64,000 nucleotides of DNA from Candidatus Entotheonellaceae bacterium (GTDB lineage: Bacteria; Tectomicrobia; Entotheonellia; Entotheonellales; Entotheonellaceae): assembly GCA_965238075.1 (NCBI GenBank), contig OZ250173.1:864001-928000 (forward strand), in the 5' to 3' direction. A model generated the notes under the pieces. It had not been told where the DNA came from, did not search any database, and saw only the letters and a list, made by a program, of their open reading frames with translations. Positions 1 to 64,000 of this stretch are shown in pieces; the first letter of the stretch is position 1; each line of letters begins with the position of its first letter. Position numbers and translations under genes: made by a program.

Positions 1-444
1 TCGGGCGAAGGCTGCGCGGAAGCCCCGCGCCACGTCGTTGTTGTCCGGTGTGTTGTAGACCTTGGAGGCGTATTCCACCAGATTTCCGGCGTCTTTGCCG
101 AGCAGGCCGCAGGTGTAGAGCATGCCGGCCAGGGAGCGCACCGTGAACGCGCCGCGGCTGAACCCGAAGAGATAAACGGCGTCTCCGTCTTCGTGGCAAC
201 GCATCAGGTAGCGGTAGGCATCCTCGACGTTTTTCTGCAATCCGTAGCCGGTCGCCTGATCGGCAAAGGCTGTCAGGCTTCCGCTCTCTTCGTCGTATTC
301 CCAGCCGCCGGTGCCGACGCCCGGGTCGTAATACGCGACCTGAGAGGCGTCCTTCTCCGCCAGAACGTAGGTTTCCACCACGTTCGTGTTGTTGCGTCCG
401 TATTCGTTGCCGGTTCCATCACAGCAGATGACGATGTTCTTCAT
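1..444 (-). CDS. DUF2235 / Tle1-like alpha/beta-hydrolase (phospholipase-like), 3' end runs off window
   Basis: Manual translation from ATG at 444 (GAGGAG RBS upstream): MKNIVICCDGTGNEYG..NTNV..YYDPGVGT..AYRYLM..YLFGFSRGAFTVRSLAGML; DGT, GVGT and GFSRG motifs are typical of DUF2235. Not in the ORF track. Confidence 0.85.
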   Translation of the reverse strand, partial: MKNIVICCDGTGNEYGRNNTNVVETYVLAEKDASQVAYYDPGVGTGGWEYDEESGSLTAFADQATGYGLQKNVEDAYRYLMRCHEDGDAVYLFGFSRGAFTVRSLAGMLYTCGLLGKDAGNLVEYASKVYNTPDNNDVARGFRAAFAR

Positions 445-530
445 GTCATGCTCCTCACATGTAGTATGATGCGCCCCGGAGCATAGCCGATGGGTTACGG
501 ACACTCCACGATTCCGCCAAGGAGAACCCC

Positions 531-1820
531 GTGCGCGTGCTGCTGATTGCCACCAACCGGCACGACCGCCTGATGAGCCGCCTGAACGCCAAGCCGTTGC
601 CGATCGGGCTGGCCTACGTGGCCGGTGCCTTTGCCAACTCGCGGCACACCGTCAAATCGCTGGATCTGATGTTCTCCGAGGACGCTTCCGCCGACGTCGA
701 ACGGGCGGTGCGTGACGTGCAGCCCGATCTGGTGGGCATTTCGCTGCGTAACCTGAGCAACCACAGCTACCTCGACCCGCAATGGGCGCTGCCCGATTCC
801 AAGGCGGTGATCGACACGGTGCGAGCCTGCTGCGGCGCCACGATCGTGTGCGGCGGCCCGGCCTTCAGTATCCTGCCGCAGGCGGTGTTCGACTATCTGG
901 AACCGGACCTGGGACTGATCGGGGACGCCGCCGACACCTTTGTGCGCCTCGCTGACAGCCTGGAACCCGGCGCGCCCCACGATGACCTGCCCGGACTGGT
1001 CTACCGCCGAGACGGCCGCGTCGTCGTGAACCCGGCGGGCGACGGCAGCGCCTTCAACCACCCGCCCCGCCTTGACGGTCTGGACATTGCCAAATACGCC
1101 CAGGCCGGCTTCGGCATGGGCGTGGTGACCAAGCTCAGCAGCTTCGCCTATCCCACCCACGCCGGAGATAGCTCGCAGCAGGAAGCGTGGCGCGTCATTC
1201 GCCCCATCGACGAGGTGCTGGCCGAGGTCCAAAACCTGGAAGCCCGCCATGGCCTGCGCAAGGTGTTCTTCATCGACAACGCCTTCAACGTGCCGCTGCC
1301 GCATGCCAAGGACCTGTGCCGCGCCCTGGTCGCCTCCGGCACGACGGTGCACTGGGACACTTGCCTGGCGCCATTTGGCTGCGACGCCGAACTGATCCGC
1401 CTTATGAACCAGGCCGGGTGCGGCCTCGTCCTCATGGGCGCGCTGCCGACCGCGCCGCTGGCGGCGGGGAATCTGGCCGAACGCCTGCAGCCGGCGCTCG
1501 AAACCTGCCGCCTGTGCGAGCGGCACGGGCTGAACTACACCCTCTCCGTCACCTTCGGCGAGCCCGACGAGACGCGGCAGACGGTCGCCGCCAAGCTCGA
1601 CTTTCTGCGCGGCGTCAAACCGTCCCTGGCCAACCTGCGCGTCGGCGTCAGCGTTCTGCCCGGCACCGCGGTGGCCGCCCGCGCTTTGGCCGAGGGGCTC
1701 ATTGGCAACGAGGCTGAACTCGTCAAGCCCACCTTCTACGTCGCCCCCGCCGTGCGCGACTGGATCGTCGACACCCTGCTGGCGGAAAAGGCCGCAAACC
1801 GCCGCTGGAACGTGCTGTGA
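531..1820 (+). CDS. B12-binding domain / radical-SAM-fold protein lacking the CxxxCxxC motif
   Basis: N-terminal PLPIGLAYVA..DLVGISLRN..GGPAFS (B12-binding), then RPIDEVLAEV and FFIDNAFNVP of class B rSAM proteins; the expected cysteine triad is absent. Confidence 0.75.
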   Translation: MRVLLIATNRHDRLMSRLNAKPLPIGLAYVAGAFANSRHTVKSLDLMFSEDASADVERAVRDVQPDLVGISLRNLSNHSYLDPQWALPDSKAVIDTVRACCGATIVCGGPAFSILPQAVFDYLEPDLGLIGDAADTFVRLADSLEPGAPHDDLPGLVYRRDGRVVVNPAGDGSAFNHPPRLDGLDIAKYAQAGFGMGVVTKLSSFAYPTHAGDSSQQEAWRVIRPIDEVLAEVQNLEARHGLRKVFFIDNAFNVPLPHAKDLCRALVASGTTVHWDTCLAPFGCDAELIRLMNQAGCGLVLMGALPTAPLAAGNLAERLQPALETCRLCERHGLNYTLSVTFGEPDETRQTVAAKLDFLRGVKPSLANLRVGVSVLPGTAVAARALAEGLIGNEAELVKPTFYVAPAVRDWIVDTLLAEKAANRRWNVL

Positions 1821-1929
1821 GGCTCGACCCGCCCTGGCCGAATCTCCTTGTCTGGTATAGGCAGTTCTGATACAAAAGACGCTTTGACCCTTTAGCCACG
1901 ACATAGAATCGGAGGAACAGCCCAACATC

Positions 1930-3078
1930 ATGGAGGTCCTGAGCGCCCTTGCCGGGGAGAGGAAAACGTACCGGAAAAAACTCACGGTGTTGGATCGGGA
2001 AATCCGACAGGTGATAGTCGGCTATGATCGGCTGGTACGGCGGCTGCTCTACGGCCTCTTCTCAGACGGCCAAAAAAGTCTGGGGCGCACCACCTGTGCC
2101 CACCTGTTGCTACTCGCCTACCCGGGCCTTGGCAAATCTACCGCCGGCGAAACCGTTGCCCAGCTCATTGGCGGCGTTTTCCGCAGGATTCAGCTGGTAG
2201 CCGACATGCTGCCCGCCGATATCCTCGGCGCCCCGGTGCTGGAAAGCCAGAACGGCAAAAAGGAATTCACCTTCCTGCGCGGCCCCATCTTTTCCAACAG
2301 CATCCTCCTCGACGAAATCAACCGCACGCCGCCGCGCACCCTCAGCGCCGCCCTGCAAGCCATGGCGGAGGGCAAAGTCGACGTCGGCCACGAGCGTTTC
2401 TACATCGACGAGCCCTTTTTCGTCATCGCTACCCAGAACCCACTCGAACAAGAGGGCACCTACCCGCTGCCGGAAGCCCTCCTCGACCGCTTCGCCATGC
2501 GTATCACCCTGGATTACCTCTCCGAAGCCGAAGAAATGGCCCTGTCCGAGCGCGAGGACGTGTTCGCCGACTTGTCGCTCAAGCCGGTCATGAGCCGCGA
2601 GGAAGTCGTCGCCGCGCGCGCCTTCATTCGCGCCAACGTCTACGTTGACCGCGCCTGCCGGGCTTACGCGGTGCGGCTGGTACACGCCACGCGGCCGCCA
2701 ACCGACGACCCCACCGGCTCGCTGCACCGGCAATGCCTGGATGACCTCTATATCGGCGACCGCTCGCCCGTGCTGGTCGGCTGCTCGCCGCGCACCCACC
2801 TCGTCCTCGTTAACCTCGCCAAAACGCGGGCCTTCCTCAAGGGCCGCGACGAGGTGTGGTACGAGGACCTCCAGGACTTGGCGTTCGACGTGCTCAATCA
2901 CCGCCTGGTGCTGGATGGCACCCTGTTGGCGCAACGGGCCAGTCGTCCCATGGCGTTTCTGGACGACCACCTCATCGAGCAGGGCGAACGCGCCTTCGAT
3001 CTGCGTGACGACATCGGCTTCCTGCGCCAAGTGGTGCGCCGCATCCTGCGCGGCGTTCCCACCGAGGTGGCCGATTAG
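1930..3078 (+). CDS. MoxR-family AAA+ ATPase
   Basis: AYPGLGKS Walker A, RIQLVADMLPADILG, GPIFSNSILLDEINRTPP, VIATQNPLEQEGTYPLPEALLDRF. Confidence 0.93.
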   Translation: MEVLSALAGERKTYRKKLTVLDREIRQVIVGYDRLVRRLLYGLFSDGQKSLGRTTCAHLLLLAYPGLGKSTAGETVAQLIGGVFRRIQLVADMLPADILGAPVLESQNGKKEFTFLRGPIFSNSILLDEINRTPPRTLSAALQAMAEGKVDVGHERFYIDEPFFVIATQNPLEQEGTYPLPEALLDRFAMRITLDYLSEAEEMALSEREDVFADLSLKPVMSREEVVAARAFIRANVYVDRACRAYAVRLVHATRPPTDDPTGSLHRQCLDDLYIGDRSPVLVGCSPRTHLVLVNLAKTRAFLKGRDEVWYEDLQDLAFDVLNHRLVLDGTLLAQRASRPMAFLDDHLIEQGERAFDLRDDIGFLRQVVRRILRGVPTEVAD

Positions 3079-3116
3079 GGCCGCGGCAACCACAGCGAGC
3101 GGAGCCGAGCGGAGAT

Positions 3117-4052
3117 ATGCAGATAGCGCGCGCGACAGCGAGCGATAGTGGCGACATGGATTTCGGCACTTGGTACGCCCACGCCACCCGCCGGGCCGAT
3201 CTACACCTGAGGCAACGGGTGCAGACCATCATGCAGGGTATGCACGGCAGCACCTTTCGCGGCCGCGGCGAGGATTTCGAGTTTTTCCAGCCGCACGCCC
3301 TCGGCGAGGACACCGCCCACATCGACTGGCGAGCCAGTGAGCGCCTGGAAAGCGGCCTGCTGGTGCGCCGCTTGCGCGAAGAGCGCGTGCTCGAAGTATG
3401 GATCGCCGCCGACCTCAGCGCCTCGATCTTCACCGGCTTTTCCACCGAGGGCTGCAAGCAGCGCCTTCTGCTGGACCTCATCGCCATCATCGGGCGCTCG
3501 GTCATCGGCCAGCAGGACCTCCTCGGATTCGTCGGTTTCGACCGCAACATCCGCACCGTGATGCAACCGTTTCGCTCGGAAAAGACCTTCGTCAATCTGC
3601 TGCAAATGATCTGGGAGCACCAGCCCGAGAGCGGCGCAACCACCACCTTGCTGCCGGCCCTGCGGTTCTTCGAGACGCAAGAGGGCGCCTCGCAGAAGAA
3701 GAAAAAGCGCCTGCTGCTGCTGCTGTCCGATTTCGAGACCGAGGACGACTGGCTGCCGGCCGCGCAGCGCATACACGCCATGCACCCGTTGCTGCCCATC
3801 GTGCTGGAAGAAGCCGTGCCGGAACACCTGCCGACCTCAGCTGGGCTGCTGACCTACCGCGATGTCGAGAGCGGGCAGTTACAGACGGTTGACGCACGCG
3901 CCTGGCTGCGGCTGCTGCACGAGGAAAGGCAGGAACAGCGCGAGCGCTACCTGGCAGCGTTCGAGGCCTCGGGCCTGGGGGCGCTGTTCGTATCGCAGCA
4001 AGCCTTCGACGTGGACGCCGTCATCGAGTATCTCGAAGCGCAACGTGTGTAA
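3117..4052 (+). CDS. DUF58 domain protein (MoxR partner)
   Basis: GMHGSTFRGRGEDFE..HIDWRAS..VRRLREER..DLSAS..LLSDF; directly follows moxR. Start may be the ATG at 3156. Confidence 0.88.
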   Translation: MQIARATASDSGDMDFGTWYAHATRRADLHLRQRVQTIMQGMHGSTFRGRGEDFEFFQPHALGEDTAHIDWRASERLESGLLVRRLREERVLEVWIAADLSASIFTGFSTEGCKQRLLLDLIAIIGRSVIGQQDLLGFVGFDRNIRTVMQPFRSEKTFVNLLQMIWEHQPESGATTTLLPALRFFETQEGASQKKKKRLLLLLSDFETEDDWLPAAQRIHAMHPLLPIVLEEAVPEHLPTSAGLLTYRDVESGQLQTVDARAWLRLLHEERQEQRERYLAAFEASGLGALFVSQQAFDVDAVIEYLEAQRV

Positions 4053-4086
4053 CTGCCCGGTCGGATTAGAGAGGGTCTGATTTTGA

Positions 4087-4208
4087 CGTCACTCCGGCGA
4101 AGGCCGGAGTCCAGAGGGTTTTCCGCCGGCAAGAGCCTGCTCCGGTCTGGGGTTGATGGATTCCGGAGCCTGCCCCGGACCTGATCCGGGGTCAAGCCCG
4201 GAATGACC
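4087..4208. repeat. REP-like double-hairpin element (family A) carrying a ~24-nt insert at 4167-4191
   Basis: CGTCACTCCGGCGAAGGCCGGAGTCCAG...TGGATTCCGG..GTCAAGCCCGGAATGACC; an inverted homolog lies at 7792-7887. Confidence 0.8.
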
Positions 4209-4414
4209 GATTTGAAGACTTTGGACGATCTAGGGCGGTTTGCGTTCGTATGTCTGGCCTATCTACGTGCCATGCTGTGATGCGCCCCATCGAGATCGTT
4301 CGTGCCCGCGGCGGTTTGTTTTGCGGGACCTCGTCCAGCACATGGGTTCTGCGGGGGTTGGGTTTTTGCGGTTCTGACGCGCCTTTTCGGCCACGGATTT
4401 GTTGTCGGGGAGAG

Positions 4415-4514
4415 AACCCCCCTCGCCCCCCTTATCAGGGGGGAATTTCTGAAAACCGCAAGGGCTCAAGGACAACCCCTCCAAGGCCCCCCTGACAAGG
4501 AGGGTCGGGGGGTT
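4415..4514. repeat. Inverted pair of REP-like palindromes (family C)
   Basis: CCCCCCTCGCCCCCCTTATCAGGGGGG and its approximate reverse complement CCCCCCTGACAAGGAGGGTCGGGGGGTT. Confidence 0.65.
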
Positions 4515-4653
4515 ACGCCAACGCAGGCGCAGGGCCGCTCGGGTGCACGTCTTTGTCCGACGCCTTACACTGCTGCGGATATCCCATATAGGCATGCGAA
4601 AACCGCTCTATCTGTATAGAAAAGGATGCCTCATTTTGGTTCCGAAACAGTTG

Positions 4654-6486
4654 ATGCCCAAACGACCAACCGGACGCTGTGTTCTGCTGGCCTTCGTTAG
4701 TGCTTTGCTGTTGACCAGCACCGGGCTGACGCCTTCCGTCTGGTCGCAGGACGCCATTTACGAGCGCTCCGAAGAAGAGCGGCTCTACTACGAACCCGAG
4801 CATTTCGTGCGTTACCGCATGGTCGACGCGGGATTGCAGCGCGAGGACCTGCTGCCCTTGCTGTCGCGCCAGCACGCCGTCATCGTGCTGGAAAAGCCGG
4901 ACGACTACAGCGAACGCCGGGTGCGCGAGCTGTTGCAACAGCCGCCGGTGAGCCTGCCGTCCATCGCCGCCTTCCGCGCTATGCCCGGTCCGAAAACCGC
5001 CGAAACCTTCGCGGTCGGCTACATCCAGGACCCGCTGGCGGCGCTCCGCCTCAAGGCCGGAAAGGATTTCGCCATTTACCTGGTCACCTTCGACCACCGC
5101 CTGCGCCTGGGCGTTTTCCTGCAGGCCCTGCAGGAACTGGCCGACCGCTCGGAGGTGGATTACGCCCTGCCGGCGTTTTTCTTTGCGGATAAGATGGCGG
5201 CGCCGTTTCCGCTCTTCGAGGCGGAATTTCTGGCGCCGCAGCTCATCCCCGGCGGCCTCCGCCGCATCGTGTCACTGAACCGCACCAATCACGTGCAACC
5301 GGTGCAGGACGAAACCGAGGAGGAGCCCGATTTTGAGCAGCCGGTCGTCTTGCAGCTCAGCAAGAAGGCGCCCAGCAACATCCTGGCCACGGTGTTGCGC
5401 TACCAGCAGATGCCCGGCGTCGTCAAGCAGGCGCAATTACGCTGGCTGCGGCTGCGCCTGCCGGTGGAGGTTCAGGCAAGCTGGGAACTGCCCGCCGGCA
5501 TCAACTCGTTCGGCATCTGGGAGCCGGTGCGCTACAGGCTGGCCATCGAGCGCGACCAGGACGTCGATCTGCTGCCCAAAGCCTTTACCGAGGGATCGGT
5601 GCGCGCCTGGTTGTCGGACAATACCAGGCTGCCGGACGAACTCATTCAGGTGGACGATATCGAGCGGCAAACCCGCGACGTCGGCGACGGCCGTGCCCTG
5701 GACGAGGTGTTGCTGACCTTCCGCCTATCCAAAACCGGCATTTACATTTTCTCCCCGTATCCCATTCAGGCCACCTACACGGGCCTGAACGACCAGCGCC
5801 GCATCGAGGTGTTCAACGCCAAGTCGCAAAATTTCCTCAGTATTCCCGGCCACCTGCCGCGGCAGGTCGGCCAAATGCCCGGGCAACTGCTGCCCGTCGC
5901 GGCTCTGCAGACGCCAACCTGGATCAGTCCGACCGGTCTGGCGCTGGGCGTCCTGTGTATGGTTGTCGGGCTCATTGGCGCCCTGCGCGTCTCGAACCGC
6001 ACCTGGAGCTTTCGCGCCGCCGCCGCTATTGACGACACCAAGGCGCACGCGCAGGCATTGGCGGCCCTGCGGCAGCGCTACCGCGAGCGGCTCGGCGACC
6101 TGACGCAGCAGGCGGACTCGCTGTCCCTGCAAGGCCACGCGGACGCCACAGCGAACGAAGCTGAGCGTATCAATCAGATGCAAGCGAGCGCTGGCGAGCG
6201 TGCTTGGCTGCGGGCGCTCAGCGTGTTCCTGAAACAGCTCCTCGGCGAACGCTGCTACGAAGACGAGCACCGGCTGCTCGGCGGCCTGGGCACGTCGAGC
6301 GCAACGATCCATCGGTACATGCTGGCCACCTCGGTCGACCCGCAGGCGCCGCCGGTGGCGGACGCGCTGGATCTGCTGCAAGCCATCGAGGGCCGGGCGC
6401 TGAGCCAAGATCTGTCGCTAACCAAAGACACCATCGATGATCTGCTGAGCCGCGCCACCCGTCTCGCCGAAGCCCTTTGTGAATAG
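4654..6486 (+). CDS. Exported/membrane-anchored protein of the MoxR operon (BatD/MxaA-like position)
   Basis: Signal-peptide-like N-terminus from ATG 4654 (MPKRPTGRCVLLAFVSALLL..), one TM segment (GLALGVLCMVVGLIGAL); stop is 3 nt before the vWA gene. Confidence 0.6.
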   Translation: MPKRPTGRCVLLAFVSALLLTSTGLTPSVWSQDAIYERSEEERLYYEPEHFVRYRMVDAGLQREDLLPLLSRQHAVIVLEKPDDYSERRVRELLQQPPVSLPSIAAFRAMPGPKTAETFAVGYIQDPLAALRLKAGKDFAIYLVTFDHRLRLGVFLQALQELADRSEVDYALPAFFFADKMAAPFPLFEAEFLAPQLIPGGLRRIVSLNRTNHVQPVQDETEEEPDFEQPVVLQLSKKAPSNILATVLRYQQMPGVVKQAQLRWLRLRLPVEVQASWELPAGINSFGIWEPVRYRLAIERDQDVDLLPKAFTEGSVRAWLSDNTRLPDELIQVDDIERQTRDVGDGRALDEVLLTFRLSKTGIYIFSPYPIQATYTGLNDQRRIEVFNAKSQNFLSIPGHLPRQVGQMPGQLLPVAALQTPTWISPTGLALGVLCMVVGLIGALRVSNRTWSFRAAAAIDDTKAHAQALAALRQRYRERLGDLTQQADSLSLQGHADATANEAERINQMQASAGERAWLRALSVFLKQLLGERCYEDEHRLLGGLGTSSATIHRYMLATSVDPQAPPVADALDLLQAIEGRALSQDLSLTKDTIDDLLSRATRLAEALCE

Positions 6487-6489
6487 CCC

Positions 6490-7626
6490 ATGTTGCAATT
6501 CGAGCACCCCGCCGCTCTCCTGCTCGCCCTACCCCTCATCGCGCTGGCTTGGTGGCCGCGCCGCCGTCCGCTGCCATACCTGGCGGTGAGCCTGCCCCCG
6601 GCGGTTCGCGCGCGCGCCGGAGCGGCAGCCGGACAGCGCCGCCTCACCCGCTTGCCGTTTTACTGCCTATACGGCTTCCTCGCCATCTTGCTCGTCGTCA
6701 TGTCCGAACCCTACCTCGGCACGGTGGAAACGCACGAGGTGGAAGAAGCGCGGAGCATCCTCATGCTTCTTGACACCTCCGCCAGCATGATCCAGACCGG
6801 GCTGCTGAAGCGCGTGGTGACAGGCTTTCTGGTGCCGTTCATCGCCGCGCGCCCCGAGGGCGACCGCCTGGCGGTGGCACGCTTCGATTCCGACGCCAGC
6901 GGCGGCATCTTCACGCGCAATCACGACGGCGTGATCATGGAAATCACCCGGCGCAGCGTGGTGCAGCAATTCGACGTGTCGCGGGACCTCGCCAAGCTGA
7001 GCACCAAGGGTACGCAGCTCGGTATCGGCCTGTTCAAGGCTCTGGCCAGCTTTGTGGAAGACGAAGTGGAAAGGCAGGTGGCGGAGGCCCGCCTCGACGT
7101 GCCGGCGCAGGACGGCATTTACCGCGAATTGCAGGACGTTCTGGCCCGGTTTCTGGGGCATTTCCGGAGCAAGAGCAAGGACGAATTCCAGCTCGAAATC
7201 CCGCTTGTGGATACCCTGGCCGACATCGGCACCGGCAAGTCGATGATCCTCATTACCGACGGCCAACTTCTGGAATCCAGTTCCGAGGCGACCCGCGTGG
7301 ACTACCTGAAAATCCTGGACACCTACGAGCAACTGGGCTTCCGGCACATTTACTTCGTCAGCCTGAAATCACACCCGGCGCAGCTAAACCCGCTGCTCGG
7401 ACGCAACCCGAGCTGGCGGGCGTACACCTGGGACCAGACCACCACCGGCCTGCGCAGCATTTTCGCGCAGATCGCCCGCGACATCGACACCACGGCGCGC
7501 GGCAAGAGCGTCGTCGCCACCGAGGTAAGCAAGCAGCCGGTCGTGCGCTGGTTTCTGCCGGGCCTGCTGCTCTTGCCGCTGAGCGCCGGCCTGCGGCTGC
7601 ACCGGCGCCTGCGGCATTTCCCCTGA
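6490..7626 (+). CDS. vWA domain membrane protein (BatA/MxaC-like)
   Basis: MLQFEHPAALLLAL N-terminus, MIDAS DTSAS, GTQLG, LITDG, C-terminal TM. Confidence 0.85.
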   Translation: MLQFEHPAALLLALPLIALAWWPRRRPLPYLAVSLPPAVRARAGAAAGQRRLTRLPFYCLYGFLAILLVVMSEPYLGTVETHEVEEARSILMLLDTSASMIQTGLLKRVVTGFLVPFIAARPEGDRLAVARFDSDASGGIFTRNHDGVIMEITRRSVVQQFDVSRDLAKLSTKGTQLGIGLFKALASFVEDEVERQVAEARLDVPAQDGIYRELQDVLARFLGHFRSKSKDEFQLEIPLVDTLADIGTGKSMILITDGQLLESSSEATRVDYLKILDTYEQLGFRHIYFVSLKSHPAQLNPLLGRNPSWRAYTWDQTTTGLRSIFAQIARDIDTTARGKSVVATEVSKQPVVRWFLPGLLLLPLSAGLRLHRRLRHFP

Positions 7627-7706
7627 GCCGACCCCGTTATCGCGCTGGCAGGTAAGCCTCAGTTTGAGAGAATCCGCTCAATCGGCCCCTCCCCAGAACG
7701 GCTTTA

Positions 7707-7977
7707 CTCCCTCTCCCCTGAAACGTGTGATGCAAATGGCTTCTTCAAGGAGGTTCTAAGCACCCCTCTGAGGCATCCCGGACTCCAAAGGGGTCATTCC
7801 GGGCTTGACCCGGAATCCAGAACCCCGGAAAGCCACTGGACTCCGGCCCCGGATCAAGTCCGGGGCAGGCTTTTCGCCGGCGTGACGCGGCGTTGCCAGA
7901 AAGGGTTGACCAGCGCTTCGTCAGACCATTCCTTATGTGCATCCCACGTCTGGAGGGAGAGGGTCGGGGTGAGGGGG
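7707..7977. repeat. Nested repeat complex: REP family B interrupted by a MITE-like element containing REP family A and the 24-nt insert
   Basis: CCCTCTCCCCTG|AAACGTGTGATGCA...TGCATCCCACGTC|TGGAGGGAGAGGGTCGGGGTGAGGGGG; an uninterrupted family-B copy is at 12811-12847. Confidence 0.75.
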
Positions 7978-8101
7978 AAGCGAGGTGCGAAACGACTCGT
8001 CGGTACGACAGCTTGCCCCCGTGTGGGGGTGTTTGCTACAGTCCGCCCCACCGCCAAACGGGGCAGGCACGCCATAGTCCACATCGAAAAGGAGAATCAG
8101 A

Positions 8102-8869
8102 ATGGCCGTTGACGAGGCAATCGAGATCAAGTGGCAGGGTTTGCAGCGGGGCGATCACGCGCCCGAGGCGCTGCAGGGCAAGCTATCCCTGCATGACGCC
8201 TACCAGGTGCAGCTGGGGGTTTTGGAGCATTACAAGGTCAGCGGCGAAACGCAGGCGGGCTGGAAGATTGGATTGACGGCCGACGCCATTCGACAAATCT
8301 ACGACACCAGCGATCCGGCCTTCGGCTTCCTGCTGGAAAGCAACGCCTACACCAGCGGCCACCGCTTCAATTTCGCCGACATCGTCAACCCGGCCATCGA
8401 ATCCGAGCTTTGCTTCACCCTCGGCGAAACGCTGCGCGGCCCCGGTGCGACCCGCGAGCAGGCGCTCAACGCGGTCAGTTCGATCGCCCCGTCGTTCGAG
8501 GTCGTATCGATGCAGGTCAAAATGGCGGAGGATTTGCCCCTGGGCATCGCCGACAACGTCAGCCAATGGGGCTATGTGACGCACACGGCGATAGCGCCGT
8601 ACCCGAAGGACCTGGTGCTGGGTGGGGTCACCGCCGAGGTCAAGACGGATGGAACCATCATCGTCAGCCTGCTCGGCGCCGACGTCATTGACGATCAACT
8701 GCAATCGCTGGCCTGGTTGGCCAACCAGCTCGCTGTTTTTGGCAGAGTGCTGGAGGCCGGCCAGTGCGTCATTACCGGATCGTTCACCAAGCCGCTGCCC
8801 ATCAAGCAGGGCGAGAGCTGGGAAACGCATTTTTCCTCGGTAGGCGCCGTTTCGGCGACGTTCGCATAG
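8102..8869 (+). CDS. 2-keto-4-pentenoate hydratase / FAH-family protein (MhpD-like)
   Basis: AYQVQ, GWKIGLT, PAIESEL, IADN, SLAWLANQL, GQCVITGS; AAGGAG RBS. Confidence 0.88.
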   Translation: MAVDEAIEIKWQGLQRGDHAPEALQGKLSLHDAYQVQLGVLEHYKVSGETQAGWKIGLTADAIRQIYDTSDPAFGFLLESNAYTSGHRFNFADIVNPAIESELCFTLGETLRGPGATREQALNAVSSIAPSFEVVSMQVKMAEDLPLGIADNVSQWGYVTHTAIAPYPKDLVLGGVTAEVKTDGTIIVSLLGADVIDDQLQSLAWLANQLAVFGRVLEAGQCVITGSFTKPLPIKQGESWETHFSSVGAVSATFA

Positions 8870-8944
8870 GGGGGAAGCAGGGCGACGAGAGGGAAGCGGC
8901 ATCGTGAAAGGCGTTCAATTTGTCGTTGACGAACAGGGTAACAG

Positions 8945-9321
8945 AACGGTGAGAGCTTTCATCTCCAGGTCGATGTCCTGGATCCGGAGTCGAAGGCACT
9001 CCGTGATGCGCAAGCCCGAGCCGTACAGAAGCTCGACCATGAGCTGATGCACTCCGGACGTCAGTGCGATCACGCGAGCCGTCTCCTCACGGGTCAGGAC
9101 AATAGGTATCCTGGTTTGTTTGCGGGCGCGGTCTGCGTTGATTTCGCCGCTCAGAGGAATCCTTCGATCTTCTCTTCCCCGGGGTGAAGGTCGTCCCGGG
9201 ACTGCATATTATGGAAACGGGCATAGCGTTTGACCCAATCGCGGTAGGCGCGTTCGGTATGGATGGAATAATGACGTCGTCGCATGAGGTCGCGCATTTC
9301 GTCGAGCAGTTTCGTCGCCAT
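8945..9321 (-). pseudogene. intI: Integron integrase IntI remnant (internal deletion/frameshift, C-terminal catalytic half lost)
   Basis: Frame 1 from 9321: MATKLLDEMRDLMRRRHYSIHTERAYRDWVKRYARFH..KIEGFL*. Frame 2 from 9148: [48 protein letters not shown], then similarity ends. Divergent from the attC cassettes. Confidence 0.9.
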
Positions 9322-9459
9322 ACAAATCCCCGAGCGCTGGGTCATGCGTGGAGCTTGGTGAGTCAAGGCGTTGAGCGCCTCTGGCGATGAGATGACACTG
9401 AGATGACACATGGCAGATCTGCTTGATAATCAATGGTTTAGCGTCAATAGGAAACGAAG

Positions 9460-9780
9460 GTGAGACCTAGGTTCAAGAGAATATTCACGTGGGCACTTGG
9501 AGTCGCGTTCTTTCTCTATCTCGCGTATTTGTTCGTTCGGCTCCAAATTGGCCTCACCGAAGAAACGTGGAACTTGATCAGAGAGCAGTGGTTGGCGGTC
9601 ATCGTATTTCCATCGGCGTGCTTTGCTTGTCTTGTCGTTGTCATGATGCTTCACCAAGCTTCTGGCAACATGGAATTCAAGGCAATGGGCTTCGAATTCA
9701 AAGGAGCTTCGGCGCCAACAGTAATTTGGGGTTTTCTTGTGCTCATTATGGCAGCGTCATTGCATTTGCTGTGGCAATAG
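9460..9780 (+). CDS. Integron cassette 1: small hypothetical membrane protein (~3 TM)
   Basis: Lower-GC ORF with hydrophobic segments; its stop codon overlaps the attC R'' box. Confidence 0.75.
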   Translation: MRPRFKRIFTWALGVAFFLYLAYLFVRLQIGLTEETWNLIREQWLAVIVFPSACFACLVVVMMLHQASGNMEFKAMGFEFKGASAPTVIWGFLVLIMAASLHLLWQ

Positions 9781-9838
9781 CCCAACCCGTAATTCAATCG
9801 GACGCAGCAGAGCTGGGCCGCTTAATTCTGCGTTAGGT
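9780..9838 (+). mobile_element. attC recombination site (59 bp)
   Basis: R'' GCCCAAC, L'' ATTCAATCGG, L' CCGCTTAAT, R' GTTAGGT; imperfect palindrome with an extra unpaired base. Confidence 0.88.
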
Positions 9839-9871
9839 GGCGCTGGGAGAGCTACATGAGGTCAAACACCA

Positions 9872-10357
9872 GTGAGCACTGAAGAGCATAAGAGGAAGAA
9901 GAGTTTACGACTGGGTTGGGTACCGGTCGTTCTGGTTGTCATCGTCTTTGTGGGGGCACGACAGCTTCATCCGGGTGGAATTCGCGGTCTCATCGGCGAT
10001 TTCGCCACCAAGTCGTCATCTAACTCGGAGGTCAAGGCACTCAGCGACAGAATGTTGGCTTCACTCGTGCCGATTGGGGCGGCTGCAATCTGCCTAAAGA
10101 AGCATGGAGAGAATGCGGATCTAATGGATGCGGCAGTTAAGTACAACAATCGCAATGAGGTCGCAATGCAAGAACCGGCGTCAGAAATCGAAGCGGCAGG
10201 GGGAATGTCGCACGATGAGAAGGACCTCTTAGATAGAGAGGGTTACCGATCAGCACGTAGTCTTCTGGGTAAAGGACTTGGTGCCGAACAAGGATGCAGT
10301 AACTTGGCAGTCCGCATCAACTCCGGTGAGTCTGATCTTGACAAGACCAATAAATGA
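9872..10357 (+). CDS. Integron cassette 2: hypothetical protein with N-terminal membrane anchor
   Basis: Lower-GC ORF between GTTAGGT (9832) and the complementary ACCTAAC (10398). Confidence 0.7.
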   Translation: MSTEEHKRKKSLRLGWVPVVLVVIVFVGARQLHPGGIRGLIGDFATKSSSNSEVKALSDRMLASLVPIGAAAICLKKHGENADLMDAAVKYNNRNEVAMQEPASEIEAAGGMSHDEKDLLDREGYRSARSLLGKGLGAEQGCSNLAVRINSGESDLDKTNK

Positions 10358-10397
10358 TCACTACTGGCAGGTCTACTTTGTGCGAGTTCAGGGTGCC

Positions 10398-10424
10398 ACC
10401 TAACAAGCAGTTGCAGCGGACCGT
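10398..10424 (+). mobile_element. Truncated attC (left half only)
   Basis: ACCTAACAAGCAGTTGCAGCGGACCGT gives R'' + L''; no matching L'/R' half follows. Confidence 0.75.
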
Positions 10425-10538
10425 GAGATCGAGACGCTCTTTTCAGCCGGCTCCTACCGCCTCGTTTACGAAATCGACGAGTCAATGGCCCGTAACCTTG
10501 TCACGAAAATCCGTCAACGCAGCGAAGTGTATCGTTGA
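10425..10538 (+). pseudogene. RelE/ParE-family toxin C-terminal fragment
   Basis: Translates to ..GSYRLVYEIDESMARNLVTKIRQRSEVYR*, matching the RelE-type C-terminal pattern GxYRxxYEIDD..V..I.HR..VYR. Confidence 0.7.
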
Positions 10539-10553
10539 CCTGTGTAGGAAACC

Positions 10554-11435
10554 CTACGCCGTCAGTAGGCGCAGGGCGTCGCGGTATTTCTCGGCGGTCT
10601 GCGTGACGATCTCGGCGGGCAGTTGCGGCGCCGGCGGCGTCTTGTTCCAGCCGGTGCTGCTGAGGTAATCGCGCACGTATTGCTTGTCGAAGCTCGGCTG
10701 CCCGCGTCCCGCCGCGTAGTGCTCCAGCGGCCAGAAACGCGACGAATCCGGCGTCAGGATTTCGTCGATCAGGTACAGCTCGTCGTCCATCAGGGCCAGC
10801 TCGAACTTGGTGTCGGCGATGATGATGCCGCGTTCCAGAGCGTAGGCTGTCGCTTCTTGATACACCCGCAGGCTGGTATCCCGAATTCGCTCGGCCAGCC
10901 GGGTGTCGCCCCCCAGCACCCCGCACATCTCGTCGAACGAAATGTTGAGGTCGTGCTCGCCCTCCGGCGCCTTCGTCGAAGGCGTGAAAATCGGCTCGGG
11001 GAACTGCTCCGACTCGCGCAGCCCGGTCGGCAGCGGCAGGCCGCACACCGTGCCCTGCCGTTTGTATTCGGACCACGCCGAGCCGGTTATGTAGCCGCGC
11101 ACGATGGCCTCCACCGGCAACGGCTCCATACGGCGCACCACCGCGGCGCGGTCGCCGACCTGCGCAACCTCCTCGGCGCTCAGCACGTCGTCCACCCGCA
11201 CGCCGCTCAGGTGATTGGGCACCACAGACGCCGTGCGCGCGAACCAGAAATTCGACATGCGGGTCAAGATGCCGCCCTTGTCGGGAATGGGCGTCGGCAG
11301 GACGACGTCAAACGCCGACAGGCGGTCGGACGCTACGATCAGCAGATGCTCGTCATCGACCTCATAAATGTCACGCACCTTGCCCTGACGCAGACGCTTC
11401 AGGGAATGCAGATCAGACTCGAAAAGCGTGTTCAT
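10554..11435 (-). CDS. purC: SAICAR synthetase
   Basis: GKVRDIY, SDRLSAFD, EAIVRGY, IFTPSTKA, IIADTKFE, DEILTPDSSRFW, SFDKQYVRD; start reset to ATG 11435 (AGGAG RBS). Confidence 0.97.
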   Translation of the reverse strand: MNTLFESDLHSLKRLRQGKVRDIYEVDDEHLLIVASDRLSAFDVVLPTPIPDKGGILTRMSNFWFARTASVVPNHLSGVRVDDVLSAEEVAQVGDRAAVVRRMEPLPVEAIVRGYITGSAWSEYKRQGTVCGLPLPTGLRESEQFPEPIFTPSTKAPEGEHDLNISFDEMCGVLGGDTRLAERIRDTSLRVYQEATAYALERGIIIADTKFELALMDDELYLIDEILTPDSSRFWPLEHYAAGRGQPSFDKQYVRDYLSSTGWNKTPPAPQLPAEIVTQTAEKYRDALRLLTA

Positions 11436-11509
11436 CTCTCGTTCAACTCCTTTGCCAATGCCGGGTAGACGCTCCAGGCGCGGCCCCGGAGGATGGCTCA
11501 AAACCTCTT

Positions 11510-11611
11510 CCCCCTCACCCCAACCCCGGATCAAGTCCGGGGCAGGCCCTCTCCCGCCAGAGGAGAGGGAAGAACACCCTTTTTTACGGAAGTTAAGGTG
11601 CGTCACACGTC
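11510..11611. repeat. REP family B copy with the 24-nt insert (11524-11547) plus a MITE-like right end (11600-11611)
   Basis: CCCCTCACCCCAA[CCCCGGATCAAGTCCGGGGCAGGC]CCTCTCCC..GGAGAGGG; GCGTCACACGTC. Confidence 0.7.
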
Positions 11612-11641
11612 CGGAGGGGGCGGGGATGTTGGCAGCCCCCC

Positions 11642-12754
11642 TCAGACTGTTGGCGCCGCCCCGGCGAGCATGGCGGGTTCACTCAGGGGGGTGGTCGACC
11701 ACGATTTCAACTCCGGCAACACGTGCCGGACAAAGCATTGCATGTTGCGCTCGGCTTCGTCGTAAGGCATGCCGGCAAAGCCGAAGTGGCACATGATGCC
11801 GTTCATGTCGATCTTGTCGCGGATGACTGCCAGTTTGTCGAGCACCTGTTGCGGCGTACCCCAGGGCATCAGCTTGGTGAAGTCGCGCGCCGCGCCGTCC
11901 GTGCCGTGGCGCCCGATGTAGCGGCCGACGTTGCGGTAGAACTCGTAGCCCTTGTGGGTGCCGAAGTGCTCAGCGGTCATTTCGTAATGCCGCATGACGG
12001 TGTGGTAATAGCCGCCGATGTATTTGTAGGCCAGTTCCTCGGCGCGGTCGGCGTTCTCGTCAACGAAGAAGAACCCGCCGCAGAAGGGTTGCGGCGGCTC
12101 GCAGCCGTTCTCCTCGCGATAGACCTGGGTGTAGACAGCGAAATCCTGCTCGACGACATCCCACGGCTTTTGCGGGATCACCAGCAGGCCGACGCCGAGG
12201 CGCGCCATGATGGGCATCGATTCAGGCGACACCGCCGCCGCGAAGGTGCGGCCACGGAAGGACCGCATCGGGTACGGGCGCAGATCGCGGCGCGGCTGCT
12301 GCAGCGTTTCGCCGCCTTCCACGTAACCCCGCTCCAGCCCCTGCAGCACCAGTTCGGCGTATTCGACGAAGCGCTGCCGGCCCTCGTTCTGGTCGATCCG
12401 AAACCCTTCGTACTCCACCCGCGCCAGGCCGCGGCCAAGGCCCAGAATGACGCGCCCGCCCGACAGGTGATCGAGCATCACGATCTGCTCGGCCACCCGC
12501 ACCGGATCGTGCCATGGCAGCACCACGACCATCGAGCCCAGCTTGACGCGCTGCGTCTTGCCGGCCATGTAGGAGAGAAACTGCAGCACGTCCGGGCACA
12601 TGGTGTAATCGGTGAAATGGTGCTCTACCGACCACACCGAGTCGAACCCGAGGGGCTCGGCCAACTCGGCGAGCCGCAGTTCCTGGGCATAGACCTCGGC
12701 GTCCGAAAGGGCGTTGCCGGGATTCTGGAAAAGCGGTGCGTAACCCACGTGCAT
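11642..12754 (-). CDS. LLM-class (luciferase-like) flavin-dependent oxidoreductase
   Basis: AEPLGFDSVWSVEHHF, LPWHDPVRVAE, DHLSGGRVILGLGRG; start ATG 12754 with AGGAGG RBS. Confidence 0.92.
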   Translation of the reverse strand: MHVGYAPLFQNPGNALSDAEVYAQELRLAELAEPLGFDSVWSVEHHFTDYTMCPDVLQFLSYMAGKTQRVKLGSMVVVLPWHDPVRVAEQIVMLDHLSGGRVILGLGRGLARVEYEGFRIDQNEGRQRFVEYAELVLQGLERGYVEGGETLQQPRRDLRPYPMRSFRGRTFAAAVSPESMPIMARLGVGLLVIPQKPWDVVEQDFAVYTQVYREENGCEPPQPFCGGFFFVDENADRAEELAYKYIGGYYHTVMRHYEMTAEHFGTHKGYEFYRNVGRYIGRHGTDGAARDFTKLMPWGTPQQVLDKLAVIRDKIDMNGIMCHFGFAGMPYDEAERNMQCFVRHVLPELKSWSTTPLSEPAMLAGAAPTV

Positions 12755-12770
12755 GACGTGCCTCCTCACA

Positions 12771-12972
12771 GAAGTATGATGCCACCTAAATTGCCGCGAA
12801 GGGTCTTTTCCCCTCTCCCCTGGCGGGAGAGGGTCGGGGTGAGGGGGAAAGCGGGGCAAAGGGAGCAACAAAGTGGTATCGGGTGCCACGGGGAGCAGCC
12901 CCTCTCCCTAGCCCTCCCCCACAATGGCGGGAGGGAACGGCCGCCGGGTGACTGTCGCTTGCGTCACGCCTC
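12771..12972. mobile_element. MITE-like element containing an inverted pair of family-B REPs
   Basis: Ends GAAGTATGATGC / GCGTCACGCCTC (imperfect TIR), flanked by ACA on both sides; CCTCACAGAA occurs at both 12764 and 12969. Confidence 0.6.
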
Positions 12973-13001
12973 ACAGAATTGCGACGGGTGAGCGGCGGGT
13001 C

Positions 13002-13793
13002 TCAGTAGGCCGGAATGGCGCCGGCCTTCACGTTGCCCTGCCGCATGACGGCGACTTCCTCGGCTGCCTTGGCCGCCATGAAGCGGCTCTCCGACGCGAT
13101 GGTGACGAACTGGAACCCCTCTTCGATCATCTTGAGGGCGTATTGCGGCGTGTTGTTGTGCAGGCCGGCGATGACGCCGTACTTCTTGCAGGTGGAAACG
13201 ATGCGCCGCAGCGCGTCCACCACCGCGGGCTCGTCCTGATCCAGACGCGGCTTGTAGCCCAGAGCCAGGCTCAGATCCGAAGGGCCGACGTAGACCGCGT
13301 TAATGCCGGGCACCTGCAGGATGGCATCGAGGTTTTCGAGGGCTTCGGCGGTTTCGATCATCGGCATGACCAGCACGTCGTCGTTGGCGTGGTCGCCGTA
13401 ATCCGCCCCCGCGTAAATGGAGGCGCGCACCGGCCCCCAACTGCGGTAGCCCTGCGGCGGGTATTTACAGGCTTTCACCATGGCTTCGGCCTGCTCGACG
13501 GTGCTGATCATCGGGCAGATCACCCCGAATACGCCGGCGTCGAGGATTTTCATCAGCAGCGCCGGATCGTTCCAGGCGACGCGCGCCAGGGGGATGGTGC
13601 TGGTGGTGGAGACCGCCTGCAGCATGGTGACGGCGGTCTGGTAGTCGACAACGCCGTGCTGCATGTCGACGGTCAGCGAATCGAACCCCTGGTGGGCCAT
13701 GATCTCGGCGGAGAAAGCGCTGGGGATCGACAGCCAGCCGTTGACGACGGCGTCGCCGCGCGCCCAGATCGCTTTCAGTGTGTTCTCGCGCAT
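13002..13793 (-). CDS. HpcH/HpaI-family aldolase
   Basis: GFDSLTVDMQHG, ILDAG..GVICPM, YPPQGYRSWG, MIETAEAL, YVGPSDLS. Confidence 0.92.
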   Translation of the reverse strand: MRENTLKAIWARGDAVVNGWLSIPSAFSAEIMAHQGFDSLTVDMQHGVVDYQTAVTMLQAVSTTSTIPLARVAWNDPALLMKILDAGVFGVICPMISTVEQAEAMVKACKYPPQGYRSWGPVRASIYAGADYGDHANDDVLVMPMIETAEALENLDAILQVPGINAVYVGPSDLSLALGYKPRLDQDEPAVVDALRRIVSTCKKYGVIAGLHNNTPQYALKMIEEGFQFVTIASESRFMAAKAAEEVAVMRQGNVKAGAIPAY

Positions 13794-13947
13794 CGGTTCG
13801 GTTTCTCCTTACTCTGATTCTGGCAATGTCGCAGGGCGGCACGCTACGCGGTTTGACGGCAGCGGTAGGAAAGCGTACAAAATGAGGCGGCGGGCAAGCG
13901 GGTCCCGCCTGTCATCCGCTCACGTATTTCAGGGAGAATCATATACG

Positions 13948-15804
13948 ATGCGAACTTCAGTCACCAGCGACCCCAAACAGCTTACGGATTACCGTTTTCG
14001 GCGTGTGCGCATCGATCTCGGAGAGGCGCGAATCGAGCAAGAGGAGATCGCCTGCGCGGACGTGGAGGACTTCCTCGGCGGCATCGGACGCGCCTTCAAA
14101 TCCCTGGCTGAGCACGACGTGAGCGACGCCTACGCACCCGCGGCGCCCCTGATCATGAACCTCGGCGTCTTCTCCGGCACGGAACTCATGACCGGCCTGC
14201 GTGTGTTCTTCTCCGCCTACAGCCCGCTCAAGGCAGCCAACAACGGCCAACCGCTCGCCATGTGGTCGACGGCCTCCGGCAAATTCGGTACCAAGATGCT
14301 CGCCGCCGGCGTAGACGAAGTAGTGTTCGTCGGTCGGGCGGCGCGTCCGGTCTATCTGTTGATCTGCAACGATGACGGCAACCTGAGCTTGTCGCTGGAA
14401 GACGCCGGCGACCTTGTTGGGCAAACGACGCACGACAAGATCATGCAACTGGCCGATCGGCACGCTGACGCGCACGTGGCGGCGCTGGGACCGGCGGGCG
14501 AGAACTGGCAGCACAACGCCTACGCGGCGATCGCCTGCAGCACGGTCAACCAGTTGCAATCGCGGCAGTGCAAGCCCAGGTTTGCCGGGCGCGGCGGCAT
14601 GGGCAGCGTCATGGGCTCGAAGAACCTGCTGGCCGTGGTGGCCCAGGCGCCCGACCTGAAACGCGGCAAGCTGCCCGCCGAGGTGCGGGACGCCAACAAG
14701 GAAATCAGCCGCGGTGAGGGCTCGCGCAATTACCGCGACGCCAAAAAGGCCAACGGCGCCGGCGGCACCTGGCGCAACGTCGCCGGTCTCCATCCCATGG
14801 GCGCCCTGCCGGAAACCAATTTCTGGCCGCAGGGCGACGACTCGCCATCCAGCCTGTACCGCAGTTCCATGGAGGAGCCGTACCTCATCAAGGACGAGTC
14901 GTGCTACCAGTGCGGCATCGCCTGCCACAAGAACATCTACGACGTCGATGAGTCCGACGGCCGCCGCAAGGCCGGCAAGTTCTACGCCAAGTTCGATTAC
15001 GAGCCGCTCGACCTGATGACCATCAACCTCGGCATCTACGATCAGCATCAGGCGCTGGACCTCGTCGAGCTGGTCGATCAGTTGGGCTTCGATTCGATCA
15101 GCCTCGGCGTGACGCTCGGCTATGCCATGGACTACAACCGCCAGCACCCCGAACAAGCCATTCTCGGCGGCTTGAGCTTCGGCGATTTCGCCGCCACCTG
15201 CGACGTCATCCGCAAGACCGCAGCCGGCGAGTGCCCGGAGATCGGCCTGGGCGTCAAACGCCTCTCGGAAGCCCTTGGCGAGACCGACTACGCCATGCAC
15301 TGCAAGGGCCTGGAACTGCCCGCCTACCTGCCGGAAACCAACCCCGGCTATCCGTTCGCCATCGCCGGCGGCCACATGTCGATGCGCACCTTCCTGCTGC
15401 TCGTCTTCGAGGGCCGAACCGAGCTTGACTACTGGGTGGACGCCATCGTCAACAAGGGCATCTACTACACGCGCGACGACCTCCTGGGCCTGTGCAAGTT
15501 CGCCGGCACCCCGGACGCCGTCATCGAGCCTTCCTTCCGCAGCCTTTTCGGCGTCGAGGTGACCACCGCAGACCTCATGCACGCCACCCAGCGCACCTAT
15601 CTGCGCGGCCTGCTTTTGGAGCGCAAACAAGGCGCCACCCTGGATGATTACGTCCTCCCCGCCCGCTCCTATCAGCACAACCCGCACGTCCAACTGCCCC
15701 ACTTCGTGACGCCTGAGTTCATGCACGACCTGCGCCAGCAGGTGTTCGAGGCCTTCGACGAGCAGATTGAGGAATACGGGTTGGCTGCGACAGCGGGCGG
15801 GTAA
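13948..15804 (+). CDS. Aldehyde:ferredoxin oxidoreductase family (W/Mo-pterin, 4Fe-4S)
   Basis: SPL, GPAGE, RFAGRGGMGSVMGSKNL, CYQCGIAC, YEP, LGFDSIS, KGLELPAYLP; start ATG 13948 after GGGAG. Confidence 0.9.
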   Translation: MRTSVTSDPKQLTDYRFRRVRIDLGEARIEQEEIACADVEDFLGGIGRAFKSLAEHDVSDAYAPAAPLIMNLGVFSGTELMTGLRVFFSAYSPLKAANNGQPLAMWSTASGKFGTKMLAAGVDEVVFVGRAARPVYLLICNDDGNLSLSLEDAGDLVGQTTHDKIMQLADRHADAHVAALGPAGENWQHNAYAAIACSTVNQLQSRQCKPRFAGRGGMGSVMGSKNLLAVVAQAPDLKRGKLPAEVRDANKEISRGEGSRNYRDAKKANGAGGTWRNVAGLHPMGALPETNFWPQGDDSPSSLYRSSMEEPYLIKDESCYQCGIACHKNIYDVDESDGRRKAGKFYAKFDYEPLDLMTINLGIYDQHQALDLVELVDQLGFDSISLGVTLGYAMDYNRQHPEQAILGGLSFGDFAATCDVIRKTAAGECPEIGLGVKRLSEALGETDYAMHCKGLELPAYLPETNPGYPFAIAGGHMSMRTFLLLVFEGRTELDYWVDAIVNKGIYYTRDDLLGLCKFAGTPDAVIEPSFRSLFGVEVTTADLMHATQRTYLRGLLLERKQGATLDDYVLPARSYQHNPHVQLPHFVTPEFMHDLRQQVFEAFDEQIEEYGLAATAGG

Positions 15805-15805
15805 A

Positions 15806-16019
15806 GGACATATTCGCCTGATCTCGGCTCGTCTGGCGTCAACCAAGGAAAGGCAGGCTTACCATGAACAGATGCGATAGCCCCCTCACGCCCGAACAGA
15901 TCGCGGCCACAAAGGACGAGGACATCGATTTCAGTGACATTCCCGAACTGGACGAAACCCTCTGGCGGCAAGCGCGCCTCGTCGAACCCGACCGCCGATC
16001 GGTGGGCGACGAAGCGTAG
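15806..16019 (+). pseudogene. BrnT/BrnA toxin-antitoxin relic (toxin C-terminus plus antitoxin N-terminus)
   Basis: 15806-15880 GHIRLISARLASTKERQAYHEQMR* (BrnT IRxISAR..ER..Y); 15864-16019 M..LTPEQIAATKDEDIDFSDIPELDETLWRQARLVEP..* (BrnA N-terminus without the RHH domain). Confidence 0.75.
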
Positions 16020-16110
16020 CTGATTCGCCGGGACGTGGCTGGGTTCGACTTTGCAGGCGGTTTCATGGGCATAACCCTGCAAGGAACTCTTACCCAACGG
16101 CGAAGGACGA

Positions 16111-18879
16111 GTGATGTCGATTGCCAACCAGACACCCGAGCAGGCAGCGCGGGACGTGATCGACGGGATGCTGCGTGAAGCGGGGTGGGTGGTTCAGAGC
16201 AACAAGAAGATCGACTTCAGGGCCGGCCCCGGTGTCGCTGTTCGTGAGTATCAGACGGACGCCGGTCCCGCCGATTACGTCCTCTTCGTCGGCAAGAAGC
16301 CCGCCGGGGTGATCGAGGCCAAACCGGATCACCGGGGTCAGAACATCACGACGGTCGAGGAGCAGTCCGCGACCTATGCCGCCGCCAGGCTCAAGTGGCT
16401 GAACCATTCAGAGCCGCTGACGTTCGTGTACGAAAGCACCGGCGTGTTGACACGGTTTACCAACACGCGCGATCCGAAACCACGCTCCCGGGAGGTGTTC
16501 CATTTCCCTCGCCCGGAGACGATGCAAGAATGGCGTTCCCGGCCGGCCACGCTCCGCACGCGGCTGCAGGCGCTGCCGAGTCTGGACCCCGCCGGATTGA
16601 GAGCGTGCCAGGTCAATGCCATCGAGGGGCTGGAGGCATCCTTCCAAGACGACCGCCCGCGCGCCCTCATTCAAATGGCGACCGGCTCGGGCAAGACCTA
16701 CGCCGCCATCACGTCGATCTACCGGCTGCTCAAGCATGCCGACGCCAAGCGCGTCCTCTTTCTCGTCGACACCAAGAACCTGGGCGAACAGGCCGAGCAG
16801 GAATTCATGGCCTACGTGCCCAGCGACGACAATCGCAAGTTCACCGAGCTCTACAGCGTCCAGCGCCTCCAATCGTCCTTCGTCGCCAAGGACAGCCAGG
16901 TCTGCATCAGCACCATCCAGCGTATGTACGCGCTGCTGAGGGACCAGGACATGGACGAAGCCGCCGAGGAAATCAACCCGGCGGAGATGGTGCAGATCAG
17001 ACAGCCGAAGCCGGTCGTCTATAACCCGAAGATTCCGCCCGAGTTCTTCGACTTCATCATCATCGACGAATGCCACCGCTCGATCTACAACCTGTGGCGC
17101 CAAGTCCTGGAATACTTCGACGCCTATCTCGTCGGCCTGACGGCCACGCCGGACAACCGCACCTATGGATTCTTCGGCAAGAACGTCGTCAGCGAATACG
17201 ACCATGAGCAGGCCGTCGCCGACGGTGTCAACGTCGGCAACGAAATCTACGCCATCGACACGCTGAGGACGCAGCGCGGCGGTCAACTCAGGGCGCACCA
17301 GCAGGTCGAGAGGCGCGAACGGCTGACGCGCCGCAAGCGCTGGGAGATTCAGGACGAGGCCGTCGTCTATACCGGCAAAGAATTGGACCGTTCCGTCGTC
17401 AACCCGGACCAGATTCGCACCGTCGTCCGCACCTTCCGCGACAGGCTGCCGGAGATATTCCCGGGCCGCGCCGAAGTCCCGAAAACGCTCGTTTTCGCCA
17501 AGACCGACAGCCACGCCGACGACATCATCCAGACCGTGCGCGAGGAATTCGGCGAAGGCAACGAGTTCTGTAAGAAGGTCACCTACAAGGCCGCGGAAGA
17601 CCCGAAATCCGTCCTCGCCCAGTTCCGCAACGACTACTACCCGCGCATCGCCGTGACCGTGGACATGGTCGCCACCGGCACCGACGTCAAGCCACTCGAA
17701 TGCCTGCTCTTCATGCGCGACGTGAGGAGCCGCAACTATTTCGAGCAGATGAAAGGCCGCGGCACCCGCACCCTCGACCACGACGACCTCAAGAAAGTCT
17801 CGCCCTCCGCCGTCAGCGGCAAGACCCACTACGTGATCGTGGACGCCGTCGGCGTCACCAAATCCCTCAAGACCGCCAGCCAGCCACTCATCACCAAACC
17901 TGCCGTGCCACTCAGGGACCTCGCCATGGGCGTGATGATGGGCGTGCACGACGAAGACACCGTGAGTTCTCTGGCCGGCCACCTTGCCCGGCTCAACCGG
18001 CGACTCGACCCCGCCGAGCAGGAACGTATTCGCGAAAAGGCGGGCGGTATCGAGTTGACCGGCATCGTCGGCAATCTGCTGCAAGCCATCGACCCGGACC
18101 GGATTGATGAGAAGGCCCGCGAGATTGGATCGGTGCCCGGCGTTGCCGAGCCGTCACCGGCCGCACGCGACAAGGCTCAGGAGCAGTTGGTGGGTGAGGC
18201 GGCCAGCGTGTTCAACGGCGAGTTGATCGAGCTGATCGCCTCGATTCACCATGCCAAGGACCAGACCATCGACCATGACAGCCTGGACACCGTGCTACGC
18301 GCCGAATGGGAAGGCGACGCGCACGAGAACGCCAAGGCCATGGCACAGGACTTCCAGCACTATCTGGAAACCAACCGCGATGAAATCGAAGCCCTGACCA
18401 TCTTCTACGCCCAGCCGCACCGTCGCCGCGAGTTGACCTACGCCATGATCCGAGAGGTGTTCGACAGACTGAAGAACGACCGGCCCCGACTGTCCCCTTT
18501 GCGGGTCTGGCAGGCGTATGTCCTGCTCGACGACTACAAAGGTGCCCAACCCGTTCGCGAACTGACCGCACTCGTCGCGTTGGTCCGCCGCGCCTGCGGC
18601 ATTGACAGCCAACTCTTGTCCTACTCGGAAACCGTACGCCGCAATTTCCAGAATTGGATCATGACCCGCCACAGCGGCAGCGGCGAGAAGTTCAACGAGG
18701 CGCAGATGGAGTGGCTGCGCATGATCCGTGACCACGTCATCACCTCGTTTCATCTGGAGCGCGACGATCTGGACATGGCTCCGTTCGATGGCAAAGGCGG
18801 TATGGGGCAGATGTACAAGCTCTTCGGCGACTGGATGGATGATGTGATTGATGAGTTGAACGAGGCGTTGGCCGCATGA
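16111..18879 (+). CDS. hsdR: Type I restriction enzyme R subunit
   Basis: PEQAAR..ID..L..AGW, ADYVLF..VIEAK nuclease motif, MATGSGKT, DECHRS, LTATP, QMKGRGTR. Confidence 0.95.
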   Translation: MMSIANQTPEQAARDVIDGMLREAGWVVQSNKKIDFRAGPGVAVREYQTDAGPADYVLFVGKKPAGVIEAKPDHRGQNITTVEEQSATYAAARLKWLNHSEPLTFVYESTGVLTRFTNTRDPKPRSREVFHFPRPETMQEWRSRPATLRTRLQALPSLDPAGLRACQVNAIEGLEASFQDDRPRALIQMATGSGKTYAAITSIYRLLKHADAKRVLFLVDTKNLGEQAEQEFMAYVPSDDNRKFTELYSVQRLQSSFVAKDSQVCISTIQRMYALLRDQDMDEAAEEINPAEMVQIRQPKPVVYNPKIPPEFFDFIIIDECHRSIYNLWRQVLEYFDAYLVGLTATPDNRTYGFFGKNVVSEYDHEQAVADGVNVGNEIYAIDTLRTQRGGQLRAHQQVERRERLTRRKRWEIQDEAVVYTGKELDRSVVNPDQIRTVVRTFRDRLPEIFPGRAEVPKTLVFAKTDSHADDIIQTVREEFGEGNEFCKKVTYKAAEDPKSVLAQFRNDYYPRIAVTVDMVATGTDVKPLECLLFMRDVRSRNYFEQMKGRGTRTLDHDDLKKVSPSAVSGKTHYVIVDAVGVTKSLKTASQPLITKPAVPLRDLAMGVMMGVHDEDTVSSLAGHLARLNRRLDPAEQERIREKAGGIELTGIVGNLLQAIDPDRIDEKAREIGSVPGVAEPSPAARDKAQEQLVGEAASVFNGELIELIASIHHAKDQTIDHDSLDTVLRAEWEGDAHENAKAMAQDFQHYLETNRDEIEALTIFYAQPHRRRELTYAMIREVFDRLKNDRPRLSPLRVWQAYVLLDDYKGAQPVRELTALVALVRRACGIDSQLLSYSETVRRNFQNWIMTRHSGSGEKFNEAQMEWLRMIRDHVITSFHLERDDLDMAPFDGKGGMGQMYKLFGDWMDDVIDELNEALAA

Positions 18880-19268
18880 AGGCAGAAAGTAGAAGGAAAA
18901 AGGATGAAGTCGTGGATCTTCGGACTCGGACGAAGGAGTTTGCGCTGCGGATCATTCGCCTCTACTCAGGTCTTCCCAAGCGGACCGAGGCTCAAGTAAT
19001 AGGCAGGCAAATTATTCGTTCCGGAACGTCTGTAGGGGCAAATTACCGGGAGGCATATCGCGCGCGGAGCAAAGCGGAGTTCATCGCAAAGGCTGGCGAT
19101 TGTTTGAAGGAGATTGAAGAAACTGGTTATTGGCTTGAACTGCTTGTCGACTCAGGAATCGTTTCGGAGGATCGACTTGAAAGCCTGAGAAATGAATGCG
19201 GTGAATTGACCGCGATATTCGTCACTTCAATTCGGAATGCGAAGAGCAACAATGAACGTGGTGCATGA
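18876..19268 (+). CDS. Four-helix-bundle protein (23S rRNA IVP / TIGR02436-like)
   Basis: DLRTRTKEFALRII..QIIRSGTSVGANYREA..SKAEFIAK..EETGYWLELL; ATGA overlap with hsdR. Confidence 0.9.
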   Translation: MKAESRRKKDEVVDLRTRTKEFALRIIRLYSGLPKRTEAQVIGRQIIRSGTSVGANYREAYRARSKAEFIAKAGDCLKEIEETGYWLELLVDSGIVSEDRLESLRNECGELTAIFVTSIRNAKSNNERGA

Positions 19269-20769
19269 AGCGATACCAATCAGAGAAGCACTCGCCCCGA
19301 GAAATGAGAAAGTCGCGCCTGCCGACTATCCTGAGTTGCCTTATATTGGCCTTGACGACATTGAAGCTCATGCCATGCGTTTGCTCGGTTCAAAACCCGC
19401 TGCAAGCATGAAAAGTTCTGCCAAACGTTTCTATCCTGGTGATGTACTTTACTCACGGCTTCGCCCATATCTGAACAAAGTCTGGCCGTCGGACCGCAAC
19501 GGCATTTGCTCATCCGAGTTCATCGTGATGCCCGGCAATCATCTCGTGGATCCCCGCTTTCTCGCACTCAGGCTTAACGCGATGGATTTCGTTTCATTCG
19601 CAAACAGCTTGAATGCGGGCGACAGACCCCGCGTTGATTTTGACCAGATTTCTACCTTCTGCCTTCCTCCTTTTTCCTTAGTTCGCCAACGCCGAATCGT
19701 CGCCAAGGTCGAGGAACTATTTTCCGAACTGGACAAGGGCGTCGAGAACCTGAAGACGGCGCGGGCGAAACTCAATGTCTACCGCCAAGCCGTGCTCAAG
19801 CACGCCTTCGAAGGCAAACTCACGGCGCAGTGGCGCGAAGAGAACAAAGACAAGCTTGCGAAATCCGAGCAATTGCTCGCCCGCATCAAGCAGGAGCGGG
19901 AGGCACGCTACGAGCAGCAACTTCAGGAGTGGAAGGCCGCCGTCAAGAAATGGGAGGAAAGCGGTTGTCTTAAGACGAAACCTTCGAGCCCTCGTCCCCC
20001 TTCATTTCCAGAGCCGTTTACTGACATTGAGCTAATGGCTTTACCAGAGATTTCCTGCCCCTGGCTCTGGGTCAAAGTCGGTGAACTTTTCTCCGTTTAC
20101 GTCGGAGCTACTCCCAGCAGAAAGCAACGGAGTTATTGGAATGGAGCGATCAATTGGATAACCAGTGGCGAAGTCCGCTTTGCGCCGATAAACAAGACGA
20201 ACGAGACGATCACTCCCGAAGGTTTGGCAAGTACTTCTGCGGAGGTCCATCCAATTGGCACTGTGATGCTGGCAATGATTGGGGAGGGGAAGACCAGAGG
20301 CCAGGCAGCAGTAACACACGTCGAGGCGTGCCACAATCAGAACACGGCTGCAATTCGGGTAAGTGAATCGGAGATCTCGCCGGAATACGTCTATTACTAT
20401 CTGCTCTATCGATATGAAGACAACCGACGGGTAGGGTCTGGCAACAACCAAAAGGCTCTTAACAAGGAACGGGTGTCGAACTTACCTATCCCTCTGCCGT
20501 CTCTTGCTGAGCAAGCTGTCATTGTACAAGAACTGAACAAGCTACTTTCGGTCATCGAACAATTGGACGGGGAAATTGGCAGGCAGCTTACGAGTGCGAA
20601 CGCTCTCTGGCAATCCATCCTGAAGAAAGCCTTTACCGGCCAACTCGTCCCGCAGCACCCGCATGACGAGCCTGCATCCATCCTGCTCGAGCGAATCAAA
20701 ACCGCAAAAGCTGCGTGGTCTCAAAACAACACGCGGGCAAAACGCAGTCGCACGGCGGCAACAACATGA
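19252..20769 (+). CDS. hsdS: Type I restriction-modification specificity subunit
   Basis: GDVLYSRLRPYLNK (TRD1), QRRIVAKVEELFSELD..RQAVLKHAFEGKL, PLPSLAEQ..QSILKKAFTGQLVPQ..EPASILLERI. Confidence 0.93.
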   Translation: MNVVHEAIPIREALAPRNEKVAPADYPELPYIGLDDIEAHAMRLLGSKPAASMKSSAKRFYPGDVLYSRLRPYLNKVWPSDRNGICSSEFIVMPGNHLVDPRFLALRLNAMDFVSFANSLNAGDRPRVDFDQISTFCLPPFSLVRQRRIVAKVEELFSELDKGVENLKTARAKLNVYRQAVLKHAFEGKLTAQWREENKDKLAKSEQLLARIKQEREARYEQQLQEWKAAVKKWEESGCLKTKPSSPRPPSFPEPFTDIELMALPEISCPWLWVKVGELFSVYVGATPSRKQRSYWNGAINWITSGEVRFAPINKTNETITPEGLASTSAEVHPIGTVMLAMIGEGKTRGQAAVTHVEACHNQNTAAIRVSESEISPEYVYYYLLYRYEDNRRVGSGNNQKALNKERVSNLPIPLPSLAEQAVIVQELNKLLSVIEQLDGEIGRQLTSANALWQSILKKAFTGQLVPQHPHDEPASILLERIKTAKAAWSQNNTRAKRSRTAATT

Positions 20770-22340
20770 CCGGCAAACTTCCCATCAACATCAACCACCT
20801 GCTTCGCCAGCGCGCCATTGAAGGCGAGCGCATCGAGTACAAGGCGGGTTGGAATCCGCAGCGCGTGCTGCACACCATCTGCGCCTTCGCCAACGACTTC
20901 CACAATCTCGGCGGTGGCTACATCGTGTTGGGGGTCGAGGAGCGCGACGGTCTACCAGTGCTGCCGCCTAAGGGCATTCCTCCAGATTCCATCGATGCGA
21001 TCCAGAAGGAACTGCTGAATCTAGGCAATTCGGCCATACAGCCCTATTACCACCCGCTTACGGGGACCTACGCAATTGACGGCCGGACCCTACTCGTGCT
21101 CTGGGTACCCGGCGGCGAAACCCGTCCTTACAAAGCCAAAGTAAATCTCACCAAGGGGCGCCCGGAGTGGGCATACTTCGTTCGCAAACACACAAGCACG
21201 GTCCGTGCGAGAGGCCGCGATGAACGCGAGTTGCTCAGCCTGGCGGCCACCGTGCCCTTTGATGACAGGTATCGCCAGACGGCTTCGCTTGATGACCTTT
21301 CGCATCGGCTTATCCAGGAATTTCTGCGCGACATCGGCAGCGACCTCGCCTCTGAGGCGGTCGGTCTCTCGATTGAGAGCCTGGGTCAACGCATGAACAT
21401 CGTCGGCGGTCCTCCCGAAGCGATGTTCCCCAAGAACGTCGGCTTGCTGTTTTTCAACGACCGCCCGCACGACTTCTTTCCGGCAACCCAGATTGATGTT
21501 GTCTGGTTCCCGGATGGCCCTGGCGGAGACCATTTCGAGGAGAAGGAGTTTCGCGGCCCGCTGTCGATCATCCTCAGCGAGGCGATCAGCTACATCGGAC
21601 GGAACTACCTGAAGGAAACGGTCGTCAAGCATCCACACAAGCCCGAAGCAGAGCGATTCTGGAACTTTCCCATTGGGGCCATCGAAGAGGCACTGGTGAA
21701 TGCGATCTACCACCGCTCGTACGAGGAACGGGAGCCGGTCGAGGTCCGCATTACCCCGGAAGAGTTGGTGGTCTTGAGCTTTCCCGGCGCCGACCGATCC
21801 ATCCGCATGGAAGATTTCAAGAACGGGCAAGCCGTCAGCCGCCGCTACCGCAATCGTCGAATTGGCGAGTTTCTCAAGGAACTCGAGTTGGCCGAGGGCA
21901 GGTCAACCGGAGTCCCCAAGATTCTGCGAGCCATGCGGCAGAACGGCTCCCCGGAACCGGTCTTCGAGAGCGACGAGGACCGAACCTGGTTTCTGGTTCG
22001 GCTGCCGGTGCACGAGCGGGCGGCTAACGTGGCATCCGGGCAAGATACCCTACAAGATACCCCGCAAGATACCCCGCAAGATACCGGACAGGTCACCGAT
22101 CACGTCGAGCAACTCGTGGCTGTCCTCACCGTAAAGATGAGCCGCGCCCAAATCCAGGCAGCATTGCAACTCAAAGACCGGAACCACTTCACCACTGTCT
22201 ATCTGAAGCCCGCCCTCGAAGCCGGCCTAATTGAAATGACGCTCCCCGGCAAGCCGACCAGCCGGAACCAGCGTTATTGGCGAACCGCGGCCGGTGATGC
22301 CTTGACTCGACAAACCATGGGGAAGGATTCGACTGCATGA
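20766..22340 (+). CDS. AlbA_2(Schlafen)-HATPase-wHTH protein embedded in the R-M operon
   Basis: EGERIEYK..TICAFAN..GGYIVLGV (AlbA_2), EALVNAIYHRSY, RYRNRRIGEFLKEL..EGRSTG (HATPase_c-like), YLKPALEAGLIEMT.P.KPTSRNQRY C-terminus; ATGA overlaps at both ends. Confidence 0.85.
   Translation: MTGKLPININHLLRQRAIEGERIEYKAGWNPQRVLHTICAFANDFHNLGGGYIVLGVEERDGLPVLPPKGIPPDSIDAIQKELLNLGNSAIQPYYHPLTGTYAIDGRTLLVLWVPGGETRPYKAKVNLTKGRPEWAYFVRKHTSTVRARGRDERELLSLAATVPFDDRYRQTASLDDLSHRLIQEFLRDIGSDLASEAVGLSIESLGQRMNIVGGPPEAMFPKNVGLLFFNDRPHDFFPATQIDVVWFPDGPGGDHFEEKEFRGPLSIILSEAISYIGRNYLKETVVKHPHKPEAERFWNFPIGAIEEALVNAIYHRSYEEREPVEVRITPEELVVLSFPGADRSIRMEDFKNGQAVSRRYRNRRIGEFLKELELAEGRSTGVPKILRAMRQNGSPEPVFESDEDRTWFLVRLPVHERAANVASGQDTLQDTPQDTPQDTGQVTDHVEQLVAVLTVKMSRAQIQAALQLKDRNHFTTVYLKPALEAGLIEMTLPGKPTSRNQRYWRTAAGDALTRQTMGKDSTA
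22041..22100 (+). repeat. 12-bp coding tandem repeat (CAAGATACCCCG-like x4 plus one degenerate copy)
   Basis: Encodes the QDTL-QDTP-QDTP-QDTG-QVTD linker. Confidence 0.85.
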
Positions 22341-23829
22341 ACACCGCTCCCATCGTCTCCAAAGTCTGGAGCTTCTGCACCACCCTGCGCGATGACGGGG
22401 TGAGCTACGGCGACTACCTGGAGCAACTCACTTATCTGATCTTCCTCAAGATGGCCGACGCGAGTATGCCAAACCGCCGTACAACCGCGACGTCGGCATC
22501 CCGGCCATATACAACTGGCAAAGCCTGAAGTCGAAAAAAGGCGCGGAACTCGAAGACCACTACGTCGCCCTGCTGCGTGAGCTTGGCACCCGAGCGGGCA
22601 TGCTGGGCCAGATCTTTACCAAGGCGCAGAACAAGATCCAGGACCCGGCGAAGCTGTTCCGCCTCATCGACATGGTGGACGACACCGAATGGGTGACCAT
22701 GGGCGCCGACGTAAAGGGGGACATCTACGAAGGACTTCTGGAAAAGAACGCCGAGGACACCAAATCAGGCGCCGGCCAGTATTTCACGCCGCGCGCCCTT
22801 ATCCGCGCCATGGTGGAATGCGTGCGGCCCGAACCGGGCACGCGCATCGCCGACCCGGCCTGCGGCACCGGCGGCTTCTTTCTGGCCGCTTACGACTTCA
22901 TCACCAACCCGGACAACTTCAGCCTCGACCGGGAGCAGAAAGCCTTCCTGAAGCACAAGGCGTTTCATGGCAACGAGATCGTCGCCAACACGCGGCGGCT
23001 GTGCCTGATGAACATGTTCCTGCACAACATCGGCGAGATCGACGGCGGCGCGCCCATTTCGCCGAACGATTCGCTGGTGGCCGATGCCGGCCAGCGCTTT
23101 GACTACGTGCTGGCGAACCCGCCGTTCGGCAAGAAAAGCTCCATGAGCTTCACGAACGAGGAGGGCGAACAGGAAAGGGACGACCTGACCTACAACCGGC
23201 AGGACTTCTGGGCGACCACCGCGAACAAACAGCTCAATTTCGCGCAGCACATTCGCACCATGCTCAAGACCACCGGCCGGGCTGCCGTCGTCGTGCCGGA
23301 CAACGTGCTGTTCGAGGGCGGGGCCGGCGAGACGATCCGCAAGAAGCTGCTGGACACCACGGACCTGCACACCATCCTGCGCCTGCCGACCGGCGTGTTC
23401 TACGCGCAAGGGGTCAAGGCCAACGTGATCTTCTTCGACAACCGCGAAGCCAGCCCGCACCCCTGGACCAAGCGGGTCTGGTACTACGACTACCGCACCA
23501 ACATCCACCATACGCTGAAGAAGAAGCCGCTGCGTTATGAGGATCTGTCGGACTTCGTCACCTGCTACAACCCGCAGAACCGGCACCAGCGCAAGGCGAC
23601 CTGGGACGAACATGACGCGCCGGACGGCCGCTGGCGCAGCTACAGCTACGAGGAACTGGCGGCCCGCGACAAGACCAGCCTCGACATCTTCTGGCTCAAG
23701 GACAAGAGCCTGACCGACCTGGACAATCTGCCCGAGCCCGACGATCTCGCCGAGGAAATCATCGAGAACCTGGAAGCCGGCCTTAACAGCTTCCGCGCAG
23801 TGCTCGCCGGCTTGCAGCAGACAGGGTAA
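22337..23829 (+). pseudogene. hsdM: Type I R-M methyltransferase with a +2 frameshift at ~22460
   Basis: MNTAPIVSKVWSFCTTLRDDGVSYGDYLEQLTYLIFLKMAD joins EYAKPPYNRDVGIP.. if 2 nt (GACGCGAG to GACGAG) are removed; downstream GQYFTPR, DPACGTGGF, NPPF. Confidence 0.9.
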
Positions 23830-23868
23830 AGGAACCAAATGAGGGAGGCGGTCAAGCAAATGATCCCG

Positions 23869-24006
23869 CTACGCTTGTTGCTGTGCTTCCTTGCGCTGCA
23901 AGAAGTGGAAAACGAAGCGGCAGCGATGATCGAGGATTCGGTTGGTGGGCTGGCCGCTGTCGTCGAGTTCCCGGTGGCGCGACGGATACTCGTAGGGCGA
24001 ATTGAG
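23869..24006 (-). pseudogene. Probable N-terminal relic of a type III-like restriction endonuclease
   Basis: LNSPYEYPSRHRELDDSGQPTNRILDHR.. resembles, from recall, the ILNSPYxxPxRHWELDxxGQPT N-terminus of type III Res-like helicase-nucleases. Confidence 0.55.
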
Positions 24007-24038
24007 GTCTCGATCCGCCGCCGGACATCAGGCGCGGA

Positions 24039-25166
24039 TCACGGATCCTGGTTGTAAACGGTGAGGGACCGCTGCCGGTCCTGGTGTCGTTCGATGGCGA
24101 GGCTCACGAGGTTGTCGATCAGTTGCGTGTAGGACATTCCCCCCGCTTCCCACAGCTTCGGATACATACTGATCGTGGTAAAGCCCGGCAGGGTGTTGAT
24201 TTCGTTCACGTAGGGCTTGCCGGTGCGGGTTTCGAGGAAGAAATCCACCCGTGCCAGCCCGGCGGCGTCGACCGCTTGGAAGGCGGTCACCGCCATGGCG
24301 CGCAGGTTCTCGGCGAGGCCGGCATCGATCTCCGCAGGGATGCGTAGCTCACTCGATTCGTCGTCGCTGTATTTCGCCTGATAGTCGTAAAACTCACGCG
24401 ACGGAATAATCTCGCCGATGACCGAGGCATTCGGTTCATCATTCCCCAATACGCTGCACTCAAACTCACGGCAGTCCAGACCCCGCTCGACCAGCACGCG
24501 ACGGTCGTACCGGCAAGCCAAATCCACAGCGTCCGATAGGCCAGTCGCGTCACCCACCTTGGAAATTCCCACACTCGATCCGAGATTCGCCGGCTTGACG
24601 AACACCGGCAGCCGCAGCGTTTGCAGAATGCGCTCGCGGACAACCGCCGGACGCTGCTCCCACTCGTAGCGCCGGACCAGCTGGTGCGGCACCACGGGCA
24701 GACCGGCGGCGGCGAAAAGCGTCTTCATGACGTCCTTGTCCATGCCTGCAGCTGATCCCAGCACCCCCGATCCGACGTAGGGCACGTTGGCGAGTTCCAG
24801 CAGCCCTTGCACGGTGCCGTCCTCGCCATAGGTGCCGTGCAGCAGCGGAAACACGACGTCCACCGCCTGCGCCTGCTCCGGCTGTACCTCAGCTTTGGAC
24901 AACGGCAACAAGCCGGGCTGTTGGGGATCGCTGGAAAACAAGGCTACCGAAGTAGTGGCAGGACGAGCACCGGCAGTCAGCCGGGCGGGTTCGACTCCTG
25001 GCAGCCAACGTCCCTCGGGCGTCAGGTAGACGGGCAGAACGTCGTACTTATCCCTGTCGATGGCCTGCATCACCGGCGTGGCCGAGGCGATGGACACGTC
25101 GTGCTCACCCGAACGACCGCCGTAGAGGATGGCGAGACGAAGTTTAGGCGAGGCGTTCTTTGGCAT
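24039..25166 (-). CDS. ddl: D-alanine--D-alanine ligase
   Basis: YGGRSGEHDVS, FPLLHGTYGEDG, FVKPANLGSSVG, FYDYQAKY, NEINTLPGFT..SMYP. Confidence 0.97.
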   Translation of the reverse strand: MPKNASPKLRLAILYGGRSGEHDVSIASATPVMQAIDRDKYDVLPVYLTPEGRWLPGVEPARLTAGARPATTSVALFSSDPQQPGLLPLSKAEVQPEQAQAVDVVFPLLHGTYGEDGTVQGLLELANVPYVGSGVLGSAAGMDKDVMKTLFAAAGLPVVPHQLVRRYEWEQRPAVVRERILQTLRLPVFVKPANLGSSVGISKVGDATGLSDAVDLACRYDRRVLVERGLDCREFECSVLGNDEPNASVIGEIIPSREFYDYQAKYSDDESSELRIPAEIDAGLAENLRAMAVTAFQAVDAAGLARVDFFLETRTGKPYVNEINTLPGFTTISMYPKLWEAGGMSYTQLIDNLVSLAIERHQDRQRSLTVYNQDP

Positions 25167-25188
25167 GCGCGAACCCCGGGACGACCCT

Positions 25189-26583
25189 TTACAGCAGATA
25201 ACCGTACTTGAAGTTCGATCGTTCGATGCGGCGTTTGAGCTGCGTCACCTTCTCGTTCTCTTCCTGGAACGGGTCGTTGCACTTCACCCACAGATTCAGC
25301 AGGTAGCCGATACGGATATAGTTCCAATCCAGGTCATACGGAATGCGCTTCTTTTTCGCCAGCTTGATCAGTTCGCCACGCATCTTAGCCCGCGTGTTCT
25401 GCGGCGGGTCCACCATGGCTTTTTCGATGTCAGCATCGGAAACGATGCGCTCGACCTGCCCCCGGCGCTCCAGCAGGTAATACAGGCCCTTTTCGCGGCG
25501 AATGTCGTGGTACTGCAGGTCGAGCATCAGCAGCCGGTCGCCCCGCCCTTCGGCGGCCATACGAGAACGCTCGCCGTAGGTCTTGAGCAGGTGCATCTTG
25601 ATCACCCAGTCGATCTCGCGGTGCAGTTGCAGGGGCTCTTCGGCGAGCTTGGTGAGCACGTACTCCCACTTCTGCAGGATGTCGGCGGCCAGTGCGCCCA
25701 TCTTGCGGGTGCTGTAATAAGTGTGGGCCAGTTCGAGATACTGCTTCTGCAACTCCAGGGGCGAATAGCGCTTGCCGTTGTTCAGCGGCACCGACTCGCG
25801 GCAAGTCAGATCGCGCGAGATGTCCTTAATGGCCCGCACCGGGTTGCGCAGGGCAAACCGCGGGGTGATGAAATCGTCTTCGATCATCTGCAGCACGATG
25901 GCGGTGGTACCGACCTTCAGATAGGTGGTGAACTCCGACATGTTGGAATCCCCCACGATGATGTGCAGGCGGCGGTACTTTTCCTTCATGGCGTGCGGTT
26001 CATCGCGGGTATTGATGATGCTGCGCTCGTTGGTCGTGGTGCCGGAAATCTTCTGCCGGATGTGCTGGGCGCGCTGCGAGATGTGAAAGACCGTGCCGCG
26101 GCGGGTGCGGAAGACCTTGCCGGAGCCCGTGAAGATCTGACGGGTGACCAGGAACGGGATGAGCTGCTCGGCCATGTAGTAGAAGTCCGAGGTCCGCTCG
26201 GCGAGGTAATTCTCGTGGCAGCCGTAGGAGTTGCCGACAAAATCGGTGTTGTTCTTGAAAATCGCCAGCTCGCCGGGAAAGCCCTCCTCACGCACCTTGT
26301 TCTGGGCGTGCTGGAGCAGGTTTTCGAGAATGCGGTCGCCGGCCTTGTCGTAGACGACCACGTCCTGCGGGCTGGCGCACTCGGGCGTGGCGTACTCGGG
26401 ATGGCAGCCGGTATCGAGGTAAAAACGGGCACCGTTTTCCAGGAAAACGTTGAGGAAGCCCTCAGTCGTGATCAACTTTTCAAACAGGTAACGAACGACT
26501 TTTTCGGAGGGAAGGGAGCGGCGGCCGTTCGCCGTGAAGGAAATGCCGAATTCATTTTCAAGGCCGTAAATGCGTTTTTTCAT
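25189..26583 (-). CDS. pafA: Pup--protein ligase
   Basis: RIYGLENEFG, NVFLENGARFYLDTGCHPEYATPEC, KNNTD..GNSYGCHENY, IINTRDEPHA, YRRLHIIVGDSNMSE, PPQNTRA. Confidence 0.95.
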   Translation of the reverse strand: MKKRIYGLENEFGISFTANGRRSLPSEKVVRYLFEKLITTEGFLNVFLENGARFYLDTGCHPEYATPECASPQDVVVYDKAGDRILENLLQHAQNKVREEGFPGELAIFKNNTDFVGNSYGCHENYLAERTSDFYYMAEQLIPFLVTRQIFTGSGKVFRTRRGTVFHISQRAQHIRQKISGTTTNERSIINTRDEPHAMKEKYRRLHIIVGDSNMSEFTTYLKVGTTAIVLQMIEDDFITPRFALRNPVRAIKDISRDLTCRESVPLNNGKRYSPLELQKQYLELAHTYYSTRKMGALAADILQKWEYVLTKLAEEPLQLHREIDWVIKMHLLKTYGERSRMAAEGRGDRLLMLDLQYHDIRREKGLYYLLERRGQVERIVSDADIEKAMVDPPQNTRAKMRGELIKLAKKKRIPYDLDWNYIRIGYLLNLWVKCNDPFQEENEKVTQLKRRIERSNFKYGYLL

Positions 26584-27290
26584 AGCGCTTCAACTTCATC
26601 GCCAGCAACGGCCATGGCCTCGGCAACGTCGGTTGGCGGCATCCGATAAAACTTGCGGCCGACGCGCTCGCGGTCGAGGATACCGACTTCCAGGACACTG
26701 GCCTCCTCCAGCGGCCGCTCGTAGCCGGCCACGACGCCGCGATGGCTGAGCCGCAGGGCCTCGGGCAGGCTCAGGTTGGCGGCGTAGTGATCCTGCAAAT
26801 AGGCCACGATGCGATCCGAATGGCCACCGATGACCGCAAACTGTTGCCGGTCGCTGATGGAGCCGTCGAACGACACGTGGTACATCTGATTGGTAGCCGG
26901 CGCCTCACCAACCTCCACCACCAGAATCTCTACCTCCAACGGCTTCGGATCGCGCGTAAAGACCGTGCCGATGAGATCGGAGTATCCCTTGGCCAGCGAT
27001 TTGGTGGTCACGTCACGGCGGCTGGAGGCATAGCCGGTAATATCGGCGTAGCGGATGCCGATTTTACGCAAGTTCTCGAATTCGCTGTATTTACCTGCGC
27101 CGGCGAAGGCAATGCGGTCGTAAATTTCGGAAATCTTGTTCAGGGACACACTCGGATTTTCGGCCATCAGCAGCAAGCCGCCGGCGTACTCCATGGCCAC
27201 GATCGACTTGCCCTTGGCGATGCCTTTGCGGGCATACTCGGCCTTGTCCTGCATGACCTGGTCAGGCGAGACGTAGAAGGGAACGGCCAT
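26580..27290 (-). CDS. prcA: 20S proteasome alpha subunit
   Basis: MAVPFYVSPDQVMQDKAEYARKGIAKGKS, KISEIYDRIAFAGAGKYSEFE, KPLEVE. Confidence 0.96.
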   Translation of the reverse strand: MAVPFYVSPDQVMQDKAEYARKGIAKGKSIVAMEYAGGLLLMAENPSVSLNKISEIYDRIAFAGAGKYSEFENLRKIGIRYADITGYASSRRDVTTKSLAKGYSDLIGTVFTRDPKPLEVEILVVEVGEAPATNQMYHVSFDGSISDRQQFAVIGGHSDRIVAYLQDHYAANLSLPEALRLSHRGVVAGYERPLEEASVLEVGILDRERVGRKFYRMPPTDVAEAMAVAGDEVEAL

Positions 27291-27294
27291 GTAC

Positions 27295-28092
27295 TTAGCC
27301 TTTCACGACGCTGAGCAGCCTCTCGCTCACCGCGCACAATTCCTCGTCGTCCACGTCCGCGGTACCGTCAAGGGTGGTGATCTTGACCAACGGATAAATG
27401 CCTCGTGCCAAATCCGGCCCGCTGGTGCCGACGTCTATGTCGGCGGCATCCACCAAGGCTTCGAGTGCCAGGGCAATCGCCTCGGTGCGTGACAGACTAT
27501 CCTTGTACAGCTTGCGCAAGGTGCTGCGGGCCTCTTTTCCCCCGGAGCCGGTGGCGTAGAACTCGCGTTCCTCGTAGCGCCCGCCGGTCACGTCGTACTT
27601 GAAAATGCGGCCCTGCTCGGCGTGGACATCGTAACCGGCGAAAATCGGCACCACGACCAGCCCCTGAAAAGCGGCCGGCAGGTTCTGCTTGACCATCTGT
27701 CCCAGGCGGTTCGCCTTGCCTTCCAAAGTCAGCGGGGCGCCCTCGATCTTCTCGTAGTGCTCCATCTCGATCTGGAACAACTTGGCCATGTCCAAACACG
27801 GCCCGGCGACCCCAGCCATGGCGACGACGGCGTGGCTATCGGCGTTGTAGAGCTTCTCAATGCGCCGCGACGACACCTCGAAGCCCTCGGTGGCCTGCCG
27901 GTCGCCCGCCATCACCACGCCGTCGGCGAAACGCAGCGCCAGGATGGTCGTGGCGAAAGGCAACGTCTCCAGCAGCCGCGACTCGCCAGCGGGTATCTGG
28001 GGCAAATGTTGCAACGGCAGCATGTGCGGAAAATCGTGCCGCAACAGATCGAAGAAACTCGATCCCTTATAGCTGCCTGACCACAACGACAC
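27295..28092 (-). CDS. prcB: 20S proteasome beta subunit (with propeptide)
   Basis: SSFFDLL propeptide, TTILALRFADGVVMAGDRQAT, EHYEKIEG..LEGKANRL, YDVTGGRYEE..GSG. Confidence 0.96.
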   Translation of the reverse strand: MSLWSGSYKGSSFFDLLRHDFPHMLPLQHLPQIPAGESRLLETLPFATTILALRFADGVVMAGDRQATEGFEVSSRRIEKLYNADSHAVVAMAGVAGPCLDMAKLFQIEMEHYEKIEGAPLTLEGKANRLGQMVKQNLPAAFQGLVVVPIFAGYDVHAEQGRIFKYDVTGGRYEEREFYATGSGGKEARSTLRKLYKDSLSRTEAIALALEALVDAADIDVGTSGPDLARGIYPLVKITTLDGTADVDDEELCAVSERLLSVVKG

Positions 28093-28093
28093 C

Positions 28094-28348
28094 TTATTCT
28101 CCCCCTCGCTGCACGTAATTCTTCACGAACTCCTCGGCGTTCTCTTCGAGGACCTCGTCGATCTCGTCAATCAAGGCGTCCAGCTCGTCTTTCAGCTTGT
28201 CGCCCTTCTCCGACAGGTCGCTCGCCGGAGTCGTCGTGCTGTCCGTCTGCGTGTCGCTGCGCCGGGTGCCGCGCTGCTGTCCACCCTCGGCGCAGGTGAC
28301 GATTCCGTACCAACGGTCCGTATCTCCAGGGGTCTGCTTGACGATCAT
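28094..28348 (-). CDS. pup: Prokaryotic ubiquitin-like protein Pup (C-terminal GGE, extended N-terminus)
   Basis: DELDALIDEIDEVLEENAEEFVKNYVQRGGE; ATG 28348 with AAGGAG RBS; lies between dop and prcB. Confidence 0.95.
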   Translation of the reverse strand: MIVKQTPGDTDRWYGIVTCAEGGQQRGTRRSDTQTDSTTTPASDLSEKGDKLKDELDALIDEIDEVLEENAEEFVKNYVQRGGE

Positions 28349-28379
28349 GAGCACTCCTTCCAGCCCGCCCGTGAGCGGA

Positions 28380-29867
28380 TTATGTAACGATATTTTCGAC
28401 CAGTTCCGCCGCGGTCTCCGAGCGTTCGAGCAACTGTTGTACGTGCAACTTGGTGCCGCGCAGGGGTTCGTCCATCATGATGCGCTTGATGGGTCCGTCG
28501 CCGAGGTTGAACGAGATGGAGTCCCAGTTGACGCCGAAAATCTGGTGCTTGAACTTCTTCAGACACTGCCCGCGGAAGTACGCCCGGGTGTCTTCCGGCG
28601 GCTCATCCATGGCATGCACGATCTCCGCCTCGCTGAGCATGCGGCGGGCGGCGCCGTTGCGCTCCAGAATGGCGTACAAGCTCTTCTCCGGGCGAATATC
28701 GTGATATTGCAGGTCCATCATGGCGACACGCGGGTCGTCCCAGTCGCTGCCGCGGCGGTCGATGTAATTGCGCATCAGGTGCATCTTCATCACCCAATCG
28801 ATTTCGCGGTGCAAGTCCATCGGGTCGGCCGCCAAGCAATCGAGCACCTGTCCCCACTCGCGCACCACGCCGGGATAGGTAGGGTGGCAATCCGGGTGCG
28901 TTTCGACGTAGCGCTGCGCCGCCTCCCAAAAGCAGCGCTGGATGTCGATGGCCGTCATTTTGGTGCCGTTGCGCATGGGCAGGGTGAGCTTGCACGTTAG
29001 GTCGTGCGACACGTCCCGCAGCGCCCGAACCGGATTGCGCAAGGCCAAGGGGGCCGGCAGGAAACCCTCCTCGATCATCTCCAGCACGAGGAGCGTTGTG
29101 CCCACTTTCAGGTAAGTAGTGTACTCGGACATGTTGGCATCGCCGATGATCACGTGCAGACGGCGATAACGGTCGCGGTTGGCGTGAGGCTCGTCGCGGG
29201 TGTTGATAATGGGGCGCTTCACCATCGTATCAAGGCCCATCTCGGTCTCGAAGAAATCCGCCCGCTGCGAGATCTGGTAGGGCACCGGCTCGGCGCCGTT
29301 TTCGGAGCCCACCTTGCCGGCGCCGCTGTAGATCTGGCGCGTCACCAGAAACGGCATCAGGTGTTCCGCCAGCAACTGGAAGGGCGTACGACGATCCAGA
29401 AGATAGTTCTCGTGGTAGCCGTAGCTGCTGCCTTTGCGGTCGCTGTTGTTCTTGTAAACGATGATCGTGTGGCCGTTCGGGATGAGTTGGTTCGCGGCGG
29501 CGCAACTGCGGTTCAGGATGCGCTCCCCGGCCTTCTCGTAGCGCAACAGATCCAAAACGTTCGAGCACTCCGGCGTCGAGTACTCCGGGTGTGCGTGATC
29601 TACGTAAAACCGCGCGCCGTTGTTCAGGATCTTGTTCAGCGCCATGTTGTCCTGCTGATCGGGCACCTCGCACATCTCGTCGTGTTCAAAGCCCCGCGCG
29701 TCCACCAACGGCTCTTCCTGATCGTAATCCCACAACAGTCTCAACGACTGATCGGTGTTGTAGCTGTTGACCAGCAACAACGAGGTGGCGATCGAGTCGA
29801 AATCCCGGTCGTTCTGCACGGTAAGGCCGAATTCCGTTTCCGAACCGATAATCTTGGGGAATGCCAT
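28380..29867 (-). CDS. dop: Pup deamidase/depupylase
   Basis: WDY..E.PL.DARGF loop, NGARFYVDHAHPEYS, KNNSDRKGSSYGYHENY, SQRADFFE..GLDT. Confidence 0.95.
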   Translation of the reverse strand: MAFPKIIGSETEFGLTVQNDRDFDSIATSLLLVNSYNTDQSLRLLWDYDQEEPLVDARGFEHDEMCEVPDQQDNMALNKILNNGARFYVDHAHPEYSTPECSNVLDLLRYEKAGERILNRSCAAANQLIPNGHTIIVYKNNSDRKGSSYGYHENYLLDRRTPFQLLAEHLMPFLVTRQIYSGAGKVGSENGAEPVPYQISQRADFFETEMGLDTMVKRPIINTRDEPHANRDRYRRLHVIIGDANMSEYTTYLKVGTTLLVLEMIEEGFLPAPLALRNPVRALRDVSHDLTCKLTLPMRNGTKMTAIDIQRCFWEAAQRYVETHPDCHPTYPGVVREWGQVLDCLAADPMDLHREIDWVMKMHLMRNYIDRRGSDWDDPRVAMMDLQYHDIRPEKSLYAILERNGAARRMLSEAEIVHAMDEPPEDTRAYFRGQCLKKFKHQIFGVNWDSISFNLGDGPIKRIMMDEPLRGTKLHVQQLLERSETAAELVENIVT

Positions 29868-29893
29868 GCCGCCTCCGCGAAGCCCGCTCAGCC

Positions 29894-31720
29894 TCAGAGA
29901 TATTGACCCGGCGCGATGTCTTCGACCGGCTGCGCACGCGGCGCCGTCGAGCCGACCAAGGTCCGGATGTTGACGATCCTTTCACCCTTGGTGCCCGAGA
30001 TGCGCGTCCAATCGTCGGGGTTCGTCGTGTTGGGGAGGTCTTCGTTCTCCTTGAATTCCCCTTTGACGGCATCGATCAGGTCCTCGGATTTGAGCCCTTT
30101 CTCCTGCGTCGCCAGGTGGCGCTTGAGAGCTATCTTTTTGGCTCGTGCGACGATGTTTTCAATCATGGCGCCGCTGGCAAAATCCTTGAAGTAGAACACT
30201 TCGCGGTCACCCTTGGCGTAGGTCACTTCCAAGAACCGGTTCTCGTCGCGGGTGCTGTACATGTGCTCGCAGGCCTGTTCGATGAGCCACGCCACCGCCG
30301 CTTGCCGGTCGCCATTCCAATGCCGCAGCAGGTCTTCGTGCAACGGCAGGTCGGGCACCAGGTATTTGGAGAAAATATCTCTGGCGGCGGCCTTGCCGGG
30401 GCGATCGACCTTGATCTTGATATCGAGCCTGCCAGGCCGCAAGACCGCCGGATCGATCAGATCCTGGCGGTTGCTGGCGCCGATAATGATCACGTTTTCC
30501 AGCGATTCCAAACCGTCGAGCTCGGATAGAAATTGCGCCACCACGGTGATTTCCACGTCCGACGAAATACCCGAGCCGCGCACCCGGAACAGGGCATCCA
30601 TTTCGTCAAAGAACACGATGACGGGGGTCGTTTCGTTCGCCTTCTCGCGCGCCTTGTTGAACACTTCGCGAATTTTGGATTCGGTCTCGCCAACGTATTT
30701 GTTGAGCAGTTCCGGGCCCTTGATGTTGAGGAAATAACTGCGCGCCTCGACGCCGGTGCGCTCCGATAGCTTCTGCGCCAGGCTGTTGGCCACGGCCTTG
30801 GCGATCAGTGTTTTGCCGCAGCCGGGCGGGCCGTATAACAACACGCCTTTAGGCGGCCGCAGGCGGTGCTCACGAAATTCATCGGGATACAAATACGGCA
30901 ATTCGATACCGTCACGCAGCTCGCCGATCTGCTCGTCGAGGCCACCGATGTCGTCATAGGACACATCCGGCACCTCTTCGAGGACGACCTCCTCAACCTG
31001 GAACTTGGGCAGCTTTTCCAGCACGTAGCTGGAGCGCGGCTCCAAAAGCAGATTGTCCCCCACGTCCAGATGCACGTCGCGCATGTATTCGGTCAGCATG
31101 ACCACCCGCTCTTCGTCCGCACGCCCAATCACCAGCACGCGGCTGTCATCGAGCCGGTCCAGCAGGCGCACCACTTCGCCGCGATTCTCGTACTCGCCCA
31201 CTTCGATGACGTTCAGGGATTCATTCAGAACAAGGAGCTGACCGGGGGAAAATTCACAGAATTCCAGCTTGGGGTGAATGTTGACGCGCAAATGCCGGCC
31301 GTCGAGGTCCAGGTCGATAGTGCCGTCCTTGTTGCGCTGCCGGAACACGCCGTAGCTGTTCGGCGGCATGCACAGCTTTTCCACCTCTTTCTTCAGGGTG
31401 CTGATATTCTCCTTCGCCTCCCGAAGCGTGTGCACCAGCTTCTCGTTTTGCCGCCTGCCCTGCCCCAACTGCTCAACGACCTGATGGTATTTGCGCTTGA
31501 GCGCTTCGTAATGACCAAGCGTCTTCTCCAGATGCCGTTCGACGTGCTCGGAATTGTGCTGGACATGCCGAATCTTCTCTCGCAGGTCCTTGATCTCCAA
31601 CTCGTATTGAATGAGTTTGCTCCGAACGGAGGCTTGTGAGCGAAGCGTGTCAATGGAGAACTTACGCACCGTGTCGCGAATGGATTTCTTTCCTTCTCTC
31701 TTGCCCGGGAAGTCTTCCAT
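29894..31720 (-). CDS. arc: Proteasome-associated AAA ATPase ARC/Mpa
   Basis: N-terminal coiled coil, [50 protein letters not shown]-terminal GQYL docking motif. Confidence 0.96.
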
Positions 31721-31793
31721 AGGGAACCCGCCCTCCTTCTCCCATTCAAACAGTGCTCAGGCAAATCCTTCCACCCCTCGATGTGGGGCGCTT

Positions 31794-31823
31794 ACCGTAG
31801 CACATTTCTCGAAAGAGTGTCAA
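31794..31823 (-). promoter_or_regulatory. Putative sigma70 promoter of the arc operon
   Basis: Minus strand TTGACA-N18-TACGGT with an extended TG, ~75 nt upstream of arc. Confidence 0.45.
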
Positions 31824-31960
31824 GCCTCAAAATTCTTGTAATGTACTGAATTTCTTGAATTTACTGACGCGCCACCTTGCATCCAATTCCCCTTGTAAGA
31901 AACCGCCACGATTCAACGGGATGCGTGAAGCACCGCTCACGATAGGGCGATGAGCCTCGC

Positions 31961-31990
31961 TTGACAAAGCCCGATGCAGCGAAGCATGAT
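31961..31990 (+). promoter_or_regulatory. Putative sigma70 promoter of the ccsA-hem operon
   Basis: TTGACA-N18-CATGAT. Confidence 0.35.
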
Positions 31991-32073
31991 TGTAGACGTT
32001 AACTCGGCTTGTACGTGATGCATTCCGAACCACGGCCGGCGATTGGAAATAGCCGCCGTCCGTTGTCTGTGGC

Positions 32074-32868
32074 ATGTTAATGAACAGTTTGTTTTTCCAT
32101 GTCGTCCTCCTCGCATACCTGTTGGCCTCGCTCACCTTCTGGTTTCATCTCGGCCTCCGCCGGCGCTGGATATACCAGCTCGCCAGCGGGCTGCTGGCGG
32201 GGGGCTTCGTCCTGCAAACCCTCTTGTTGGGCTACCGTTTGTGGACGCAGACGTTCCTTTCCTGGGATCACGTTTACGCCTACTTGGGGCTGCTGTCCTG
32301 GGCGATTATCGCCGTTTACCTGATCACCGTATGGCGCTATCCCATTGATGCGCTGGGCGCTTTCATTGTCCCGTTGGCGTTCCTCGCCGCAGCGGTGTCG
32401 GGGGTGCCCGAAATCATACCTACAACCTTGCCCACGGCATTCCGCAACCTGTGGTTGGGCATTCATATCTTTATGGCCCTGCTCGGCTATGCGGCGCTGA
32501 CGCTGATGTTTTGCGCCGGCGTGATGTATCTCATGCAGGAAAATCAACTGAAGTCGAAACGCCCCGGCGCCCTGTACTACCGCCTGCCGTCGCTTTCACT
32601 GCTGGACGACTTGAACGGGCGGGCGCTGATTCTGGGCTTTCCGCTGCTGACCCAGGGCATTGTCACCGGCTCGGTGTGGGCCAAATATCTGCACGGCTCC
32701 TATCTGCACTGGAGCCTCACGTCGCTGCCCCTGCTGCTCGCCTGGCTGATGTACGCGCTGTTGCTGGCAGGTCGTTTCGCGCTGGGATGGCGGGGCAAGA
32801 AAGCCGCGTTTGCCGCGGTGGGGGGATTTGTCGTGGTGCTCGTCTCCTATTTCGTTCACGCCTTGTGA
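32074..32868 (+). CDS. ccsA: Cytochrome c assembly protein (CcsA/CcsB-like)
   Basis: Multi-TM; WLGIHI, MYLMQENQLKSK..RLPSL..LD, GFPLLT.GIVTGSVWA, GWRGKKAA; lies upstream of hemA. Confidence 0.85.
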   Translation: MLMNSLFFHVVLLAYLLASLTFWFHLGLRRRWIYQLASGLLAGGFVLQTLLLGYRLWTQTFLSWDHVYAYLGLLSWAIIAVYLITVWRYPIDALGAFIVPLAFLAAAVSGVPEIIPTTLPTAFRNLWLGIHIFMALLGYAALTLMFCAGVMYLMQENQLKSKRPGALYYRLPSLSLLDDLNGRALILGFPLLTQGIVTGSVWAKYLHGSYLHWSLTSLPLLLAWLMYALLLAGRFALGWRGKKAAFAAVGGFVVVLVSYFVHAL

Positions 32869-32897
32869 AAAGAGACGGCTGAGGAGGGTTGCGAAGC

Positions 32898-34166
32898 ATG
32901 GCGATTGCCTTGGTTGGGCTCAATCACACGACGGCGCCGGTGGCCGTTCGGGAACGCCTGGCGTTTTCCGACGCCGCGCTCGCCGACGCCCTGACGACGT
33001 TCCGGACGCCGGAGGTCGAGGAGCTGGTGATCCTGTCCACCTGCAATCGGGTCGAGTTTTACATGCAGGGCCGCGACGTGGCGGCTTGCAACTCGGGGTG
33101 CGAGAGTTTCCTGGCCGCCTATCACGCCTTGGCCCGAGAAGACTTCGCTCCCTGCCTCTATTATCTGAGCGAGTTGGAGGCGGTGCGCCATTTGTTTCGC
33201 GTCGCCGCCAGCCTGGATTCCATGGTCCTGGGCGAGCCGCAAATCCTCGGCCAGGTGAAATCCGCCTACTACGCCGCCCGCGATGCCGGCAGAACCGGCA
33301 CCATCTTCCACCATCTCTTTGAACGCACCTTCAATGTCGCCAAGGCCGCCCGTAGCGAAACGGGTATCAGCGACCACGCCGTGTCCGTCAGCTACGCCGC
33401 GGTGCAATTGGCGAAGAAAATCTTCGAGGATCTGCGTCGCCACACGGTTATGATTCTTGGCGCCGGCGAAACCTCGGAGTTGGCCGCGCGCCACTTCGTC
33501 CGGCAGGGGGTGGGTGAGGTCTTCGTGGCGAACCGCACGACGGCGCGCGCCGAAAAGCTGGCGCAGAGCCTCTCCGCCAAGGCTATCCCCTGGGACGAGT
33601 TTCCCGAACACCTGGCGCAAACCGATATTGTCGTCAGCTCGACCAGCGCCCCGAACCTCGTCATCACGCCCGGCATGGTGCAGGAAGCCATGCGGACGCG
33701 GCGCGGGCGCTCCATGTTTTTCATCGACATTGCCGTGCCGCGCGATATCGACCCGGCAGTCAACGCGCTGGAAAACGTTTTCCTCTACGACATCGACGGC
33801 CTGGAAAACGTCGTGGCGGCCAATCGCCGCGAACGCCAGCAGGAAGCGCTGGCGGCTGAGGATATGATCTGGCAGGAAGTGCGCCACTTCCGACAATGGC
33901 TCGCCACCCGCGACGTGGTGCCGACCATCGTGGCGCTGCGGCAACAAGCGGAAGCAACGCGGCTGCGCGAACTTGACAAAGCCCTCGCCAAGCTGGGACC
34001 GCATGACGAGCGGCAGCGTCGTGTCATCGAGGCCCTGACGGTGGCGATTACCAACAAATTCCTGCACGCCCCGACGGTGCACCTGAAGCGCTGCGCCAGC
34101 GCCGGGCAGGCGCAGAACGAAGCGCAACTCCTCCGTGATCTCTTCGATCTGGACCCCTCGCCGTGA
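32898..34166 (+). CDS. hemA: Glutamyl-tRNA reductase
   Basis: GLNHTTAPVAVRE, LSTCNRVE, SLDSMVLGEPQILGQVK, DIAVPRDI. Confidence 0.97.
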   Translation: MAIALVGLNHTTAPVAVRERLAFSDAALADALTTFRTPEVEELVILSTCNRVEFYMQGRDVAACNSGCESFLAAYHALAREDFAPCLYYLSELEAVRHLFRVAASLDSMVLGEPQILGQVKSAYYAARDAGRTGTIFHHLFERTFNVAKAARSETGISDHAVSVSYAAVQLAKKIFEDLRRHTVMILGAGETSELAARHFVRQGVGEVFVANRTTARAEKLAQSLSAKAIPWDEFPEHLAQTDIVVSSTSAPNLVITPGMVQEAMRTRRGRSMFFIDIAVPRDIDPAVNALENVFLYDIDGLENVVAANRRERQQEALAAEDMIWQEVRHFRQWLATRDVVPTIVALRQQAEATRLRELDKALAKLGPHDERQRRVIEALTVAITNKFLHAPTVHLKRCASAGQAQNEAQLLRDLFDLDPSP

Positions 34167-35086
34167 CACCCCCAAAGGCCCACGTTCGTATCGGAACCCG
34201 CGGCAGTCCGCTGGCCCTCTGGCAAGCGCGCTGGGTGGCAACGGCCCTGCAACACCACCACGCCGGATTGCGTACTGAAATCGTCGTCATTAAAACAGCG
34301 GGCGATCGCAACCGCCACGACCCGTTGCCGCAGATCGGCGGCAAGGGACTGTTCGTCAAGGATATCGAAGAGGCGCTCCTGCGTGGGGAGATCGAGGTGG
34401 CGGTGCACAGTATGAAGGACATGCCAACGGACCTGCCGGAGGGGCTGCACGTCGGTGCCGTGCCGCCGCGCGCCGAGGTGCGGGACGCGTTCGTCAGCAA
34501 GGACGGCCGGCGGCTGACACAATTCGACGGGCCGTGGCGTATCGGCACCGGCAGCCTGCGTCGGCAGGCCCAGTTGCTGGCCTTCTCCGAGGCGCTACAG
34601 GTCTGCGACCTGCGCGGCAATGTTGACACCCGGCTGCGCAAACTGCGCCAGGGCGACGTCGACGGCGTGGTGCTGGCAGCGGCGGGCCTGAGCCGCCTGG
34701 GTTTGGCGTCGGAAATCACCGAATTGCTGCCCATTGACGTGATGCTGCCAGCCGCGGGGCAGGGCGCTCTGGCGCTGGAAACGGTTGCCGGGCATTGGGT
34801 GGACGACCTGTTGGCGCCGTTGAACGATACCGCCACGGCCAGCACCGTTGCCGCCGAGCGCGCCGTGCTCCGGCATCTGGGCGGCGGCTGCAGCGTGCCC
34901 ATTGCCGTGCTCGGCCAGTGCCAGGATGAGCACCTGCACGTGCAAGCCCTGGTCAGCAGCCCCGACGGTAGGCGCGCGCTGCGCCGGGAGATCACCGGCC
35001 CGCTCGACCAAGCCGTACCGCTCGGCGAACGCTTGGCCGCGCAGTTGCACGCCGACGGCGCCGGTGACATTCTGCAAGCGCTTTAG
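34163..35086 (+). CDS. hemC: Hydroxymethylbilane synthase
   Basis: IGTRGSPLALWQA, GGKGLFVK, AVHSMKDMP, LRGNVDTRL, LGGGCSVP. Confidence 0.97.
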   Translation: MTPPKAHVRIGTRGSPLALWQARWVATALQHHHAGLRTEIVVIKTAGDRNRHDPLPQIGGKGLFVKDIEEALLRGEIEVAVHSMKDMPTDLPEGLHVGAVPPRAEVRDAFVSKDGRRLTQFDGPWRIGTGSLRRQAQLLAFSEALQVCDLRGNVDTRLRKLRQGDVDGVVLAAAGLSRLGLASEITELLPIDVMLPAAGQGALALETVAGHWVDDLLAPLNDTATASTVAAERAVLRHLGGGCSVPIAVLGQCQDEHLHVQALVSSPDGRRALRREITGPLDQAVPLGERLAAQLHADGAGDILQAL

Positions 35087-35188
35087 CCGAGAACCCTTAC
35101 GGTTTCTCCCTGAACACTCATTTAAATGTAGACATGCTCGCCAGCCTCCAAATGAACCCCTAGCGGCGCAGTGAAGCCCAGGACACAC

Positions 35189-38100
35189 ATGATGGAATTC
35201 GTTGATCTCCAACGGCAATTTCACGACGTGCCAAGAGACGCTGAACTCGAAGAGACGGAGCACCTTGTCTCATTAAGTGAACATGAATCCGGCCCGAGTT
35301 TCGGCTGGTCCAAGTTGTTGGAGTCTATGCGGGTGGTCCTTCTCGCCGAGGCGGGTAGCGGGAAAACCAAGGAGATGGAAGAACAGGCGAAACGCCTCGC
35401 TCAAGAGGGACGGTTCGCGTTTTTCGTGGCGTTGGATGACCTGGAACGAGAGCGTGTGGTCCACATCCTCTCGCCGGACGAGGAGGAGAGCTTCAAACGG
35501 TGGAGAGCGAATGGCCAAGAAACGGCTTGGTTTTTCCTCGACGCGGTGGATGAGTTGAAGCTTACCGGAGGAAAGCTCGGCCGCGCGCTTAATCGACTCT
35601 CAAAAGACCTGAATGGTCTCCTCGATCGTGCCCGAGTAATCATCTCCTGTCGTCCCAGTGACTGGCGCCCCATCGTGGACTTGGACACGGTCCAGAATGC
35701 ACTGCCGGTGCCGCAGAGAAGCGGCCACGCTTCCCTTCAACCATCCGAGGAAATGTTCATCCAGGCGCTCAGGAAAGACTTCGGCCACACGAGCCCTTAT
35801 CGCGACGAAGGCGAAGACTCCGCGGATCGCGAAGGCGTACGAATCGTAAGAATGCTTCCGATGAACCGTACGCAGATCAGGCTCTTCGCGGAACAATCCG
35901 GCGTGAACGACGCGGCGGGCTTTCTCAATGAAATCGACCGAGAGAATGCCGGGACCTTCGCCCAACGGCCCTTGGACTTGAGCGATCTGATCACGGCGTG
36001 GATAAACTCGAGTTGCCTCGGCACTCGGGCACAGCAGCACGAGGCAAACGTCGCGGCCAAGCTGAAGGATGGCCCTGATCGACCCGACAGCGGCGTTCTC
36101 CCCGACGCCAAGGCTCAGCTTGGGGCAGAACGCCTTGCGCTTGCCTTGGCCCTCACCCGCACACGGACCATCCGATCCCCCGAACAGGCGCCGGACATCC
36201 GATCGGCGAAAGGCATTCTTGATGCTGCAGACATCCTTACCGACTGGACGGAAGCGGAACGTCAGGCGCTGCTTCGACGCGCTCTTTTCGATCCCGCGAC
36301 CTACGGGCGCGTTCGCTTCCATCACCGTTCCGTTCAGGAGTATCTCGCTGCTCGACGCCTGCGTGCCCTGCGCGAAGACGGTATGTCCACAAAGGCATTG
36401 TTCCGTCTGTTGTTCGCGGAACGCTACGGCGTCAAGGTGGTGCTACCCTCGATGCGCGCGATCACTGCATGGCTCGCTCTCTGGGATGATGCCGTACGCA
36501 AAGAACTGATCGAGCGCGAGCCGGAAACGCTGATCTCTTTTGGCGATCCGGGGACACTCGACCTTGCCACGCGAAGCGACCTCCTGCGAGCGTTTGTTGG
36601 CAGGTACGGCCAGGGAGATTGGCGCGGCCTGGATTTCACAATCGACAACGTCCTCAGGCTGTCACACCCGGAACTCGCACCGGTAATACGAGAATGTTGG
36701 GGAGACGAGCCGGCGAACCACGATGTTCGTGGCTTGCTGCTTCAATTGATTTGGCAGGGATCGATCAGGGATTGTGCGGATTTGGCTGATGTTGCTGCCC
36801 GCAAAACGGATTGGGACCCCGCCCATCGGATTGCCGCGGTCCGAGCCCTTCTGGCCTGCGGATGCGACGACAGCGTTCGCGAGCTAGCGAACGAGATGCT
36901 GGCCTATCCGGAGTCCTGGCCCGCTGAAATCGTGTACGGCGTCGCGTCGGATCTGTTTCCGGACATCATCACGGTCAAAGAGTTGGCCACGCTGATTGAG
37001 GAGTGGCCCCGCGAATCAGACCAAGTGGCTCGGGACTTTGATTGGGCATTGCGGCAGATCGTCCAGACTATCGAGCCTGGGTCGGCGCAGGCCGTCGACC
37101 TGCGGGGAAAATTGGTAGACCTCATCTGGCACGGACGCGAGGAAACACAGGGACTATACGATATCCGAAGCGAGTTTGAACACCTTGCGCCGGAACTCGC
37201 AAGGTTGTGCGAACGGCAGTTGCCCGAGGTTTCACGCAGCCCTTCCGACGAATTGATCCGCGCCTGCGTCATCGCCTGCCGATTTGGTGGCAAGGAATCG
37301 GGCAGGCAGGAGCCGGTTGGCAGGCTTAGGACGCACTTCGACACGAACTCAAACTGGCGAAACGATGCCTTTTGGGCTGAGTTGGCATTCATGGACAAGG
37401 TCGTCCCGTCTGACGACGACCGGTTACGACTCCATCATGTGGAGATGGATGGCCTTGTAGGTGCCCTCGTGGATGCAGACCGGCCCTGGCTCGAAACAGC
37501 CCTCGAAGACGAGAGCCGCCCGGAACGACAAGTCGTTGCCCTTCATGCCCTCTTGCGGGGCTGGCTTCGACGAGCGGGAGCTGCGTCGGAACTTGATCGT
37601 CTTCGTGCGAAGTTTAAGGACGCCACGTCCTTCGGACGGGTCTTGGCGGAATGGACAGCGTGGCGCGAGCAGGACGAAAAAGTCAAAAGGATGGAACAAA
37701 AGGCGCGGGTTGCAGCCGGTGCTCGGGACGACCGTGAAGCGCAGCGCCTGGAAGATTGGAAGAAGTGGCGTAAGGAAATGCTTGTCGATCCTGCTGACGC
37801 CTTCTCGGCGGAAAAGTTGAAAAGCACGATACACAACCTATACCAGTGGCTCCGTGCAGCCAGACCAAACCAGAGTCGTTACGGCTTGTGGGACAAGGAC
37901 GCGCTGGTACAGGCATTTGGGTTGGAAGTCGTCAACCTCGCCGAGACAGCGTTCCAAGAATTCTGGCGTACTACTCTGCCAATCCTGTGGTCCGCGCGGC
38001 CGGTCAACGAGAGCGGCAGTACGCCCCATGACTGGATTTACGGACTTCAGGGGCTCCTCGCAGAGGCTTCAAAGCCAGGCTGGACGGCTGCCTTGTCCCC

Positions 38101-39628
38101 TGCCGAGGCCCGCACGGCAACGGCTTACGCCACCATCGAATGGAACGGCTTCTCGCCCTTCATCTCGGATTTGGCGGAATTCCATCCCCAGGAAGTGGAG
38201 GCGGTGATTGGCGGCGAAGTGAGTGCGGAACTGAGGGTCGGGGGTTCTCACAGTCAGCTGTCAACCCTCCAGAATCTCGTGTATGCGGACAGTAACCTCA
38301 AACGACTTGTCATCCCTCGTCTGATAACTGAACTGGAATCGTGGCCCGAGCCCTGCACGGAGGATTCGGGGCCGAACCTGGCGCACCATCTCGATCACGT
38401 ACTACGCATTCTGCGCAACGCAAATGATGGGGCGGACCGGGGAGCAATCGCGCAGATGTGTGCCCATCGGTACGAAGCCGATCCAACCGGCCCACTGGCA
38501 CTAAATTGGCTCAGGGGGTTGTTCCAGTTTGATGCGGTACGGGGGACGCAGGCTTTGATCGGACAATTCGCGGACGGCAATGACCCCGGCACTCGCAAAC
38601 GCGCGGTCGAGACACTCGCCGCACTGTTTGGTGGGCGCGACCCCATTGGTTTCGAGATCACGGATACGGGTCAACGCGCTCGTCTCCTTGGTCAACTTGT
38701 CCGGTATGCCTACGCGTTCATCCGACCAGAGGAAGATGAGATTCACGAAGTGGTGTATACACCGAACGCACGGGATAACGCTGAAACGGCTCGGAACTCC
38801 CTGCTCTCCTGGTTACTCGACACGCCTGGAGCCGAGGCCCGCCGTATCGTCCTGGAACTCGCTGAGGAGCAGGATTTCGCGCACTGCAAGGATCGGCTGC
38901 GGCTACTGGCTCGGCAACGAGCGGCCACTGACGCTGAGTTTCCACCGTTTGATGCCAAGGACGTAACTGACCTTGAAGATCGTTACGAGGCTCCTCCGAA
39001 AGACAGGGATGGCCTGTTTGCCGTTATGATGGATCGGCTGGACGACCTCCAACATGACTTCGCCCACAACGATTTCTCAGATCGGCGAACGGTTCAGAGA
39101 ATCGACGCGGAATCGGAGATGCAACGCACGCTTGCCCGGCGAATCAAGGAGAAAGCGAACGGTGCCTACTTGGTAACGCGGGAAGAAGAGGTAGCCGATG
39201 GGAAGCGTACCGACATTCGGCTCTCGACTACCAAGGGTGACCAGAAAGCCGTAATTGAAGTGAAGATCGCGGACAAGGGCTGGACATTGACCAATTTTGT
39301 ACAAGCCCTCCGGGACCAATTGGTAGGGAAGTATTTACGACATGCGAACTGCAAGGCCGGTTGCCTGTTACTGACTTATCACGGAAAAAAGAAGCACTGG
39401 GAACACCCTGAAACCAAAGAACGAATCAAGTTTCCAGAACTCGTTACAATTCTGAAAGACAAAGCGCAGGCTCTTGAGGCGGAAACCCAATATGATGTTC
39501 GCATTGCAGTGTTTGGCCTCGACCTAACCGACCCAACGCCCAATAATCCTGGCTTTGAAGAAAGGATGGCCAAAGCCGAAGACGTCATCGGCCGCTATCG
39601 CAATACGCTGCACGTTTTGGCCAAGTGA
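35189..39628 (+). CDS. STAND/NACHT-like NTPase with C-terminal PD-(D/E)XK nuclease and antitoxin-like tail (putative anti-phage)
   Basis: Walker A AEAGSGKT, Walker B FFLDAVDE, sensor IISCRP, winged-helix RFHHRSVQEYLAA, long helical middle, REEE..KRTDI..IEVK..QL..KYL nuclease; lower GC than the flanks. Confidence 0.8.
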   Translation: MMEFVDLQRQFHDVPRDAELEETEHLVSLSEHESGPSFGWSKLLESMRVVLLAEAGSGKTKEMEEQAKRLAQEGRFAFFVALDDLERERVVHILSPDEEESFKRWRANGQETAWFFLDAVDELKLTGGKLGRALNRLSKDLNGLLDRARVIISCRPSDWRPIVDLDTVQNALPVPQRSGHASLQPSEEMFIQALRKDFGHTSPYRDEGEDSADREGVRIVRMLPMNRTQIRLFAEQSGVNDAAGFLNEIDRENAGTFAQRPLDLSDLITAWINSSCLGTRAQQHEANVAAKLKDGPDRPDSGVLPDAKAQLGAERLALALALTRTRTIRSPEQAPDIRSAKGILDAADILTDWTEAERQALLRRALFDPATYGRVRFHHRSVQEYLAARRLRALREDGMSTKALFRLLFAERYGVKVVLPSMRAITAWLALWDDAVRKELIEREPETLISFGDPGTLDLATRSDLLRAFVGRYGQGDWRGLDFTIDNVLRLSHPELAPVIRECWGDEPANHDVRGLLLQLIWQGSIRDCADLADVAARKTDWDPAHRIAAVRALLACGCDDSVRELANEMLAYPESWPAEIVYGVASDLFPDIITVKELATLIEEWPRESDQVARDFDWALRQIVQTIEPGSAQAVDLRGKLVDLIWHGREETQGLYDIRSEFEHLAPELARLCERQLPEVSRSPSDELIRACVIACRFGGKESGRQEPVGRLRTHFDTNSNWRNDAFWAELAFMDKVVPSDDDRLRLHHVEMDGLVGALVDADRPWLETALEDESRPERQVVALHALLRGWLRRAGAASELDRLRAKFKDATSFGRVLAEWTAWREQDEKVKRMEQKARVAAGARDDREAQRLEDWKKWRKEMLVDPADAFSAEKLKSTIHNLYQWLRAARPNQSRYGLWDKDALVQAFGLEVVNLAETAFQEFWRTTLPILWSARPVNESGSTPHDWIYGLQGLLAEASKPGWTAALSPAEARTATAYATIEWNGFSPFISDLAEFHPQEVEAVIGGEVSAELRVGGSHSQLSTLQNLVYADSNLKRLVIPRLITELESWPEPCTEDSGPNLAHHLDHVLRILRNANDGADRGAIAQMCAHRYEADPTGPLALNWLRGLFQFDAVRGTQALIGQFADGNDPGTRKRAVETLAALFGGRDPIGFEITDTGQRARLLGQLVRYAYAFIRPEEDEIHEVVYTPNARDNAETARNSLLSWLLDTPGAEARRIVLELAEEQDFAHCKDRLRLLARQRAATDAEFPPFDAKDVTDLEDRYEAPPKDRDGLFAVMMDRLDDLQHDFAHNDFSDRRTVQRIDAESEMQRTLARRIKEKANGAYLVTREEEVADGKRTDIRLSTTKGDQKAVIEVKIADKGWTLTNFVQALRDQLVGKYLRHANCKAGCLLLTYHGKKKHWEHPETKERIKFPELVTILKDKAQALEAETQYDVRIAVFGLDLTDPTPNNPGFEERMAKAEDVIGRYRNTLHVLAK

Positions 39629-40014
39629 CGGAACCGGTTTGGATTGAAACGCGGGACGTGCTGGAACTGCACGACCGCCTTCTTGCGTTGGACGGTGGCG
39701 CAACAGGGTTACGTGACAACGGCTTGCTACAATCCGCTCTGGCGCGGCCACGGCAACTTTACGCCTACGCGGATAATCCCAATCTCATCGACATGGCGGC
39801 GGCATACACGGCTGGTATCCTCCGCAATCATCCATTCTTCGATGGTAACAAGCGCACAGGATTCGTGGTCGGTATTCTGTTTCTCGAGTTGAATGGTTAT
39901 AACTTCATTGCTACGGAGGAGGCCGCGACTCAGGCTGTTATAGAACTGGCCGCCGGCACATTCGACGAAGCGGGTTACAGCGCGTTCCTTCGCGCAAATT
40001 CAGAGGCGAAATAG
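39625..40014 (+). CDS. doc: Death-on-curing (Doc/Fic) family toxin
   Basis: GG..GLRD.GLLQSALARP, NHPFFDGNKRTG Doc motif; GTGA overlap with the upstream gene. Confidence 0.93.
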   Translation: MTEPVWIETRDVLELHDRLLALDGGATGLRDNGLLQSALARPRQLYAYADNPNLIDMAAAYTAGILRNHPFFDGNKRTGFVVGILFLELNGYNFIATEEAATQAVIELAAGTFDEAGYSAFLRANSEAK

Positions 40015-40041
40015 GCAAGGTTCACAGCAAGGAGGCAGACC

Positions 40042-41025
40042 ATGCGTTTCCCAGCATACCGGGCGCGTCGGTTGCGTGAGCGGCAAGGGTGGCGCCGTTT
40101 GGTGCAAGAGACGACGTTGAGCCCGAGCGATTTCATCTACCCCATGTTCATCACGCCGGGCAGCCGAGTGCGCCAGGAGATTTCCTCGCTGCCCGGCCAG
40201 TATCACCTGTCCGCCGATATGGCTGTCGAGGAGGTCAAGGACGTCGCAGACCACGGCATTCCAGCGGTGCTGCTTTTCGGCCTGCCCGAGAGCAAGGACG
40301 CCGTTGGCAGGGAGGCGTACAGCGCCTCTGGCGCGGTGCAGCAGGCGATTCGGGCCATGAAGAAAGCCGTGCCCGACTTATTGGTGATCACCGATGTGTG
40401 CCTGTGCGAATACACCGACCACGGCCACTGCGGCGTCGTGGAAGGCGAGCACATCGCCAACGACGCAACCCTGGACCTGCTGTGCCGCACCGCGCTTTCG
40501 CACGTCGAAGCCGGCGCCGACATGGTGGCGCCGTCTGACATGATGGACGGCCGGGTACAGGCCATCCGCGCCAGCCTCGACGGCAAGGGCTACGCGCAAA
40601 TTCCCATCATGGCATACGCTGCCAAGTACGCCTCGACCTTCTACGGCCCCTTCCGGGAGGCCGTACAGTCGGCGCCGCAGTTCGGCGACCGGCGTTCCTA
40701 CCAGATGGCGCCGCCCAACGCCCGTGAGGCGTTGCGGGAAGTGCGGCTCGACATCGAAGAAGGCGCCGACATCGTCATGATCAAGCCGGCCCTACCCTAC
40801 CTCGACATCATTGCACGGGTTCGGCAGACAACGGACGTTCCCCTGGCGGCCTACAACGTCAGCGGCGAATACGCCATGATCAAAGCGGCGGCGGCGAACG
40901 GCTGGCTAGACGAGTCGCGCGCCATCCTCGAAGCCCTGACCAGTATCAAGCGCGCCGGGGCCGACATGATCCTCACCTATCACGCCAAGGAAGCGGTTCG
41001 TCTGCTCCCCACCCTGGACTGGTAA
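40042..41025 (+). CDS. hemB: Porphobilinogen synthase
   Basis: DVCLCEYTDHGHCG, APSDMMDG, FYGPFREA, MIKP, AYNVSGEY. Confidence 0.98.
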   Translation: MRFPAYRARRLRERQGWRRLVQETTLSPSDFIYPMFITPGSRVRQEISSLPGQYHLSADMAVEEVKDVADHGIPAVLLFGLPESKDAVGREAYSASGAVQQAIRAMKKAVPDLLVITDVCLCEYTDHGHCGVVEGEHIANDATLDLLCRTALSHVEAGADMVAPSDMMDGRVQAIRASLDGKGYAQIPIMAYAAKYASTFYGPFREAVQSAPQFGDRRSYQMAPPNAREALREVRLDIEEGADIVMIKPALPYLDIIARVRQTTDVPLAAYNVSGEYAMIKAAAANGWLDESRAILEALTSIKRAGADMILTYHAKEAVRLLPTLDW

Positions 41026-41050
41026 TCGCCGACCTGCGGGAAGAAAACGG

Positions 41051-41611
41051 ATGCGCATCGGGGGCGGAAACACCAAGGGGCACCGCCTGCAAACAGTCCC
41101 CGGACGACAGGTACGGCCCACCAGCGGGCGGGTCCGACAAGCCCTCTTCAACACGTTGCGGGAATGGATTCCCGGTTGTATCTTCGTAGACATGTTTGCC
41201 GGCACCGGGAGCGTGGGTCTGGAGGCTCTGAGCCAGGGCGCCGGGCACGTTTATTTCGTTGAGAGCAACCGTCGCGCCCTGCTGGCCCTACGCGCCAACG
41301 TCAGCCGTTGCGGTGTCGAGTCACAGGCAACCATCGTGGCAGCGGCACTGCCCCAGGCGGTGCGGAAGCTGCCGGCGACTCAGCAAGTAGACGTTCTCTT
41401 CCTCGACCCGCCTTACGCGTCGGATTTGGCAGAGGCGACGCTCAGCACCTTGGACGGTTACGGCCTCCTGGCACCCGATGGCCTGATCGTTTGGCAGCAC
41501 GCCGTGCCGCGTGAGCCGCTTGCTGTGCCGGGCTACAGACTTTGGCAAAACAAACGTTACGGCAATACGCAGCTTTCTTTCCTCACCCCAGCGAAAAAAG
41601 GATCCCCGTGA
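41051..41611 (+). CDS. rsmD: 16S rRNA (guanine966-N2)-methyltransferase
   Basis: MRIGGG..RPT..VRQALFN, DMFAGTGSVGLEALS, FLDPPY, KRYG. Confidence 0.93.
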   Translation: MRIGGGNTKGHRLQTVPGRQVRPTSGRVRQALFNTLREWIPGCIFVDMFAGTGSVGLEALSQGAGHVYFVESNRRALLALRANVSRCGVESQATIVAAALPQAVRKLPATQQVDVLFLDPPYASDLAEATLSTLDGYGLLAPDGLIVWQHAVPREPLAVPGYRLWQNKRYGNTQLSFLTPAKKGSP

Positions 41612-42690
41612 ACAAGCGCGTGGTTGTGGCAATGAGCGGCGGCGTTGACAGTTCGGTGTGCGCCGCCCTGCTGCACGCCCGGGGTTACGAGTGCATCGGC
41701 GTAACCATGAAGCTCTGGGACGGCCCGGAAGCCGTCGAGGGGCATCACAAAACCTGCTGCACGCTGGACGACGTTTCCGACGCGCGGCGGGTCGCCGGCC
41801 AGTTGGGCATCCCCTTCTACGTGGCGAATTTCAAGGAGCCGTTCGCCCGGCACGTCATCGACGACTTCATCTCTTCCTACCAGAGCGGCTATACCCCCAA
41901 CCCGTGTGCACAATGCAACCGCTACCTGAAATTCGCCGCCCTGCAGCAGCGGGCGCAGCAGCTTGGCGCCGACTTCGTGGCCACTGGCCATTACGCGAGC
42001 GTGGTGTGCGCTGATGACGGGCGGTACCACATCCGGCGCGGCAGGGATGCCGGCAAGGATCAATCGTATTTCCTCTTCGATCTGTCTCAGGAGCAGTTAA
42101 GCCACGCCATGTTTCCGCTCGGTGATTTCAGCAAGGACGAGGTGCGGGACATGGCCTCGCAATTCGGCCTCAAGGTGGCGTCGAAGCCGGAGAGTCAGGA
42201 GATCTGTTTCATTCCCAGCGGCGACTACCGGACGTTCCTGCGGCCCAGGCTGGACGCGGACGCGGTTCGACCGGGACCCATCGTCGATACCTCCGGCAAG
42301 GTGCTCGGCGAACATCAGGGCCTGCCGTTTTACACCGTTGGCCAGCGGCGCGGTCTGGGCATCGCCGCGGCGCAGCCGTTGCACGTGGTCAGCGTGCAGC
42401 CGACCGACAACATCCTGGTGGTCGGGACACGGCACGAGGCGGCGCTGGACGCCTTCATGGTGGAGCGCCTGAACTGGATGCAAACACCCCCCGAGCGTCC
42501 GTTAGACACCACCGTGCAGATTCGCTACCGCCAGCAGCCCATCCCGGCAACGGTGCATCCTGTTGACGGTGAGCAGGCCCGGGTAGAGTTGCGCGAACCC
42601 CAGTTTGCCGTCGCACCCGGGCAGGCAGCGGTGTTCTACGACGATGATACGATCATCGGCGGCGGCTGGATTGCCCGCCACGCAGAATAG
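41608..42690 (+). CDS. mnmA: tRNA 2-thiouridylase
   Basis: AMSGGVDSS, TPNPCAQCN, ATGHY, KDQSYFL, ESQEICF, YTVGQRRG, PGQAAVFY; GTG start at 41608. Confidence 0.97.
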   Translation: MNKRVVVAMSGGVDSSVCAALLHARGYECIGVTMKLWDGPEAVEGHHKTCCTLDDVSDARRVAGQLGIPFYVANFKEPFARHVIDDFISSYQSGYTPNPCAQCNRYLKFAALQQRAQQLGADFVATGHYASVVCADDGRYHIRRGRDAGKDQSYFLFDLSQEQLSHAMFPLGDFSKDEVRDMASQFGLKVASKPESQEICFIPSGDYRTFLRPRLDADAVRPGPIVDTSGKVLGEHQGLPFYTVGQRRGLGIAAAQPLHVVSVQPTDNILVVGTRHEAALDAFMVERLNWMQTPPERPLDTTVQIRYRQQPIPATVHPVDGEQARVELREPQFAVAPGQAAVFYDDDTIIGGGWIARHAE

Positions 42691-42712
42691 GACATCAGTA
42701 GGAGGGAAGGTC

Positions 42713-43165
42713 ATGGCAGCGGAGCATTCGCCGGAGGACCAGGAGGAGAAAGGGTTCGTCGTATCCGACAAGCGATTATTCACGCCTTCCGGGGAAAGAG
42801 TCACTGACGCCAGCCCGCCCGAACCTGCCGAGCCCGAAACGCCACCGCCGCCCAAGCAGGAGGAACCTGCAGCGGCCCAGCAGCCGCAAACGCCGCCGAC
42901 GGAAACCGCTCCGCAAGACCTGCCACCGGTCGATTTCGCCGCCTTCGTGATGATGCTGACCAACAACGTGATGGTTTTCCTCGGTCAGGTGCCCAACCCG
43001 CTTACCCAGCAGCCGCAGGTCGATTTGGCGCAGGCGCAACACACCATCGACATCATCATGATGCTGCGGGAAAAGACTCGCGGCAATCTGACCACCGAGG
43101 AAGACCGCTTTCTGAAGGAATTGCTCCCGCAGCTTCAAATAGCCTACGTTCAGGCCAAACAATAA
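42713..43165 (+). CDS. DUF1844 domain protein
   Basis: FVVSDKR..LPPVDF..LGQVPNP..DL.QA..TID...L.EKTRGNL..EE. Confidence 0.85.
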   Translation: MAAEHSPEDQEEKGFVVSDKRLFTPSGERVTDASPPEPAEPETPPPPKQEEPAAAQQPQTPPTETAPQDLPPVDFAAFVMMLTNNVMVFLGQVPNPLTQQPQVDLAQAQHTIDIIMMLREKTRGNLTTEEDRFLKELLPQLQIAYVQAKQ

Positions 43166-43261
43166 GTCGGATAAACGCGGAAGGACGCCCACAGCCCCAC
43201 GAAGCGAGCCAGCGCGCGTAGACGGGGCATATTCGTTGCGAAAGCACGAGCGGAGCGAGTG

Positions 43262-45073
43262 ATGGGACGGGTGCAGACGTTGCCCGAGGGTGTGATCAAT
43301 CATATTGCCGCCGGCGAGGTGGTGGAGCGCCCGGCTTCCATCGTCAAGGAACTGCTCGAAAACGCCCTGGATGCGCAGGCGCAAACCATCAAGGTGGCGG
43401 TGCAAAAAGGCGGCGTCGAGCTAATCCAGGTGGACGACGACGGCATCGGCATGGACGCCGACGACGCGGTGCGGTGTTTCACCCGCCATGCGACCAGCAA
43501 GATAACGGCCTTGGCGGACCTCGACGACCTGGCGACCCTCGGCTTCCGCGGCGAGGCGCTCCCCAGCATCGCATCGGTGTCTCGCCTGCACCTGGTCACG
43601 CGGTGCCAGACAGACAAAGCCGCGACGCGCGTCAGGATAGACGGCGGCGAACTTGCAGGCGTGGAAACCTGCGGCGCCCCGCCGGGCACGTCCATACGGG
43701 TCAGCGAGCTTTTCTACAACACCCCGGCCCGCCTGAAATTCCTCAAGCATCCTACCACTGAGGCCAGCCATATCACCCAGTGCTTCACCGGTTTGGCCTT
43801 GCTGGCGCAGCACGTCCACATGAGCCTCCATTTGAATGACCGGCTGCATACCCAGGCGCCGGCAGGGAGCCTCGGTGAGCGCATCGAGGCAATCTTCGGG
43901 GCGGGTCTGCAGCAGGAACTGTTGCCGCTGGAGGACAGCACAGACGGCCTGCAAGTTCACGGCTTTATTGCCAAGGCAACCTTTCACCGCGGCACGCGGC
44001 GGCAGCAATTCCTGTTCGTCAATGGGCGCTTGGTGCAGAGTCGACCAGTCAGCCACGCGCTCTATGAGGCATACCGAACGCTGCTGCCGCGAGACCGACA
44101 TCCGGTGAGCTTCCTGTTTCTCACCCTGCCCGGCAGCGACGTTGACGTGAACGTGCATCCGGCCAAGCTTGAGGTGCGTTTTCGTCAAGAGGCGCGCTTG
44201 TACGACCATTTGCGGCGGCTCTTCCAACGGCGCTTGCAGGAAAGTCTCAGCGCCCCCATTCCGAACGCCGCAGGCAACGGCCAGACGGCATTCTCGACCC
44301 CCGATCCGGCCGGCCGTGGCAACGTGCCCATGATGTGGCAAACAGGTCAGGTCAGTGCCGCCGAGACGCGAGTGGAACCCGACGACGTGCCCGATCCCTC
44401 CCCGCCTGTTGGCTGGCCTGCGCCCACCGAGCCGGCTCAAGGGCTCAAGCTATACGCCGGTTATCCGGAGGCCAATCGTGTCATCCTGGAAGGGCGCCCG
44501 GTGGGGCAACTGCACGACACCTACGTTTTGCTACAATACCCGGGTGGTGTGATGTTCGTTGACCAGCACGCGGCGCACGAACGCGTCGTGTACGAGCGTC
44601 TACGCATCCAGATGGACGACGGCCCGGTGGCATCGCAGCGCCTCCTGTTCCCGGCCACGCTCGACCTGGGCGCCACCGACCCGCAATGGGTCGAAAGTTG
44701 CCTGCCGCAACTGGAATCGCTCGGTTTCGGTCTGGAGCACTTTGGAGGCAACACCTTTCGCCTGCTCGGCGTGCCAGCCGTGCTTGCCAGCCGTGACTAC
44801 TCCGCTGCTTTAATGGATATTCTCGAAACGCTGCGCTCGCCCACCGTCGAAGACGTGTTTGAAGAGGGCTTGCCGAGGCTCTTCCACCGCCTGCTGACGG
44901 TCACCGCCTGTCACGCTGCCATTCGTGCCCACCAGCGCCTGCAAGATGAAGAGATGCACGCCCTGATGCACGACTTGGCGCGCAGCAACATGCCGTTCAC
45001 ATGCCCGCACGGACGGCCCGTGCTTCTACACGTCGCCCTGCCCGAAATCGAAAAGAAATTCCTGCGGTGTTAG
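43262..45073 (+). CDS. mutL: DNA mismatch repair protein MutL
   Basis: [47 protein letters not shown] endonuclease motif, CPHGRP. Confidence 0.97.
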
Positions 45074-45114
45074 CGGGACACCGTCCGCGCCTACGGTTCC
45101 AGAAGGAGGTCACC

Positions 45115-46578
45115 ATGCTCGAAGAATCCCTGCCCGAGGGTTTGACATTTGACGACGTGCTGCTGTTGCCCGCCTATTCGGACGTACTGCCGCGCGACAC
45201 CGACGTGTCGACGCTGCTGACCAACGATCTTGAACTCAACATCCCGCTGCTCAGCGCGGCGATGGACACAGTCACCGAGGCCAATCTCGCCATCGCCCTG
45301 GCGCAGGAGGGCGGCATCGGCATCATCCACAAGAATCTCAGCATCGAGGCGCAAGCCGCCGAGGTCGACAAGGTCAAGCGATCCGAAAGCGGCATGATCG
45401 TAGATCCCATCACCATGGCGCCACACCAACGGGTGCAGGAAGCCATCGAGGTGATGACGCGCTACCGGATTTCCGGCATTCCCATCACCGAAGGGCCAAA
45501 GCTGGCGGGGATTCTCACGAACCGCGATCTGCGTTTCGTGACCGACTTGCAGCAGCCGCTGTCCGCCTTGATGACCTCCGACAACCTGGTCACCGTGCCG
45601 CAGGGCACCAGCCTGGGCGAGGCGCAGAAATTGCTGCACCAGCATCGCATCGAGAAGCTCCTGGTTGTGGACGACGCCTTTCACCTGAAAGGGCTGATCA
45701 CCATCAAGGACATTGAGAAACGCCGGCGCTATCCGCTGGCTTGCAAAGACACCCTGGGCCGTTTGCGCGTCGGGGCGGCGGTCGGCCTCGGGGAAGACCG
45801 GCACGAGCGGCTGGCGGAGCTGGAGCGTTACGGCGTGGACGTGGTGGTGGTCGATTCGGCTCACGGACACGCCACCAGCGTCCTGGCGGCAGTCGAGGAA
45901 GCCAAGAAGATGTACCCCGGCCTGCAGGTCATCGGCGGCAACGTCGCCACCGCCGAAGCTGCCAACGCGCTCATCAACGCCGGTGCCGACGCGGTGAAGG
46001 TCGGCATGGGGCCGTCGTCCATCTGCACGACGCGCGTGGTGGCGGGCATCGGCGTGCCGCAACTGACGGCGATCGCCGAGTGCGTCAAGGTGGGCGAGCG
46101 ATTCGGCATCCCCATCATTGCCGACGGCGGCATCAAGTACTCGGGCGACATCGTCAAGGCACTGGCGGCCGGGGCCTCTTGCGTGATGATCGGCAGCATT
46201 TTCGCGGGCACCGAGGAAAGCCCGGGCGAGCGTGTTTTGTACCAGGGCCGCAGTTACAAGACCTATCGCGGCATGGGCTCCCTCGGCGCCATGTCCGGCG
46301 GCAAGGGGGACCGCTATTTCCAGGGCGATGAGAAACAGACGAGCAAGCTGGTGCCGGAGGGTGTTGAGGGGCGCATCCCGTACAAGGGCTCGCTGGCGGA
46401 CGTGGTGTATCAGCTCGTGGGCGGTGTGCGGGCCGGCATGGGCTACTGCGGCTGCGGCACCCTAGCGGCCCTGCGCCGCGACAGCCATTTCATCCGCATC
46501 ACCAACGCCGGCTTGCGGGAAAGCCACGTGCACGACGTCATCGTCACGCAGGAAGCGCCGAATTATCAGTCCGAGTAG
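45115..46578 (+). CDS. guaB: IMP dehydrogenase
   Basis: [19 protein letters not shown] pair, [23 protein letters not shown] 45115 after AAGGAGG. Confidence 0.98.
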
Positions 46579-46607
46579 CACAGCACATTCGAGGAGAAGG
46601 TGCGTTC

Positions 46608-49600
46608 ATGGGGCAACAGAGTTTCGTTCATCTTCACCTGCACACCGAATTCAGCCTGCTGGATGGGGCAAACCGCATCGACGAACTCCTGGATCGCGCC
46701 AAGCAGCTTCGCATGCCGGCCGTGGCGATCACCGACCACGGCAACATGTTCGGCGCCATGAAATTCTACAAGGCGGCTCAGGCGCGCGGCATTAAGCCGA
46801 TCCTGGGCTGCGAGACCTACGTGGCGCCGACCACGCGTTTCGACCGCAGCCGCCAGGGCATCGGCTCGGCGGCGCATCACCTGACGCTGCTGGCCAGCAA
46901 CTACGCCGGTTATCAGAATCTCTCCCGACTCCTGAGCAAGGCGTTCCTGGAGGGCTTTTATTACCGCCCGCGCATCGACAAGGAACTCCTGGCCGAACAC
47001 GCTGAGGGGTTGATCGGCCTCACCGGCTGCCTCAAGGGCGAGGTCAACGGGCACATCCTCAACGGCAACATGAAGCAGGCGGCGGACGCCATTGACAGCT
47101 ATCGCCAAATCCTGGGGCACGAAAACGTTTACCTGGAGCTCATGGATCACGGCGTCGACGGCCAACGTCAGGCCAACACCGAACTGCTGAAGTTCAGCAA
47201 GGACTTCGGCCTACCGGTCGTCGCCACCAACGACTGCCACTACCTGCGCAAAGAGGACGCCTCGCCGCACGACGTATTGATGTGCATCGGCACCGGCAAG
47301 AGCGTGCACGATACCCAACGCATGCGCTATGAGCAGGAGGAGTTCTACGTCAAGACCCCGGAGGAGATGTACCGCGTCTTCGCCGAGGCGCCGGAGGCGT
47401 GCGCCAACACGCTGCTGATCGCCGAGCGCTGCGACCTGCACTTGCCGTTCGACAAACCCCTGTTGCCCCGTTACCAGACGCCGGACGGCGAGCCGCTCGA
47501 CGCCTATCTGGAGCAGGTCGCCCGCCAAGGGCTGGAAGACCGCTTGGTGCAGGCGCGCAGCGGCGGAGAGCGCAAACACAGCGACGAAGCGTACCAACAG
47601 CGACTCGACAAGGAACTCGGCATCATCCGCGATACCGGGTATTCGGGCTATTTCCTGATCGTCTGGGACTTCATCCGCTACGCCCGCGAGCACGACATCC
47701 CGGTGGGACCGGGGCGGGGGTCGGTGGCCGGCAGCCTGGCCGCCTACGCGTTGCGTATCACCGACGTCGACCCACTTAGATACGACCTGCTGTTTGAGCG
47801 TTTCCTGAACCCCGAGCGTGTCACCATGCCCGACATCGACATCGACTTCTGCATGGAGCGGCGCGACGAGGTGATCCGCTACGTCACCGAGAAATACGGC
47901 GCCGAAAACGTCGCCCAGATCATCACCTTCGGCACCATGCTGGCCAAGGGCGTCCTGCGCGACGTGGGGCGCGCCATGGACATGCCGTATAGCGAGGTGG
48001 ACCGCATCGCCAAGCTGATACCGAACCGCCTGAACGTGTCGCTCGACGACGCCGTGCAGGAGGAGCCGCGGCTGCGTGAGATTCAGGAACGCGATCCGCA
48101 GGTGGGACGCCTGATCGAAACGGCACGGCGGCTGGAGGGCCTGTCGCGACATGCCTCGGTGCACGCCGCCGGGGTGGTGATTTCGCCCGAGCCCCTGCAC
48201 AACATCGTGCCGCTGGCCAAGGGTGCCAAGGACGAAGTGGTCACCCAATACACGATGGACGACGTGGAGGGCATGGGCCTCCTGAAGATGGATTTCCTCG
48301 GTCTGCGCACCCTCACGGTGATCCACAACACAGTCAAAATGATCAAGAAAAATCGGGGCGTCGAGATCGACAGCAACAACCTGCCCCTTGACGATACGCC
48401 GACCTACCAACTGCTGTCCGAGGCGCGCAGCGTCGGCATCTTTCAGCTTGAAGGACGTGGGGTGCGCGACCTGCTTCGCAAGCTACAGCCGGAAGTCTTC
48501 GAGGACTTGGTGGCTCTGGTGGCGCTCTACCGCCCCGGTCCGTTGGGCAGCGGCATGGTGGACGATTTCATCGAGCGCCGACACGGTCAGCGGAGCATCA
48601 CCTACGAAGTGCCCGCCTTGGAGCCGATCCTGCGCTCGACCTATGGCGTTATCGTCTTCCAGGAGCAGGTGATGCAGATCGCCACCACCCTGGCCGGCTT
48701 CACCCCCGGCGGTGCCGATCTACTGCGCCGGGCCATGGGCAAAAAAAAGGCCGAGGTGATGGACGAGCAACGCGAGCATTTCGTCCAGGGTGCGGTGCAA
48801 AACGGCTACGCCGCGGAGCAGGCCGGGCGCATTTTCGACCTGATGGCCTACTTCGCCGGCTACGGTTTTAACCGCAGCCACAGCGTCGCCTACGCCCTAC
48901 TGGCCTATTGCACAGCCTACCTCAAGGCCCATTTTCCGAATGAATTCATGGCCGCGCTGATGGGCTGTGACATGGAAAACACCGACAAGCTGATGCGATA
49001 TATCGGTGACTGCCGCGACATGGGACTGACGACACTGGCGCCCAACATCAACGATGGGCTCTACGGCTTTGCGGTCGGCGGGGAGCAGTTGCGCTTCGGC
49101 CTAGGCGCCATCAAGGGCGTCGGGCAAAATGCCGTTGCGTCGATTGTCGAAGAGCGCGAGGCGAACGGCCCCTATCAGTCGTTCTTTGATCTGTGCGAGC
49201 GGCTGGATTCCCGACAGGTCAACCGCAAGGTCATCGAGGGTCTGATCAAGGGCGGCGCTCTGGATTGTCTGGGCCTGACGCGCTGGGACATGCTGGGCAA
49301 CATGGCTCCCGTGCTGGAATGGGCGCAGCGCCAGCAGACGGACCGTCAGGAGGGTCAAATCAACCTGTTCGGCAACAGCACCGAGGGTGCCGCGGCCACG
49401 GCACCTAAGATTGATGCCATGTCGGCATGGTCAAACAGTGAGCAACTGACCTACGAGAAGGAAGCTCTGGGATTTTACTTCAGCAGCCATCCGTTGATAG
49501 CCGTGCAGGACGAGTGGCGCCGCATGATCAGCACGACAAGTCGCGAGCTCGCCGAGTGCCACGGCGGACAATCGATCACCGTCGGCGGTATCGTCACCCA

Positions 49601-50066
49601 GCACCGCTCGCAGCTCACCAAGAAGGGTGATCGCATGGCCTTCCTCACCATCGAGGACCTGCACGGCAGCTTTGAGGTGACCGTTTTCCCCGACGTTTAT
49701 CGAGACAGTATCACCGCCTGTGAGAGCGATGCGCCGCTCATCGTCTGGGGCAAAGTGGAAGGCGACAGCAGTGACGGACGTCTCATCGCCCAACGTATCG
49801 CGCCTCTGAAGGACGCGGCGACGCTGGGCGAACTCAAGCGCCTGACGCTGACCCTGGCGTGCCATCTGGAGCAAGACACGCTGCGGCAAGTGCGTGACCT
49901 GTTGACGCAGACCCCCGGCACCTGCGGCGTCATGCTGGCACTGCGCTTTGCCGATGGCGATCAGATGAGTCTGCGCGCCGCCAATCAGTTCAACGTCACG
50001 CCATCCATGGACCTGCTGGCACAGTTGGAAGGCCTCTTGGGGACGGACAATGTACGAGTGGCTTAA
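46608..50066 (+). CDS. dnaE: DNA polymerase III alpha subunit
   Basis: HLHLHTEFSLLDG PHP domain, GPGRGS, FERFLNPER..PDIDIDF, KMDFLGL, YGFNRSH. Confidence 0.98.
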   Translation: MGQQSFVHLHLHTEFSLLDGANRIDELLDRAKQLRMPAVAITDHGNMFGAMKFYKAAQARGIKPILGCETYVAPTTRFDRSRQGIGSAAHHLTLLASNYAGYQNLSRLLSKAFLEGFYYRPRIDKELLAEHAEGLIGLTGCLKGEVNGHILNGNMKQAADAIDSYRQILGHENVYLELMDHGVDGQRQANTELLKFSKDFGLPVVATNDCHYLRKEDASPHDVLMCIGTGKSVHDTQRMRYEQEEFYVKTPEEMYRVFAEAPEACANTLLIAERCDLHLPFDKPLLPRYQTPDGEPLDAYLEQVARQGLEDRLVQARSGGERKHSDEAYQQRLDKELGIIRDTGYSGYFLIVWDFIRYAREHDIPVGPGRGSVAGSLAAYALRITDVDPLRYDLLFERFLNPERVTMPDIDIDFCMERRDEVIRYVTEKYGAENVAQIITFGTMLAKGVLRDVGRAMDMPYSEVDRIAKLIPNRLNVSLDDAVQEEPRLREIQERDPQVGRLIETARRLEGLSRHASVHAAGVVISPEPLHNIVPLAKGAKDEVVTQYTMDDVEGMGLLKMDFLGLRTLTVIHNTVKMIKKNRGVEIDSNNLPLDDTPTYQLLSEARSVGIFQLEGRGVRDLLRKLQPEVFEDLVALVALYRPGPLGSGMVDDFIERRHGQRSITYEVPALEPILRSTYGVIVFQEQVMQIATTLAGFTPGGADLLRRAMGKKKAEVMDEQREHFVQGAVQNGYAAEQAGRIFDLMAYFAGYGFNRSHSVAYALLAYCTAYLKAHFPNEFMAALMGCDMENTDKLMRYIGDCRDMGLTTLAPNINDGLYGFAVGGEQLRFGLGAIKGVGQNAVASIVEEREANGPYQSFFDLCERLDSRQVNRKVIEGLIKGGALDCLGLTRWDMLGNMAPVLEWAQRQQTDRQEGQINLFGNSTEGAAATAPKIDAMSAWSNSEQLTYEKEALGFYFSSHPLIAVQDEWRRMISTTSRELAECHGGQSITVGGIVTQHRSQLTKKGDRMAFLTIEDLHGSFEVTVFPDVYRDSITACESDAPLIVWGKVEGDSSDGRLIAQRIAPLKDAATLGELKRLTLTLACHLEQDTLRQVRDLLTQTPGTCGVMLALRFADGDQMSLRAANQFNVTPSMDLLAQLEGLLGTDNVRVA

Positions 50067-50088
50067 AAGCGCTGGCTTAGAGGACGCC

Positions 50089-50778
50089 ATGGAGTGGTTC
50101 CCCGGGTCATTTTCGGAGGCCGCCGGGCAGCTCGGCGATTTGGTCCTGCCCATCGCCTCCCTGGCCTCGTGGGGCGGGCTTATGCTGTGTTCCGTGGTGG
50201 TCCTCGGGCTACTGCTGGAGCGCAGCGTGGTGCTGCGGCGCCGGCGCATCATCCCGACGGGCTTTCTCGCACAGGTGCGGCGTCACTGGTACAAAGGTGA
50301 CGTGAAAGCCGCACTGGCCTGCTGCGACGAGGAACGCGCCGCCATCTCCCGTATTCTGCGCGCCGGGTTGGGCCGTCACGAGGCCGACAGGGAGGAAATC
50401 GAGAAGGCGCTGGAAGTCGCAGGCCAACTTGAGCTGTACAACCTCAGCAGCTATATCCGCGGCTTCGGCTTAGTCGCGAGCCTGGCGCCAATGCTGGGCT
50501 TTCTCGGTACCGTGGCCGGCATGATCGGCGCATTCAATGCCATTGCCGCAGCCGGCACGAGCAATCCTTCCCTGGTGGCAAACGGCATCTCCGCCGCCCT
50601 GCTGAGCACCGCGTCGGGCCTTGTCATCGGCATCCCCGCCCTTGCTCTGTATCATTTCTTCCGCGGCCGCGTGGACCGCTTTGTGCAGGAGATGGAAGAA
50701 GTGGCGCTCGAACTCGTCGAAGACCTCATGCAGCGACAGAGAGTAAGCGAACTCAGGAGACAGGCGGATGCGGTTTAA
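50089..50778 (+). CDS. exbB: MotA/TolQ/ExbB proton channel protein
   Basis: APMLGFLGTVAGMI, LVANGISAAL..TA.GL.IGIP; start uncertain (50050 or 50089). Confidence 0.88.
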   Translation: MEWFPGSFSEAAGQLGDLVLPIASLASWGGLMLCSVVVLGLLLERSVVLRRRRIIPTGFLAQVRRHWYKGDVKAALACCDEERAAISRILRAGLGRHEADREEIEKALEVAGQLELYNLSSYIRGFGLVASLAPMLGFLGTVAGMIGAFNAIAAAGTSNPSLVANGISAALLSTASGLVIGIPALALYHFFRGRVDRFVQEMEEVALELVEDLMQRQRVSELRRQADAV

Positions 50779-51169
50779 GCGTCATGAAGACGATCGTGGT
50801 GGGCAGTTTGAACTCATTTCCATGACGGATATCGTCTTTCTCCTGCTGATCTTCTTCATGATCTCCACCACCTTTGTCGATCTCGGCAGCCATTTGGACA
50901 TACAACTGCCGGAGGCCTCGGGCGGCGAGACCGAACAGACGGCGCAGTCTTACCTTATCGAAATGGGAATGCAAAACGCACTGCTGCTTGACGGAACGCC
51001 TATACAATTGCACGAGATAGCGGGAAAACTCGTCGAAAATCGCACCCCGGGCCGTCAGGATTCGGTGGTCATCAGGGCCGATAAACGGCTGCCTTATGGC
51101 GAGGTGATGGCGGTTTTAGGATTGGTACGGCAGACGCAAATCCGTGATATCGCGGTTGCCGTGCGTTGA
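50768..51169 (+). CDS. exbD: Biopolymer transport protein ExbD/TolR
   Basis: MTDIVFLLLIFFMI, I.LPEA, VIRADK..YG.V. Confidence 0.9.
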   Translation: MRFKRHEDDRGGQFELISMTDIVFLLLIFFMISTTFVDLGSHLDIQLPEASGGETEQTAQSYLIEMGMQNALLLDGTPIQLHEIAGKLVENRTPGRQDSVVIRADKRLPYGEVMAVLGLVRQTQIRDIAVAVR

Positions 51170-51305
51170 TCTTTGTGCTTGCTTGGAGGCGGCTGACTGC
51201 CTACCATATTTCCTTTGTGCTTTTGTAGAGCGACATGCAGCCGGCGATTCGAGCGACAAAGGGAAGGTTGTGTCGTGTCGTTTGGCGTGAAAGAAAATCA
51301 GACGG

Positions 51306-51536
51306 ATGGCCCACGGTGACGAATCATCGGAGAAGCGGTCCCGGTGGCTGCGGCGAGTGGCGTACTGGGGCGGGCGGCTGTTTCAGGTTCTCGGCCTGCT
51401 ACTGCTGTGGTGGCTCTTGCTTATTTTCCCAACCGCCGAGGATATCCGCGCCCTGCTCTACGGCGGGGTAGCGGTAGCCGCGGCGGTGTTTTATCTGGGC
51501 TGGCTGGTTATCCGGTGGACCGTGAAGGCAACGTGA
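51306..51536 (+). CDS. Small hypothetical membrane protein (2 TM)
   Basis: Two hydrophobic segments; co-oriented with the downstream GNAT genes. Confidence 0.55.
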   Translation: MAHGDESSEKRSRWLRRVAYWGGRLFQVLGLLLLWWLLLIFPTAEDIRALLYGGVAVAAAVFYLGWLVIRWTVKAT

Positions 51537-51582
51537 GAACCGGGGGTAGCCGGGTGCCCGAAGGGCCCAAGGCATAACGCCG

Positions 51583-52155
51583 ATGCTGACCAAAAAGACA
51601 CTGTGCTTGTTCGAAATTGATCTCACGTCCGGCGCGCTGCCGCCGTGCGAAGCCCGGCTGGCCGTTGACTACAAGCGGTTGGACGCCGCGGCTTGGGCAG
51701 AGCAAACCCATGTCGATCACGTTACCGACCGGTACTTGTTTCAGGCCCGATTCGACCGCGGCGAACTCGTCTGGACGGCCCATAACGACGCCAACAAGAT
51801 CGTTTCGTATTGTTGGGTTACCGGGCAAGCGGTCGAGATCGGTGAGATCGGCTGCGCTATCAACCCGCGCGCTGATGAAATCTATCTGTACGACGCCTTT
51901 ACGTTCGCGGAACATCGCGGGCAGAATCTCTATCCGGCTGTTTTGCAACGGATTCTGGAACACAGCCGGGAGGTCGGGCTGCGGCGCGCCTTGATTTTCG
52001 TGATGAGTGACAACGTGGCTTCGATTCGCGGCGTTCGCAAGGCGGGCTTTCGCGAGTTTCAGCGCGTCACGTATTACAACATTATCGGTTTTGTCCGTTA
52101 TTCGTACCGGCCGTCCCTCAGCCGCGCCGCGGGGGTCGACCTGCTTCCTGCTTGA
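51583..52155 (+). CDS. GNAT-family N-acetyltransferase
   Basis: YLYDAFT..EHRGQNLY motif A, NVASIRGVRKAGF motif B. Confidence 0.85.
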   Translation: MLTKKTLCLFEIDLTSGALPPCEARLAVDYKRLDAAAWAEQTHVDHVTDRYLFQARFDRGELVWTAHNDANKIVSYCWVTGQAVEIGEIGCAINPRADEIYLYDAFTFAEHRGQNLYPAVLQRILEHSREVGLRRALIFVMSDNVASIRGVRKAGFREFQRVTYYNIIGFVRYSYRPSLSRAAGVDLLPA

Positions 52156-52219
52156 CGGATTCGCAGGTCGCGGTTGACGAGGCCGCGCGTGCCGCCTTCC
52201 TCCTGGTAAGGACTTCTCC

Positions 52220-53257
52220 ATGCATGTTGACGTTTTGACGGCCGAAACTGCCTTTCAAACGCTTCGGCCAGAGTGGCTGCGGCTGCTCGGCGAAATGTCT
52301 TTTCAGAGCGTGTTCTTCACGCCGCAGTGGCAGGAAACGTGGTGGCGCCATTTCGGGGCTGGGCGGCAGTTATCGATCCTCACGGTGCGCTCCGACGACG
52401 GCCGGTTACAGGGGCTTGCACCTCTGATGCGTGGCAACGCGGCCGCCGATACCACCCGTCTGGAGTTTATTGGCGATCTCGAACTGTGCGATTATTTTGA
52501 CCTGCTTATCGCTCCGCAGCAGCAGGATGACGTCGTGCAGGCGATGGCGGACTACCTCGTGTCACAAGCCAGTGAAGATGTGGAAATCTGCCTGAACAAT
52601 CTGTCGGCCAGTTCGCCGACAGCGGCCCTGCTACAGGACAGCTTGACCAAACAGGGGTTGCTGGTCGAAACCGAAACGATCGAAACCTGTCCCACCATCG
52701 TTTTCCCCACGGATTGGAACGCCTACCTGGGCACCCTGCGCGGCAAGGACCGCCACGAACTGCGTCGCAAGATTCGCCGCGCCGAAAACGCCGCCGAGCT
52801 TGCCTACACTGTCACCGAGGCGCCGGAGCGACTCGACGAGGACCTTGATACCTTCATTGCACTACACCGCATGAGCCAGCAAGACGACAAGCAAGGCTTC
52901 ATGACCCCGTCGAAAGTGGCGTTCTTCAGAGACATGGCACGTCAGCTGTGGCGGGAAGGGTGGCTGGAGTTGGCCTTCCTGCACGCCGACGACCGGCCCA
53001 TCGCGGGGCTGTGCTGTATGACCTACGGCACCACCTATGCGGCGTATAACTCGGGTTACCACCCGGACTACGGCGCCTTGAGCGCGGGGATTGTGCTGTT
53101 TGCCAACCGCATCCGCAGCGCCATCGACCGCGGCTTCGTTGCGTTCGACTTTCTGCGCGGCAATGAAGCCTACAAGTATCGCTTCGGCGCCAGTGACCGC
53201 CCGCTGTCGCAGTTCATGGTGCGGAGCGTTTGTCCGGTTCAGGAGTCGTGCGTATGA
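52220..53257 (+). CDS. GNAT (CelD/BcsL-like, Acetyltransf_6) protein
   Basis: VFFTPQW..WW, GLAPL, CDYFD, RHELRRKIRR, YNSGY..LSAG, FDFLRGNEAYKYRFG. Confidence 0.87.
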   Translation: MHVDVLTAETAFQTLRPEWLRLLGEMSFQSVFFTPQWQETWWRHFGAGRQLSILTVRSDDGRLQGLAPLMRGNAAADTTRLEFIGDLELCDYFDLLIAPQQQDDVVQAMADYLVSQASEDVEICLNNLSASSPTAALLQDSLTKQGLLVETETIETCPTIVFPTDWNAYLGTLRGKDRHELRRKIRRAENAAELAYTVTEAPERLDEDLDTFIALHRMSQQDDKQGFMTPSKVAFFRDMARQLWREGWLELAFLHADDRPIAGLCCMTYGTTYAAYNSGYHPDYGALSAGIVLFANRIRSAIDRGFVAFDFLRGNEAYKYRFGASDRPLSQFMVRSVCPVQESCV

Positions 53258-54567
53258 GGTCTGTTGCAACCCCCGTGCTACCACCGCGGCGGGTGGCCAT
53301 GATCAGCGTGCATAGCTGTCCGCTGGCCACCCTAGGCGGGCGCGAAACCGGCGGCATGAATGTTTACGTGCGGGAGTTGAGCCGCCACTTGAGCGAGCTA
53401 GGCATCGCCGTGGACGTTTACACGCGCCGCCAGGACCCTTGTCATCCGACCGTGGTTGATTTTGCGGATCAAGCGCGCGTCATCCATCTGTCTGCCGGCC
53501 CGGCGGCGCCGTACAGCAAGCACCGGGTTTGGGACCACCTGCCCGAATTTGTTAATGGTATACAGGACTTTATCAACGAGCACGCCCTGCAGTACGACAT
53601 CATCCACAGCCACTACTGGTTGTCTGGCTGGGTTGCGATGCAGCTTCGCCTGACCCTCGGCCTGCCCATCGTTCACATGTCTCATACACTGGGTTACCCG
53701 AAAAACGCCGCGGCTCAGCTTCCCTGGGAGCAGGAACCCAGACGGCGGCTGCAGGTCGAGCGCAAGGTGCTCCAGGGCAGCGACGCCTTGGTGGCGGAGA
53801 GCCCTGCCAGCAAGCAGCATATGGTGTGGCACTATGACGTCGATCCGGCAGACGCGGTGGTGATCCCTTGCGGCGTGGATATGGCGCGGTTTCAGCCCCA
53901 GGATAAACGACGTGCCAGGACTGACTTGTCGTTGCCGCCCACGGCGCCAATCCTGCTCTCTGTCGGGCGCCTACAGCCTTCCAAAGGAATAGATACCTTG
54001 CTGCGGGCCGCCGCCGACATCCGTCATGACTACCCGGACGTTTGCGTTCTGGTCGTCGGCGGCGGACTCGATGATCAGGACGAGCGTGAAACGGCGGAAC
54101 TCAACCGCCTGCAAGCGCTGGGACACAGATTGAGGTTGACCAACGTGCATTACATCAAGGCGCAGCCCCAGGAAAAATTGGCTCAGTATTACGCTGCCGC
54201 CGACGTTTTCGTCATGCCGTCGCACTACGAATCATTCGGCATGGTGGCATTAGAAGCGATGGCCTGCGGCACGCCGGTGGTGGCGTCGGAAGTCGGTGGC
54301 CTGGCCTCCACGATCATTCACGACGACTCCGGCTTGCTGGTTCCCTCGGGCGACTGGCGGGCCTTTGCGCAGGCCATTTCCCGCCTCCTGGCCTCCCCGC
54401 AGTTGCAAAGCGCCATGCGCCAAGCCGGCCCCGAACGGGCACAAGCTTTCGCTTGGCCGCTTATCGTCGATAACAATGTGCGGCTTTATCGCCGTCTCAT
54501 CCTTCAGCAAAACACCACGACCTCCACGCTCGCCGTTGGCGTCCCCTGTTCCACTACCCCCGCCTGA
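53254..54567 (+). CDS. GT4 glycosyltransferase, MshA-like
   Basis: MISVHSCPL..GGRETGGMNVYV, HSHYWLSG, VGRLQP.KG, PSHYESFGMVALEAMACGTPV. Confidence 0.88.
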   Translation: MRSVATPVLPPRRVAMISVHSCPLATLGGRETGGMNVYVRELSRHLSELGIAVDVYTRRQDPCHPTVVDFADQARVIHLSAGPAAPYSKHRVWDHLPEFVNGIQDFINEHALQYDIIHSHYWLSGWVAMQLRLTLGLPIVHMSHTLGYPKNAAAQLPWEQEPRRRLQVERKVLQGSDALVAESPASKQHMVWHYDVDPADAVVIPCGVDMARFQPQDKRRARTDLSLPPTAPILLSVGRLQPSKGIDTLLRAAADIRHDYPDVCVLVVGGGLDDQDERETAELNRLQALGHRLRLTNVHYIKAQPQEKLAQYYAAADVFVMPSHYESFGMVALEAMACGTPVVASEVGGLASTIIHDDSGLLVPSGDWRAFAQAISRLLASPQLQSAMRQAGPERAQAFAWPLIVDNNVRLYRRLILQQNTTTSTLAVGVPCSTTPA

Positions 54568-54570
54568 GCC

Positions 54571-54969
54571 GTGAGCCCGACCGAAAGTCGTAGGAACCGC
54601 AGAATCGTCGTTCGGTGGGCCCTGGCCGTTCTCTACGCTGCCGGCATTTCCGTGGTCTCCAGCATCCCAGGGGACGATTTGCCGCAACTCATGATTGGCG
54701 ACAAACTGGTGCACGCGCTGGTATTCGGCGGTCTGGCCGTATTGATCTACCGGAGCTTGAGGTTGCAGAAGCCGGCGTGGTCGCGGCAGGCCGTGGTCGT
54801 ATTTGGCGTGCTGGCGACCGTTGCCTATGGTTGTCTTGACGAAGGGCATCAATCGCTGGTGAGCGAGCGGCGGGCGGAACTAGCGGACGTGGCGGCCGAC
54901 GGGATCGGCGCCCTACTGGCCGGGTGGGGATGGAACAAGGCAGCAAAAGCGTGGGATTGGTTGCAATAG
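54571..54969 (+). CDS. VanZ-family membrane protein
   Basis: SSIP, DKLVH, YG.LDE.HQ..V..R..D..AD.IG. Confidence 0.88.
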   Translation: MSPTESRRNRRIVVRWALAVLYAAGISVVSSIPGDDLPQLMIGDKLVHALVFGGLAVLIYRSLRLQKPAWSRQAVVVFGVLATVAYGCLDEGHQSLVSERRAELADVAADGIGALLAGWGWNKAAKAWDWLQ

Positions 54970-54987
54970 GAAGCGATGCGGACTACA

Positions 54988-55071
54988 TGCCGAGGGCCGG
55001 ACTCGAACCGGCACGGACCCAGGGTCCAACGGATTTTAAGTCCGTTGTGTCTACCATTCCACCACCCCGGC
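54988..55071 (-). tRNA. tRNA-Leu(TAA)
   Basis: GCCGGGGTGGTGGAATGGTAGACAC..GACTTAAAATC..long variable arm..GGTTCGAGTCC..CGGCA; CCA not encoded. Confidence 0.95.
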
Positions 55072-55132
55072 AATAAAACGCAGACGAGAATTTGTGTTTG
55101 AAGGGGAAAAAGGAATCTACTGAAGGCGTGAG

Positions 55133-55203
<71 letters not shown>

Positions 55204-55242
55204 GATGTATGAGGAAGTGTCCGCAGCCTAGCGCTTAGCGGA

Positions 55243-55315
55243 AGCGGGTGACCGGATTCGAACCGGCGACCCCAACCTTGGCAAGGTTGTGCTCTACCAG
55301 CTGAGCTACACCCGC
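55243..55315 (-). tRNA. tRNA-Gly(GCC)
   Basis: GCGGGTGTAGCTCAGCTGGTAGAGC..TTGCCAA..GGTTCGAATCC..CCCGCT. Confidence 0.96.
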
Positions 55316-55337
55316 GTTGCCTCCCGCAAGGCAGGAG

Positions 55338-55366
55338 ACTATATAGCAGATTCCTCTTCCTTGCAA
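55338..55366 (-). promoter_or_regulatory. Putative sigma70 promoter of the tRNA operon
   Basis: Minus strand TTGCAA-N17-TATAGT, ~22 nt upstream of tRNA-Gly. Confidence 0.55.
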
Positions 55367-55392
55367 AGCCAAAATATCCCCATCTCGATGGG

Positions 55393-55977
55393 TCACCACA
55401 AGCGGGATTCGGTCCCCTGCATGAGTCGTTGCAGGTTGCCGCGGTGCGCGCCCAGAATGAGCAACGCAGCGGCGCTTGCCGCCATCACAAATGGCGGTGG
55501 ATCGCCCCGCAGCAATGCCAGCAACGGCACGATCAGCGCGGCAAGCATGGACGCTACAGACACGTAACGCAGCAACAGCGTCACGGCCATCCAGACGACG
55601 ACCGCACCCAGAGTCGGCCAGGGCAAGAGAGGGACCATAACGCCCAGCGATGTCGCCACGCCTTTGCCGCCCTGAAACCGGTAGTATAACGGAAACATGT
55701 GGCCAAGGATGGCGGCCAAGGCAGCCAGGGCCGTGACGATTAAGGAAGCCCCCCACCACTGCGCCAACAAAACCGCCAGACAACCCTTGGCGCTATCGCC
55801 CAACAGGGTGAAGAGCGCCGGCCTTCGCCCCACCGTGCGCGCGACGTTGGCGGCGCCGATGTTGCCGCTGCCGCTCTCCCGCAATTTGGCCTGCCCATAC
55901 CACCTCGCCACGAACAGCCCAAACGAGAACGATCCGAGCAAGTAGGCCACTGCTACGACTGCGACGTTCGAGACCAT
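55393..55977 (-). CDS. plsY: Glycerol-3-phosphate acyltransferase
   Basis: AYLLGS, GSGNIGAANV.R, D..KG, GHMFP..FQGGKGVAT, HRGNLQRL..GTE. Confidence 0.95.
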   Translation of the reverse strand: MVSNVAVVAVAYLLGSFSFGLFVARWYGQAKLRESGSGNIGAANVARTVGRRPALFTLLGDSAKGCLAVLLAQWWGASLIVTALAALAAILGHMFPLYYRFQGGKGVATSLGVMVPLLPWPTLGAVVVWMAVTLLLRYVSVASMLAALIVPLLALLRGDPPPFVMAASAAALLILGAHRGNLQRLMQGTESRLW

Positions 55978-55990
55978 GACCGAAGGCTTT

Positions 55991-56566
55991 CTAGAGAATC
56001 TGCGCCAGGTACTTGCGCAGGTACTCAATGCCGGAAACGACGCTCAGGACCAGTCCCACGCCCAAGGCGATCATTCCAGGCCAGTATAACTCGGGGAGGT
56101 TCAGGACAAGCAAGAAGGCGCCAACGATGAGGAACAGCATTTTGTACTTGCCGTATACCTCGGCGGCAATGATGACGTGCCGGTCCGCGGCCATGGCGCG
56201 AAGGCCGGTAACCGCCAGCTCGCGGCACAGAATGATGACCACGATCCACGCCGGCACCTGTTGCCGGCCCACCAGCGATACCAACGCAGCGGTAACCAGA
56301 AGCTTGTCGGCTATCGGATCGAGCAGTTGGCCCAGACGCGTGATCTGGTTCGTGCTGCGCGCCAGGTGGCCGTCGAGCCAGTCCGTGAAAGCGGCAATGA
56401 GGAAGATGGTCGCCGCAATGATGGGCGACCAGCCGCGCGGCGAAATCAGAAACACCAGCAGAATCGGCACCAGGAAGATGCGCATCAGGGTGATCCGATT
56501 GGGCCAGTTCAGCCCGTGCCACGTCTGTGACTGCGATGCAGATGAATCGGATTGCTGTAATGCCAT
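55991..56566 (-). CDS. pgsA: Phosphatidylglycerophosphate synthase
   Basis: NWPNRITLMRI, TDWLDGHLAR..TRLGQLLDPIADKLL, RELAVTGLR, GKYK. Confidence 0.95.
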   Translation of the reverse strand: MALQQSDSSASQSQTWHGLNWPNRITLMRIFLVPILLVFLISPRGWSPIIAATIFLIAAFTDWLDGHLARSTNQITRLGQLLDPIADKLLVTAALVSLVGRQQVPAWIVVIILCRELAVTGLRAMAADRHVIIAAEVYGKYKMLFLIVGAFLLVLNLPELYWPGMIALGVGLVLSVVSGIEYLRKYLAQIL

Positions 56567-56598
56567 AAGCTCCAAAGCCTCGACCAGCGGGCGTTATG

Positions 56599-57429
56599 TC
56601 ATGGCACGGCGCCGTCCGTATCGCGCGATATACCGGTGTCGGGCAGGTTACGCAACCGCGCCGCCGAACGGGACACATAGGCGCTGGTGGGGAAACGATC
56701 CACGAGGTTACGAAAGACGCGCGCCGCTTTGACGTAATTCTCTTCTCGACGGTAGCTGTCGGCCAGCATGTAAAAGGCGACGTCCGTGTCGGACATATCG
56801 GGGTATACCTGAATCAGGTTGAGCAGGCGCCGGATAGCTGCCTGATAGGCTTGCTTCCGGTAGTAGAAACGCGCCACGTCGAACTCGTGTTCGGCCAAGC
56901 GCTGGCGCAGGAAGGTGATCTGCGCCTCCGCTTCCTGCAGCAACGCCTCCTGGGGGTATTTTTGCCTGAAGCGGCGAAACGTCCGCAAGGCGTTCAGGGT
57001 TACCTTCTGGTCGCGGTCGAACAGGTTCACTTCCTGCGCGTGGCACATACCAATCTGAAATTGCGCCTGCGCGGCGAGCGGGTGCTGGGGGTAAAGCTCC
57101 AGAAACTTCTCGTACTCGAAGCGAGCTTCAAGATAGCTCTTTTCGCTGTAGAGTGATTCGGCGATCTTGAATTGCACCTCCGCCTTGTATCTATTCTCGG
57201 GATATTCTTCCAGCAGTTGCTGGTAAAACCCGCGCGCCTTGTCGCCACGTTGGCGCCCGAGTTGCGTGTCGCCCGAGCGCAAGATTTCCTCCGCCGTCAG
57301 CGTCTTCTTTTTCGAGGCGCAGCCAGTCAGCGCGAACACACACAGAATCCCCGCTGTGACAACCATCAGCAGCCTGCCCACGTCAGTCCTTTCAAATTTT
57401 TCAGGATCGGCAAAACAGGCGTCCGCCAT
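56599..57429 (-). CDS. bamD: Outer-membrane protein assembly lipoprotein BamD
   Basis: LTGC lipobox, TPR repeats, FLELYPQHP, RDQ..T..A, LAEHEFDVARFY, AA..R; start uncertain. Confidence 0.88.
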   Translation of the reverse strand: MADACFADPEKFERTDVGRLLMVVTAGILCVFALTGCASKKKTLTAEEILRSGDTQLGRQRGDKARGFYQQLLEEYPENRYKAEVQFKIAESLYSEKSYLEARFEYEKFLELYPQHPLAAQAQFQIGMCHAQEVNLFDRDQKVTLNALRTFRRFRQKYPQEALLQEAEAQITFLRQRLAEHEFDVARFYYRKQAYQAAIRRLLNLIQVYPDMSDTDVAFYMLADSYRREENYVKAARVFRNLVDRFPTSAYVSRSAARLRNLPDTGISRDTDGAVP

Positions 57430-57580
57430 CGCTATTTCAGGAAATGAAATGGCATTGTACTGCCCTGCCCCAAGCCGGGCAAGTCCCTTGACGATGCGAC
57501 GAATACCATGCTATGTTGGCGCCTCCTCAGACTGCGATTAACGTACGTTTTTCGCTCGAATAGACGATGGGCCGTCCATA

Positions 57581-58306
57581 ATGATCCTCGGTATCGACAC
57601 CGCAAGCCCCTCCTGTAGTGCAGCCCTTGTTGAAACAGGTCAAGTCATCGCACGCTCCCACTTACCAGCGCGATCTGCCGCCTCCTCACATTTGGTGCGT
57701 CTTATCGACGACTTGTGCGCGCGGGCGGGCCGCGCTGTCGCCGACGTTGCCGGTGTGGCGGTAAACCTGGGTCCTGGGGCTTTTACCGGCTTGCGGGTGG
57801 GGTTGGCAACGGCACAGGGTCTGGTTACGGCGTACAAGAGGCCCCTGATAGGCTGTAGTACCTTCGAGGCGCTGGTGGACGCAGCCGCAGATTGGGATGG
57901 CCTGATTTGCCCCGTCATCGAGGCACGCCGCGGTGAGGTGTATGCCGCCTTTTACCGCCGACAAGACCGGCAAATATACGAAACCATGCCTGGAATGGCC
58001 GTCGCACCAGACACCCTGTGCACCCTTGTTCAGGAACGCATCTTGTTTCTCGGCAGCGGGGTGCAAAGCTACGGCGAATTCTTAGCGTCAAGATTGGGCG
58101 AACTGGCGGTATGCAGGGACCTTGGCAGCGATTTTGCGCTCGCGGCCAACGTGGCCCGCTTGGGCTGTGAACGTCTGGCGACGACCGGCTCTGACGACGG
58201 CTACCATCTCACACCCATCTACATCAGACCCGCCGATGCCCGCCTGCCGCGACGCAAGGCGTCACCTGCGGCAAGCCGGCAAGAGAAAGGAGCAGCCCAT
58301 GCTTGA
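57581..58306 (+). CDS. tsaB: t6A biosynthesis protein TsaB
   Basis: MILGIDTA, GPGAFTGLRVG, EARRGEVY, PIYIR. Confidence 0.95.
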   Translation: MILGIDTASPSCSAALVETGQVIARSHLPARSAASSHLVRLIDDLCARAGRAVADVAGVAVNLGPGAFTGLRVGLATAQGLVTAYKRPLIGCSTFEALVDAAADWDGLICPVIEARRGEVYAAFYRRQDRQIYETMPGMAVAPDTLCTLVQERILFLGSGVQSYGEFLASRLGELAVCRDLGSDFALAANVARLGCERLATTGSDDGYHLTPIYIRPADARLPRRKASPAASRQEKGAAHA

Positions 58307-58520
58307 AGGCATTGACGAGGCGACGATTGCACACCTACGGCAGGAAGACATCGAGTTTCGGCGCTTGCTCGACGAGCATCAACAATACGAAAGCCAACTT
58401 GAGGCGTACACCAACTTGCCGTATCTCAGCAGTGAACAGGAACTGGACCGCAAACGGCTGCAGAAGCTTAAGCTCCAGGGCAAGGACCGCATGCTGGTCA
58501 TCCTGCAGCAATACCAGTAA
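58299..58520 (+). CDS. DUF465/YdcH-like small protein
   Basis: ATG 58299 after AAAGGAG; EFRRLLDEHQ.YE..YLS.EQE..KRLQKLKLQGKDRM. Confidence 0.8.
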   Translation: MLEGIDEATIAHLRQEDIEFRRLLDEHQQYESQLEAYTNLPYLSSEQELDRKRLQKLKLQGKDRMLVILQQYQ

Positions 58521-58581
58521 TCCGCATACCTCACTAACGCGGTGCTTCTATTCACACGCGTTGTAGGGAAGGGCCTAAGCC

Positions 58582-60267
58582 ATGCAAGGCGCTGAAATTT
58601 TCATCGAAAGTTTGTTGGCAGAGGGCGTTGATACCATCTTTGGACACCCGGGCGGGGCCATTTTGCCGCTCAACGACGCCCTGTACAGCGGCCGAATCCG
58701 CCATATTCTGACTCGCCACGAGCAGGGGGCGGTACACATGGCGGAAGGGTACGCGCGCGCCACCGGACGGCCCGGCGTCGTGCTGGTAACCTCGGGACCC
58801 GGCGGCACGAACGTGGTCACCGGTCTCGCCGATGCGTTCATGGACTCCACGCCCATCGTCGTGTTCACCGGTCAGGTGCCCACCGGCGTTATCGGCAACG
58901 ATGCCTTTCAGGAGGCGGACATCGTCGGCATCACCCGCTCGTGCACGAAGCACAACTACTTAGTAAGGGACGTCAAGGACTTGGCCCGCACCATCAAGGA
59001 AGCCTTCTACATTGCGGCATCCGGACGCCCCGGACCAGTGCTGGTCGATATCCCGAAAGACGTGGCCAACGCCTTGACCGATTTCAGCTATCCTGACAGC
59101 GTGGACATTCGCGGCTACAGGCCGACAACCCTCGGCCACGCCGGGCAAATCCGGCGCGCCGCTGAAATGCTGGCCGCCGCGGAGCGGCCGGTCATCTACG
59201 CGGGCGGTGGCGTCATTCACTCCGAGGCGGCGGCTGAGTTGCACGAACTCGGCGAATTCGCCGCCACACCGGTTACCAACACCCTGATGGGGCTGGGCGG
59301 CTTTCCCGGCCGCCACGACCTGTGGCTCGGCATGCTGGGCATGCACGGCACCTACACGGCGAACATGGCCATGGATCAGGCCGATCTGGTCATCGCTGTC
59401 GGCGCCCGCTTCGACGACCGGGTCACCGGCAACCTTGAAGAATTCTGCCTCGGCGCGGAGTTCATCCATATCGACATTGATCCATCCTCGATCGGCAAGA
59501 ACATTCCCGTCACCCTGCCGATCGTCGGTGACGTGAAGATGTGCTTGCAGCGCCTGCTCAAGGAGTTGCGGGCCATGGAGGGCAAGGATTGGTATGCGGC
59601 GCACGCGTCCTGGTTGGCGCAAATCGCCGAGTGGCAGCGGGATTTCCCGTTGTCGTACGAGCAGGATCCGGATGGGGAACTCATGCCGCAATACGTCTGC
59701 GAGCAGATTTACGAAGTCACGGCGGGCGACGCCATCATCACCACCGAGGTGGGCCAGCATCAGATGTGGGCCGCGCAGTTTTACCACTTCATGAAGCCCC
59801 GCCACTTCATCACCTCGGGCGGCCTCGGCACCATGGGCTACGGCTTTCCCGCCGCCATCGGCGCCCAGATCGCCTGCCCGGACCGCACCGTTATCGACAT
59901 CGCCGGCGACGGCAGCTTCCAGATGAACGTGCAGGAGCTGGCCACCGCAGTACAGTACGACCTGCCCGTCATCGTGGCGATCCTGAACAACCACAGCCTG
60001 GGCATGGTGCGCCAGTGGCAGCAGTTTTTCTACGAAGGCCGCTACGCCGACACCAGCCTGGAAGTGAGCCCCGACTATGTGAAGCTCGCCGAGGCTTACG
60101 GAGCGGTGGGACTGCGGGCCACCAAGCCCAACGAGGTGCGTCCTGCGCTTGAGGAAGCCATCCGCCTGCGCCGTCCGGTAGTTCTCGATTTCGTGGTGAA
60201 AATGACCGAAAACGTTTTCCCCATGATCCCGACCGGCGGCTCCATCAAAGACATGCTCTTGGCATAG
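58582..60267 (+). CDS. ilvB: Acetolactate synthase large subunit
   Basis: [52 protein letters not shown]. Confidence 0.97.
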
Positions 60268-60278
60268 GGGTGGCATCG

Positions 60279-60791
60279 ATGCCAAGGCAGCAAAGCGGCG
60301 AAGTGCAGCGACATACCTTTGCCGTCCTGGTGGAGAATCAGTTCGGTGTTTTGGGCCGTATCACCGGCCTGTTCAGTGCTCGCGGATTCAATATCGAGAG
60401 CCTGAGCGTGGCGGAGACCGAAGACCCGTCGGTGTCCCGCATCACGCTGGTGACGGCCGGCAACGACATGATCCTGGAACAAGTCAACAAGCAGCTTAAT
60501 CGCCTGATCGACGTCATCAAAGTGACGGACCTCAGCGAAGAGCCGCACGTTGACCGGGAAATGGTGCTAATCAAGGTCCATACGGAGGATTTCAGGCGCG
60601 CCGAGGTGTTCCGCATCGCCGAGATTTTCCGGGCGAAAATCGTCGATGTGACGGCAAAGACCTATGTGCTCGAAGTGACTGGCGATGAGGGGAAGATTCG
60701 CGCTGTCATTGACCTGCTCAAGCCGCTCGGCATCAAGGAAATGGTGCGCACGGGTAAAATCGCCATTGGCCGCGGCCAGGGCGCAATGTAG
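60279..60791 (+). CDS. ilvN: Acetolactate synthase small subunit
   Basis: LVENQFGVL.RITGLFSARGFNIESL, KQLNRLIDVIKV, REMVLIKV, EMVRTG. Confidence 0.96.
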   Translation: MPRQQSGEVQRHTFAVLVENQFGVLGRITGLFSARGFNIESLSVAETEDPSVSRITLVTAGNDMILEQVNKQLNRLIDVIKVTDLSEEPHVDREMVLIKVHTEDFRRAEVFRIAEIFRAKIVDVTAKTYVLEVTGDEGKIRAVIDLLKPLGIKEMVRTGKIAIGRGQGAM

Positions 60792-60827
60792 CGCCGGCCG
60801 AAACCCCATATGGGCGGAAGGGATCGT

Positions 60828-61469
60828 ATGACGATTTGGCCTGCCCGACTCCCTTTGGCCTCGGAAGGCCTGCCATTCATCCTACCGCTGGCTGCGGCAA
60901 CGGTGGTGAGCCTGCTGCTCGGCTGGGAACTGGCCGCTGGGATTGGTGTTTTGCTGACGGCGGCCGTGTCGTGCTTTTTCCGCGACCCGGAACGGGTCAT
61001 CCCGCAGACGCCTGGCGCTGTCGTATCGCCGGCCGACGGACGCGTGCATGAAATTGAAATGGAGGAAGGACGCCGTCGCATCAGCATTTTCCTATCGGTC
61101 ACGGACGTGCACATCAACCGAACTCCGTATACCGGCAGGGTGACCGAAGTGATCTACAAGCCGGGCCGCTTTGTGCCGGCTTATCGCTCCGAGGCGTCGC
61201 GCGAAAACGAGTCGAATCGCGTGACCATCGACGGCCCGGACGCGGTTATCGGCGTGAAGCAGATCGCCGGTATTTTGGCGCGGCGCATTGTCTGTCGAGC
61301 GCGTCCTGGCGACGTATTGGAGAGAGGCCAACGGTACGGCTTGATCCGCTTCGGCTCGCGCACTGACCTGTTCCTCCCTGCTGATGCCGACGTTGCCGCT
61401 CAGATTGGCGATAAGGTGCGCGGCGGCGAAACCATCCTCGCTAATCTGAAGGTGCCGCGAGACACATGA
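60828..61469 (+). CDS. psd: Phosphatidylserine decarboxylase
   Basis: FFRDPER, SPADG, IFLS..DVH.NR.P, QIAG..ARRI, GLIRFGSRTD cleavage motif. Confidence 0.95.
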   Translation: MTIWPARLPLASEGLPFILPLAAATVVSLLLGWELAAGIGVLLTAAVSCFFRDPERVIPQTPGAVVSPADGRVHEIEMEEGRRRISIFLSVTDVHINRTPYTGRVTEVIYKPGRFVPAYRSEASRENESNRVTIDGPDAVIGVKQIAGILARRIVCRARPGDVLERGQRYGLIRFGSRTDLFLPADADVAAQIGDKVRGGETILANLKVPRDT

Positions 61470-62203
61470 AAAAAGGCCTGTATCTACTTCCCAATCTCTT
61501 TACGTCAGCCAACTTGCTGTTTGGCTTTCTCAGCATGATTGCCGCCAGTAACGGTCAGTACACGCAGGCCGCCTTGGCGATCTTGGTGGCGGTGGGGCTG
61601 GACGCGGTCGACGGCAAAGTCGCCCGGATGACCAACTCGGCCAGCGCCTTCGGACTGGAATACGACTCGCTGGCAGATCTGCTGTCGTTCGGCATGGCGC
61701 CTGGATGGTTGCTGTACAACTGGTTCCTCGGCTCGCTGGGCCTGTTCGGATGGCTGGCGTCATTCGTCTTCGTCGTGTGCGGCGCTCTGCGGCTGGCGCG
61801 CTTCAACGTTCAGGCGTCACACGTACAGCGGTACGTCTTCACGGGCCTGCCAATCCCGGCAGCGGCAAGCGTCATCGCCGCGGCGACGCTGTTGGGGCAC
61901 GACACCACGGGCCATTTTCACGTTCTCAATACCGATCAGCCCGTTGGTCTAGTCATTGCCATCTGCGCGATCGCTTTCCTCATGGTGAGCAACGTCAGAT
62001 ACCGCAGTTTCAAGAAAATCCGCATCAAGCGCATCTGGTCCCTGCCCCTCGTTGTGGGCGGCACGTTCGTCCTCATCATGCTCGCCCTTATGCCGGAATT
62101 GTCCCTGTTTCTCCTGTCCCTCAGCTACGCGCTCTCCGGGCCTGTCGAAACCCTGATTCGACGCAGGAGACCAAAAGAAGACGTCATTGCCGCAGAGCAG
62201 TAA
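61466..62203 (+). CDS. pssA: CDP-diacylglycerol--serine O-phosphatidyltransferase
   Basis: LLPNLFT, DGKVAR..SAFGLEYDSLADLLSFG.AP, ALRLARFN, FTGLPIP. Confidence 0.95.
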   Translation: MKKGLYLLPNLFTSANLLFGFLSMIAASNGQYTQAALAILVAVGLDAVDGKVARMTNSASAFGLEYDSLADLLSFGMAPGWLLYNWFLGSLGLFGWLASFVFVVCGALRLARFNVQASHVQRYVFTGLPIPAAASVIAAATLLGHDTTGHFHVLNTDQPVGLVIAICAIAFLMVSNVRYRSFKKIRIKRIWSLPLVVGGTFVLIMLALMPELSLFLLSLSYALSGPVETLIRRRRPKEDVIAAEQ

Positions 62204-62226
62204 GAGGGTAGGTCCGGCCATGGGTA

Positions 62227-63270
62227 TCAGGGGTAGAGGGCTGGATACAGAAGGCCCGCGCTCTCCGGCAAGTCGCACATCAGGTTCATGTTCTGGACGG
62301 CCTGTCCGGCGGCGCCGCGTCCGAGGTTGTCGATGGCGGCAATGGCGATCGCCGTCCGGGTGCGGGGATCGATCCTCACCGTCACGTCGCAGTAATTGGA
62401 CCCCAGCGTCGCCTTGGTCTCCGGCAAGGCATCGTGCAGCACACGCATGAACGGGGCGTCGCCATAATAGTTGTCGTAGAGGCTCAGCGCCTCCTCCTGC
62501 TTCAGGTCGCCCGCCAAGGCGGCGTAGGTGGTGGCCAGAATGCCCCGCGTCATTGGTATCAGATGCGGCGTGAAGACCACCTGCAAGGCCTCGCCGGCAA
62601 GCTTGCTTAGTTCCTGCTCGATCTCCGCCGTGTGATTGTGACCCGCTACGCCGTACGCCCGCGCGTTTTCGTTGACCTCGGAATAGGCGAAACCGCCGCC
62701 GTCGCCGCGGCCGGCACCGGAAATACCGGTCTTGGCGTCAATGACGATGCCCGCGGGCCTGACGACGCCAGCCCGCACCAAGGGCGCCAACGCCAGCAGC
62801 GCGGCCGCGGGGTAACAACCCGGATTGGCGAGTAACCTCGTCTCGGCAATGGCGTCGCGGTGCAACTCCGGCAGGCCATACACCGCTTCGGCCAGGAACG
62901 AGGGCGCTTCATGCTTGAACTTGTACCAGACGGGGTAGAGAGACGCATCACGCAGACGAAAGTCGGCGGCAATATCGATAACCTTGCAGCCCTGCTCAAG
63001 CAACTCCGGCACCAAGTGCATAGCCTTGCCGGTAGGCAGCGACACGAAAGCCACGTCGGATTCGCGTCCGATGCGTTCCGCATCCACCGCGATCATTTCC
63101 TGATCCACAAAGTGCCGCAAATTCGGATACAGGCTGGACATGGTGCGGCCCTGTTGTGATTCGGCGGTAACGTGCACGATATCCACGTGCGGATGGCTGA
63201 CCAGCAGCCGCACCGCCTCGGCGCCGCCGTAGCCCGAGGCCCCAATAACACTTGCCTTGATTTTGCTCAC
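62227..63270 (-). CDS. argC: N-acetyl-gamma-glutamyl-phosphate reductase
   Basis: IGASGYGG, ADFRL, VYGLPE, ANPGCYP, GISGAG, FTPHL.PM.RGI, DNLGRGAAGQAVQNMN. Confidence 0.96.
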   Translation of the reverse strand: MSKIKASVIGASGYGGAEAVRLLVSHPHVDIVHVTAESQQGRTMSSLYPNLRHFVDQEMIAVDAERIGRESDVAFVSLPTGKAMHLVPELLEQGCKVIDIAADFRLRDASLYPVWYKFKHEAPSFLAEAVYGLPELHRDAIAETRLLANPGCYPAAALLALAPLVRAGVVRPAGIVIDAKTGISGAGRGDGGGFAYSEVNENARAYGVAGHNHTAEIEQELSKLAGEALQVVFTPHLIPMTRGILATTYAALAGDLKQEEALSLYDNYYGDAPFMRVLHDALPETKATLGSNYCDVTVRIDPRTRTAIAIAAIDNLGRGAAGQAVQNMNLMCDLPESAGLLYPALYP

Positions 63271-63497
63271 GGCAGATCCCCTGATTCCCCGACACCCATG
63301 GCACAATTCGGTCACTGTCCGTCCGCTCGTCTAGCCGAGCCACACCGCCGGAATGGTTTGGACGGCGCAGTATAGCTTGGCGGTAAGGGCGGGGCAAACG
63401 GCCGTCCGGCGCCATTGCAGCCCTAGGAACGCACCGTGATTGCGTGTAGAATTAGGTCTTCCAAACAGTCACCTCTATTTATTTCCTGGAGATCGGT

Positions 63498-64000
63498 ATG
63501 CCTGCCACGGACACCCAGAAGGCCGCACCGCTGACCATGCTGAAGGAGGAGGAAAATCTCTTTCGCGCGGCGGTGCGCGACTTTGCAGAAGAGACAATCA
63601 CCCCCTTTGTGGCCTCAATGGATGAAAACGGGCGCCTCGAGCCCGCCCTGCTGCCCAAGCTGTTCGACCTCGGATTGATGGGCATCCAGATCCCGGAAGC
63701 GTACGGCGGCCCCGGCGGTTCCTTCTTCATGGCGTGTCTGGCAATCGAAGAGTTGTCGCGCGTCGATGCCGCGGTAGCTGTGGTCGTGGACGTGCACAAC
63801 ACCCTGGTCACCAACGCCGTCCTGCGCTGGGGCAACCCCGAGCAACACGCCGCGTTCCTGCCCATGCTGGCGAAACACGCCATTGCGTCCTATTCACTGT
63901 CGGAAGCCGACGCCGGCAGCGACGCCTTCTCCTTGCAGGCCCGCGCCACGCGCCAAGGGGAGCAGTACCTGCTGAACGGGCGCAAGCTGTGGACCTCCAA
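63498..64000 (+). CDS. Acyl-CoA dehydrogenase (partial, runs off window)
   Basis: Manual translation: ..FRAAVRDFA..LGLMGIQIPEAYGG..IEELSRVD..VHNTL..YSLSEADAGSDAF..LNGRKLWTS. Confidence 0.92.
   Translation, partial: MPATDTQKAAPLTMLKEEENLFRAAVRDFAEETITPFVASMDENGRLEPALLPKLFDLGLMGIQIPEAYGGPGGSFFMACLAIEELSRVDAAVAVVVDVHNTLVTNAVLRWGNPEQHAAFLPMLAKHAIASYSLSEADAGSDAFSLQARATRQGEQYLLNGRKLWTS

Follow-up and report, generated by a model that had tools for sequence, protein, structure and literature searches.

Results

Genes and features of the locus

In this work, a two-gene island was found in the spacer between hemC and hemB (gene order hemA-hemC-[hyoA-doc]-hemB) of the window, that is, the whole stretch of 64,000 nucleotides that was analysed (Table 1). 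The GC content of the island is 0.50-0.63 versus 0.62-0.70 in its flanks. The hyoA-doc island lies between hemC and hemB in four genomes of the genus, this one and three others, and the hemC-hemB site is empty in two same-genus genomes (L119 and L120).

Table 1. Coordinates of the hyoA-doc locus within the window
Feature	Coordinates	Strand	Description
hemC-hemB spacer with two-gene island	35087..40041	.	4955 nt here versus 57 nt in two same-genus genomes
hyoA	35189..39628	+	NACHT-domain antiphage-family protein with fused antitoxin tail; 1479 aa from ATG 35189
NACHT/STAND NTPase module	35333..35674	+	aa 55-168; Pfam NACHT E 1.7e-4, 21.9 bits
C-terminal alpha/beta domain, putative PD-(D/E)xK fold	38993..39535	+	aa ~1275-1455; AF2 and VIA-align
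Phd-C-like tail TPNNPGFEERMAKAEDVIGRYRNTLHVLAK	39536..39625	+	30 aa in frame on HyoA; C-terminal segment of AbrB-type antitoxin, Doc-neutralising by homology
GTGA stop/start overlap	39625..39628	+	TGA of hyoA and GTG of doc; would couple doc translation to hyoA
doc	39625..40014	+	129 aa, intact death-on-curing (Fic-fold) toxin gene; motif HPFFDGNKR

The doc gene is a frame separate from hyoA that begins at the hyoA stop codon, and its product matches Pfam Fic (E 9.3e-20), TIGR01550 (DOC_P1; 68.4 bits, cut-off 38.65) and the P1 Doc structures 3k33, 3dd7 and 3kh2 (E 2e-11). It is present in a single copy in the genome, and PADLOC gave weak matches of Doc to the candidate systems PDC-M59B (9e-7), PDC-S23 and SoFic (0.0099). 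The overlap of the hyoA stop with an intact doc start, described earlier from the DNA letters, was confirmed; a 4-nt stop/start overlap is found in 30 of 32 related modules (GTGA in 23, ATGA in 7). No Shine-Dalgarno sequence can be seen ahead of doc, and promoter and terminator scans of the island gave nothing above chance. A promoter-like hexamer pair at 39519-39547 was discarded, as such pairs are at chance level (2 found, 1.3 expected). Independent contigs cross the junction of the two genes: a 3294-nt contig of run X8 covers 38900-39816 ungapped and a 566-nt contig of run X7 covers 39278-39843, the two runs being from two other studies. Moreover, a 220-nt RNA-library contig runs from the end of hyoA across the tail into the start of doc with one mismatch, which is a weak hint, DNA in the library being possible. 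Run X3 has no single listed piece across 39577-39585 and run X17 leaves most of the stretch uncovered, so both are uninformative either way.

HyoA and its domains

The large frame ends in ...VFGLDLTDPTPNNPGFEERMAKAEDVIGRYRNTLHVLAK* and is also open from GTG 35171 (35171..39628, 1485 aa in the ORF list), while the database form of HyoA (P0003) begins with ATG 35189 and is 1479 aa long. The residue numbers of HyoA are counted here from GTG 35171, and 6 has to be subtracted for the ATG-start protein. The NCBIfam model NF058534 (antiphage_HyoA) matches at 1354.1 bits, with a cut-off of 1200, and residues 13-1453 correspond to positions 1-1428 of the 1430 in the profile, which is a full-length equivalog match. 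Judged by this profile, the frame is a full-length NACHT protein of the HyoA family, where antiphage is taken from the family name only. The preliminary description had read it as a large STAND/NLR-like NTPase whose sensor proper ends near FGLDLT and whose frame runs on for 30 aa. Both statements hold: the NACHT module lies inside the profile match, which stops 32 residues short of the HyoA stop codon, and most HyoA homologs have no tail (see below).

The Walker A (GSGKT) and Walker B (FFLDAVDE) motifs are legible in the HyoA translation. The Pfam NACHT score of 21.9 bits is below the gathering score of 26.7, and the only Pfam matches of HyoA (P0001) at E<=1 are NACHT, nSTAND_NTPase5 and AAA_16. 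The C-terminal domain was modelled with AF2 at a pLDDT of 79, and with residues 30-210 of the model VIA-align placed restriction-endonuclease-like proteins mostly on top (best Z 8.3-7.0). The matches include LlaBIII, CdiA-CT, BamHI, OkrAI, Can2, BglII, PaqCI, McrBC and FokI; the best has Z 8.3, rmsd 2.9 and 119 aligned residues, a Z of about 8 being in the grey zone of the tool. Foldseek found no match in the PDB at E<=1e-3. D1348, E1363 and K1365 of this domain are invariant among the 11 fusion proteins aligned. No PADLOC model matches HyoA, and a literature search for the source of the name found no paper naming HyoA.

The 30-residue tail

Type II antitoxins are modular, with a DNA-binding domain and a linear neutralising segment. 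The tail of HyoA (residues 1456-1485) had been likened to the C-terminus of AbrB/MazE-type Doc partners, and this likeness was borne out by BLASTP of the last 100 HyoA residues against a canonical antitoxin (23/30 identities in the tail, E 5e-16) and by alignment without gaps to 23 canonical antitoxin C-termini, beginning one residue past the last AbrB strand. The tail is 77% identical to the C-terminal ~30 residues of canonical partners, and the antitoxins adjoining the closest Doc relatives are 76-aa AbrB-type proteins whose C-terminus matches it. On the other hand, the family models stayed silent, with no Pfam or NCBIfam match of the tail alone (30 and 40 aa) at E<=10. A segment of 30-40 aa is too short for these models to score, and the homology was therefore shown via pairwise and locus comparisons. 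On these comparisons, the tail is homologous to the toxin-binding C-terminal part of AbrB/MazE-type Doc partners. It starts 3 residues past the last strand of the nuclease-like domain, and AF2 draws it as a lone separate helix beyond a low-confidence linker.

With the canonical antitoxin as query against the whole 3.35-Mb genome, the tail is matched at E 1e-9 by antitoxin residues 47-76 only, the next match has E 0.52, and no second Phd-C-like sequence was found. TIGR02609 (doc_partner) has no match at the hyoA-doc locus and three weak matches elsewhere in the genome, and the ORF list of the locus holds no separate antitoxin frame near hyoA-doc. All three sources agree with the earlier remark that no separate antitoxin gene lies nearby. 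The AbrB DNA-binding half of the antitoxin is absent from the locus, as had also been proposed, and HyoA has probably replaced the small antitoxin of Doc. The idea of a free 20-aa peptide made from the internal ATG at 39566 did not hold up: two of three orthologous HyoA tails have an Ile codon (ATT/ATA) at this place, and Met is here the conserved residue of canonical antitoxins. Such a peptide is unlikely.

The binding of the tail to Doc is supported by a predicted complex, the modelling of which had been suggested beforehand. The ipSAE was 0.89 in three runs versus 0.02 for the best of three controls. Among solved complexes, 58 of 80 attain the mark, and among mismatched pairs 2 of 110. The runs agree in at least 91% of contacts, and the pLDDT of the partner is at least 90. 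The modelled contacts involve HyoA residues 1459-1484 and Doc residues that include 74 and 76-77 of the DGNKR loop. The score may come from the memory of solved P1 Phd-Doc complexes, which are relatives of the Doc studied here.

Distribution and conservation of the fusion

Of 120 HyoA homologs, 18 have the tail and 102 do not; the measured ends of the latter are short, unrelated and lie 1-41 residues past the FGLDLT motif. The recurrence of the tail, together with doc in other genomes, shows that the junction is no accident of a single genome. When the last 45 residues are left out of the tree, 17 tail-bearing HyoA proteins all belong to a single clade of 20; the distribution can be explained with two changes, and none of 500 shuffles was as good. 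Three nested members of this clade are without the tail, and its history fits one gain, a single origin within the clade, and one later loss. The DNA context of the HyoA-doc pair is available in 4 genomes, out of the 18 tail-bearing HyoA proteins.

The tail is at least as conserved as the rest of the protein, with 82% identity versus 74% for HyoA residues 1-1455, and 15 of its 30 positions do not vary in an alignment of 11 fusion proteins with an overall identity of 67-88%. The dN/dS values of the tail, of the 200 codons before it and of doc are 0.30, 0.24 and 0.19, respectively, between genomes G000 and G005; the tail has 0.86 between G000 and G001, estimates on 30 codons being imprecise. The values for the HyoA body were taken from G000-G005 only, with 3 of 6 pairs misaligned by indels (amino acid identity 0.12-0.51).

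The Docs of the fused type group together in one clade (96/83), which is surrounded by canonical modules. Their nearest relatives outside the lineage have 70-79% identity, AbrB antitoxins of 75-81 aa and the same 4-nt overlap. Among 251 sampled genomes there are 16 tail matches, of which 6 are in this genus on frames of 274-1490 aa and 10 are outside it on frames of 79-120 aa. A tail-profile search of 1.84 billion representatives gave 1798 matches at E<=1e-3; the best 150 of these are 38-229 aa long, and the longest (P0195) is a C-terminal fragment of HyoA with the tail. By comparing the nearest Doc loci, a large upstream carrier was seen in 3 of 80 in species genomes, all of them the HyoA fusion, and in 0 of 79 on JGI metagenome contigs. 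Canonical AbrB antitoxins were recognised at no fewer than 66 of the 79 JGI metagenome loci and in at least 39 of the best 150 tail-profile matches, both being undercounts because the AbrB pattern was too strict. A complete antitoxin-doc pair after hyoA was not seen in any genome.

A second, unrelated carrier occurs in the same genus, namely an FRG-TPR protein of 556 aa with a homologous tail and doc, which adjoins an MmeI-type restriction-modification gene and transposases. Among the six fusion loci, the carrier is open and doc intact in three, the carrier is open and doc broken in two (HyoA in G001 and FRG-TPR in G002), and the carrier is fragmented and doc broken in one; none has a broken carrier with an intact doc. 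Thus, doc is frameshifted or stopped in 3/6. In G003, a genome of 290 contigs, HyoA is split over three contigs with an AcrB-family fragment after its first 620 residues, which is either a broken gene or a fragmented assembly.

Discussion

A tethered antitoxin as the probable explanation

We conclude that hyoA-doc is probably a tethered-antitoxin variant of a type II toxin-antitoxin (TA) module. We hypothesize that a canonical AbrB-type antitoxin/doc module once stood just downstream of hyoA, and that a single in-frame deletion removed the hyoA stop codon together with the entire coding region for the DNA-binding half of the antitoxin. In this reconstruction, the remaining ~30-residue linear Doc-binding segment (Phd-C-like) would have become the C-terminal tail of the 1485-aa NACHT/PD-(D/E)xK protein. 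Doc would still be translated through the original GTGA overlap, and about one Doc would therefore be made per HyoA. It would be kept inactive on the tail, which would cover the catalytic HxFxDGNKR loop in the manner of Phd on P1 Doc, and HyoA would therefore be the sole antitoxin for Doc in the genome. The minimum consequence would be an addiction lock: with an active doc, the loss of the tail or a halt in the synthesis of full-length HyoA would free Doc, which is expected to phosphorylate EF-Tu and so to stop translation, and the fusion would stay fixed until doc itself decays. No locus combines a broken carrier with an intact doc, as such a lock predicts. We regard this explanation, taken as a whole, as moderately probable. 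Given the broken doc genes of the genus, Doc may be inactive or dispensable in this genome too.

Alternative readings

The same locus could also be an integrated immune system with two effectors, in which HyoA senses phage and the tail-held Doc serves as a second, translation-blocking effector; Doc would be released when HyoA oligomerises, is degraded, or is attacked by a phage inhibitor or protease, as a guard or fail-safe. Both carriers are defence-like or in a defence context, HyoA by its family name and FRG-TPR by its MmeI-type and transposase neighbours, but a defence-island context is weak evidence because TA modules are common passengers of such islands. The short distance of 3 residues from the last nuclease-like strand to the tail would place a bound Doc right beside the effector domain. 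Furthermore, doc is under purifying selection between two genomes with an intact copy (dN/dS 0.19), the fusion has been kept through the divergence of the proteins (67-88%), and the accessible part of one report proposes that in a Phd-C antitoxin the carrier domain acts as a sensor (PMC10440598). However, doc is broken in half of the fusion loci while HyoA in G001 and FRG-TPR in G002 are still open, so the carrier evidently persists without Doc. The tail is moreover absent in most HyoA homologs and lost in three nested clade members. We consider a two-effector system rather unlikely. Its wider form, in which short antitoxin peptides are plug-in tethers and equip large immune sensors with ready-made TA toxins, so that HyoA and independently FRG-TPR dock Doc and release it when the sensor fires or when phage counter-defence destroys it, is offered as a tentative speculation. 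It is compatible with the data because the carriers are defence-like, their fusion to the tail is old and has been conserved, and every Phd-C element found in the genus is on a large protein. If this is true, an NLR-like protein would gain a second arm that blocks translation, as well as a means of guarding its own integrity. The preliminary description had set against a sensor-released Doc the alternative of a junction kept because the tail silences Doc, and this alternative fits at least as well, since doc is broken in three of six loci and the tail was lost in three members of the clade.

The fusion could also be an accidental, neutral relic, with a Doc that is inactive or unexpressed here and too little time for the tail to decay. 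The frequent decay of doc, the invisible Shine-Dalgarno sequence and the chance-level promoter and terminator scans point in this direction, but the tail is conserved above the HyoA body down to 67% identity with half of its residues invariant, the doc frame and catalytic motif are intact here and in G005 at the low dN/dS given above, and the 4-nt coupling overlap is kept; the RNA-library contig is a weak hint on the same side. A relic is therefore improbable in our view. An assembly chimera or sequencing artefact at 39500-39650, which the preliminary description had raised against itself, is refuted: the same junction recurs in the assemblies of three other genomes of the genus as well as in 18 protein clusters, and the X7 and X8 contigs span it.

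Significance and comparison with known systems

In the literature within reach, which leaves out most subscription journals and all supplements, we came across no STAND/NACHT protein bearing an antitoxin peptide against a separate toxin. At this locus, nature appears to have placed the neutralising segment on an NLR-like antiphage-family protein, and in the same genus on a second large protein, and kept it through substantial divergence. It thus offers a directly testable natural case for two questions: do larger immune sensors take up TA toxins as their effectors, and can a defence gene be locked into the chromosome by addiction logic?

The closest known system is the AbrB/MazE-Doc module (TasA-TasB, "composite mazE-doc"; TIGR02609 and TIGR01550), and the accessible part of the article on it describes both the canonical pair and its modularity (PMC1626090). 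The Doc family and catalytic motif, the antitoxin-first order, the 4-nt GTGA/ATGA overlap and the C-terminal ~30 residues of the upstream protein (77% identical) are shared with hyoA-doc. On the other hand, the AbrB/SpoVT DNA-binding domain and any autoregulating repressor are missing in hyoA-doc, and the neutralising segment is carried by a 1455-residue NACHT-nuclease-like protein rather than by a DNA binder of ~45 residues.

According to the accessible part of the NetFlax study, the Phd-C element of the PanA antitoxin of Corynebacterium doosanense is required to neutralise a Doc, and a SUMO-Phd-C fusion suffices against Doc whereas the free element does not (PMC10440598). As far as that part goes, PanA-Phd-C:Doc and hyoA-doc share a C-terminal Phd-C-like linear element on an unrelated carrier with a separately encoded Doc. 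However, the carrier here is a STAND/NACHT antiphage-family or FRG-TPR protein and not a Panacea domain, for which HyoA (P0001) has no Pfam match at E<=1. HyoA is 20 times larger than the PanA carrier and has its own putative enzymatic effector.

The toxin is related to P1 Doc, and in our model the C-terminal helix of the partner lies over the Doc active-site loop. Phd inhibits Doc via its C-terminal helix over this loop. This inhibition is also named in the available part of the NetFlax study (PMC10440598). The N-terminal domain of P1 Phd (YefM fold) has no counterpart in hyoA-doc, and no sequence match between the HyoA tail and Phd was obtained.

In CapRel(SJ46), toxin and antitoxin are reportedly in one polypeptide, of which the antitoxin domain itself is said to be the phage sensor. 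In both systems, the neutralising element is covalently attached to a larger immune protein, and regulation would be post-translational with no free labile antitoxin. On the other hand, hyoA-doc has no single chain of toxin and neutralising domain as in CapRel: Doc is a separate protein, and the HyoA carrier has its own NTPase and nuclease-like domains.

The bNACHT/Avs STAND proteins (e.g. bNACHT25) share with HyoA the NACHT NTPase, a helical repeat region and a REase-fold effector, the last putative in HyoA. REase effectors of bacterial NACHT proteins are described in the accessible part of a preprint, the main text of which makes no mention of Doc, Fic or an antitoxin (10.1101/2022.07.19.500537). 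In comparison with these proteins, the tail and the coupled toxin gene are additional features of the HyoA locus.

The hyoA-doc island

The start codon of doc (GTG) shares GTGA with the TGA stop of hyoA, and the described overlap of the large frame with an intact doc carrying HPFFDGNKR is indeed found at 39625. HyoA matches the NCBIfam family NF058534 ('NACHT domain-containing antiphage protein HyoA') with 1354.1 bits (cut-off 1200) over residues 13–1453, i.e., profile positions 1–1428 of 1430; residues are counted from GTG 35171, six more than from the ATG. A Pfam NACHT match at residues 55–168 is below threshold. Since the family match stops at residue 1453, the frame extends about 30 residues past the family end, as the preliminary description had proposed; these last 30 residues (39536–39625) are called the tail. 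Doc was recognized by Pfam Fic (9.3e-20) and TIGR01550 (68.4 bits vs. 38.65), and among PDB entries its relatives are the Doc structures of phage P1 (E 2e-11). The GC content inside the island is 0.50–0.63, compared with 0.62–0.70 in the flanks.

Coordinates of the island genes, their flanks, and the second carrier
Feature	Position	Strand	Remark
hemA	32889..34166		island flank
hemC	34163..35086		island flank
hyoA frame	35171..39628	+	1485 aa from GTG; database form ATG 35189, 1479 aa
doc frame	39625..40014	+	129 aa; directly after hyoA
hemB	40042..41025		island flank
FRG-TPR carrier locus, G001	L026 5634-7693		
FRG-TPR carrier locus, G002	L027 5941-7617		

At the empty sites L119 and L120, hemC and hemB are separated by 57 nt, and the island lies inside this spacer, in a row of haem-biosynthesis genes. 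To the eye, GTAGACATGC at the left edge (35087–35140) is similar to GCAGACCATGCG, which lies on the right edge (40015–40045) where hemB starts, as though a short target had been duplicated. No integrase or transposase gene lies within the island. A sigma-70-like hexamer pair (TCGACC-17-AATAAT, 9/12) is situated exactly at the HyoA/tail junction (39519–39547); with 2 such pairs found in the region and 1.3 expected, this is no more than chance.

An assembly chimera at the junction was ruled out by contigs from two other studies: the 3294-nt contig of sequencing run X8 covers 38900–39816 gap-free and the 566-nt contig of run X7 covers 39278–39843, so both cross the whole of 39500–39650. A 220-nt metatranscriptome contig at 39486–39705 (one mismatch) only hints at a shared hyoA-doc transcript, because such libraries may contain DNA. 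There is no Shine-Dalgarno sequence ahead of doc, which together with the canonical-type overlap suggests that doc translation is probably coupled to that of hyoA.

Identity of the tail

The tail alone matched no model in Pfam or NCBIfam, and therefore the partners of related Docs were compared at the 80 loci with the closest Docs among species-representative genomes. The loci outside the lineage (70–79% Doc identity, mostly labelled Acidobacteriota) contain a 75–81-aa AbrB-type antitoxin (MVELKVRKFGNSLGV...LTPYDPAFEKKMAKAEDIIGRYRNTLHVLAK) with the same 4-nt overlap with doc. When the last 100 residues of HyoA were aligned with one canonical antitoxin by BLASTP, exactly the last 30 aligned (23/30 identical, E 5e-16), and in the multiple alignment the retained segment starts one residue past the last AbrB strand. 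The resemblance to the C-terminus of AbrB-type Doc partners, as proposed earlier, was thus borne out by pairwise comparison, while the suggested search against antidote families gave nothing at the level of family models. With the canonical antitoxin as query, the tail (E 1e-9) was the sole match across all 3.35 Mb of the genome, the next one having E 0.52, which extends the earlier remark that no separate antitoxin is visible nearby. As doc is single-copy, this leaves the tail as the only candidate neutraliser of Doc in its own genome.

Longer loose-end contigs of the same samples (runs X3, X8, and X17) match only 39567–39630 (64 bases), continue upstream as ...PYDPAFKRK..., and diverge past the stop codon; they hold antitoxin genes of the canonical kind, from other organisms or other loci, with 3' ends at least 85% DNA-identical to the tail. 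At L093 and L094 (Magnetococcales MAGs), L116, L191, and L196, the Doc partners (59–202 aa, stop-to-stop frames) have the conserved C-terminal segment with non-AbrB N-terminal parts, one of them ribbon-helix-helix-like, and are further N-terminal domain swaps on the same neutralising segment. The predicted representative proteins P0153, P0215, P0250, P0253, P0261, and P0273 (38–43 aa) hold little beyond the tail segment and may be neutralising peptides that stand alone, or else gene calls cut short by the end of a contig.

Recurrence in HyoA and in a second carrier

The preliminary description had asked whether the tail plus doc recurs and where homologs normally end. The order hemA-hemC-[hyoA with tail, doc]-hemB was found in three other genomes of the genus, although the G003 locus lies at a contig start and shows just the 3' end of hyoA together with doc and hemB. 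The site is empty in another two genomes (hemC-hemB gap of 57 nt vs. 4955 nt), and the three fusion loci in the named collection are labelled Candidatus Entotheonella or Tectimicrobiota MAGs. The tail ends 18 of 120 HyoA homologs; the 102 without it have measured ends 1–41 residues past FGLDLT, typically a short ...PLAPAHR-like end. In a tree of 75 homologs, calculated with the last 45 residues left out, the 17 tail-bearing rows share a single clade of 20, whose other three rows are nested and tail-less, and the clade has two tail-less sisters; this distribution needs two changes, matched by none of 500 shuffles. Among 11 fusion proteins (67–88% identical overall), 15 of the 30 tail positions are invariant, and identity is 82% in the tail vs. 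74% in residues 1–1455. For the pair of the window's genome and G005, dN/dS was 0.24 over the 200 codons ahead of the tail, 0.30 in the tail itself, and 0.19 in doc; the HyoA-body value comes from this pair only, other body pairs being misaligned and left out.

More distant HyoA/EruA-like NACHT paralogs are present at G001:C1:1036530-1040255 (L036, L038), G003:C26:535-3723 (L037), and G012:C144 (L034); they have open frames of 1328–1411 aa and match the HyoA model at E 3e-30 to 6e-51, in every case under its cut-off. At L033 (G003:C3; 1465–3327, 3511–4794), the first 620 HyoA residues are followed by an AcrB-family fragment on the opposite strand, and the C-terminus with the tail sits on a different contig, owing either to rearrangement or to a fragmented or mixed assembly.

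Two genomes of the genus encode another carrier, 556 aa long, that combines TPR repeats with an FRG domain (2.6e-15) and ends in ...PPDDPTLETKMAKAEGIMGRYHNTLQILAK, which is identical to a canonical antitoxin at 19 of 29 positions (E 2e-12). Its frame also overlaps a doc gene, the Doc being 77% identical to that of the window. Neighbouring genes encode an MmeI-type restriction-modification protein, IS1595 and YhgA-like transposases, and an FGE-sulfatase. Docs of the fused type make up a single clade (support 96/83) that is nested within the canonical modules. Either the cassette of tail and doc passed from one carrier to another, or a single lineage-specific module underwent fusion twice. Across 251 sampled genomes there were 16 matches to the tail profile, 6 within the genus (open frames of 274–1490 aa) and 10 outside (79–120 aa). 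No large carrier occurs at 79 JGI metagenome Doc loci, and the best 150 of 1798 profile matches among 1.84 billion representatives hold none except a HyoA fragment.

Structural models

In the predicted complex, tail residues 1459–1484 lie on Doc and contact residues 74 and 76–77 of the DGNKR loop. The score was 0.89 in three runs vs. 0.02 for the best of three controls. Of the solved complexes, 58 of 80 reached the mark, as did 2 of 110 mismatched pairs; the runs share at least 91% of contacts, with partner pLDDT of at least 90. Because the P1 Phd-Doc structure has been solved, the modelling proposed earlier yields a likeness to it and no proof of binding by this copy.

The AlphaFold2 model of residues 1246–1485 (48 aligned homologs, mean pLDDT 79) consists of an alpha/beta core, a low-confidence linker, and a lone helix, which is the tail. 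Foldseek found no match for the C-terminal domain at E<=1e-3. Exhaustive structural alignment gave best Z of 8.3–7.0 to restriction-endonuclease-fold proteins over model residues 30–210 (LlaBIII, CdiA-CT, BamHI, OkrAI, Can2, BglII, PaqCI, McrBC, and FokI at the top), and D1348, E1363, and K1365 are invariant. With these matches and residues, the label of nuclease is reasonable but not proven.

Proposed roles: addiction lock or integrated defence

We hypothesize that the tail serves as the antitoxin of Doc, and consider this probable. In the simplest history, a canonical abrB-type antitoxin/doc pair would once have been located behind hyoA, and a single in-frame deletion would have taken out the hyoA stop and the AbrB domain. 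Doc would stay neutralised only by an in-frame product, so only such deletions would survive. Thereafter the tail may act as an addiction lock: a working Doc would forbid its loss, and once Doc fails the tail would be free to go. Alternatively, an intact Doc could be integrated into defence as a second effector of HyoA or a guard on it. Of the six fusion loci, three retain an intact doc: those of the window and G005, and the FRG-TPR locus of G001. In the other three doc is broken. A frameshift disrupts it at the HyoA locus of G001 and likewise at the FRG-TPR locus of G002, and the G003 copy has a stop at codon 10 and is also frameshifted at its 3' end. Only in G003 is the carrier fragmented; the other five carriers are open, and at none of the six loci does an intact doc follow a broken carrier. 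This pattern, taken with the three nested losses of the tail, is the one predicted by the lock; it argues that HyoA does not need Doc. We regard integrated defence as unlikely and rank the lock alone ahead of it.

Comparison with known systems

No description of a NACHT/STAND protein with an antitoxin peptide, and no paper using the name HyoA, was found in the literature searched, which lay outside supplements and most subscription journals. Both the toxin and its neutralising segment are of the AbrB/MazE-Doc type II family (TasA-TasB; PMC1626090), but the small DNA-binding antitoxin that defines this family is absent, so hyoA-doc is not a canonical member. PMC10440598 reports that a PanA antitoxin needs its Phd-C element to neutralise its Doc, and that SUMO-Phd-C suffices whereas Phd-C on its own does not; neutralisation is therefore compatible with a carrier that is large and unrelated. 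In its way of working hyoA-doc would resemble PanA-Phd-C:Doc, although Pfam finds no Panacea domain in the HyoA carrier. From CapRel-type fused systems hyoA-doc differs because its toxin is encoded as a separate protein.
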